From Zootoca vivipara (taxonomy: Eukaryota), in NCBI RefSeq assembly GCF_963506605.1, contig NC_083277.1:44578001-44642000 (forward strand): a stretch of DNA of 64,000 nt, given 5' to 3'. The notes under the pieces are model-generated. The model was not told where the DNA came from, ran no database searches, and was given only the letters and a program-made list of their open reading frames with translations. Positions 1 through 64,000 of this stretch are shown here, piece by piece. Numbering within the stretch: the first letter of the stretch is position 1; every line of letters begins with the position of its first letter. A program made the translations under genes and the position numbers.

Positions 1-734
1 AAGTATAATAGACCATAATATGAGATATTGCCTGGGCTCTAATCATTTTGATTGTCTTGCCTACCCCATAAAAGAGGAAACCTAGAGAAGCCACACATTT
101 CTGAATGAGAAGAAAGCAAACTCACCTAATTTTATGACTTTTCTAATTTTGTAAACCAATCGGATGGCGTTTTGTGGATGACTAATGTAGAAATGTTATA
201 AGCCAATGAAGAAAACACCAGAGAAATAAAATAATTCTGAGGGGAACAAAAACTCCCCCTCTGTTAGTTGCAACCGGACTAGAATGAAATCTAAATTCCC
301 TAATTTCTCAAGCTGTGCACTTTAGCTGGAGGAGAATTTTTTTTCCTTCATTGATTTAGCCTCCTTTTATGCTTTCCAGGGAACATATTTGGACTGTTCA
401 ATAAAGGAGGAAATTCATAGAGATTTGGAGGGAAATATTAGAGGACAAGCAAATCAGAAAGTTAGACAAGAACTTGATTGTTTCTCTTAAACTAAAACAG
501 AACAATGACTTGTATCCAATGAAGTCATATTAAGAGTTAGACTAACTGAAATCAGTAGGCATGCATAGCTTAAGCCCATTGATTTCAATGGGTGTACTCT
601 TGAATATAGCTGCACTGGCTTCAACCCAGTAACTGAATGTGGCTTCTGACGAATCCTGTAACCTCACAGCAGAGGGATCTTGATTATAGGATGACATCCT
701 AAAGCTGCTAGAACCAAGAGCTCTGGGCAGTTTC

Positions 735-1008
735 CAGGCCCAGCCCTACGTGCAGGCTGGGTGGCGCAGGGCACCATGGCGCCGGCCTGCCAGGAGGGCG
801 CCGCGAGCTGCGCCCACCCGCTGGCCAACCGGTCCGCCGCGTAGCTGCGCCTGCCCGCCCGCCTGCCGCGCAGCAGCGCCTGTTGCACCCGCGCTGCGCG
901 CGCCGCCCACCGCGCTGGGAAACGGGGTGGGAGGGCGCCGGAACGGGGTGGGAGGGCGGCGGAGGGATCCGGCGCACCATGGCGTCGGGGGCGCTTAAGA
1001 CGGCACTG
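735..1008. mobile_element. GC-rich non-autonomous hAT-type DNA transposon (MITE), copy 1
   Basis: Termini CAGGCCCAGCCCTA...TTAAGACGGCACTG. Exact 8-bp TSD GCAGTTTC at 727-734 and 1009-1016. Homologous to 33529-33824. Confidence 0.85.
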
Positions 1009-1029
1009 GCAGTTTCCATTAAGTATATC

Positions 1030-1225
1030 AGTGGCTACAGATCATGATGGCTATGTACTACTTCTGGTACCTCTGAATACCAATAGTTGAAATCTCAATG
1101 AGGAAGAGTGTTGTTGCACCCAAGATCTGCATTTGGGCTTCCCATAGGCATCTGGTTGACCACTGTGAGAACAGGATGCTGGAGTAGATGGTTCTTAGGT
1201 CTGATCTTACATCTTACATTCTTAC
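1030..1225 (+). mobile_element. Old CR1-like LINE 3' end remnant (similar pieces near 10790-10885, 11200-11246, 28310-28480, 32450-32552)
   Basis: Recurrent dispersed motif GGCATCTGGTTG(G/A)CCACTGTGAGAACAGGATGCTGGA..AGATGG. The family assignment is from memory. Confidence 0.45.
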
Positions 1226-2312
1226 ATATTCCCATTGTCCATATTAGCTTGTTAAAGTAGAAGAAAAGTACATACAAGGAACTATGTTTAATCTGTGCGG
1301 ATTGAATATAATAAACCTAAATGAACTGGCAGACAGATCGGTACCGTAGGTAGAATCGGTATCAGCAGGTGGCTTCTTTAGAGCATATTTGGCATGCTTT
1401 TTCTTCAATGGAGCCTTAAGCTAGTTTTAAAAAGTGTGCTGACTTGTTTTAATTAAATTGCAAAGTGGCAAAAAGTAATGATTATATGCCTGTGGGTGGC
1501 GAATCTAATGTGTCTCTCTAAGGAGTAGTCTGGTAAACCTCCAGTCTAAGGAGGAAATATAAAAAAGCCTGATTACTTAAAACTACTAGGCAACAGATTA
1601 TAATGGGAGTTTCCAATGTCAAGTCACTTCGCAATGGAATGCTTGCTAAAGGGCAAGCCCAGTTCAACAGCCTCAAGAATTCAGACAGAACAACCAAATG
1701 CCCAAGCTAGCCTGAGGGTAGGTTAGGTTGAAGACTTCTTTTAATAGAGAAGAGATTCCCAATAAAATGCAGCCCACTTCAAGCTGCAGAACTATGGTAT
1801 AAGCCCATTGAATTGAATGGACTTACTCCTGAGCAGTGTTGCAGCAGAGCAGGAATGGGAAGAGCACAGTTCTGGTACATCGACCACCACTCACATGAGC
1901 CAGCATAGGAAGGGAGCTCCAAAGATTGGGCAACACTATGGAGAAAGTCTTGCCTCTGGGTACAATCCATATGATGTCAGGGACATCTCTAAACCAAGGT
2001 CTCCTGATGAACTTAGCACATTTGAAGATTCATATGGCAGGCAGATGTCCAGTTCCAGTTGTTTTATGTGAGTTGCAATGTGAACTGCACTTAGCAGTGC
2101 ACAGAATACCAGTTCGAATGTTTAAGCACTGGGACAATGTGTTGAGAGCAGCATATCAGATGCAGTATATCCTACATCTGAACCAGTTGTGGCTGTGCAG
2201 ACACCTAACATATGAAATATCACATGCCCAGTTATCTAAATATGATCACTATGATCCCCACCAATGGTGTAGAAATGCTTGCAATTGCTATATGAGTCAC
2301 TGTGGTGCTCAG

Positions 2313-2497
2313 CAGGGGTGCCAACTTGAATAAAATATTGTGGGGCCCAGGTAAGCCCTGCCCCAATCAATCACATGATGCGGTGCACGCACACCATTTA
2401 AATAGCAATGGCCATCGACTTTGGGGGGGCTCCAGTCCCTTCAAATATTTTATTTGGGGATCAAAGACCCTTTGGCCCCTAGGGGTTGCCTCCTATG
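2313..2497. mobile_element. hAT-type MITE
   Basis: Imperfect terminal inverted repeats (TIRs) CAGGGGTGCCAAC / GTTGCCTCCTATG. Exact 8-bp TSD GTGCTCAG at 2305-2312 and 2498-2505. Confidence 0.8.
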
Positions 2498-2652
2498 GTG
2501 CTCAGTCAGCTGCATCCACACATGCATGTGAAATATTTAATGCCTCTCTGTCTGAAAATTGTCACCATGTAGTACTTATGAAAAAGTTTGCAATCATTAT
2601 ATGACTCACTGTTTGCTGCACCATACTCAAATAGAAACATTAGTTAAGTGTA

Positions 2653-2885
2653 CAGTTGTACCTTGGTTTAAAACCATAATCCATTCCGGAGGTCCGTTTG
2701 TAAACCAAAACCGGTTGTAACCCAAGGTGTGCTTTTGCCAATGGGGCCTCCCCATTGTTTGTAATCCCAAAATTGTTTGTAATCCAAAAAAAATGTGTTG
2801 TAATCCAAAAAAAGTTTGCAAACAGGGACACGCACTTCCAGGTTTGATGTGTTTGTAATCCAAAATGTATGCAAAGACGTATGCA
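2653..2885. mobile_element. Tc1/mariner (pogo/Tigger-like) MITE running into an assembly gap
   Basis: TA|CAGTTGTACCTTGGTTTAA terminus, similar to the element at 60385. Internal short repeats (TTGTAATCCAAA). Confidence 0.65.
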
Positions 2886-3024
2886 NNNNNNNNNNNNNNN
2901 NNNNNNNNNNNNNNNNNNNNNNNNNNNNNNNNNNNNNNNNNNNNNNNNNNNNNNNNNNNNNNNNNNNNNNNNNNNNNNNNNNNNNNNNNNNNNNNNNNNN
3001 NNNNNNNNNNNNNNNNNNNNNNNN
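2886..3024. other. Assembly gap (139 N)
   Basis: Run of N. Confidence 1.
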
Positions 3025-3661
3025 TTAATATGATCCATATGAATTGGTCCAAAAATGTTGGAACGTTGGTGCTTTTCTGAAAAAGTGTATGGTTGGTGGG
3101 GAATGGCGCCATACTAAATATTGCATGTCCTTTCTACTGTATTGTTGTCCTCACAATGAGCAGCTCAGAGTAACAGCCTGAAGAAGGTGACAGCCAGAGA
3201 CTCACTCATATAATTAATAATGAAGCGGTACTTAATAAACATAACAGAACATTCAAAATTCAACAAGATGCAGTTCTGAATGCAACACATACATTCACCA
3301 CGTACACCTCCCACACACAGAAATGAAACAGCGTGAACAACAACGGCTGAGAGGGAAGGGCTTTATTCTAGGTGCTTGTTTCTTATCCGTTAAAAATTAA
3401 CAGTTTTCCAATACATATCTCCCTGTATAGTATGCTTTTGCCAATGAATTCCAATGGGTGGGTGCAGATTCATGATATAGTAGTAAGACAATGGCACCAT
3501 ACACCACAAACAGCACCTCTGCTTTTTTAGGTCACACTTGTGAAAGCAGAGACTCCCTTTCTAAATACAATAACGCCTTGAAAAGGTGGAATTAACAATC
3601 TAGCCATGCAATCTGTGATCATAACATAATACAGTAAGGGATATTAAATGGGTTTCTAATA

Positions 3662-3865
3662 CAGTGGTAACTCGGTTTACAGACGCTTCAGGTTACAGAC
3701 TCCGCTAACCCAGAAATAGTACCTCGGGTTAAGAACTTTACCTCAGGATGAGAACAGAAATTCCGCGGCAGCGGCAGGAGGCCCCATTAGCTAAAGTGGT
3801 ACCTCAGGTTAAGAACAGTTTCAGGTTAAGAACGGACCTCCAGAACAAAATTAAGTTCTTAACCC
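3662..3865. mobile_element. pogo/Tigger-like MITE, right end truncated
   Basis: TA|CAGTGGTAACTCGG terminus. Closely similar copy at 25114-25346. Confidence 0.75.
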
Positions 3866-6039
3866 AATGAACCATTAAATGATTTTGAATATATAACTTT
3901 ACAGTTATATATTCAAGTTATATACACATTTAATGTGTATATAAATGATACACATTAAATGATTTTGAATATATAACTTTACAGTTATTTCATGGAAAAT
4001 GGGAGTAAAACATTTGGCCCTTCAGATGTCAAACTCCAACTGTCATCATTCCTGACCATTAGCCATCTTGGCTGAGGCCAATGCAAGTTGCAGTTGAACA
4101 ACAACAAAAGCCATCTCTGATGTAGGGCAACCATTCCATCCCTCTTGCTGATTCCTGCTAGTCTAAAAATGGCCAGTCTGGCTACAGATTTATAGTGTCA
4201 GCATTAAGGATGTAAGAAGCCACCCATTTCCATTCCATTGAGATGCAGTTTGGTTTCCACCAAATGCCATGCTATTCATCTTGCTGTCCACTATTTAACA
4301 TAATTTGTGTAGTTATTAATGTAATGTACATAAGTTATGAATACAGATGCAATTATATCCATACTGTTCATTTCAATGTAAAGGAAACATCAAAACAATG
4401 GGGGGGGAGTAATTAATTGCATATGCAGGCTTTAAAGAAAATAGTAATCGTATTATCTGAATTAATACCAACTGTATTTGCTGGGTTGGCTTCCATTCTG
4501 CTTCCGTTTCCAGTGGAATTCTCTGGCACGCCAGTTAATGCTGCTGGAAGAGTTCGAAGGTCAGCACTTTAAGAAAAGTATTTATTCATATGCCAACAGA
4601 TGCACATCTTCGGGGGGAGAGAGAAAAAAAAGGGGAAGAGCAAAAGCTAAATACAAAAAACAAAGGGGGGGAATTGTGTGTTTGTATCAAGTGACAATGT
4701 ATACATTTAATAAATCACACATGTTAACTTTCTTTACATTCAAAATTCCAGAAAGTTTTTCTTCCCAGTGCCCTTCATTTCACCACTTTCCACAACTATA
4801 TGAAACTTAAATTACTGAGTTTAGTTACACAAGAGGATATTAATCCACATTAATTGTACAATGTGTTTGTCCCTGAGCTTAATTAGGTTCAAAGGCCTCA
4901 AGGGGGCACAGAAACTCATCAGAAAAAAATGGATATGCAGGAAACAGAAAATCTATGCTATACATGAAATGTAAGGGAGGGGGGTTATTTTTTTACCTCA
5001 GTCAATACCATTTTTATGCAACTAGTAGTGGATTACTGGTGGGTATAATGGCCATGTCTACTTTTAGTTACCACTTCGACGGTAAGCTGCTGAAAACCAC
5101 TACATTTAACCTTGTCAGTGTCTCAATTTTGAAATTAGGATCATCTAAGGAATTAGCCTTATTTTTCCCCCCATCATGGTTACAAAGTACCCTACCTTTG
5201 ATGCTTGAAATCCACCACTGAGATAATTAACTAGACATAATTACAATGCGCGTTGCAAATTATAGCTTTGCCCTGTGTGGAAAGGACGTGTTTTATTTAT
5301 GCTTGCTCCCTTGTGGCCTTGTGACTGATCAAGCATGAAATTTAATATTAAAAGGTAAGTGGCTAACATGAACCCTCATTTTCTGACCGCTAGTGAGCTT
5401 ACTGCTTACTTACCCAGGAGTAAGTGCATTCAATAGGACTTGCTTCTGACCAGACATACCTAGGATTGCATTATCAAGCCTTCTAAATTACTATGTCTGT
5501 GCTGACTTAATTCTGTCTCATAGCAAAACAATATATTTACACAGAAATAATCCAGTTTGTAACTCTAAACATGAAATCATGGCTGTAAACTCTGGGTCAA
5601 ATAAATGCATTATGCTAAATGATATGCTTTTTAAAGTGTTTGTGCTGGCCACTTATATTTTGAAGGAACAGCAGCCATGCAGGGCTCTGATTCAGATCAT
5701 GCGCTCAATGCAGATCAAGGCATCACAGCAGTTTCCTGCTAAAAATCCCCCTTGTTGGCTATTTGCCCACAAAAGTGTCATTGGCCACTTTAAGGTGAAA
5801 ACAGCAGCCCAGGGGGTGATCATCATCAGAAACCCAGCACAGGGTCCTGATCCAGACTCAGAGAGTAATCTGAATCAGGGCTCCACTTTTCCTTCAAATT
5901 AAAAGTGTCAAGCTACACTTAAAACAAAAGTGTGCCTAACATAAGATGCATTCATGGCCCACTCCACAATTTCATCTGTTGCCATGTATATATTATTACC
6001 GGTATTTATTTTATTCATTGACCGCTGTGCCATTGCCAG

Positions 6040-6240
6040 GCATCCAAGCACTCTTGGATGAGTCCAATTTTCTCCATCCCTTAAAGTTGAGTTTCAGGCC
6101 AGGTTTTGTCATGGAAGCTACAATGGTCACCCTGAACTTTGCCAGGACAATGATACGGGGAATGTATCCCACTTGTTTCGCCTGGACATCATGGCAGCAT
6201 TCAGTACCCTCAACCATGGTATCCTTCTGAAGAGGCTATA
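6040..6240 (+). mobile_element. L2-clade LINE reverse transcriptase fragment (degenerate)
   Basis: QALLDESNFLHPLKLSFRPGFVMEATMVTL, then frameshifted LDIMAAF...HGILLKRL. Resembles the L2 RT motif LDPFQSGFRPGHGTETAL...LDLSAAFDTIDH. Confidence 0.7.
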
Positions 6241-6254
6241 CTGAGTGCTAGGAG

Positions 6255-7148
6255 TATTCTATTCCAAATAATAGAAAAGATGAATTTTTAAGGGGTGTAG
6301 AAGATCTAATGTGGGATTACATAGGAGAAAACATAATATTTATGGGAGATATGAACGGAGTAGTATCGATGGAGATGGATAGAACACAAGGAGATAGGAA
6401 GAGTGACTCGGGTAAATTACCTATGTCCTTTTTCCAAATAACAGAAGATTTTGATCTCTATGACATGTGGAGAACCAAGAACCCCAACGTGAAAGACATT
6501 ACTCATTATTCAGAAGCAAGAAAATCTGGGGGAAGAATAGACTCTATTTGGTTGAATAAGGGATTAATGTTACACCTAGAAAGGGCGGAAATCCAGAATA
6601 GATCTATATCGGATCACAACTCAGTATCAATTCTAATGAGATTCCAAAGTAAAACAAAAGGGAGGTGGAGGCTAAATGATGAAATTTGGAGAGGTGAGAA
6701 TAGAATAATAAGAGCAAAAGAAAGTCTGAAATAATTCTTTGAAATAAATAATAGACAAACAACAGATAAGAAACTAGTTTGGGAAACGAGTAAAGCATTT
6801 ATGAGGGGATATGAGATTCAACAAATGGGGAGAATTAAAAAAGAAAAAGGGAAGAATATAATGGAAATAAACAAACAAATAAGGGAGAAAGAGAAAGAAT
6901 TGATTAAAAAAAAACCCAAAAATGAAGAATTATTGCAACAGGTTAAAAGGCTACAAACACACTTATCAGATTTAATAAATATTGAAACTCAAAATAAAAT
7001 AAAATGGACAAAGCAAAGATATTTTGAACACGCGAATAAACCCAGTAGGATGCTGGCTTGGTTGAACAAAGAACAACAGTCAGGGAAAATAATAAATAAA
7101 ATTATGGAAGGAAATAAAGAAATCACAGATGCACAACAAATAAAAACA
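6255..7148 (+). mobile_element. L1/Tx1-clade LINE ORF2 fragment (AP endonuclease plus linker) with one in-frame stop
   Basis: Motifs MGDMN, DMWR, RIDSIW, SDHNSV, WRLN, WETSKAFMRG and NKPSRMLA. ORFs 6309-6734 and 6801-7190 are in the same frame, separated by TAA at 6732-6734. Confidence 0.9.
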
Positions 7149-7205
7149 TGTTTAGCCATTGATAGCCTTGTCCTCCATGAATTTGTCTAATCCCCTTTTA
7201 AAGTA

Positions 7206-7538
7206 TAGAAGGAGCATCTCCACGTCCATCGTCCAGCCCAGACACTGAGGTGAAACTCTGAGAGCCTTCTGGCAGTTTCCTCACTGCAATACTTGAAGCT
7301 ACAGGGAACAAAGCAGAGGGCTTTCTCGGTAGTGGTGGAATGCTCTTTCCTGTGGAATGCTCTTCCATCAGATGTCAAATGGATAAACAACTCTTTGACT
7401 TTTAGAAGAAATCTGAAGGCAGCCCTGTTCAGGGAAGTTTTTAATGATTGATGTTTTATTGTGTTTTTAATATTTTGTTGGGAGCCGCCCAGAGTGGCTG
7501 GGGCAAGCCAGTCAGATGGGTGTCATATAAATAATAAA

Positions 7539-7585
<47 letters not shown>
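7206..7585 (+). mobile_element. L2-clade LINE 3' end with (ATT)n tail
   Basis: AGGGCTTTCTCGGTAGTGG...TGGAATGCTCT (RAFSVV...WNAL-like ORF end), a 3' UTR with CCCAGAGTGGCTGGGGCAA, then (ATT)n at about 7539-7585. Confidence 0.75.
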
Positions 7586-7658
7586 CCAAGAGATTGGTCT
7601 CTTTCTCCCTGCACTCTTCCCTTTACATGCCCCCCAGGGTGTGGGATGTATGTCATTC

Positions 7659-7857
7659 TTGTTGTTTAGTCGTTTAGTTGTGTCTGACTCTTCGTGACCC
7701 CATGGACCAGAGCACGCCAGGCACTCCTGTCTTCCACTGCCTCCCGCAGCTTGGTCAAACTCATGTTAGTAGCTTCAAGAACACTGTCCAACCATCTCGT
7801 TCTCTGTCGTCCCCTTCTCCTAGTGCCCTCCATCTTTCCCAACATCAAGGTCTTTTC
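7659..7857 (-). mobile_element. Bov-B (RTE clade) LINE 3' fragment
   Basis: Translates to MLGKMEGTRRRGRQRTRWLDSVLEATNMSLTKLREAVEDRSAWRALVHGVTKS, the Bov-B C-terminus. (CAA)n tail. Confidence 0.9.
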
Positions 7858-9664
7858 TTGGCTTGTATTAAACCAAAGTTCAGTTATTTGAACCTGCCAA
7901 ATCAGCTGAGCACAGCAAATGTTAGTTAATAAGCTAGGGTAAGTTAGTTAGGGTAATAAGCCATGATCGGAGCCCGGTTAGTTAACTGAGATTAAACCAG
8001 AGTTCAGATCTAATGGGGAACTCTGGTTTAATGTTAGGAATAAAGCACCAAAGCCGACACACAAAGAAGAGGAGATGTGTGGGGGAGGGACAAAAGAGGA
8101 GTGAGAGAGCCTAACATTCATTCCTAGCTAGCTTCATAAACCATGATTTATGAAGACAAGAAAAATTACCCAAACCAAGCCATTGTCATATACACCCATT
8201 GAAACAAAGCAAAAAAAAAACACCCAAACAACCCAATGACCTACTTGACTCCAGTTTCAGATTCATAAAGTCTCTTGTCGATATAAGAAGGTTAAAATGT
8301 GCTGATCTGGACTAGGGATAAAATGAGCTTATTGCATTGGTTGCCAATAAGGAAAGCCTGCTTTCCATGACAAGACTGTAGAACGTCAGTGGAGAAATTT
8401 AGCAAGCAGCATCAGAAGTCAACAACAGACTACATAAAGGAGGTGTTTAAAATCCATAGAATGCACATGTGCTTTTACACATTATACAATTACATATTGC
8501 TTCTTTTGTGCTGGAACAAAATTTAATCCTGATTAAGACCAATTTCCTTTCTAAAAGGCACAATATATATTTAAAAACTGCCTCTATTCCAGTAAGGTTT
8601 TGCCAGCGTCTCTTCTTTAGTCCACCAGCTTTCTTTGGGGGAGCCCAGCATTTCATTATCGTGGCATGAGGTGTTGCTAATGGCACATTATAGCACTGCA
8701 ATTAAGAACTACATTCTGAGCGACAAATTAAGGGGTATTTTCATTCTCCCGTGCCCCATTTAAACAAAAAACATACACACAACTATTTCTGACCCCTGTT
8801 GTCAAGCACAAATAATGAAATACTATCATAAAAAGCAGGGATTTTTTTCCCATGCTAGCATTTGTGCTTACAAAACAGATTGCAAATATTTTTGAAAGAT
8901 TACTCACCTGCTCTTGAATGCCCCGTGGGTGGGTACATTTCTACTGCAGCCATTTTTTCTCCTGTTAAGCCACTATTGCTTTGCATTTGCTAATTACACA
9001 TAAGCCTAAAAGTGTACCTACACCAGGTAGGCTTTATTCCTCAAAGTGTAAGTTTCGACAGGGGAAGCATTTTGCATCGGTCAAATGAAATGTCAGTGGA
9101 AAATGTTTTAAATAGCTAATAAAGTGCATAACAGTGAGATTGATGAAACAGGTTAGATTGATGAAACAGGCCTCCCTGGTTTTACGAATCCAAGTCTATG
9201 AAGTTTGTTTGTTTGTTTTTGGCATGCCGAATCACCTTGTGTACACAAACAGGTGCTTCCACATCTACAATCCTGCAAAGGATGCCCACTGTGTGACATG
9301 GAAAAGGTCAGATCACTTCACCAAGAGTCAGTTCTGCTGGGTTCCTCAGTGTGCAGGTTCACTGATGTCTACAAGCAAATAGGAGAGCTAATCCCCTGGG
9401 AATGAATGGGAAGCTGCATGCAGCTGTGAATGCAGATCTTCACTATCCACTGTGACCCCGTAGACGTTGCTTGCTGGCTTGCTCCTTTTTCTGTGGGCAC
9501 TTTCATCTTTTCTATTTTAAAAATGGAACTAACAAACACACCATTACACATCTCCTTGAACAGCCAAAGCATAAGCTAAAACACAAACGTAATCCTGTAA
9601 AACAAGAATAACTTAACATCCTTGCAGCCATTAAGTATCAGCACAGTGTACCATTGTTAGAATG

Positions 9665-9802
9665 CAGGTGTGGGGAATCTCTGGCCATCCAGATGCTGTT
9701 GGACTCCAACCCCCATCAGCCTCAGCTAGTATGGCCAATGATCAGGGATAACAGGAGAAGGAGTGCGGCAACATCTGGAAGACCACAGGTTCCCCATCAC
9801 TG
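9665..9802. mobile_element. Older hAT/Charlie-like MITE
   Basis: Imperfect palindrome CAGGTGTGGGGAA...TTCCCCATCACTG, related to 31903-32037. Confidence 0.55.
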
Positions 9803-10085
9803 TGATTGTGGGATCACAGACTGGAGATAAGCCTTTGCCTGCTCTTTGACAGTAGAAAGCAACAGACAGAGGTTTATCTCTGATCTTAGCTCTATGGTCA
9901 CGAACTTTCAGATCTAGGGGGCTCTCAGAGGCGGGCCTCCAAAGTACTTAATATACAGACAGATTGATATGGAGGCAAGATATCCTTCAAATACCATAGT
10001 CCTAGCTCCTTGAATTGTGCGCAGAAATGAGCCAGGAACCTGCCCCCATTTTACAGCCTAGCACCAACCACATCCCTAAGACTAC

Positions 10086-10404
10086 ACCACTTAGCCTCTT
10101 GGGCTTGCTGATTAGATGGTTGGCGGTTCAAATCCGTGTGACAGGGTGAGCTCCCGTTACTCTGTTGCAGCATACCAATGCAAGTAAATAAATAGGTACA
10201 GCTGTGATGGGAAGGTAAACAGCGTTTCCGTGCACTCTGGCTTCCATCACGGTGTTCCGTTGCACCAGAAGCGGTTTAGTCATGCTGGCCACATGACCCG
10301 GAAAGCTGTCTGTGGACAAACATCGGCTCCCTTGGCCTGAAAGCGAGATAAGCGCTGCACCCCATAGTAGCCTTTGACTGGACTTAAACCTTTACCCTAC
10401 CTTA
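10086..10404 (+). mobile_element. Sauria-type SINE
   Basis: tRNA-like head with B-box GGTTCAAATCC, body CATGCTGGCCACATGACCCGGAA and an ACCTTT-like tail. Homologous to 53915-54295. Confidence 0.85.
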
Positions 10405-10989
10405 CAGCCTCCATGCAACTGGAAAAGAGGTCCAGGCAGGGCACTTAAATGACAGGTTTTCTTTCACCCAGACTTATGCCTTGACACTACTCAATTTATA
10501 CATTTATTCCTGCCCAGATGGAAGGAAATATATCCAAATAACGCCATTAATGATGTTTCTTGCAGCAATGAAAAGCTGAAAGCTTGTTACTATGGTTCTG
10601 TTCCCTAGTGGGAATTGAGGAACACTGTTTAAAAAGAAGTGACTAAAAATAATCCAGAAATCAGCTTAAAACGGTTTGCTGAAAGAAGGAACAACTGCAG
10701 ATTCCTCTCATTCCGGCCTGTCATGTTGCAGAGTCAGGAAGGAACTGGCCACAATGGCTGAACTCTATCTCCAGCGACAGAAGCAGTGTGCTGCTGAATA
10801 CCACCAGCTGTGAATTGTATGGGAAGATAGTGCTATTATTGCAAGTTTCCCATAAGCAGCTGGTTGGTCACTGTGAGAAAAGAATGGGGGATTTGGGTCA
10901 TAATGCCCACCAGCTAGAAAGCTGCAATGTCCTGTCACCTGTACTTAAGCTTTGGAGCAGCCCTTGCCAGAAAGGCTTGCATGGTACCT

Positions 10990-11200
10990 TAGAATCATAG
11001 GATTGTCGAGTTGGAAGCGATTCCAATGGTCAGTTAGCCCTGCAATGCAGGAATTGCAGCTCAAGAATCCTTGCAAGATGACCACCCTACCTCTGATTAA
11101 AAACCAACCAAGGAGAGCCGACCACCCTCTGAAGTAGCCTGCCCCACCATCTAACAGCTCCCACCATCAGGAAGTTCCTCCCAATGTTAAATTGAAATCT
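10990..11200 (-). mobile_element. CR1-like LINE 3' fragment
   Basis: TAGAATCATAG terminus and ATCAGGAAGTTCCTCCCAATGTT, typical of CR1 3' ends on the minus strand. Confidence 0.55.
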
Positions 11201-11248
11201 GCTGGACTAGATGGGCCATTGGCCTCACCCAGCAGGGCTTTCCTTATA

Positions 11249-11490
11249 CAGTGGTACCTTACTTACAAATTTAATGCGTTCCGAATGCATATTCGTAAGT
11301 CTAAAAAAATTGTAAGTCGAATCCCATAGGAATGCATTGGGAGAAAAAATTCGTAAGTCGAAGCAACCCTATCTAAAAATTCGTAAGTAGAAAAATTCCC
11401 ATCTAAACTGCATCCAAAATGGCGGACGGAGCTCCGTTCATAAGTAGAAACATTCGTAAGTAGAGTTATTCATAAGTAGAGGTACCACTG
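11249..11490. mobile_element. pogo/Tigger-like MITE, complete
   Basis: TIRs CAGTGGTACCT / AGGTACCACTG with TA on both sides. Internal TTCGTAAGT repeats. Confidence 0.9.
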
Positions 11491-12039
11491 TATTCCTACA
11501 TTCCTGTAGGCCCCATAAGGATCTTAAAGGAGAGGGGAAGTATTATCCTGCTTCCTCTTTGGTAAAATTCACAAAGCACCTTAGGAAGAGACTAGTGGGC
11601 TGTATGATCTTAAAATTTGTCTGATTCTCTCACAGCAGTCTCTTAACCTCTTTTCTATCCCAAGGTTAGGCTCCCTCACCCCTTGTGTTGTTTGTAGAGA
11701 CATCTTACACAAGCAGTGTTTGCTTTGTTTCATGAACCATCCACCAAATCTCTGTTGATATCCAAGAAAACATACCCTGAAGAATACTGCGCTGATCCAC
11801 ACAACTGCTTCACGCTTAGTCTTTCAGAGCATATCCAAAAGTCCTCTTCCCAGCTAGTACGGTATTCATAGTTGAACTGCATTACACTAATAAGACAAAC
11901 TACCTTTATTATATCTTACTTGAGCCAGGTACTGGCTGTCTTTAGCACTAATGTTTCTTTTGAAGTCCCTCCTTTAATCTCCTCAACTCCTCAGAGAGGT
12001 GATCTATTTTCTTTCATGTCCAACAATGTAAGTAGGGGT

Positions 12040-12041
<2 letters not shown>

Positions 12042-12081
<40 letters not shown>
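12042..12081. repeat. (GT)n microsatellite
   Basis: About 20 GT units. Confidence 0.95.
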
Positions 12082-12082
<1 letters not shown>

Positions 12083-13435
12083 TCCAATGGACTGTTTTAG
12101 GCTGCAGATATATGACTACTGCTCAAACTGGATCTCATGTCTATATTGTTGTATGCATTTCATACCGTCATTTCAGTTTTAATTAAAGGATTATGGTAAT
12201 AAGTCTTATTTGGAGTGGCAGTGCTGATCAACTGCTCCCCCCTTCTTTCAATTTATTTTCCCTGGAGGCGCTTCATTCTTCTTTGTTATACACCTAAATT
12301 CTATTTAGCATTTCTAGTATATATTTTTTGGGGGGGGGGGGTTGGAGGCAAAGCAGTGTAGTCATGTTTTTTTTCTAGAAGCCATGTGTAAAATGAGATG
12401 CATTTTGGCTCTGTCATTATCACACATAACAGAAATTCCCCAAGTCCCTCTGGCCTATTCATTAGATTTGTCAGAGCACTCATCACACAGCCCTCTGTAG
12501 TAAGCATAAATAATGATGATGTACATTGGTCGAGTCTGCCATTTGTATTATCCTGCTCTTTGAAAATACACTCAACTGTAAAGATGAAAAACATTGCATT
12601 ATTATTTGCCTACATTGTTCTCCTCTAGACCATTACTGCACAGCACATTGTAGTGCATCATTTTTTATACTTATAACTCCAAGTGTGTGAAAAGCTAGAT
12701 TAAATATACAATTTGAGGTGTTTTACAACAGCTGGACATTTGCTTTTATGCTTCTAAAAAACCTTGTTCACCTCTGCTCTTGCTGGCTTATACATGGTCC
12801 TCCAGTACTTAAGACCTCTTCTAAGAATTATCGAAAGGAGAAAATGTATAGAACACTACTTCTGCCCTAATTAATCTGCAGAAAAAGAGTGAGAGGGGGG
12901 GAGGGAGGGGGAGATATAAATAGATTCAGATAAATGCCAGCATGTGGTAGCAGGGGGTGAGGGGGGGAAGAGGGAAACCCCTAAAAATCAGCTGGAGGAA
13001 CCTTCCATGAGCAGAGATCCCACTCATGGAAGGTGCCTTCATCCATTTTTCTCCCATCTCTTCTGACACTCAGGAGAAGTTTTTTGGGATCCAATCAAAG
13101 CTTTTACTGATAGAATGTGAGCTGAAGACATAACATGCAGAGGTAGCCAACATAGTGCCTGCACTTCAGGTGCTTCTCGACTGCAACTGCCGTCAGCCCT
13201 GACCATTGTCCATGCTGGCTAGAGCTGTTGAAGTCCAACATCTGGAGAGCATGGTGTTAGCTACCCCTGTGTTAAGTAAATATAAGCTAAATGTTCCTCA
13301 ATGTATTTCTTGTACAAATTCCCATACCATTCAAGTCCAAACGTTACATAAGTAACAATTTTAAACAGTTCATTTTTGAAAGCAGATTTGGTGACACATT
13401 AATGAGAAAAGTGCTAGGCTTATTTTTGGGGTATG

Positions 13436-13524
13436 TGCAAGACAGGAGTGCGTGGCGTGCTATGGTCCATGGGGTCATGAAGAGTCGGACACGACTAAAC
13501 GGCTAAACAACAACAACAACAACA
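13436..13524 (+). mobile_element. Bov-B LINE extreme 3' fragment
   Basis: GTGCAAGACAGGAGTGCGTGGCGTGCTATGGTCCATGGGGTCA...ACACGACTAAAC followed by (CAA)n. Confidence 0.85.
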
Positions 13525-15439
13525 TTTGTGCTGTGGCATTATGATGTTCAGAATGAGGTTGTAATTCTATTCACATATACCTGGGAGTAAGTCCCATTGC
13601 ACTCAATAGAACCTACATTTTGGTAAGTATTTATAGGCTTGTACTATCAAATCGCCTCTTTTTTATTTTATACTAATTCAGAGTTTTGGGGGGACTGTCA
13701 GCATGAATATAAAAATGGCTTTGCCAGTTGGTGCAGGGTAAAAACTGCCTGTAAATGCATGCCTTGTGGCAAAACAATGGAAAACCTAACACCCAATAGT
13801 TAACCATCATGAGTTATTATATTGTTACAAGCCACACCAATCTCTGAGCGGTGAGGAGATATTCTAGAGGTTCTAGGCACTTATCTAGGATTCAGTTTCT
13901 TTGGAATGAAGGCCAACAGAGACTGTGGTGTCTTTAGACTATATGGTTTTATTTACACATATCTACAAACTGAGTATAAGATGGAGGGGCTTACGGCATT
14001 AACACCCCAACAGATTTTGTTTCTATTAAACACAGGTTTGGATCCAGCACAGGGCAAGCATGTCTCTGCAGCCAGCTTCCAGCCTGATTTCAGCTTGGCT
14101 CCCCTCTCCAAACTCTCCCTTGCTATTGTTCTTCTACCCAGCAGCTAGATAGTGGTGGGGAGGCACACACATTAATGCTATAACACAGAGCAACTTCTTT
14201 GGTTATGCTAATCATGGTGCTTGATGACTCAGCCACAACCATTGCCTAGAAGGGATGGCTTTGGTAAACTTGCTTTCATACTTTCTAGCCCCATAGATAA
14301 AGGAACCCAAGGACTGGAAGAGACTGACCCATGCATCATGCAGACAGATGCTCCAAACTCTCAACATCCATTTCTCTGCATGTGTGTGTAAATCTGAGTA
14401 TAATCATTCTTGTACTGATTGAGAGGGCCACTATTAAATGATAGTTGAGAGCTCTTCTATTGCAGGTAATGGAAATACTACAGTGGATACAGATGCGTTT
14501 TGTTGACTACAAGCCCAAACAGTTAAGTTCCAAGAATACAAGTTTAGCCAAGTATATAACGAATAAGATCTTTGCCCCATTGAAGTCAACAGGGTGCCCT
14601 AGTTTTCACTGAAAGGAGCGTATATACTTATTTGATTCAAATATTAATTGCATGTGTTGAGGGTACTACAGAGGCCCCCTGACTGATAGTCACCTGCTTG
14701 ACTTCACTTGATGGGGCAACCAGAGCTTAAGGTTCAGGACCCATCCATCAGCCAAAGGAATGAGAAGCACAAACGGCTATTCAACCATGAACATCAGCAA
14801 GGAAAGAGCATCATTGCCCCCACTGCTTTTAGTTTGCCTGCTTTCAGTTTGTCATTTTGCTCTCCCCTTCCTTCTCTTTTTAGTTTATAAGCCTAATAGC
14901 AGAGCCTTCCTCTGTTTATTTTCATTGATGTGATCAGCTCTGGAAGACAATAATTGTCTGGAAATCTGAACCAATATGTGGAACTAAATGAGAGTGCTCT
15001 GCAGAAAGCGGTAGAGCTGATAACTATGAGTATCCATTGTTTTGGGTGCCAATTGTGGTCGACTATACTTTTAAGCTGCCCCATAGTTTATCTGTCCCTG
15101 CAGAATTCTAGATTCTGAGTGATCTGGAAATGCCTGGAGCTGATGGATGTCTCTATTGTTCTGGACGTGCCTGGAGCCAAGCCTGAAGTTCACTGAAAAC
15201 CATTTGGATGCCTTTCAAATTAATAATGAAGGTGTCTTTGCTTATCCACTTTGCTTTCCAGAAGTATTTACAATAGAGGAAGAGGCAGCAATTGCCATCT
15301 GAAGTGGCATATGCCATAACCAAGTTAAAACTTGCTTAATGTTGGCTAAAAGTATCATATAACCAACATGCTTATGTCTAATTAATGCATGAAGCGATTG
15401 ATGCCATAGAGTATGCTGTCCTGTCAGGCTTAGCTAGGA

Positions 15440-15529
15440 CCTAGCTGCCAAGTTTTCCCTTTTCTCGCGAGGAAGCCTATTCAGCATAATGGAATTTCCC
15501 TTAAAAAAAGGGAGAACTTGGCAGCTATG
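15440..15529. mobile_element. 90-bp hAT MITE, inverted relative to 22211 and 31771
   Basis: TIR C(C/A)TAGCTGCCAAGTT. TSD AGCTAGGA/AGCTAGGT (7 of 8 match). Confidence 0.88.
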
Positions 15530-16150
15530 AGCTAGGTGACCTTGGGAGGAAGGGAAGCCTATTGTTCCCCTTCAGTCTACCTGAGATACTCAAAGTGTGA
15601 GGTCTGAGCTGATTTCTCCAAGCTCCGACCACATGGCTCTAACAAGGTTTTCTTGAGATTCTATACCAATAATTTACAGGCTTACTTTCACTGCTGTAAC
15701 TAAGCCAAGCTGTACTGACTGTGTGTTCTGACTGGTGTATGGAAAAGCATATGAACCTAACCTTTGAAGAGTTTGTAAGTAAACCACTTTTTAACTTACC
15801 AAACTTGTGGTCCTTTCTATGTAAGGGGAAGAAGGGAACTTTGGAAGGAAGTTACAAGGACCTATTTTAAAGGTCTTAACAGCCTATATTTCCACACTTT
15901 ACTTTCCTGCATATTTTGTGATTTTAAATCTCTCCTGGGGTTCTCTTACCAAAGAGTATTTGCACCAAACCTGGATCTTGGCGTCCAAGGAATTCTCCTT
16001 TTTACATACCTATGTTTTCCTTGCCACCAACAGTTAAACCCATTGAAATCAGTGGAACTTCAGCATGCAGAAATGGGCATATCCCAGCAGGACATTATTT
16101 GTACCCTATAGATTAGGTTGGATGGAGAAAGTGTGACTGGCCCATGAAAG

Positions 16151-16849
16151 GTTACAGGTAGGTAGCCGTGTTGGTCTGGGTCGAAGTAAAATAAAAAAAA
16201 TCCTTCAGTAGCACCTTAAAGACCAACTAAGTTTTTATTTTGGTATGAGCTTTCGTGTGCATGCACACTTCTTCAGATACAGTGAAATAGAAGTCCCCAG
16301 GCACTTATGTAGAGAAGGGGTGGGGAGGGGTGGGGATGGGGAGGGGAGGGGGGATCACTCAGAAGGGTGGTGGAAGTGGGTGATTGACTGACTGATAGCT
16401 GTTGATGACCGAAAACGACTGCAAATGGTTTTGCATGAAAAAGCAAGGGTTGAGATGGCTGAAGACCGCTTATCATGTATAATGAGATAAGAATCCGATA
16501 TCTCTGTTCAAACCAGGTCCCTCCATGGTTTTAAGCTTGGTGATAAGTTGTAATTCAGCAACTTCTCTTTCCAGTCTATTTCTGAAATTCTTTTGTAGTA
16601 AGACAGCTGCTTTGAGATCTTGTATAGAATGTCCTGGGAGATTGAAGTGTTCTCCTACTGGTTTTTCTGTCTTCTGGTTCCTGATGTCAGATTTATGTCC
16701 ATTTATCCTTTGGCGTAGGGTTTGGCCTGTTTGTCCAATATAGAGAGCTGAAGGGCACTGTTGGCATTTGATGGCATACACAATGTTAAAAGATGAGCAA
16801 TTAAATAGTCCTGAGATGGTATGTTGGATGTTGTTGGGGCCAGTAATGA
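16151..16849 (-). mobile_element. Penelope-like retroelement, 5'-truncated, with GIY-YIG endonuclease domain and terminal repeat
   Basis: Open frame to the stop at 16473: C..NIVYAIKCQQCPSALYIGQTGQTLRQRINGHKSDI...HFNLPGHS...E...GLN. Exact 13-bp TSD TGGCCCATGAAAG at 16138-16150 and 16850-16862. Confidence 0.92.
16243..16280 (-). ncRNA. Minimal type-I hammerhead ribozyme motif in the Penelope terminal repeat
   Basis: Minus strand reads GUAU-CUGAAGA-A-GUGUG-CAUG-CACAC-GAAA-GC-UC-AUAC. It has stem I GUAU/AUAC, the CUGANGA and GAAA boxes, a 5-bp stem II, a palindromic AGCU vestigial stem III and a UC cleavage site. Confidence 0.8.
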
Positions 16850-16881
16850 TGGCCCATGAAAGAATTCCATCTACAGAGGAC

Positions 16882-16937
16882 AAATTTAGGGAAGGGCCAA
16901 TATTTGTCAAAATTTAGGGAAGGGCCAATATTTGTCA
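16882..16937. repeat. Perfect 28-bp tandem duplication
   Basis: AAATTTAGGGAAGGGCCAATATTTGTCA x2. Confidence 0.9.
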
Positions 16938-19101
16938 TAATGTTCTATTGAACATGAGGTGGCATAATACATTATGTGAATAAACAAAGCCTATGGTTAT
17001 TAACCCATCACAAACCTGCCATTCTACCACTCGTTTAAAAGGTATAAAGCTGATCTTTGGATAACATAAGCCACCCCTCTGTACTGTGCAGCTTCCATTT
17101 TGATGTGACTCAAAGAACTCTCACCCACCCCCATTTTGTTGGATCCTGCAAACACTCACTTAAACCAATGAGGCACTGTAGGGCACACATTTTCTAAAAA
17201 AAAAACAATTTGCCATTTTATTTCTAATGCATACTGTGAATGTGTCACTAACAAATAACTGCAAGTAATAACAGAGAGGTGAAGGCATATTTAGGGTCCA
17301 GCCTCAAGTCACTTTTCCTGGTCATGCCGTTTTATAGCTTTTCCCGCAGTGGTTTGGTTGTATTTTTTCTCAGCGGAGCATTTTAATGTTTGGATTTCAG
17401 AACCTGACTTCTGCATGCGTCTGCATCGCAGGGGGCTATGAGACTAATTTAACTAATGTTTGCTTGGCGACTTGAGAGCCTTAAAAGAAGGTGTTATTGA
17501 AATGTTAAGCCTCATTATAATTTAGTGTTATGAACTCAGAAACCTCTATCCATGTGGTTGCTATTAACACAAGTATTACTATTATTTTAAGGAGTAGGGA
17601 TATTATAGATGTTAATTTAACCACATTCATGATTTGAACCCTTTTTGCAGCATACTCATTTGTGTATTTTATTCCAAACACCTGTGCTATACATTGAACG
17701 GCAGCCAGAAGATTATTTTATGATGCAACCAAAATAAATATCACTGGAGAATGTTGACTAACAGTGGGCCTTGTTATGCACAGGATTTTTCCAATTTTCC
17801 CTAAAGCAAGAGGAAAAGACTCTCACAGATGGTTAGAATCTCCCTGCAGCATTTTAATTTGGTGTTTGCCACTGTTTGTTCTGCACAAGGCCTTCAGGAA
17901 TTCATTCATTCATTTTCATCACAGTCTCGAGGACCACCTGAAACTGCTCTGTGGACCACAGTTTCACAGTTTCTGCTTTAGCGCTTCCAATGGCCTTTCA
18001 GAGCATAAGAGAATCAAAATTTTAACAATGTATATGAGAAGGGAATTTAGAGCATTTTCCTCCTGTACATAAACACAGGCTTTCAAGGGAAGCTCCTTTA
18101 AAAGGAGACATTTGACCTTGGCAAATCACTGTGCTGTGGTGCTGTTAAATCTCACAGGGAAAAATTGCCTATTTTCCTTACTGTTAATTTCTCAATATAG
18201 CAGATACATCTAAATTTAGACTTAGGGAGTTATTGAACTTCCTCTGAAAAAAGGTAACTGAAGCTATGCCAGCACCTGGAGCCAATCCCTGTCTCTTCAT
18301 CTTTTCTCTCCCAAGTCTCTTGATTTAGTAGAATACTGATGCAACTGATTTAAATTGACCTTGCTCCATTTCATGAGGAAAAGCTGAGTTTTGCCATTGG
18401 TGTTCACTGCTTGGTGGCAGTCAACATTTGAGAAGTAAAGAATGGCCAGGTGTACTCGTGGGAATGATAGCAATTAATATTTTTCAGCAGCAAATCTCCT
18501 CCATATCTTGAGATTATTAGCTAAATGTTGCAAGTTCAGTTATGTGTATGTGTATTGCACTGTCTTCATATATTTTATGAAAAGTGTGGATTATAAATAA
18601 ATAAATAGCAAAGGCTGACAAGTCTTGTTTCCAATCACTGTCACCACTATCCTCGTAAATTGTTGTCGGGCCAAAAGTTGGAGCCATTGAGTTGGAGCCA
18701 AATTTTCCATTCCACTCGTGGAAGGAACTTCTGTTCACAGAAGCCTTCAAAGTGGAGACCTTTATTCCAGTCAGTATAGCTTTGAGCGGGGAGGCTCCAT
18801 CCCACTTCGCCACCTGGGGAAAACAGGAATATGCTGCCTTCTTCCCTGTTGCCACTGTGCCCTACCTGCCACACCACTTCCACCACAAGGCCTTGGTGCT
18901 TGGCTTCTCTGCCTTGGGGGTGGGGAAGAGGAGCAGCAATGCTGCACACTAGAAGGCCCCTCAACCTCACTGAACTTAGTCAGGGGGGCCAGTCCGCAAG
19001 GCCTTGGCATTCATCTTCTCTACAACTGGGGCAAAGAAAGAAGAGCAGCAATGTCGCGCACCAAAACATCCCGCTCTTGCAGAAACTCAGTGAGAGTGGA
19101 G

Positions 19102-19435
19102 CATTCCAGTGGTGTCCCTATTTTCCAGGGACATCCCTTATTTACAGAAGCCATCCCAGTTTCTGACTTGATCCCGGAATGTCCTTAGGACGTCCCTTTT
19201 TTCATTGGAGAAATGTTGGAGGGTAGGGAGTTATCCAACCCCCAAGCCGTCTGAAGGCAATCCTGTATAGGGAAGTTTTTAAAATGTTTAATGTTTTATT
19301 ATGTTTTTATATATGTTGGAAGCTGCCCAGAGTGGCTGGGGCAACCCAGTAATATGTGTGGGGTATAAATCGTAAAATTATCATTAATGGAATGGGACGT
19401 TCCTGTTTTCATTGGAAAAATGTTGGAGGGTGTGT
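19102..19435. mobile_element. Composite repeat: MITE-like element carrying an L2-like 3' tail, copy 1
   Basis: Collinear with 37774-38082. The central part matches the L2 tail at 7412-7545. TTCATTGG(A/AA)AAATGTTGGAGGGT-like sequence occurs on both sides of that tail. Confidence 0.65.
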
Positions 19436-20244
19436 GGGGCTGGGGGGATATTGCCTCTTCTGCTTTTGCTGCCTGAGGCAGATGGTTCACCCCACCTTAT
19501 GGGTGAGCAGACTCTGGCCTCTAACTTTCCTTAAAAGCATCACAACCATAAGGAAAAATGAGTTCGGTACTAGAGGTGTTGCTGATGGGAGCAGAGGCTT
19601 AAGAGGAACATATTTATTATTATTATTATTATTTCTGGGCTCACAGATTTCTGGGCACACTAACACATCCATTGGTGCTGCCGTTCCCTTTCAGTATGTT
19701 ACATAGTGACCTCTAAAGATATTTTCCTCACAAAGACACCATGGGTGTCCAATATTCTCTATCACCCAGGGGAAATAATCCAGCAAACTTGAACGTCACA
19801 CCACTTGGGAGGCAGAAAGGAAAACCCCAGGCAAGAAAGACTCAGACATTTTGCTTACATGGTTCCAATATTCAAACTAATTCCAAAGTCAGTGATGTGA
19901 ATCACCCCACAGGGAAGTGGTTCCCACCTTGGTGTGTGTAAATGTGTCCCAACACACCTTATATTCAAAAGACGAAAGCTTTTAGATCAAACTTTCCCAA
20001 ACTGGTCCAGGGACCACCAGTGATCCATGAGCTTCATTCACCCATGGATTTGTGGTTGAAGATGGGAGACCAGCAGATCCATCACATTAAATATTCCTGT
20101 TGATTCGTACTGGCATTTTATTGATTGGTTGATTTAACTATATTTATTTAACTATATTCTGCACTTTTCATAAAATGTATTAAGGTGGCTTACAATACAG
20201 GCAGCTCCCCATTTGCGTGCATTCAATATGTGCATGAGCAGGAG

Positions 20245-20389
20245 CAGTGCTTTTTTCTGGGGGGATGCAGGGGGATGCATACCCCTAAACCTTTTGTGAA
20301 TCTGAGTTTGGCCTCATTGAGGGGCAGTATTTCAATATGAGTAGGAAAATGAGAGTACCCCTAAACATTTTTTAATAAAAAAAGCACCG
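20245..20389. mobile_element. Short TIR element (CAGTGCTTTTTTT...AAAAAAAGCACCG), apparently nested in older repeats
   Basis: Imperfect 13-bp TIRs. Internal repeat TACCCCTAAAC x2. Confidence 0.65.
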
Positions 20390-21962
20390 TGCATCAAACC
20401 GAACTCAGAATTGATCCAGTAACGACATTAAGACATCACTGAAATATAACTAAAAGGGCAGAATGGGGTGTTTGGAGGCTTTTTTCAATGGTTTCAATTA
20501 TACACAATTTCACTGATGCGTGGTGTCTCAAAGTGTAACCCCCACGTAAAATCAGTCTATAAACATCCATAGAACATACTCAATAAAGCTCAAAATATTG
20601 ATTTTTTTGTTCTTTATATTGTATTTTAGTTTTAATTCTGTGGAATTTGAATAATAATATTAATATGCCACAATATATAACAAATAATAAATACAATATA
20701 TAATAAAATTAAAATACACTTAAAATTCATGCAGCAACTAGCCCAGGACACTACAATAGCTACAACGGATAGAAGCATCATTAAGTGATTTGCAAATTTC
20801 AAGTGCTCCTTAGAGAGAAAGGGTTTGGGAACCACTATTTTAAACAGTTTTGAAGTTCTTTTGCTCCATTCACTATGCTTATTGGGGGGGGGAATCTACT
20901 TGAACATCAAGAATATTTAAAAAATAAGAAAACTCAAGAATAAAGCTAAAAATAAAATAAATGAAATAAGTTATACAGAAACAAAAGGGAAAGTAACTTT
21001 TGACTGGACAGTGGATTTGCAGCAACATTAAAAATATCTCTTTTGTGGGCCATTGGGTAGGGGGGGAAATGGAATACCAGCTGCAGTTCCCGAACTGTTT
21101 TTCAAAGGCCGCCTCATGTAGAATGCATGGCAGTATTCTAACCTGGAGGTTACCAGACGATAGGCAACTAAAGCCAGGCCACCCGCTTCCAAATAGGACT
21201 GCAGCTGGCCTGCTAAGGGAGGAATTCTATAAGACCCTTGAAGCACATAATTGGCCTGGCTCTATCTGTGGACACACCCAAGTGTACTGTGGTCCATCCC
21301 AGGCATCTCTAGACTTGAACAAAATTTCAGAATCAAATTTTGTACAGCTGCAATGACATATAAAGCTACTTGCATGTTTCTTTTGGAAACGACTGTCTGC
21401 TCCACACAACTTAATACAGCATATCAAAAATCTAAGCTATTTTAGGGAGTTTCTCATAACCTCCCGCTAAGAGATTCTGTTAGAGATGCAAGACGTAAGC
21501 ATGCTTTTAGCACCATCATTGCACAGCATTTAGATGAGTGTTGATAGTGCTTTGGTGCTGATTAAGGCTCTTTTGCTTTCAATGGACCATAGTCCATTAT
21601 ATGCACTTGAATATGAAATCCTTGCTTTATTTCACAGCATTATAACTCCCCCCCTTTATATATTCTTCTTCGGGTGACAGCAGCAACAACAACAACAACA
21701 ACAACAACACACAGTTAATTTAGAACTAAGCAGAAGCTAACTTGATGCCAAATTTATCTAATTGTCCCAGTGGAAATGTTAGCAGGTCAGCTTTTGTAAG
21801 AGGTCACCTGGAGACAAATTAGTTAGAAGACCGGGGGGGGGGGTTCAGCTATTGATTAGGGAGAAAACCTATTGGCATATATGTATTAGGCTCCTTATTT
21901 GTCAACTGGGCTTTAAATCCAGTAATGAATGGGTATAAATTGGCAAGAATTTCAATAACCTG

Positions 21963-22182
21963 TCCCTGGAAAAGACCCTGATGTTGGGAAAGATGGAGGG
22001 CACTAGGAGAAGGGGACGACAGAGGACGAGATGGTTGGACAGTGTTCTCGAAGCTACAAACATGAGTCTGACCAAACTGCGGGAGGCAGTGCAAGACAGG
22101 AGTGCCTGGCGTGCTATGGTCCATGGGGTCATGAAGAGTCGGACACGACTAAACGACTAAACAACAACAACAACAACAACAA
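21963..22182 (+). mobile_element. Bov-B LINE 3' fragment
   Basis: CTGGAAAAGACCCTGATGTTGGGAAAGATGGAGGGC... followed by a (CAA)n tail. Confidence 0.92.
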
Positions 22183-22210
22183 GGTGTCCATGTTGAATCT
22201 CACCTCTTCC

Positions 22211-22300
22211 CATAGCTGCCAAGTTATCCCTTTTTTACAGGGATTTTCCCTTATGCTGAATAGGCTTCCTCGCGAGAAAAGGGAAAACTTGGCAGCTATG
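22211..22300. mobile_element. 90-bp hAT MITE
   Basis: 15-bp TIR CATAGCTGCCAAGTT. Exact TSD CCTCTTCC at 22203-22210 and 22301-22308. Confidence 0.92.
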
Positions 22301-25113
22301 CCTCTTCCATGTGACCTTGCTAGTTGGCTTTCCTGACAAGCATTGTGTCTTGAAAATCCTGAATGTAAGGTATGCGATGAACCTCTTAAATAAATAAATA
22401 AATGTTTGAGCATCTGGCCACTAGTGGTCATAACTGTTTTCTAATGTAATGTAAAGAGATGTTGTTGGATAAAAAGTCATGGTGACCCCTTGTGGGCATC
22501 CTGATCCTCTTTTTCTTTAAGTTGATCACCTGATTGTACTTATCATTTTTATTGTTTCTTCTGCTTAATTACCTCTGCATTCTTCAGTCCATGGCCCAGA
22601 TAATGTTTAGGTATTAGACACAAACACAGTTAATAAGAGAGAGAGGTTACCTAAAGCAGCCCCACTGACTTGTATTTTAATCGCTTCTCTAATCATAGCA
22701 ACTAAACATTCATCACAAAGCAGCACATTGTAACACTTTTACATTTTTGTTTGTTTGCAATGGATAAATCAGGGTAAAGGTTCTTAAAATAAAATAAAAT
22801 TGCACAAGTTTTACAGGAAAAAAACAACATTTCACCCCAACCCACAACTAAGCACTCATCACATCTAGTCAACCCTTCATGTCTGGCATGGAGTTCAGAG
22901 CCAGGATGGGTTCAGAGACAGCTTGCCATAGACTGTACAGCTGCAAGCACCTTTCCCACATTTAAGTTGTCAGATAACAGGACTGGAGAAGATGCTTGCC
23001 TGAGATGCTAGGAAAGAGTTGCTGTCAATCAGAGCAGAAAATACTAGATGGGCCAGTGGTCCGACTCAGTAGAAGGCAGCTTTATATGATCATAAATAAT
23101 AAACTGTCAATCTTCCTAAACTGCATATCACCAAGATTTCTTTTTTTAAAAAGGCTATCAAGCTGATACTCATTTTTAACTTCATTTATATTGGACATAT
23201 TCATTTATTCCTGAGATAATTCACAGAAAACTGCCTTGTAACTATAGCAACTGTTTCTGAGACGGCAGAGATACAAAAATGTCAATACATCAGTGGGATA
23301 TTCATTTATTCATGTATTATTTCTTAATCAAATATTAAAATAAGATACTGCAAAGCAAGCACCTGCCTTATCTAGTGGTTAATGAAGCAAGATACATGAC
23401 TATCGGTGAAATTATATACATGCCAACTCAGATGTAAGCTCCATTGAGTTCAATGGGGCATGCTCCCAGATAAATATGTGTAGACTGCAACCTGAAGCTT
23501 TAGAAAAGAATACAGTATGCCATTCTGATTGGGGGGGGAGTCAGTAATAGGTAATTCAATAATTCCCAGGAAATATAATATGAAAACAAAGACAAATGTG
23601 GACATCACTAATTACTTTGGGGCAAGAAATGTAGAATGTATGGCTAATTTCTATTGAGCATATAAATGAGCACGTAAACAGTGGCAATTGTGTGCATTCA
23701 GACTGAGGCATTGGCCCGGTTAGTCACCCTATGCAGGGTCCAAAGGTTCCTGATTATGCTGTCAATCTATGCAAGTTCCCTGACATCACTTGGAGTCTTA
23801 CATGTTGATTAGGCAAATGCTGTTTTTTTGCACCCTTTCTCCCTGTGAATGTTTGCAGTATTTGTGGAGATTCTCCATTCATTTCATACGAACGTATATG
23901 CAAGCAAGTTCTGCAAAACAGTGAAAAATGTAGGGCATGAAATAGATGTCTGCATTTCCTTGCTTTGAGTGGCTTAAGTATTTTTTTGCTTTCCTAGTCA
24001 TTCATGTGTGGTCGCTCGTGTTTAAAAAATTGAACAGTCTGTTGCTGAGATACAGCTACAATCAACGGTGGCGTTAACTTTCGGGGCTTGTTCATTTTGC
24101 TCTTGCATTTGGTTGCAATTTCTTCAGTAAATACAAGGTTGCAAAAATTAAGTTTGTGTGTCTGTGTAATTCTTCATCAGTGATACTTTTAACCAGGATC
24201 CTTATTTCACTTTGGGGTTTTTTTGGGGGGGGGGATTCAATGTAGCTCTATGGCAATTGTTTGGTCAACACAATCATTTCTGCCTGCCAGACAGAATGAT
24301 CCCCGCCTCCTACCCCTGTGTGGTTCTGGGGGTGCTCCTAGCCCCCCACAAGACAATTGGGGGTGCATGGGGGAACCCTTGTTGCGTTAACGAAAGTCCT
24401 TGTGCAGGCTTCTGCTAGCAGAATCTGCCCTGTTATTTTTATTCTCTGCTGCACCCCCCCCCCTTGCTTGAACTTCCTTGCTGTGCTCAGATACTACTTG
24501 CAAGGTGAAAGCAGAAAGTGCATTACTGCTAATATGAGCTATCTTTCTATCATTCAAATGTTGTTATTTTCTACTGCTATTTCCTATAATGTTTCTTCTT
24601 AATGGATGGAGAAATAGGGAGTCTGTCAGAGCATCTAATTGTTTTTAACTTTTGCTCTTATTCTGTTCCTTTCCAGGGATGTGTAAAAGCATCTTTCTCT
24701 GAGAGAAATTGGTCTCGCAGCAGTTCTTACGCTCTGAGAGGCATTATTGTATATGCAAGTATAGATCAAAGATCTGGAATGGGCTACCTCACATCCCACA
24801 GATATGGGTGATTTTTCTGGAAAAACCAGTAACTAAAGTGTGCTAACTTTCAGGGTTAGATTCATCAAGACTTACAGTGCAATCCTAGGCATGTCTACTC
24901 ACAATGTATATAGCATTGAAATGTTCATTATATTTTTCATAAATGGATATGTGTTTTAATGATTGATCATTTAATGACTTTAAAATGTTATAATGTTTAT
25001 ATAATCAACTTGAGTTATTTGTTGGATTGTCTTGTGTTTTGAAATCATTTAGTATTTGTTATTCTAATGATTTATTGATTTGCCTTTTTCTGTTGTGAGC
25101 CACTTTGAGCATA

Positions 25114-25346
25114 CAGTGGTACTTCGGGTTACAAACACTTCAGGTTAGAAACGCTTCAGGTTACAGACTCTGCTAAACCAGAAATAGTACCTCGGGTTAA
25201 GAACTTTGCTTCAGAATGAGAACAGAAATCTCACGACGGCGGCACAGCAGCAGCAGGAGGCCCCATTAGCTAAAGTGGTACCTCAGGTTAAGAACAGTTT
25301 CAGGTTAAGAACGGACCTCCGGAATGAATTAAGTGGAACCAGAGGT
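25114..25346. mobile_element. pogo/Tigger-like MITE, same family as 3662-3865
   Basis: TA|CAGTGGTACTTCGGGTTACA terminus and a shared body. Confidence 0.75.
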
Positions 25347-25371
25347 TTTTGTCTGGCAATGTGGTGTATAA

Positions 25372-25372
<1 letters not shown>

Positions 25373-25413
<41 letters not shown>
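25373..25413. repeat. (GTT)n microsatellite
   Basis: About 13 units. Confidence 0.95.
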
Positions 25414-25414
<1 letters not shown>

Positions 25415-38082: not shown

Positions 38083-40341
38083 CACATGGTTTTAGAGGCA
38101 AAAGCTATCCACTATGATGTGTAGTTTGAGCCTGAGATAAACGGGCCTAACTGCTTGTAAAAGCCTGCTGGTATCTGTAAGCTTCTTTTTGTTATCTCTA
38201 CCTGACTTTTCTGCTTAAAGGAAGCCTCAGAAACCTTACTAACATTAAAGTACACAATAGTAAAATGGGCAAAGTGATCTGAACAACCCCAACGAAAACA
38301 GCAGCCATATTAACAGAGGACTGTAGAAAGATTAGCTGCTTCTTTAGCCTTGTGCAGCCATTTTGCTGATCCCAAGTGAGCTTCAGGATCCCAGGAAAGA
38401 AGCCACTGCCCCCTGCCCAAGGCTTGAGCATCTTTCTTCCATTCCCCTCACCCTTGTCAGGAACCTTTGATAGATCTAAAGAGAAGAGACAAGGACAATG
38501 CCCAGGCTCAATGACACACAGCCCAATTAAATTATCTTTTCCATCTGTCTTACAGCCAAAATATGCCGTTTAATCTTTCCTGTCCCCAAATCCTGGCTGA
38601 ACGCTAAGCAGTGCATTAGAGGCACTGGGCTGTTCTCTTAAACAACAAAACAAAGGTACTGTACTTTGCCCTTTTGTATCAGTAAGCCCGTTGCATTTTG
38701 ATGAGGGCCTCTCAAAAGGAGGTGTAGCAAAGCAGCAAATTAGGTTTTTAACGAAAAGCCCAGCCGTACATTGCCAGCCAAAGACGGCAACATTTGAGGC
38801 CACGTTTCATGAGCATAAATTGAACTGCCCTTGGGGACGAAATATCATTTATGCCACTGAACCTCCTTTTGTGCATAGATGCCATTTCACACCCCATGAA
38901 CTTTTAAACATGATTCATCTAAATCAAAGAACCAAATGCAAAACCTGGCAGCTGGGACGTTGTAGGGATTTTGGAAGCTCACTGGGAAAATGCAGAGCAC
39001 TGATAGCACTGGATGCATTGAAATGGTTCGTAGAGGTGGGGGATTTCCTCCTCTTCATTGTGTGCCCCCAAAGCCATTAATATAATAAGGAGAATTAAAA
39101 TTTTGCCTAACTCTTTTCGATGCAAAGCAACATTATGTGGAAACAGATTATAGAATGAACTGAGGCTGCAGTGAGTCTTGGCACCAGGCATGTCTCAGAA
39201 TCAAATTAAGGACATTTCATCTGCTGCCACCTAGGTGCTGCCAGGCTGTGGTATGCTTTCTTTATAGCAGAATCCCTTCCAATGAAATGTTACAGTGCAT
39301 TTTCCAGCTTTGTTTCATTCCTTTCCCCTCCCCACACACCCTTTTAAAAAGTCACAATTAGCATTTGAGATTAAAGGTGGGGGGAGCTATTTTCCTGTTG
39401 TGTCTTTGAGAAAATAGAAATAAAAATGCTACTTACACTTGCTAACAACAGCCTCTGCTTCTTTTAGCATCCCAGTATATAAATTGGTTTAATGCTCAGT
39501 TTCTCTGGACTGGAAAATTAGAATGAAATGTGGGGCAAACCCACAGATGAAGATAAAAATGTGGGTTGCAGCTGATGGTGACTCTTTCTTATGAAAGTAC
39601 ATGCCTTCCACAGTGTCACTCTCTATATGTCTACTCAGGAGTAAGTTCAATGAGGTTTTTGCCCCAGATCAGTGGGTACCAGATTACACAAGGTGGATAA
39701 ATTCAGTTGGGGCTGAATTTCCAGCGTGGTGTTGACAATGGCAAGGTTGCAGGTTTGATCCAGCACTTGATGGAGTCCCTTCCAACTTTATAATTTGTTG
39801 AGGCCTACCATGCATTCCTACACACACGTACCTGGGAGCAAGCACCATTGAACTCAGTTGAACTTCTGAGTATACATTCATAGGATTTTAGTTTAAGCCC
39901 CTTTATTATTAGAGACTTGTACGACTACTTCTCTCCAATTAAAACCAAAGCTCTATACTAATCAGATCATTAATGGATATATTTGAAATAGAACAACTTG
40001 GCACCAGTTGTTTTAAAAATGGTAAAAAAATATATATGTAATTTTGACAACATGACAAAACTATTGCTTAACAATCTAAAATAATAGATTTGGGGGTGAA
40101 GCGTAGGGAAAACACTGTTTCATATCAGAACAAAATTGCCTAGGGAGGTTAATAGAGGTTTGATTGTTGTCATGCCCCAGCCCCATAATCAGTTATGTCA
40201 ACGGCAACTGGTGATGAGCTTGAGATTTGAAATCTGTGAAAAGAATGAACAACCAAGCTTGTGGTTTGTTTGTTTGTTTGTTTTAATGCCCCCTCCCCAA
40301 CTCTTTTCTTTTTGTGTCACATCTTTTAGATTGCAAGCCCT

Positions 40342-40525
40342 GGTTGGTTGGCATCCTTCAGTCTCCAGAGACAATGGAGTGCGCCTTTAGGGGTGAAGTC
40401 AAACTGCTGCATTAGCAGTACCAAAGCAGTACCCTGAGGCACAATCTTGGTCAGTGTGTATGGAGGTCCTCAGCTGCCCAGACGACATGACTCTCCTCTT
40501 GGCCTCGCTGATGTGATCCAAAGGT
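40342..40525 (-). mobile_element. RTE-clade LINE 3' end
   Basis: The reverse complement matches 31627-31686 and ends in (CCAA)n. Confidence 0.6.
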
Positions 40526-41324
40526 CTGAATACTGAGAAAGTAGGGGGGGGGGTGTTCTGTTCTGCCTTGTTAGAAAAAATCTCTTGGACACCTTGTCAA
40601 TAAGTACAACTCAGTCATTCTGTCTGAGCTTCTGTAGATCACCTGTAACTCTACTTAGACTAAAGAGGATTTGAGGATTTAGAGACAGAGTGAAGGCATA
40701 TGTGAAGAAAACACTCTTGTCTCTGAATCGAAGAAGTTACAAACCTGCAGGTCAGGTACTGTCTAGTTTTTTCCTTGTTTTGACACTCGCATAGTCGGAG
40801 AGCAACACTCCATTCTCTTTTAACTTTTCATATATATTTTTCAAATCCTCAGACATGCCCGGAATCATTTTCTCACTTAGCCTTCTTTCTTTTGTAAACT
40901 TGATCTCCTTAGGGCTTTATAAAGTTTTGACAATGAACCAATGGATATTTTCACGCTCTTTGAAATTTTATTACATAAGGTGGTTATCCTTTTTCTTCAG
41001 CCTTCTTTTCCTGTACAAAATGTCTGAAAATCGTAATAGGGCAACAATAAAGCAAACTCGCCCCAAATACAGTAGCTGACTTGCGATCCCTCCCACTTCT
41101 TTCAGAGACAATGGACTTTGAATTACAGCCCCCTGAAAGCACATAGACTCCCCACTGTCATCCGTGGAAGGTAGAATCCTGTGAGCACATGAGGATTTGT
41201 CTGCTACAAAAGAGGGAAGAGGGACATGGCCAGCTTCAGATTTAAAGAGTCCCCTTGCAAAGTGTCCCCTCACTATGGTCTTCTACAAGCTTGCCTGCTG
41301 CCACCAGCAGAAGTAGGTCCTGTC

Positions 41325-41735
41325 TTTTAACATCTACATAGGGCTGCCTCTAAAGACAATTCGGAAACTTCAGCTGGAGCAGAATTCGGTGGCCAGGTTG
41401 CTAACCAGAGCAAAGATAGTTTGAGCATATTACACAGACCCTGATCTGACTGTACTGGCTCCCAATTAGTTTCTGGGCCCAATTCAAAGTGCTGGTTTTG
41501 ACCTATAAACTCTTAAACAGCTCAGGACCGCAACACCTCAAGGACCATCTCTCTCCATAAGAACCTACCCACACCCTGATAGCATCTTCTGAGCCCCTTC
41601 TACATGCACCTCCTCCATGAGAGGTCCGGAGCGTGACAAAATGAGAACAGGCCTTTTCTGCAGTGGCTCTCCATTTGTAGAATGCTCTCCTCCGGAAGGT
41701 TCGACTGGCACCTTCATTATATACCTTCAGGTATT
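41325..41735 (+). mobile_element. L2-clade LINE ORF2 C-terminal fragment
   Basis: GLPLKTIRKLQLEQNSVARLLT...LYWLPISFWAQFKVLVLTYK..N..GP...AFSAVA...NAL. Confidence 0.8.
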
Positions 41736-43110
41736 TATTATGGGAGCCTTTTGGTGGAACCTGGTTCAGCTGCTCCATATGGTCCATGGTAAATCTGGCA
41801 ATGGGAAATTTACATGGTGCCCCCTTCCCTTGATGCCCTAAACATGTGCTTATTTTGCTTAATGGTTACTCCAGCCCTCGTCATGAAGCTCACTGGGCAA
41901 CCTTGAACCAGTCGCTGTCTCTCACCCTACTTCACAGGATTGTTGTGATGATAAAATCAGAAGGGGGGGAGCCATGTACTTGAGCTCCTTGGAAGAAAAG
42001 GCGGGATATAAATGGAATAAATAAACAAGAAAGCAATTCAGCACTGGGCCCTGTCAAGGTCCCACAGCTGCCTAAGGGTATCAGGTGCGAAACAAGCCCA
42101 AATAAGCATTACCACGCAAGACTACAGAGTTCATTGCTTTTTTAAAATTTGTCATTTCCACATATTCCTTCCCAGTATGTCATAGAACCATGTTGCATTT
42201 ACAAGATGGATCTCATGTTCACTAGAAACACAAAGATAGCATAACTTTAGGGTGAAGCTCACGGAAAAACTCATAATGTTATTGTGAAAAGCAGCATATG
42301 TGGTTTCCCAGCTGTAACACAATCACTACATGCGCCTGCATGTATTACAACTGCAGAACTGAATTGAAAACTATAACTAATATTAATTTATTATTAAGAA
42401 TAATTCCCTTATGCTGAAGCGTATGTTACAGGATGCCAGGAGATAATTAGACTTCAGTGATAAACTTGTTACACAAAACTAAGTTCCATGGAAACCAAAG
42501 GGACTTAATTCCAAGTGGTTTGTGTTTTCATATTTTTTTGGAACGTGTTATTCATTGTTGGCAGGCTCTGAAGGAATAAAATGTATTGGAAAAGCAAACA
42601 TTATCTTACCATAGAGCAAAGTAAACGGGATGAGATTATCTACAAAAGGAATGCCAGCAGCCTGGAAAATGCAGACAGTGAAAATAAAATCAAAAATAAA
42701 AATAAAATTAAGAAACTAATTTTTTTTTAAAAAAAGTCACACACACATTTACACCCAACTACACACTAATTATAACTGACAAAAGTTACTAGCAATGCAA
42801 TTAGTACCATTTCTACTGAGAAGTAAGTGCAATTGAATTCAGTGGGGTTTACTCTCAGTAAGTGGGGCTACAGGATAGCAGCCTTAGCTAAAATATGACA
42901 TGATGATACTAAGACCACTCATAAGTACATGGATAGTTCTCGGAGCTTCTCTGGGCTTGTTTCCAAATCTTGTGAACAAAGATTCTTTCATGTTCTTTAT
43001 ATATATATATATATTTGGGTTTGTTTATGATTTAAAGATTTCCATACTGCCCTACGTACATGCCCTGGAACTTTCCAGCTCACTCAAATCGGCAACGATG
43101 AGCAAGGGTC

Positions 43111-43302
43111 AAGAAGAAGAAGAGTTTGGATTTGATATCCTGCTTTATCACTACCCGAAGGAGTCTCAAAGCGGCTAACATTCTCCTTTCCCTTCCTCCC
43201 CCACAACAAACACTCCGTGAGGTGAGTAGGGCTGAGAGACTTCAGAGAGGTGTGACTAGCCCAAGGTCACCCAGCAGCTGCATGTGGAGGAGTGGAGACT
43301 TT
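43111..43302 (-). mobile_element. MIR/Ther1-derived CORE SINE (Squam3-like), partial
   Basis: (TTC)n tail on the minus strand and CORE-like GTGACTAGCCCAAGGTCACCCAGC. Homologous to 48330-48581. Confidence 0.7.
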
Positions 43303-46300
43303 GCACACTCAGAGAATGTGTAGGGGGACAGTACTGCATATGAACAACCCAAGCTCTTCTTCCCTGCCAGTACTTTTGGATCCACTTCTGTTACTCAAAT
43401 TGACTGGAATGAAGGAGTGTGTGTGATCATCCCAATATAGTCGAAAGCACCAATTGCCCTGGATGCATATTAAAATTCCCATCTGGAGGCCCCCGCAAGT
43501 GGCAAGGTGCATGGGGAGGTTCTTGCCTAGCCCTCTCTCAAGCATTCTGGTTTCCTTTGTGCAGGAATTTCTTCATGTGGAAGCAGTTTATCATACAGGC
43601 CCCCACCAACAGCCTGAAATGGTACAGTTTTACAACATGGCATGCTCCTGTTCAATGCCCCAGTCAGTCACCTGTGTCCTCTTCCAGGATACTCCATTCC
43701 ACCTCCCTCTCACCTGGGATACCATTTCCCCTCAACAGACAGGATTCCATGGCCACTTGGGTCACATCCATACTTGGGTCACTATACATTTAGCATACAT
43801 TTAGCACACATGGTGTTCCCCAACAGAATGCTGGGAAGTGTAGTTTATCCCTCACTGAGCTGTATAATTCCGAGTACCCTTAGTAAACTACAATACCCAA
43901 GATTCCTTGGAGGAAGCAATGTGCTTTAAAGGTATGGTGTTGATGCAACCCCAATCTTCGTTGTGTTGTTTTAGGCTCCTCTTTTTTAGAGTTCCCCCCC
44001 ACTTGAAGCTTTTAAAAATACTTTTCTCAATGCACATGCATTTCTAAACATATTCTATCCTATAATATAATGATGATGATGATTGTTTTATCATTATACA
44101 TGACCCACCTGGCTGGGTTTCTATGCATTTCTATGTATTTTGTATTTTTTTTCAACTAAAACCATATTACAAAATTTGCAGAAGGGTGAAGTCCGAAAGG
44201 TAATGATGTTCTGATTGGGTATTAGTCCGAGAGGTGTTAATTGGGTTGGTTTGTATAAATGTGGACCAAACAAAATTATTCTTCCCTCATAATGATTGGA
44301 TGGTGCTGTTTTGAACTTTGGCACTTCAGAAGCATAGGGGATGCTCCTACTGAAATGTCTTCCCAGACTGCTGATACTGCCACCCTCTATTAAACATTAC
44401 AGCCTTGTCCCCCATCTGCAATTAACAAATAGGCTCATAGCCTAGCATGTGTAATGCCCCACACTGTTACAGCTCTCAAACACCCAAGGGTGCTCTGCTG
44501 AGACCTTCCTCCCACTTGCAGAAGATGGAAGGCTGCTTCAGAACCTGCATGCACCAATTAGCACCAGCCTTTTGCTTTCATTAAAGAGTTCTTTGATTCC
44601 TTCAACATCTTGTACAGCCGTGGATAAATCATTAAAATCTGAAAATGCAGCTATTCCTTGACATGTGTTAAAAAAAACCATATGTTTCCAAGTCTGTCAA
44701 ATCTTGGTTGAGTTTAAATGTATAAACAAGTAACAAAGCTATTCTCTAATACTTCCTTCACTCCCGTGAATGGTTCTTGCATATGGCTTAAAATAAACAC
44801 ATTTCTGATTTCTGTCTCCTCTTAAATCATGTCAGTGGACTTGGGAGAGCACATTTTATTCCTAACTTCCTGGCCCTGCCACGCGTTGCCATGGCTAATC
44901 CCTGTGACTGCCACCACCCTGTGTCGATCCATGATGTATCCCACCCCTTCCTCCCCCACCCCCGATTTTCCCTGTGATTCTCCCCAACCTGTCCCGTCCC
45001 ATGATGTCTCTTCCCCCCCCACCCCCTGGGTCTTCCCTGTGACTGGCCCCACTGTGTGCTGATCTATCCTGTCCCCTCCTCCCCCCAACCCCCACCCAGG
45101 CGAGTCAGTGCCTCCATTCGGCCTAGTCTGTAAAGGCTTCAGCCTAGAAAAGACTTTGGCCTAGTATGTCAACAGGGAAGGTTTTATAGGTGTAGTACCA
45201 GTGTAGCCTCCACTAGAGGGTGGTGGTTTGCAACCTGGTTCTTTTCCCAGCATGCATTTTCATCTGAGTGGTGTGTTTTGAAACACAGGGTTTTGGGGGT
45301 TTTACCTGGCACAGGTTTGACATCTGTCTTAGCAAATCAGGTGGATGTGCATTGAAAGGAAGAAAAACAGCAGCCTTACCCACATAGGTACTCCAGATGC
45401 CTACCTCTTAGCCACACAGCATCCCACATCACATGTGCTCCTGACAGATGTTGCCCAGACGCTGCTCATTAACGTACTGGTGCATGGAGTAAAGAGCCTT
45501 TTATACTCGATGCTAGACCCATGGAACACCTACATGGATAAGTGCTTTTCAGAGGGCTGTGTGTGGCAGCCGTTTGTGACCTTTAAATCTGACTTCAATC
45601 TTTGGATGCTGGCACTGTGAAAGAGAGCATTCAACACAACTGAGGATCAGGGTCAAGTAGCTTTCAATGTCAATCATAATGCCAAAGAACAGTCTAATGG
45701 ATGGAATCAGAATGTGCTAAAAGTCTGGAGGGTAACAACAACTCAGGGTTGCTTAGTGGAAGAACAAATCAGATAAATCTTCTTTGCTATTAGAGAAAGT
45801 TACATGGCCACACACATCTGTGCTTTTTTTTGTATTGGAATTTTGCTTTCCAGTCTATATTCCCTGCAAATTATAGATGGTAAAGTGATTCCTACATAAG
45901 AAACAAACACACAAATTAAGTGTAACATCATTACAGACTTCACTGTCTAATGTAACTTCATTGACATTATTCCATAGTGCATGTTTGATCTCTCTCTTTG
46001 CAATTATTAAATATGCATGATATAGTGCATCACTTTTGCTGCCATTCAGTGACAACCATGTGCAAACTGCTGACTAACCAGCCACAGCTGTACAGGAACT
46101 TGCTGTTGTAGCAATTCAACCTCTCTCAGTTAGTTGCACACTACAAGCTGATGCGGCTGAAATATTAAGGAAGGTGTAAATGGAGGTCACAAATAGAAAC
46201 TAGGAGACAAGTTCACTATGTTGAAGGAAAACAACAGGTTAAAACAAAAACAAAAACCCACAACACCACCCAACTCTACAATCCATAAAACTGCAAAATG

Positions 46301-47245
46301 ATTGCAGGGCCATTGTAAGAATTGGTTACACAGAAAACGTCTAGGGGACAGCACAGCAGCAAACGTTTCATGTTCACAGGAACTGATAATGGCTTTATTA
46401 CTAGGCAGAACCAGATCGTTATGGGACCTGACAGAGTGGCCCATTCACAGCAGTTTTCTGGTGGGCAAGCACTAAAAGAATCAATTAACCACACCCTTCC
46501 CAATGGTACTGCATAATGTTTAAATCAATATGAAACAACAACTGCTTTTCCTAAGCTTAAATCCATACTCTAGCCCCATCCATCTATCTTCCCCAACAGG
46601 CCCACTTAAACCTAGGGTCACAGGAAGTTGCCTTATACTAGGTCAGACTATGCATCCATTTAGCCCACAATTATTGTTTACTACAGCTTACTGTGGTTCT
46701 TCAAGATCTCAGGAAGAAGAAAAAGAGGACACATGGCAACCCTACCTACCATCCTTCTCCATGACGATGTTTCTAGGTGCTCTCTTTTTTAAAACAGTAA
46801 ATGTGTGGCTTTCACTCATTTGCTACATCAGATCCAGATGCTTATTTTCAGGGTAACATTTCCATTATTTCCTTGTATTACCTTTGCCCAGGGCTTCAGG
46901 TACATGGTGTGGCCACTGGGGCAAACTCAGGTAGGGCTTCCATTGCTATAACAAATGGAGGGTGCGATGTCTATGGCAGATCTTTTCCTCAATCCAGACC
47001 ATGATTCTGCAATGCTCTGGCCGAAGCATAGGATTGTCCACTCCAGGAATTGCAGAGAGTTCTGGAAGGAAGAGCACCTCTCTATGTAACTGGGGGCAGA
47101 AAAGTACTCTAAAATAAGCGTCTTCATTTAACAGCTGTAGTCTCAGTCCATGTACTGGTGTTTCTACCGGTAGGAGCCCCTGGCCTCTGACGAAAGTGAT
47201 AACCGACACCACTAGTGGCAATGAAAGCAAAACAGAAAGAAGACA

Positions 47246-47457
47246 GTTACAGGTAGGTAGCCGTGTTGGTCTGTAGTAGTCGAAACAAAATTTTAAAAAA
47301 TCCTCCCAGTAGCACCTTAGAGACAAACTAAGTTTGTTAGTGGTATGAGCTTTCATGTGCATGCATGGTATCTGAAGAAGTGTGCATGCATACAAAAGTT
47401 CATACCAATAACAAACTTAGTTCGTCTCTAAGGTGCTACTGGAAGGAATTTTTTTAA
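47246..47457. mobile_element. Inverted pair of Penelope terminal-repeat fragments with a decayed hammerhead (47366-47407, +)
   Basis: The left arm matches 16151-16265 and the right arm is the opposite orientation. Imperfect TSD AGAAAGAAGACA/AGAAAAAAGACA at 47234-47245 and 47458-47469. Confidence 0.85.
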
Positions 47458-47518
47458 AGAAAAAAGACACTGAAAGTAACAGGAACTAAAAGAGGGTTCT
47501 TTTTCATGCACCCAGGTG

Positions 47519-47521
<3 letters not shown>

Positions 47522-47559
<38 letters not shown>
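47522..47559. repeat. (AC)n microsatellite
   Basis: About 19 units. Confidence 0.95.
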
Positions 47560-47560
<1 letters not shown>

Positions 47561-47849
47561 GGGTATATGAGATAATTCAGCAGGCCTTGAACTCACCACA
47601 GAAGCTATAGAAGTAAAACTTTATTTCCTTCTTCTCATTGAGAAAGATCTCATGTGTGAAGTTTAATTAGATCACCTATGATAATCTCTCACATTAATCC
47701 ATGACTGTCTGGTTCCTGTTAATATGGAAGAGAGGTATTTGTAATACAAATGAGAGCTTTTGAAAATGTAGATTATATGCTTAAATAGAAACGATTGCAT
47801 AAAAACCATGTATGGAAAAAGCCTTGATAGTGTATTGATAAAATATATA

Positions 47850-48076
47850 CCGTGTTTCTCAAAAAGAAGACACCGTCTTATATTTATTTTTCCTTTAAAA
47901 AAACACACGGTGGCTTATTTTCAGGGGATGTCTTATTTTTTTATTATTAAGTATGGTACAGTTTAACCTACATGTTAAACCCTGAAAATAAGCCATCATG
48001 ATAGGCAGTTTGTAGGTTAAACTGCCTATCACTATGGCTTATTTTCGGGGTATGGCTTATTTTCGGAGAAACGCGG
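47850..48076. mobile_element. TcMar (Tc2-like) MITE
   Basis: TA|CCGTGTTTCTC...GAGAAACGCGG|TA. Internal GGCTTATTTTC repeats. Confidence 0.85.
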
Positions 48077-48329
48077 TAGAATGTAGAAATATACCGTATT
48101 TAGAATCTATATTATGGAAAGTTGTTTGTCCCTTCCTGTGCATGGATTCCAAACTTTCTTTTGCCTCTCATCCAGTGTTCTTAATGAACATCCCAGAATA
48201 GTAGTGGGTGGGCGCGCACACACACATGTGCACATACTGACAACATACCAACAGAGCAGAAGAAATGCTTTCCTCATAGTGCTGAGAAGATGCAAAACAC
48301 TCAGAATCCTTTATCTTGTTTATCCTCGT

Positions 48330-48581
48330 GAAGAGGAGGGGGAGGAGTTTGGACTTGATATCACACCTTTCACGCCCCTTAAGGAGTCTCAAAGCGGCTT
48401 CCAATCTCCTTTCCCTTCCTCCCCCACAACAAACACTCTGTGAGGTGAGTGAGGCTGAGAGACTTCAGAGAAGTGTGACTAGACCAAGGACACCCAGCAG
48501 CTGCATATGGAGGAGCGGGGAAGCGAACCCAGTTCACCAGATTATGAGTCCACCGCTCTTAACCGCTACACCACGCATGGC
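48330..48581 (-). mobile_element. MIR/Ther1-derived CORE SINE (Squam3-like), near full length
   Basis: The minus strand begins with a tRNA-like head (GTGGTGTAGCGGTTAAGAGC...GGGTTCGCTTCCC), then a CORE domain and a pyrimidine-rich tail. Confidence 0.8.
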
Positions 48582-49023
48582 TAAGTGCCATGATTTGTTT
48601 GTCTCTGGTACCAAAACGACTCAGATTGGCACAGACTGTATCACCAGTTGAACTGGTTGCAAGCGTAGGTAAAGTATACAAAGAGACTGCATTGCTGTGT
48701 GAATGTGAAGTAATTAAGTGTTGTCTTGTCACCAGAGCTGGTTTTATCATTTGGCAGAGTGAGGCAGCTGCCTCAGGCGGCAGGTGCTGAAGGCTGTGAA
48801 CTGGATAGAGCTGAGTGTGCCACATGGTCTGCCCTGGGACCCCAAAGCTACCCTACCACCCTCAGGTGCAGAATATTGTCCCATTGACAGGGTTGAAGTA
48901 GGATTCAGCTGCTAGACTGGTCAGCTTTTGTCTGTGGAATAGGAAGGAGGTGGCTTTTTGTCTTTTGTCTTTTGCCAGTCCTGCTTATCTCTATTTCAAA
49001 GTAACAATGAGTAGAACTAACAA

Positions 49024-49246
49024 NNNNNNNNNNNNNNNNNNNNNNNNNNNNNNNNNNNNNNNNNNNNNNNNNNNNNNNNNNNNNNNNNNNNNNNNNNNNN
49101 NNNNNNNNNNNNNNNNNNNNNNNNNNNNNNNNNNNNNNNNNNNNNNNNNNNNNNNNNNNNNNNNNNNNNNNNNNNNNNNNNNNNNNNNNNNNNNNNNNNN
49201 NNNNNNNNNNNNNNNNNNNNNNNNNNNNNNNNNNNNNNNNNNNNNN
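49024..49246. other. Assembly gap (223 N)
   Basis: Run of N. Confidence 1.
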
Positions 49247-52200
49247 ATTACAGATGTTCTATGTAGTTTAGCTCAATTTATCATGTAGTATGGTGTCACC
49301 TAGTGGAAAAGCAGAAGAAATACAAGAGTGAATCTGACTGGAAAGGGATTTCTAATCTATACCTGAGTGTTTACTATCCATTCCGAGAGAAATACTGATG
49401 AATTTCACTCTATCCCACATCCCACACTCTCAGTGATATTCTTTCTTGGTAAGAAGACAAATTTGTATTCTTCTCAGCCTCAAATACATTTTCTTATTCT
49501 GTTATTTTATTCCTGTTTAACAGTTGTTGGACAAAGCTATAGCATTAAATTAAGAATTAATTGTTTCAGCTGCAGAAGAGCCTAAGCACACTGCCCTTAT
49601 TAAGTATGCACATACTAATTAAAAAGCTGAAATTGAATATTTACATTTCTGTTCAATGCTGTCTTCCTTTGTGCACTAAATAATAGGGAAACAGCATCAG
49701 GGCAGAAATACATAAATTCAGTTTGATCCTTTTTACTCACACATGTGTACTGGACATAGTGTTGAAAATGCTAGAATTGGCAAAAATGTGTGTTTTAGTC
49801 TTAGGGCAGTCAGGAGCTAATAGTTCAATACTTGATTTTTGGCATCTAAATCTACAATGTATACACTCTGGCTATAAATATCTGGGTGGGTGGGTGGGTG
49901 GGTAGGTAGGTGAGAGAGACAGACAGACAGACAGACAGCATGGGACAGTGCTTATCAAGTTGCTTTATGGCTTCTTAGAGTTTTCCCTGCAACAGGACAA
50001 GTGGCTGGAAAGCTCTGGCAGCTACAGCAGGAGCAATAGCAGCTTATTTTATCAGCTGTGCCATCTTCAAATGCTCACGGTGAACATCTTCAAAGGTTTC
50101 CACTTGTAATTCCCATCAGTGCTATTATACCAGTTTGTGGTGCCAACTTTGCAGTGAAACAAAATGACTTTTTATCAGGGTACTTTACATTCCGTGCCAG
50201 CAATTGTCATGTTTTCAAATGAGGAGTTTTTATTTTTTTAAAAAGTCACTTTTCATTTTAAGATAGATCCTCTTTAATTTTATTTAAATCTGAGCAGGTG
50301 ACAGGACTTATTCCTTATTTGGTAACATGATGGAGAGAGGAATGGTTTTTCAAATCAATCTTCTTTTACCACAGTTCCATGAAATATGTGTAGCTCTGTC
50401 AAATCTAGTACTTGCCTTTTGACAGGCACTTTAAAAAGGACAATTATTTTTAACAAAGTATTAATATATTAACCTTTTAGCACAACCTCTCTTCTTTGTA
50501 ATGTTAGATATCCCGATCAGGACCCACAACATACTACAGATTGGAGGGCGGGATACCTTGCAAGGGACCAAGCATTATCTAAATTCTCTGGTTGGTGGCT
50601 GGGGCCATATGCCAAACTGGAGAAGAATACAGCCCTCATAACTGTTATCTATTTATTTATGAATTGCCTTTTACAGTTGTTTCAAGGTGAGTTACAAACA
50701 TATCATGAAAATAGTTTTAGAAACAACTAAAAATACATTTGAAAACGTAAGGTAAGACAGGGAATATGCAGGAGAAATGATTTTGAGGAGATATAGAGGG
50801 TGTTTGTAGAATTTGTGCTGTTAAAGGGGGAAAGGGGTCAAACCATTGCAAGAGGTGTTGAAATTTTGAGCGGTTGGATAGGTACAATGGAATAGTCTCG
50901 GTGGTGGGGTGTACATGTTTATTCTTATTTATTTATGATTATTACATTGTCAAAATAAAATAAATAAATACAATTCCAAATTAACACCTTTTCATCCAAC
51001 TGGAAAAGCTTTTTGACACTATAATGTCTTCAGGGGTGTTTGGAAAGTGCAGATAGTAGCACTCAGGGGAAGACTTTTGTAATATTTCATAAGATGGCAT
51101 CTTGAACAGGGCCCACAATTTGGCACCCCCAAATGGATCTTCTCAGTTATGGATCTTCTTATTTTTGCACGCACCCCCCTGGCTTGGCGCCCTGTGTGGG
51201 GGAACCACCCACACCGCCCTAAATCTGGTGTTGTGGGCACCTGTCATATCTCAGTGGAGATACAACAGGAGAAGCTACACTGAAAGCCCTGTTTGGAGTG
51301 ACTGTGGAGCAAGCTTCTGATATTTTGGGGACTCAAAGAAGAAACTATTTTGCAGAACGCAGTGACCTATTGGGTGTATAAGGTGCTATCTTGAGGAACC
51401 TAGTCCTTAGCTGCATACTGTAGATGCTAGTACCAAAATTTTGACCTTGATTGGCAGCCAGTCAAATGCCACAAACAAAATGCCACATGGTGGTGGTAAT
51501 TTGCACACCCACACCCACACCACTGCTTTCTGCACTAGCTACAGCCTTCAAGGACTACATCCCCAAACCAACTGGAGGTTACCAATGCAGGTCAGCTATG
51601 GTCAAGTTAGTTGTCAGCATATGAGTTCCATTATGAATGGCCCACATCTCTTTGGTCCTTGCTATCACATGTCTAAAATAACACTGAAGCAAATGCTCCA
51701 AGTCAAAGCCTTCCTATAGGGAAATTTGTAAGGTCCCCACTGTGCACTGCTAGAATTCAACGAATTACACCAGCACTGCAACTTTCCAGCTGCTTCTCTG
51801 TGTTGTGTTGTACTGCAGCTTTTGATATTCTTAAAGGATTGACTGCATCTATTTCCTTTAGAATAAGGCCGTTTTCAATTTAGTGCCATTCAGCAACCTG
51901 CACATTGGAGTCTATGAGGCACTCTTTAGAATATCACTTTCAGATGACGGATGTTTTGCAGGTGGTTTTGTAGAGAACCATGAAATGCAGCTGCCATGAA
52001 ACCTTTGATGAGACGTAAGTAGAACAACATCAAAAAGTATGCTTTTCTTTTGAGCGAATACATGAAAGCGCAAAACTAGCTGACACCGTCACATCACAGA
52101 ATTCATTTTTGTTAGACCAAGAGGAGACAAGCTTTCTGTTTTCATAGCTAGACATTCATGTAGAAAGAGTATGGAAACGGCACACGTACGTGTGTGTGTG

Positions 52201-52987
52201 GGTGTGGGTGTGGGTGTGGGTGTGTGTAACCCCACTCATTACTGAATCCAACTTCCCAGTTGACCCATGAGATGCATTCCTGAATGCAAACCACACTGAA
52301 ATTCATAGCAATTGTTTAGGAACAGTGCCTCTCTGGAGAATTGTGTATTATGTCTGAAATGCCACATGCAAAAATCCTATTAAAATAGTCTTTAATTAAA
52401 GTAGGATTGTACCCTATATTTGTGTTTTCCATAATTAAAGATCTCTCAGTATTTCAACCAAAACACAGTTTGTTCCCACCACCCAGTACAGCTAAAAATC
52501 TGGCTGATCCAGGCTTCAGTATTTTTTAAATTTTGGATTGCATTCAACATAACGCTGAACATTGTGTCAGCACAAGAACTTTTCATTGCACATTCACCCC
52601 CTGCACACACCCTAAATCTTTCTGGGGGGAGTTTTCCCCAACCCTCCTGAGACGATTTGTGGATGGCGCACATAGGAGGGAGGAGATGGGGGCAAGTCCC
52701 ATTGCGCAAGTAGAAGCTGTTTCACTCGTACCATCTGAAACCATACAGGACCCCGCTTAGCTCTTGTTTAGTTGCCTGACACCCCTTATTGGAAACCATT
52801 GGGCAAGGGCTGGAGCTCAGCAGTACAGCACATGATTTATCCTGGGTTCAGAACTGGGCGTCTTCAAATAGGGCTGGGAAAGGCTCCGGCCTGAAATCCT
52901 GGAGAGCCACTGCTGTTCAGTGCAGACAGTTCGGGGAGCTAGATGGTCAGCCTCACCATAAGGCAGCTTCCTATTTTCCTCCATCAG

Positions 52988-53202
52988 TAGGGTTGCCAGA
53001 CTCAATAGAGGACAGGACTTCTGTGCCTTTAATTGCCCTGCTCTCTTTTGAGTCTGGAAACCTTAAAGAGAAACCAGCAGACCCTTTGTTTAATTTCCAA
53101 GCAAAGGGTCTGCTGGTTTCTCTTTAAGGTTTCCAGACTCAAAAGAGAGCAGGGCAATTAAAGGCACAGAAGTCCTGTCCTCTATTGAGTCTGGCAACCC
53201 TA
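52988..53202. mobile_element. Fold-back hAT MITE with perfect 101-bp arms
   Basis: 52988-53088 is the exact reverse complement of 53102-53202, with a 13-nt spacer. TAGGGTTGCC termini. Exact TSD TCCATCAG at 52980-52987 and 53203-53210. Confidence 0.95.
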
Positions 53203-53914
53203 TCCATCAGATCCTTTGGAATCAACTGATGCTTTGAACACATTTAAAAGCAGGTTCTGTGCTTATTTGGCCATCATTTCCATGTTAGATTTTTCCTCGA
53301 GCTGTCTCCTGCCAAATCTTTCTTAAGAAGCAGTCACTGGGAGACTTAAGGGCTGCAATAAAACAAGGAAGCAGGGGTGGTAATTATACTTTGCTTCCAT
53401 GCCAGACCCTTGACTTAAATCGCCATCCTAAAGCTACTGTTAGCTATACAGGAGACAACTTACAGTCTCCTTTTTGGTGCTTTCCCCTCCATAGCTAACA
53501 CCAGTCTTGAAGGGGGCAGTTTGGACTGGACCTTCAGTGTGGGCACAGAGCATTAGACTCCTCTGCTTGCTGTGGCCCCAACCCAAATCAGCCCTTACCT
53601 CCTCCAGGGGCTGCTTTTTAAGAGACAAAAATGCAGAGAGCTCCTCCGGTCACAGAACACCCAAGCTATGTCTAGTTTGGGCCTCTTCCAGCACGTATAA
53701 GAGCAGTGGGGAACCTCCAGTCCACAGGCCTAATTTGGCCCACCAGTCCTCCCCCTTTGGTTGGCATAGTGGTTTTGAGTGGGAAGGTAACATCTACCTC
53801 TCCATCACATGATGTATGAGTCACCGGACTGGTGAAGCCATGGCCTAAAAATTCCACAGTAGAAACTGAGAGTGTGCTCTAAGTGCACTCCCAATTCTTC
53901 CTTTTCAGCCAGTG

Positions 53915-54295
53915 GAGGTATGTGGGTGGTGCTGTGGTCTAAACCACTGAGCCTCTTGGGCTTGCTGATCAGAAGGTCGGCGGTTTGAATCCCTACAATG
54001 GAGTGAGCTCCCATTGCTCTGTCCTAGCTCCTGCCAACATAGCAAATCGAAAGCAAAACAGTGCAAGTAGATAAATAGGTAGCGCTGCAGCAGGACGGTA
54101 AACAGCGTTTCTGTGCTCTCTGGTTTCCGTCACAGTGTTCCATTGCACCAGAAGCAGTTTAGTCATGCTGGCCACATGACCTGGAAAGCTGTATGTGGAA
54201 AAATGTCGGCTCCGTCGGCCAGAAAGTGAAATGAGCACCGCAACCCCATAGTCACCTTTGACTGAACTTAACTGTCCAGGGGTCCTTTACCTTTC
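53915..54295 (+). mobile_element. Sauria-type SINE, full length
   Basis: A-box/B-box head (GGTGGTGCTGTGG...GGTTTGAATCC) and a CCTTTACCTTT tail. 9-bp TSD CAGCCAGTG at 53906-53914 and 54296-54304. Confidence 0.88.
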
Positions 54296-54462
54296 CAGCC
54301 AGTGCTTTCTTTGTGCATTTTTTCCCTCTGTTGCTGTGCCCCCAGTTCCCCCCTTGAAACCACACCAGTCCTGCAAAGCAATAACACGGAGCACATTTAG
54401 AGCATGCTCCTAATTCTTCCTTTGCAGCTTTATATTTGAATCACCTGTTGCCCTATCTTCAT

Positions 54463-54818
54463 TTTGTTGTTGTTGTTTAGTCGTTTAGTCGTGTCCGACT
54501 CTTCGTGACCCCATGGACCATAGCACACCAGGCACTCCTGTCTTGCACTGCCTCCCGCAGTTTGGTCAAACTCATGTTCGTAGCTTCAAGAACACTGTCC
54601 AACCATCTTGTCCTCTGTCGTCCCCTTCTCCTAGTGCCCTCAATCTTTCCCAACATCAGGGTCTTTTCCAAGGATTCTCTTCTCATGAGGTGGCCAAAGT
54701 ATTGGAGCCTCAGCTTCACGATCTGTCCTTCCAGGGAGCACTCAGGGCTGATTTCCTTAAGAATGGATAGGTTTGATCTTCTAGCAGTCCATGGGACTCT
54801 CAAGAGTCTCCTCCAGCA
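54463..54818 (-). mobile_element. Bov-B LINE 3' fragment
   Basis: RVPWTARRSNLSILKEISPECSLEGQIVKLRLQYFGHLMRR.SLEKTLMLGKIEG... 11-bp TSD CCTATCTTCAT at 54452-54462 and 54819-54829. Confidence 0.95.
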
Positions 54819-56329
54819 CCTATCTTCATAGTCATCATCTGTTTATTAGTCTGTCACTTTCCCACAGAATTCTGCCCATAGTTGCTGATAATATATCAAA
54901 TGAGCAATAAGTACAATGGCTCCAAACAATTCGAAATAACTGCAATATGAGCAAGACAGTCCTGCCCACCTATCAAAATGGCTCATGGAGGATGAGTTGG
55001 TTTTTTGTCTGTTAACACCAACGGGATCCTGTTTACCACTCCTGGTATAACAGAATGCAGAAACCAGAAGAAAACCACTTGATATCATTTCTCACATTAA
55101 TATAACCCACTTTCCTCTGAGGAGCTCAGGATGAAATAATAGGGTGTTCCCCACTTTTTCCTGACCAGTTCTGTAAGGTTAGATTGAGCATGTGTGACAT
55201 CTAGCCTGAATGCACCGAAGAGGTCTCTGGGATCTAAGTCCCAAATCCTATTCACTACACTATATTGGTTCTTTGTTTTCAGAGGCAGATATAATTTTAT
55301 GAGAATCAATAAATATACTTATTTAAAAAAGTAAAAGAAACCAATTGTTCAAAGTATAACTTAGTATACATTTTAAAATTAATTCTGACAGCACTGTGAC
55401 CAGTCAAATACCATATAAATATATGGCATATACCTGACAAGAATTTGTCCGTTTAAACAATAGATAGAGTAGATAGACAGATCAAAGTATTAAAGGCAAC
55501 TTATATATTCAATGTCCTGTTTTACCTTATTAAACAAGTACCAGCTAGTTAGCTGTCACAACAATATTAAAAGGAGGAGTTTTGATGCAGAAAGAACAGC
55601 TTCTGTAGCCTCAAGTTATTTTGGTAAGACTTTAGGGATTTGTACAATGACTGACAATGAAAGAGCATCAGCCAGGATACTCCCCAAGTTCCTTTTTCCT
55701 TGCAAAGCAGGATGTTCATTAACAATGAAGAATGGCTGTTATTAGGCAAGCTTGATGACAGTTCCCAAATGTCACTGTCAGAGCAACAGAAGCAGAAGGG
55801 CTTTCCCCCAATAACATTACAAATGCTCATTAAGGCTGTTTGCATGCAGCTTCAAGTTAGACCTGAATCAGCCTGCTCCAAGTCTCAGATACAAAATCCA
55901 TAAACATGTTCACAAAACTCCCAAGTCTCACAACCATGTGCACTGCTCCCCTAACTGTTTCTTTCCACTGCCATTTTAATGCACTGTGCATATGTGCTTA
56001 GATATCAAAGTAGTCACTGAACGAAAAGGGAAACAGGAGTGAACTTGAGGCTGTGTGGAACCCTTGTGTGGTAACCTCTCTCAATAAAGATGGGACTGAG
56101 GTAATGTGAGTGTTCTAAAATTTAGACATTCCCTGTCAGTAACCCTTGAGAGGCCTGATATTATCTGTATGTGGCAGTGTTTTCTTGTAACTAGCATCAA
56201 TGAATTTTAATAATGTGAAGGGAAAACTTGTGACCACTCCTCTCTCAGCCAGAGAATAAAAGCAATGATGAGGTGCTTTGTAAACAAATCTGGAATTTTA
56301 TTTAAACACACTCATTGAAGGTTATAGCA

Positions 56330-56465
56330 CAGGCATCCCCAAACTGCGGCCCTCCAGATGTTTTGGCCTACAACTCCCATGATCCCTAGCTAACAGGACC
56401 AGTGGTTGGGGAAGATGGGGACTGTAGTCCAAAACATCTGGAGGGCCGAAGTTTGGGGGTGCCTG
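56330..56465. mobile_element. hAT/Charlie-like palindromic MITE, related to 31903-32037
   Basis: TIRs CAGGCA(T/C)CCCCAAACT. TSD TTATAGCA/TTATAGCT. Confidence 0.88.
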
Positions 56466-56775
56466 TTATAGCTCTATGGTTACTCTGATAATGCATAATA
56501 CTTGGTTTCAGTCAAAAACTCTGTATTTGTTGTTCAGCACCTAACACAGCCTTTTCCAGTCCTCTGCCCTCCTATCATCCCGAAATATTGACCATGCTGG
56601 CTGAGGCTGACAGGAGTCGGAGCCCAAAACTGGCTGAAGAAGGCTGATTTACCTTGTGAGTTTCCATGTTGTGCAGATCTCTTCTTCAATCCACATAGCC
56701 GGGGGGGGGGGGGGATAAGCGTTTAAGACCACCTTGTTACAAATTTACAAAATACTGTACCATGCCTACCTAGAG

Positions 56776-57014
56776 CAGGGGTGGCCAACTCTGAAGAGAC
56801 TGCGATCTACTCACAGTTAAAAACTGGCCAAAGTTGTTGAGCTTTTCTGAGGTGGGAGGAAAGCCCTCTTTTTGGGAGGTGAAGGGCTAAAATGTTGAGC
56901 ATTTTTTAGGGGAGCCAAAGTTGTTGAGCTTCTTTGGGGGGGGGGAGCCAGTGATCTACCACAGGCATCCAGTGGTCTACCAGTAGATCACGATCTACCT
57001 GTTGGAAGTGCCTG
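56776..57014. mobile_element. hAT/Charlie-like MITE
   Basis: CAGGGGTGGCCAAC...GTTGGAAGTGCCTG. Exact TSD ACCTAGAG at 56768-56775 and 57015-57022. GATCTAC subterminal repeats. Confidence 0.85.
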
Positions 57015-59269
57015 ACCTAGAGTAACAGCAACAGTGCACTCCCTTTCCAAGAGCACAATCAAGGGATTATGTTAATGAAAATTTTGCCTCTGTTCTTAAC
57101 TTCCACAATACTTCCCCCCCACCCACCCCAGCATGAAAGAGCTCTTCTATTTAACACACATAACATATGCAAATACACTGCTAAGTATTAACGTCTTTAA
57201 CTAAGGTAAATGCATTAGCAATAACATGCTGACAGTGTTACAATTAACGACCCAGTGCATTAGCATGTGATATTAACATAATGATATTAATTGCAATATT
57301 AGGCCTGCTGAAGAACAATCAGTTCAGTGCCCCTGAAAATCCTGAAGCAGCAACTTTATTCATAACATTAAGGGTGCAGTGACAGCTATGCTCTTCAAGT
57401 AACTAAAAACTTTCCAGTTATTGGAGAGGTTCAAGGGTGAGCTACTGTTTGCATCACTATGAAAGGTTTTTGTGTCCTATCCTCAACTGTTTTCATGTTA
57501 TGTGTAACCTGAAAAGAGTTGCTATAAAATTTGCCTAGTTGACCTACACAAAAATTGTAAAGTCAAGTTTTCCTTGGCGCCTACTTACCATTTTCAACCT
57601 GCAGCTTATATACTCCAAACTGTACCTAAATATGGAAAGACAAAGGATTGAATCTTGCTGGCGACTTCAGCAATATCTTATTTCATTTCTGTTTGTTCTG
57701 ATATCTGTAATTCAAATAGATAGGAGAGGTTAGCGGTTTGAGCAGGCCCAGCCCTACCATTAGGCAGAATGAGGTTGTGTACACACCATAAATTTAAAGC
57801 ACCCCTGAGACTCCTGGGAACTGTAGTTTACACACCACATAACTATAATTCCCAGCACACTTAAACTACAGTTCCCATGAGCTGGTTCAAGGGCCGCCAC
57901 CAAACACTATATCAACACATTCCCCTTTTCCTGATAGATACATGTACAGTACATATCTTTCTTGTTTGTCCATTAGGAATTATAGGGTTATAAATCTCAC
58001 AAATGCCCTCAGGCTCAGATATCAAGATTGGGAGGAAAACTCCACTGTTTGTGTGAATGATCCTGTCTGAGGGTGGGAAAATTAAAAAGCTCCAAACTTC
58101 TTTGAGCCTGTAACTAAGCATAACACGCATTACTATTTGATTGATGGCAATTGATAAATACTGAAGGAGAACTTTGGAAAACATTTTGCATGCAATAAAG
58201 GGCAGCTTCAAATATAGTGTTGCACACCACCACAATCTCTGAATGGTGCAAAATTCCAGGGGTTCCAGGTCTTTCCCAGGTTTTGTGTTTCCTTTTGGAA
58301 ATGAGGCACAGTGGAGACTGCAGTGTCCTTATATTGTTTATTTATGCATATATACAACCTGAGCCTGCAATGGAGGGGTTCATGGCATTAACACTCCAAA
58401 AGGGTATTGTTTCTTTCATAGCCACAGCCTTGCATTCAAACAGAAATAAAACAATGCTCTGATTCTGCCTCCAGCTTGCTGCTTTTCTTCTAGTTCACAT
58501 CACTGCATCTCAGTTCTTAACCCTTGCTTTTCCTTCCAACTAACTGAGAGCTGGCCCATCACCCAGGCTATCACCTCAACACAGGAACCTAGCCTGGCTT
58601 ATTTACTTTTTTAACACTTGCTGGAACCAGGGGTTCGAAGGGTCTCACAAAGAGCCTACTTTTGCTGCTCCCCTCCCCCCAGCTCATAACAAGATATACT
58701 TACCAATCATAAGCTTGTGGGGGATTTTATGCATGGACTAGGGACATGTCCAAAGTATGTTAAAGGTGTTAAAAGGTGACCAAAGAAAGAACACATTTTT
58801 TTGCCCACGTTTGTATGCTTAGTAGAGAAAAAGCACACACATGTTGAAAAGTGATGGTTTTGTGCCATGGCAAATTCACAGCAGAAGCTGTTTGCTTGTC
58901 AAGGCCTTCACTAGTATACTGAGGTTCTTTTCCGAGAGTAAATAAATTCTGAGCCAATTTATAGGCAGCTATGTTGTCAGGGGTACCATCTGCAGAGAGA
59001 GTGAAGAGAGAGTTTAGGGAATGAAACGGAAAGGTCTATAATCTCTGTTCTGTCCCCTTTCATTCTGACTTTTCATTTGACATGGGGAACCCAGGTGGAA
59101 AGATTCACTCAGCATGTCAGGGAGGGAAAAACCATAATTGATTATTCTTATTAAGGAAACTGCTTTCCCAAATGCATTTAGATTGCACAGGTTCATTCTT
59201 AAAATGAATTATGCACTCCACAGCCCTAGGAAAAATAAAAAGTTCTGTGCAAGACATATTTCTCTGCTG

Positions 59270-59532
59270 CAGTAATTATGATGAGTGTAGTGCTAGATTA
59301 ATTAGAAAATGAATGATGAGGGGAGAATTATGATCAAAGAAATCCGGATCTAAGGATTTGCTTTAAATGTTGTGTAATCCATGGAATATCATGCCTTGTA
59401 TTTCTTGAAACATCAAACGAGAAGGGGTTTCATAGTCATCTAGAGAAAAGAATGACTGGAGACTGACAGGTAGCACAACGCAAAAAAAAAGCTCAAATAG
59501 TATTTTATTTCAGCTTGGTGTCCTAACAACAA
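59270..59532 (+). promoter_or_regulatory. Candidate proximal promoter/5' UTR of the opsin, with CRX/OTX-type and paired-like homeodomain motifs
   Basis: AGATTAATTAG at 59295-59305, AAATCC at 59340, GGATTT at 59354 and TAATCC at 59375-59380, all in TE-free sequence just upstream of the ATG. The transcription start cannot be determined. Confidence 0.45.
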
Positions 59533-59860
59533 ATGGATTCTCTGGACACCAATCCCTTGTCAGTGAATGTCAGCACAGGAAGAATGGTCTTGATGCCTCG
59601 TATTGGTTACACTATAATTGCAATTATCATGGCAATATCTTGCACTTTATCAGTAATTCTGAATATAACCGTTATTGCAGTAACTATTAAGTACAGACAG
59701 CTTCGTCAGCCAATTAACTATTCCCTGGTCAATTTAGCCATAGCAGACCTTGGAGCAGCCTTGTTGGGAGGAACTCTGAATGTAGAAACAAATGCTGTTG
59801 GGTATTACAACCTGGGTAGAGTTGGCTGTGTCACCGAAGGTTTTTCTATGGCATTTTTTG
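59533..59860 (+). CDS. OPNPP: Parapinopsin (pineal/parietal-eye ciliary opsin), coding exon 1 (N-terminus to mid-TM3)
   Basis: MDSLDTNPLSVNVSTGRMVLMPRIGYTIIAIIM...LRQPINYSLVNLAIADLGAALLGG...GYYNLGRVGCVTEGFSMAFFG. The ciliary opsin TM1-TM3 motifs align without gaps to bovine rhodopsin 68-121 (D83, C110, E113). The donor G|GTGAGT at 59860/59861 is phase 1 at G121, the conserved first-intron position. The MPRIGY and LRQPINYSLVNLA motifs are parapinopsin-like, and E113 argues against parietopsin (Q113). Confidence 0.92.
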
Positions 59861-60384
59861 GTGAGTACTTGTCTGAAACTGATTTGTTGTATCATAAGTT
59901 AGAAAGCAGCCAGGCACTAAAATGTGTAAAGTTCACAAGCAACTAAATTGTCTTTGTATGGTAGGAAGAGCAACAGATTTCTGTAAGACTCCTAGCTGTG
60001 CTAGTATTTCAACAATGCTGGTCTCTTCTTTATTTTTCTCCATATTGCAGAAAATATGCTTACACTTTTAATATGTGTGTGTTTTAATATCATGCATATT
60101 TTTATCACAATCTTTTTACAGGTAGAGTTATTGCTTAAAAATAAAATTACACCTCTCTTAGCTTTGCATACGTGCAAAATGGGGTGGGGGGGAATTGAGC
60201 AAATTGGACCTTTGTCTCTGACTTTGCTATCAGTAATGCAGTTAGGTAATTTTAAATAGTCTGTGGTGGTAATGTCACTTCAAAATGTGCTGCATTTGGG
60301 AGCCCTGCTGCTGATTCTCCTGTGGGGGTGCCCTGAACCTCTGCCCCAAAATATTGCCTCTGTTTGCCAGTCAATCAGTTGGTA

Positions 60385-60662
60385 CAGTGGTACCTTGGTT
60401 TAAGTACACAATTGGTTCCGGAAGTCCGTACTTAACCTGAAGCGTACTTAACCTGAAGCGAACTTTCCCATTGAATGTAATGGAAAGTGGATTAATCCGT
60501 TCCAGACGGTCTGTGGAGTACTTAAACTGAAGCGTACTTAACCTGAAGCGAACTTTCCCATTGAAAGTAATGGAAAGTGGATTAATCCGTTCCAGACGGG
60601 TCCGCGGAGTACTTAAACTGAAAGTACTCAAACCGAGGCGTACTTAAACCAAGGTATGACTG
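60385..60662. mobile_element. pogo/Tigger-like MITE with an internal ~90-bp tandem duplication
   Basis: TA|CAGTGGTACCTTGGTTTAAGTAC...GTACTTAAACCAAGGTATGACTG|TA. Repeat units start at 60428 and 60518. Confidence 0.9.
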
Positions 60663-61199
60663 TATTTAACTCTAGGAAATGAGTGTCGCCATTGCTTCTC
60701 TGTGTGCACCACCTATCAAATAGAAACAACTTTTGTCCTTATGTACCATGTGTATGGCAATTATTTTCCAAACCATTTATTATGGAATAGTCTTGGTGTA
60801 TTAACAACCTAGAGCTAGGGCTGCAGAAAAGAGGAGGATTGTTGCTCCTTATCTTTCACTATGTCCAGCAGCAGCTGTAGGGCTGTGGATGTGATCACCT
60901 CTTCAAGCCACCTCTGCTTCAGGATTGCCTTGCCTGTAGGTTTGTTTCCTCCTCTGTCCTCACTTCTCCTTTAATCAAGCCCTGTCTTCCCTCCATCTTT
61001 TAAAAATAACACTTAGAAATTATGCAGCATTTTCCCTAAAAGACCTTCGCATACTGTCTTTCAGTACATTTTAAATGTGCTGAAGATATGACGATATATG
61101 ATGAATTAGTTAAGGAATAAACACTCATAAAGTTTTATTTTTTAAAATTAAAACAGACCTGTAAATCATGTCACATATTATTATATAGGAAGGGAGGGT

Positions 61200-61492
61200 G
61201 GGGGCGTAGCGCTCCGGGTGTCATCGCTGAGGGGGGTGACATTTGGTTCACTGCCTGCCCGCGACTCCCAAGCCTACCCTGAGCCATTGGGGGAGGGGGG
61301 GAGCTATGTCCCTTTGCCTTCATTTTGACAGCTAGGGGGAGGGTTGGGAATTGCGGGCAGGCGACACACCAAATGTCACCCCCAGGCGCCCCGCCCGCCC
61401 ACAACTCCCAAGCCTACCCCAAGCCATTGATGTGGGGTGGGGTGCCAAAAAAAATTCCGCACCGAGTACCACCTGACCTTGCTACGCCTTTG
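61200..61492. mobile_element. GC-rich TIR element (GGCGTAGC...GCTACGCC termini)
   Basis: Terminal inverted motif and an internal inverted pair GGGGTGACATTTGG / CCAAATGTCACCCC. No clear TSD. Confidence 0.6.
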
Positions 61493-63426
61493 TTATTATC
61501 CTCATGTTTCATGGGATGGGTTTTTTTGCTGAGGATAAGTAATAGAGACCCCTGAGTGAGTCCAGTGCTAAGATATGATCCAGGGACTTCCTGACTCATA
61601 CTACATGCTCTTAACAATGGCAAAACAAAGCAATGAAACATTCATAATCTAACTTAGGTTTTAATTGGCAAGACAACAGAATATGCTCAGGAAACATACA
61701 TGTTCACATTTTTATGTTAAATCTTTACTAATCAAGATACTGGCATGTTTTTAAAATGCTGCATTCCTTCTAAAACATTTTCCTGAGATGAAATGTCATC
61801 TACTACACTATCAAAAATTCTATGCCCTTTACCAAAGAACTCAGCTGAAATAATTGCCAACCTAGAAAGCACATATACTGTTAGTTGTTGCAATACCAAG
61901 GGCTATTGCAAAAAAAAAAAAAAATCAAAGAAAAATCAAGGGTTTGTCAACATATAAAAGAGTTTTTTCACAATAGAGAAGCATTTCTGGAGAACAGTTG
62001 TGACAGAAATTTGGCTCCAGGCAAGCATATCAAAAATAGCAGCTTCAGTCTGTTTCAGAAAAGAAATGGGTTTTTATAGTGATGCTCAAAATGTGTGTGT
62101 GTGTGTGGTTTTTTATATATATATATAAAAAGCTCCTGACATGTGAAAGCATGAGGTGTCACTCTCTTGGATGGAAGTGCAGTGACCCAAACATGGGGAG
62201 GGAGTTGTTCTAACAAAGCATTTCTAAAGAGCCTATTTCTTCAGTGAAGATTATGAAATGAAGTTAGCCTTGTAAACTCCCTCTGAAAACAGAGGCATGA
62301 TTCTCAAGCACTAGGGCTTCACAATGAGGGCCCACCAAGGAATCTAACTCCCTGTTCTTTCTTAACCTTCGTTCATGGATGCACTGTGTACCAGCAAACC
62401 CCCAGAGGGCTATTTATTTATTTATATGCCACCCATCTGCCTGGGTTACAAAGTGCAAATGCTGGCAACCCTTTTCTGTTAAGGGCCACATTCCCCTGGT
62501 AGGTGGAGCCAGGATCTTTGATGAGCACACCCAGAGACAAATGTGTCCTGGATTAACCTATAAAGATCACCATTCTCCAGTTTTCACAATGGCTCTCTCA
62601 TATTAGAATTCCCAATCCTATGCAGGTCTTTTCAGGTGTAAGCTCCTCCAAGTTTTCTGGTGGCATGGTCAGGTTGTTGTTTTTTAAGTTAAAGCACATG
62701 TAACACATGTAAAACCAATATAGCTGCTATTCACGAAAGCCAGTGAAGGAAATTCATTTCCTCTACACACAAAGAGAGAGAGAGAGACAGCAGGAATCTA
62801 TCAATTTGCTCTTTCCCGCCAAGCCATACAACCAGATTTACTTATTTATTAAAAACCAATTAAATAAAACATTTCCCCTTCCAGTTGTTCAGAAACTACT
62901 TGGAAACGAAGGGGGAGGAACAGTTTTAAAAACAAGGACAAAACTAGAGGAAAAAATAAGGGGCAAGCCAGGAGAAATGGAACGGGAAGGAACTCTAGTG
63001 GAATGGAAGAATGGGGCACCATTCAAGAGTAAAGTTAGGGGCTTCACGAGATTGCCCACGTACTGTAAAATCCAAGCCACTTCAACTGCCTTCCCAAGCC
63101 ACCAATGAGGTCCCATCCTGTTCCCAAGCCCTGTTGTATTACTATTTCAAAAAGCTAAGCAGCATATTGAAGCTTCAGCTGTCCACCATAAATAGCATAC
63201 GTAATATTATAACAACAAGAATATTTTTGTCCCATATAGTTCAGAAATGCTGCTACAATTGTTAATAGATCTTGGTGTACCCAAAATGCTTTGGGTGGTA
63301 CATACCAAGTTTCTCTTTTGCCCGCAAATGCAAACTGAGCAACCCTCACTTTCAAACCACTATTACGCATACATACAGAATGGGAGAGGAGGCGAGAACC
63401 TTAGAAGCCAAACTACTTATTTATAT

Positions 63427-64000
63427 AAAGGTAAAGGTACCCCTGACCGTTAGGTCCAGTCGTGGACGACTCTGGGTTTGTGGCGCTCATCTCGCTCTAT
63501 AGGCCGAGGGAGCTGGTGTTTGCCTGCAGACAGCTTCCGGGTCATGTGACCAGCATGACTAAGCCGCTTCTGGAGAACCAGAGCAGCACACGGAAACAGG
63601 ACCATCTTAAGCATGCCCGGCGCCCCCCCCCCGCCCCCCAGCGTGGTGGGCGGGCGCTGTGCGCAGGGGGGCTGCCGCAGGCGCAGCCGCACTGCGCCAC
63701 CCAGCCTACCGTAGGGCCGGCCCTGGGTCAGGGGGCGCTTCCCGCCCCCTGTTGTGACGCCCCTGTGCACGGCAGAGGCGGCCCCAGGCCCGCGCGCCTC
63801 CAGAGAGCGGCTTGAAGCCGCTGAACAACGGAGGCGCGCCTGGGGCAGCCTCAGCTGTGCCTCTCAGTGGGCGCAGTGACGCCCCTGGTGGCCTGGCGCC
63901 CTGGTGCCCCGCGCTACCAGGGGCGGGCCTAGAGCCAGCCCTGCACGGAAATGCTGTTTACCTTCCAGCCGGAACGGTGCCTGTTTATCTACTTGCACTT
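63427..64000 (-). mobile_element. Sauria-type SINE interrupted by a hAT MITE; runs off the window
   Basis: AAAGGTAAAGGTA tail and CAGCTTCCGGGTCATGTGACCAGCATGACTAAGCCGC. The SINE body resumes after 63951. Confidence 0.85.
63597..63943. mobile_element. GC-rich hAT MITE, copy 3 (related termini, inverted, different interior)
   Basis: CAGGACCATCTTAAG...CCTAGAGCCAGCCCTG. Exact TSD CACGGAAA at 63589-63596 and 63944-63951. Confidence 0.9.

Follow-up and report, generated by a model that had tools for sequence, protein, structure and literature searches.

The minus strand of a 64,000-nt stretch of the Zootoca vivipara genome (the window; contig NC_083277.1) carries a minimal type I hammerhead motif within a solitary, 5'-truncated copy of a Penelope-like element (PLE). 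The motif is most likely a standard transposon-processing hammerhead of a young, high-copy PLE family, one that would be active slowly, with the help of protein, and only in transcripts of tandem source copies, the copy in the window being an idle passenger. PLE minimal hammerheads are known from earlier publications, among them a nearly identical motif of a turtle and one of the anole that is assisted by protein, and the window motif is a further, ordinary member of this class. The original prediction called it hidden; a relaxed motif pattern gives 23,377 genome-wide matches, compared with 76 for the reversed control, all 100 of the matches listed could be assigned by eye to the motif's own family, and the class as such has been described (PMC4209133). 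The single site in the window, a passenger copy of a published class, matters little. The family is of modest practical value, as it is young and includes identical intact tandems and an internally deleted tandem derivative, and it provides a Neptune-type counterpart to the anole Poseidon element for studying the role of PLE hammerheads in transposition and of circular RNA as a template.

Anatomy and detection of the motif

The sequence and the parts of the motif (Table 1) are as originally predicted, on re-reading in the window and with hammerhead numbering. Read on the minus strand from 16280 to 16243, stem I pairs positions 16280 to 16277 with 16246 to 16243, C3 to A9 (CUGAAGA) occupies 16276 to 16270, and one unpaired A at 16269 lies between positions 9 and 10.1. 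Stem II pairs 16268 to 16264 with 16259 to 16255, includes the G10.1-C11.1 pair, and is closed by a CAUG loop; G12 to A15.1 spans 16254 to 16251, and C17 is at 16247, so that the cut proposed after this C agrees with the numbering. The palindromic nature of the whole stem II arm is a detail that was overlooked in the original prediction. In addition, an AUG within loop II opens an 11-codon frame (window positions 16263 to 16228, minus strand), which is out of frame with the main open reading frame (ORF) of intact copies.

Table 1. Features of the motif, its host element, and sibling insertions (positions in the window, unless a contig is named)
Feature	Position	Strand	Basis
Minimal type I hammerhead motif (stem I of 4 bp, core, extra A, stem II of 5 bp, vestigial stem III)	16243..16280	-	sequence, descriptor, and covariance model
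AGCU palindrome in place of stem III	16248..16251	-	sequence and numbering
Predicted cleavage bond, 3' of C17 (16247)	16246..16247	-	hammerhead numbering
Perfectly palindromic arm of stem II, 14 nt (duplex between molecules predicted at -28 kcal/mol)	16255..16268	-	sequence and dimer folding
Solitary 5'-truncated PLE copy, 699 bp	16151..16849	-	sibling alignment
C-terminal part of ORF, GIY-YIG endonuclease remnant (stop at 16475-16473)	16473..16849	-	PF01541, E 8e-6
3' untranslated part of pseudo-LTR, upstream of motif (last 25 nt highly variable among subfamilies)	16281..16472	-	sibling alignment
Leader and "tail" downstream of predicted cut	16151..16242	-	comparison with intact copies
Target-site duplication, left, 13 bp	16138..16150	+	flank comparison
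Target-site duplication, right, 13 bp (first 1-2 bases also align to element)	16850..16862	+	flank comparison
Sibling insertion, inverted pair (minus copy begins within stem II; plus copy at 47368-47405)	47246..47456	.	
Sibling insertion truncated within stem II, without full core	25819..25930	+	
Intact-core siblings, CACNA2D3 intron 2	G000:C2:44,444,288; 44,513,965; 44,536,034; 44,553,553	-	

The motif displays the features of PLE minimal type I hammerheads: the core CUGANGA ... GAAA ... UH, a short helix I, a helix II with the G10.1-C11.1 pair, a single unpaired residue that separates position 9 from 10.1, and a palindromic vestigial helix III, with which an uncrossed double-hammerhead dimer can be drawn. 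Its location in a pseudo-LTR, the presence of one motif per unit in tandem copies, and compensatory helix changes, which are found across three families and were not seen inside the young family, are also those of this class. The same type I fold with a short helix I, an extra nucleotide after A9, the G10.1-C11.1 pair and a palindromic vestigial helix III, the pseudo-LTR placement, and the thousands of solitary copies were described for the minimal hammerheads of metazoan PLEs by Cervera and De la Pena (2014, PMC4209133), who recorded them in fish, Xenopus, coelacanth, turtle, and snake PLEs, with no activity of the monomers and low activity of the dimers. The closest row in that paper is the painted turtle motif of supplementary figure S3, which has the same core boxes, a 5-bp helix II, GC between GAAA and UH, and a 4-bp helix I that differs from the lizard one by one compensatory pair. 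The difference lies in loop II, which has 4 nt and makes the arm perfectly palindromic in the lizard, whereas the turtle loop has 7 nt and is not palindromic (PMC4209133). The 23,377 lizard matches compare with about 4,000 in coelacanth and 9,000 in Xenopus, obtained with different descriptors (PMC4209133); a search for lizard terms in one supplement file of that paper gave none.

The probability that the match is due to chance or to an assembly artefact is negligible. A structural descriptor consisting of the core, a stem II of at least 4 bp, and a stem I of at least 3 bp has 1 match in the window and a mean of 0.02 per dinucleotide shuffle (2 of 100 shuffles had one); by sequence alone the core pattern is weak, with 12 rows in the window, some of them overlapping, against 4.1 expected. 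A covariance model built solely from 18 relic motifs of other families in the same genome ranks the motif first in the window with 36.3 bits (E ~9e-9, a rough value), of which the share of the stems is independent and that of the core is not, because the relics were picked by the core pattern. The numbers of genomic matches and the stem covariation across families likewise argue against chance and, with regard to the assembly, five DNA-like runs, one of which may be the assembly's source, contain between 72 and 96% of the words sampled from it. What speaks for chance is that the monomer folding energy of the motif is no better than that of shuffles (z = -0.44), as expected since a stable stem III is absent, and that a scan of positions 14000 to 19000 against Rfam 15 returned no hammerhead family at E values up to 10. 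The structural search suggested in the original prediction thus recovers the motif with the descriptor and with the genome-derived covariance model, but none of the curated models of the canonical Rfam hammerhead families matched it.

Two older, low-copy families of minimal hammerheads in the same genome (L192, L197-L199, L201-L215) share the core and have other stems I and II. Across 21 sequences from the three families, 8 of the 9 stem pairs show double changes, and the stem covariation is 0.506, compared with 0.201 after shuffling (0/500), which ignores relatedness among sequences to which three families contribute, and with at most 0.149 after sliding. The 14-nt palindrome is missing from the relic families and may be incidental, because one in 16 loops of 4 nt would be palindromic by chance. 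A tblastn search for a PLE ORF near the relic motif families found none in 27 of 28 loci, the sole match being the window's own. The core pattern is also matched in many 5' coding copies of a LINE family (many of L061-L065, L070, and L077-L090), which we take to be of the RTE/BovB type. This candidate for a second hammerhead-like family was rejected, as it has no descriptor match, its stem I is unformed, and it lies in the reading frame; it is probably a chance match.

The host element and its family

The element in the window is 97% identical to intact tandem copies over 702 bp and up to 99.3% identical to its closest siblings; its homology with 29 sibling loci stops at about positions 16149 and 16851, next to the target-site duplications. 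It retains just the last 124 aa of a 901-aa ORF, with the motif 192 nt downstream of the stop codon of the GIY-YIG remnant, and the proposal of a minimal type I hammerhead in a PLE of a squamate was correct, the motif residing in the terminal repeat. Of the siblings elsewhere in the window, the plus copy of the inverted pair has G12 changed to A as well as two further changes. Just beyond the right target-site duplication there is a 28-nt direct duplication (window positions 16905-16947).

The subfamily with exactly the same flank has 484 copies genome-wide, and the downstream anchor of the family has 32,833. Three loci in which the matches are spaced 3,030 bp apart (L164, L165, and L166) were chosen for fetching, and all three contain intact head-to-tail units with the 901-aa ORF and one motif every 3,030 bp; the L164 tandem is 100% identical over 5,226 bp. 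The ORF of L164 matches RVT_1 (E 4e-12) and GIY-YIG (E 6e-5), and in the intact tandem copies the predicted cut is 103 nt before its ATG. By eye, its translation contains a CX4CxxC linker finger and, in the segment from GIY to YIG, two cysteines. A CX2-5CxxC linker finger marks the Neptune and Nematis types and is missing from Poseidon (bioRxiv 10.1101/2021.04.23.441226). Judging by the single ORF with reverse transcriptase (RT) and C-terminal GIY-YIG domains, the finger, and the cysteines, the family is an EN+ PLE of the Neptune/Nematis type, and the tail, the partial tandems, and the inverted 5' copies seen in EN+ PLEs are all present.

Copies of the family stop at either of two 3' positions spaced about 42 nt, with 55 long and 56 short ends among 111 copies by a crude pattern; such a pair of ends, the "tail," has been tied to RT initiation (PMC11167929). 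An inverted partner lies close upstream in 36 of the 111 copies, 13 of the 111 begin at motif positions 13-19, and the stem II palindrome contains many of the inverted 5' junctions (L255, L237, L221, L228, L264, and window positions 47340-47405). These junctions, together with L255, which is a perfect fold-back centred on the palindrome, suggest that the stem II hairpin promotes template switching.

Among the closest known systems is PAc, the Poseidon element of the green anole (Frangieh et al., 2024, PMC11167929), which is likewise a lizard PLE with a pseudo-LTR hammerhead, a tandem organization, a pair of 3' ends separated by about 40 nt, and no RNA-seq ends at the cut. Unlike PAc and other Poseidon elements, the window family has the CX4CxxC linker finger of the Neptune/Nematis type. 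In addition, 103 nt separate its cut from the downstream ATG, which its tail does not reach, whereas in PAc the ORF begins at stem II and RT starts 111-118 nt inside it (PMC11167929). The short palindromic stem III and the proposed cleavage as a dimer are shared with the dimer-cleaving hammerhead variants of PLEs covered in a review (PMC6765202).

A type I hammerhead from PLE terminal repeats is also found in the animal non-LTR retrozymes (bioRxiv 10.64898/2026.07.22.740005). Retrozymes are non-coding tandem arrays with a hammerhead in each unit, and the window copy, which is solitary and retains endonuclease-coding sequence, is not one of them. Elsewhere in the genome, L091:1320-3742 (G000:C1:2,777,319-2,779,741) is an internally deleted element in 598-bp units with four intact motifs and 99.9% identity. 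A short word shared by both sides marks its deletion, which links ORF positions about 2279 and 4712 of L164, and the resulting non-coding array, whose tandem units each carry a hammerhead, has the make-up of a non-LTR retrozyme; it resembles those described for animals (bioRxiv 10.64898/2026.07.22.740005) and appears to be a nascent retrozyme-like array, as would result from rolling-circle reverse transcription or unequal crossover. We found no publication on the motif of this particular family, although reptile families like it may be present in the supplements of that preprint. PLE hammerhead variants that cleave as dimers were reportedly treated by Lunse, Weinberg, and Breaker in 2016, and the family may already be listed there.

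Conservation of the motif and evidence on cleavage

Copies of the youngest subfamily appear to decay neutrally after insertion. Among the 100 of its 484 copies that were listed, 87 are identical and 13 have a single change (hand count), and 5 of these 13 changes are at the 11 core positions, as by chance (p = 0.54). In a larger set of copies, selected by an anchor that lies outside the core (hand count; 98 of 100 rows after removal of two fold-back fusions), N7 differs in 14 copies, G12 in 8, C11.1 in 7, H17 in 6, and C3 in 2, with no changes at the remaining nine core positions. A scripted sample, collected via the downstream anchor alone and overlapping this larger set, includes 111 distinct copies, 76 of them with a whole core and a score of at least 22. 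Here, N7 differs in 13 copies, G12 in 6, C11.1 in 4, and H17 in 2, and the ten non-CpG core positions have 3 changes in 760 cells. G12 and C11.1 are CpG bases, whose changes we attribute to neutral CpG decay after insertion. N7, which tolerates change, is the sole core position with frequent non-CpG change among copies, and in the 25 nt directly upstream of the motif 14 of the 25 columns vary at over 10% (37 copies). Taken together, the nearly invariant non-CpG core, the changes at N7, and the variable upstream segment point to preservation of the motif in the source elements, which would have varied at tolerated positions. In their degree of conservation, the non-CpG core positions do not significantly surpass stems and loops (p = 0.095 and 0.39), and protein binding could therefore account for some of it; a comparison of individual copies did not show the core to be kept preferentially.

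Transcripts of the family are abundant. In about 6% of each of three RNA runs, family reads cover the motif to depths of about 2,650, 1,310, and 840, compared with at most about 9 at the 5' end of the ORF; nearly all reads therefore come from short passenger copies. They run across the predicted cut site, and in the three runs no pile of read starts or ends at the cut reaches a fifth of the depth, although standard RNA-seq is a weak test; the mapping of RNA ends at 16246/16247 had been suggested originally. As for the genomic copies, 103 of 111 reach at least 7 nt upstream of the cut, and the pile of 5' truncations expected there from cleaved linear templates is absent (6 of 111 at positions 34-37, at or just after the cut), so the templates were mostly uncut or re-ligated. 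A pile of copy starts at the 5' edge of stem I, hinted at by a step in read depth, was dismissed, as it is mild (about 27 of 111) and reflects largely subfamily divergence upstream.

Folding of two copies gives -11.1 kcal/mol for the double hammerhead and -28 to -30.6 kcal/mol for a duplex of the stem II palindrome, in which stem III is predicted to remain unformed; these are energies of secondary structure that ignore tertiary contacts of the core. The palindromic stem II arm is thus predicted to favour a dimer other than the double hammerhead. The far higher predicted stability of this duplex, the reads that cross the cut, and the templating of most copies by uncut or re-ligated RNA are all in line with a motif that keeps a hammerhead-like shape without cleaving and serves the RT-endonuclease as a signal for binding or folding, its palindrome trapping dimers in an inactive form. 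We consider this unlikely, because non-CpG variants recur at N7 and H17, the two positions where hammerhead chemistry tolerates change. The literature bears on both sides of the question: insertion in vitro was unaffected by ribozyme mutants (PMC11167929) and of nine dimer elements from Xenopus eight failed to cleave (bioRxiv 10.64898/2026.07.22.740005), but cleavage by the PLE hammerhead of the anole takes place with protein, and C3G/G8C rescues it (PMC11167929).

As a transposon-processing hammerhead, the motif would work, if at all, in transcripts of tandem source copies, where two tandem motifs could swap strands and their two AGCU palindromes would form the missing stem III. Cleavage would probably be slow and aided by the element's own protein, as reported for the anole Poseidon element. 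A pair of cuts would release a single 3,030-nt unit that starts 103 nt before the ATG and that could be ligated into a circle. Reverse transcription, with uncut tandem or circular RNA as the template, would likely set out from the tail, some 55 or 96 nt beyond the cut, run back through the motif, and halt early, yielding copies like the one in the window. The latter is likely idle, as it is a lone copy without a partner in cis and no transcript was seen at the locus.

Host genes and transcription around the window copy

The original prediction considered a minus-strand host pre-mRNA across the site, which would carry a self-cleaving motif, and the pairing of many genomic copies in trans. The nearest minus-strand gene found is CACNA2D3, whose exon 1 maps to C2:44,554,627 (Pfam VWA_N and tblastn with two squamate proteins), but its first coding exon is 39.6 kb from the motif (C2:44,594,243-280) and is transcribed away from it. 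Exons 1-8 of CACNA2D3 were mapped, and a search with Pfam PF08473 did not locate the 3' part of the gene. Reading of the frames of window positions 7500-24000 by eye revealed no further gene; by sequence, the motif copy sits between genes, outside CACNA2D3 and upstream of an opsin exon. Its unique flanks (13600-14927 and 16920-18911) have depths of 0-0.09 in three raw RNA runs of which the tissue is not given and about 6% of each was read, so that a rare, non-coding, or tissue-restricted transcript could escape. No RNA run was among those listed as containing the stretch, which speaks neither for nor against a transcript. The idea of a host pre-mRNA at the site was not supported; copies might pair in trans, but read ends do not accumulate at the cut.

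Siblings of the window copy do occur within the gene. CACNA2D3 intron 2 contains four copies whose cores are intact and which are all oriented in sense, one of them about 200 nt after exon 2, and the plus-strand siblings in this intron are truncated or damaged. These four sense copies and the abundance of motif-bearing reads (depth about 800-2,650 in 6% of each run) could mean that the window copy or the intronic siblings pair with other copies, in cis or in trans, and cleave host transcripts, with consequences for the processing of host RNA. This is very unlikely, given that no host gene was found across the window copy, the flanks are silent in the three RNA runs, there is no pile of read ends at the cut, the copies decay neutrally, and single minimal motifs showed no cleavage in PMC4209133.

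Also improbable, and to the same degree, is a broader scenario for a still-active Neptune-type family, in which the palindromic stem II would be a dimerisation switch that joins two element RNAs for protein-assisted cleavage and circularisation, and host pre-mRNAs with multiple sense copies, such as the four in CACNA2D3 intron 2, would be cut in trans or in cis. If true, it would amount to a genome-wide ribozyme network of about 23,000 motifs in a vertebrate. Host-co-opted intronic hammerheads of the human HH9/HH10 type are old and conserved and have a sense orientation within a host intron; the window motif differs from them, as it belongs to a young insertion with a target-site duplication, located outside CACNA2D3 and upstream of the opsin exon.

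In the remainder of the window, a 158-codon open frame on the plus strand (32191-32667) has no Pfam or Atlas match and almost no reads in the three RNA runs, and is protein-like to the Atlas model (recognition 2580). The opsin first exon, with an open frame at window positions 59527-59946 on the plus strand, probably belongs to parapinopsin, an identity that agrees with the synteny of CACNA2D3 described in PMC4570685.
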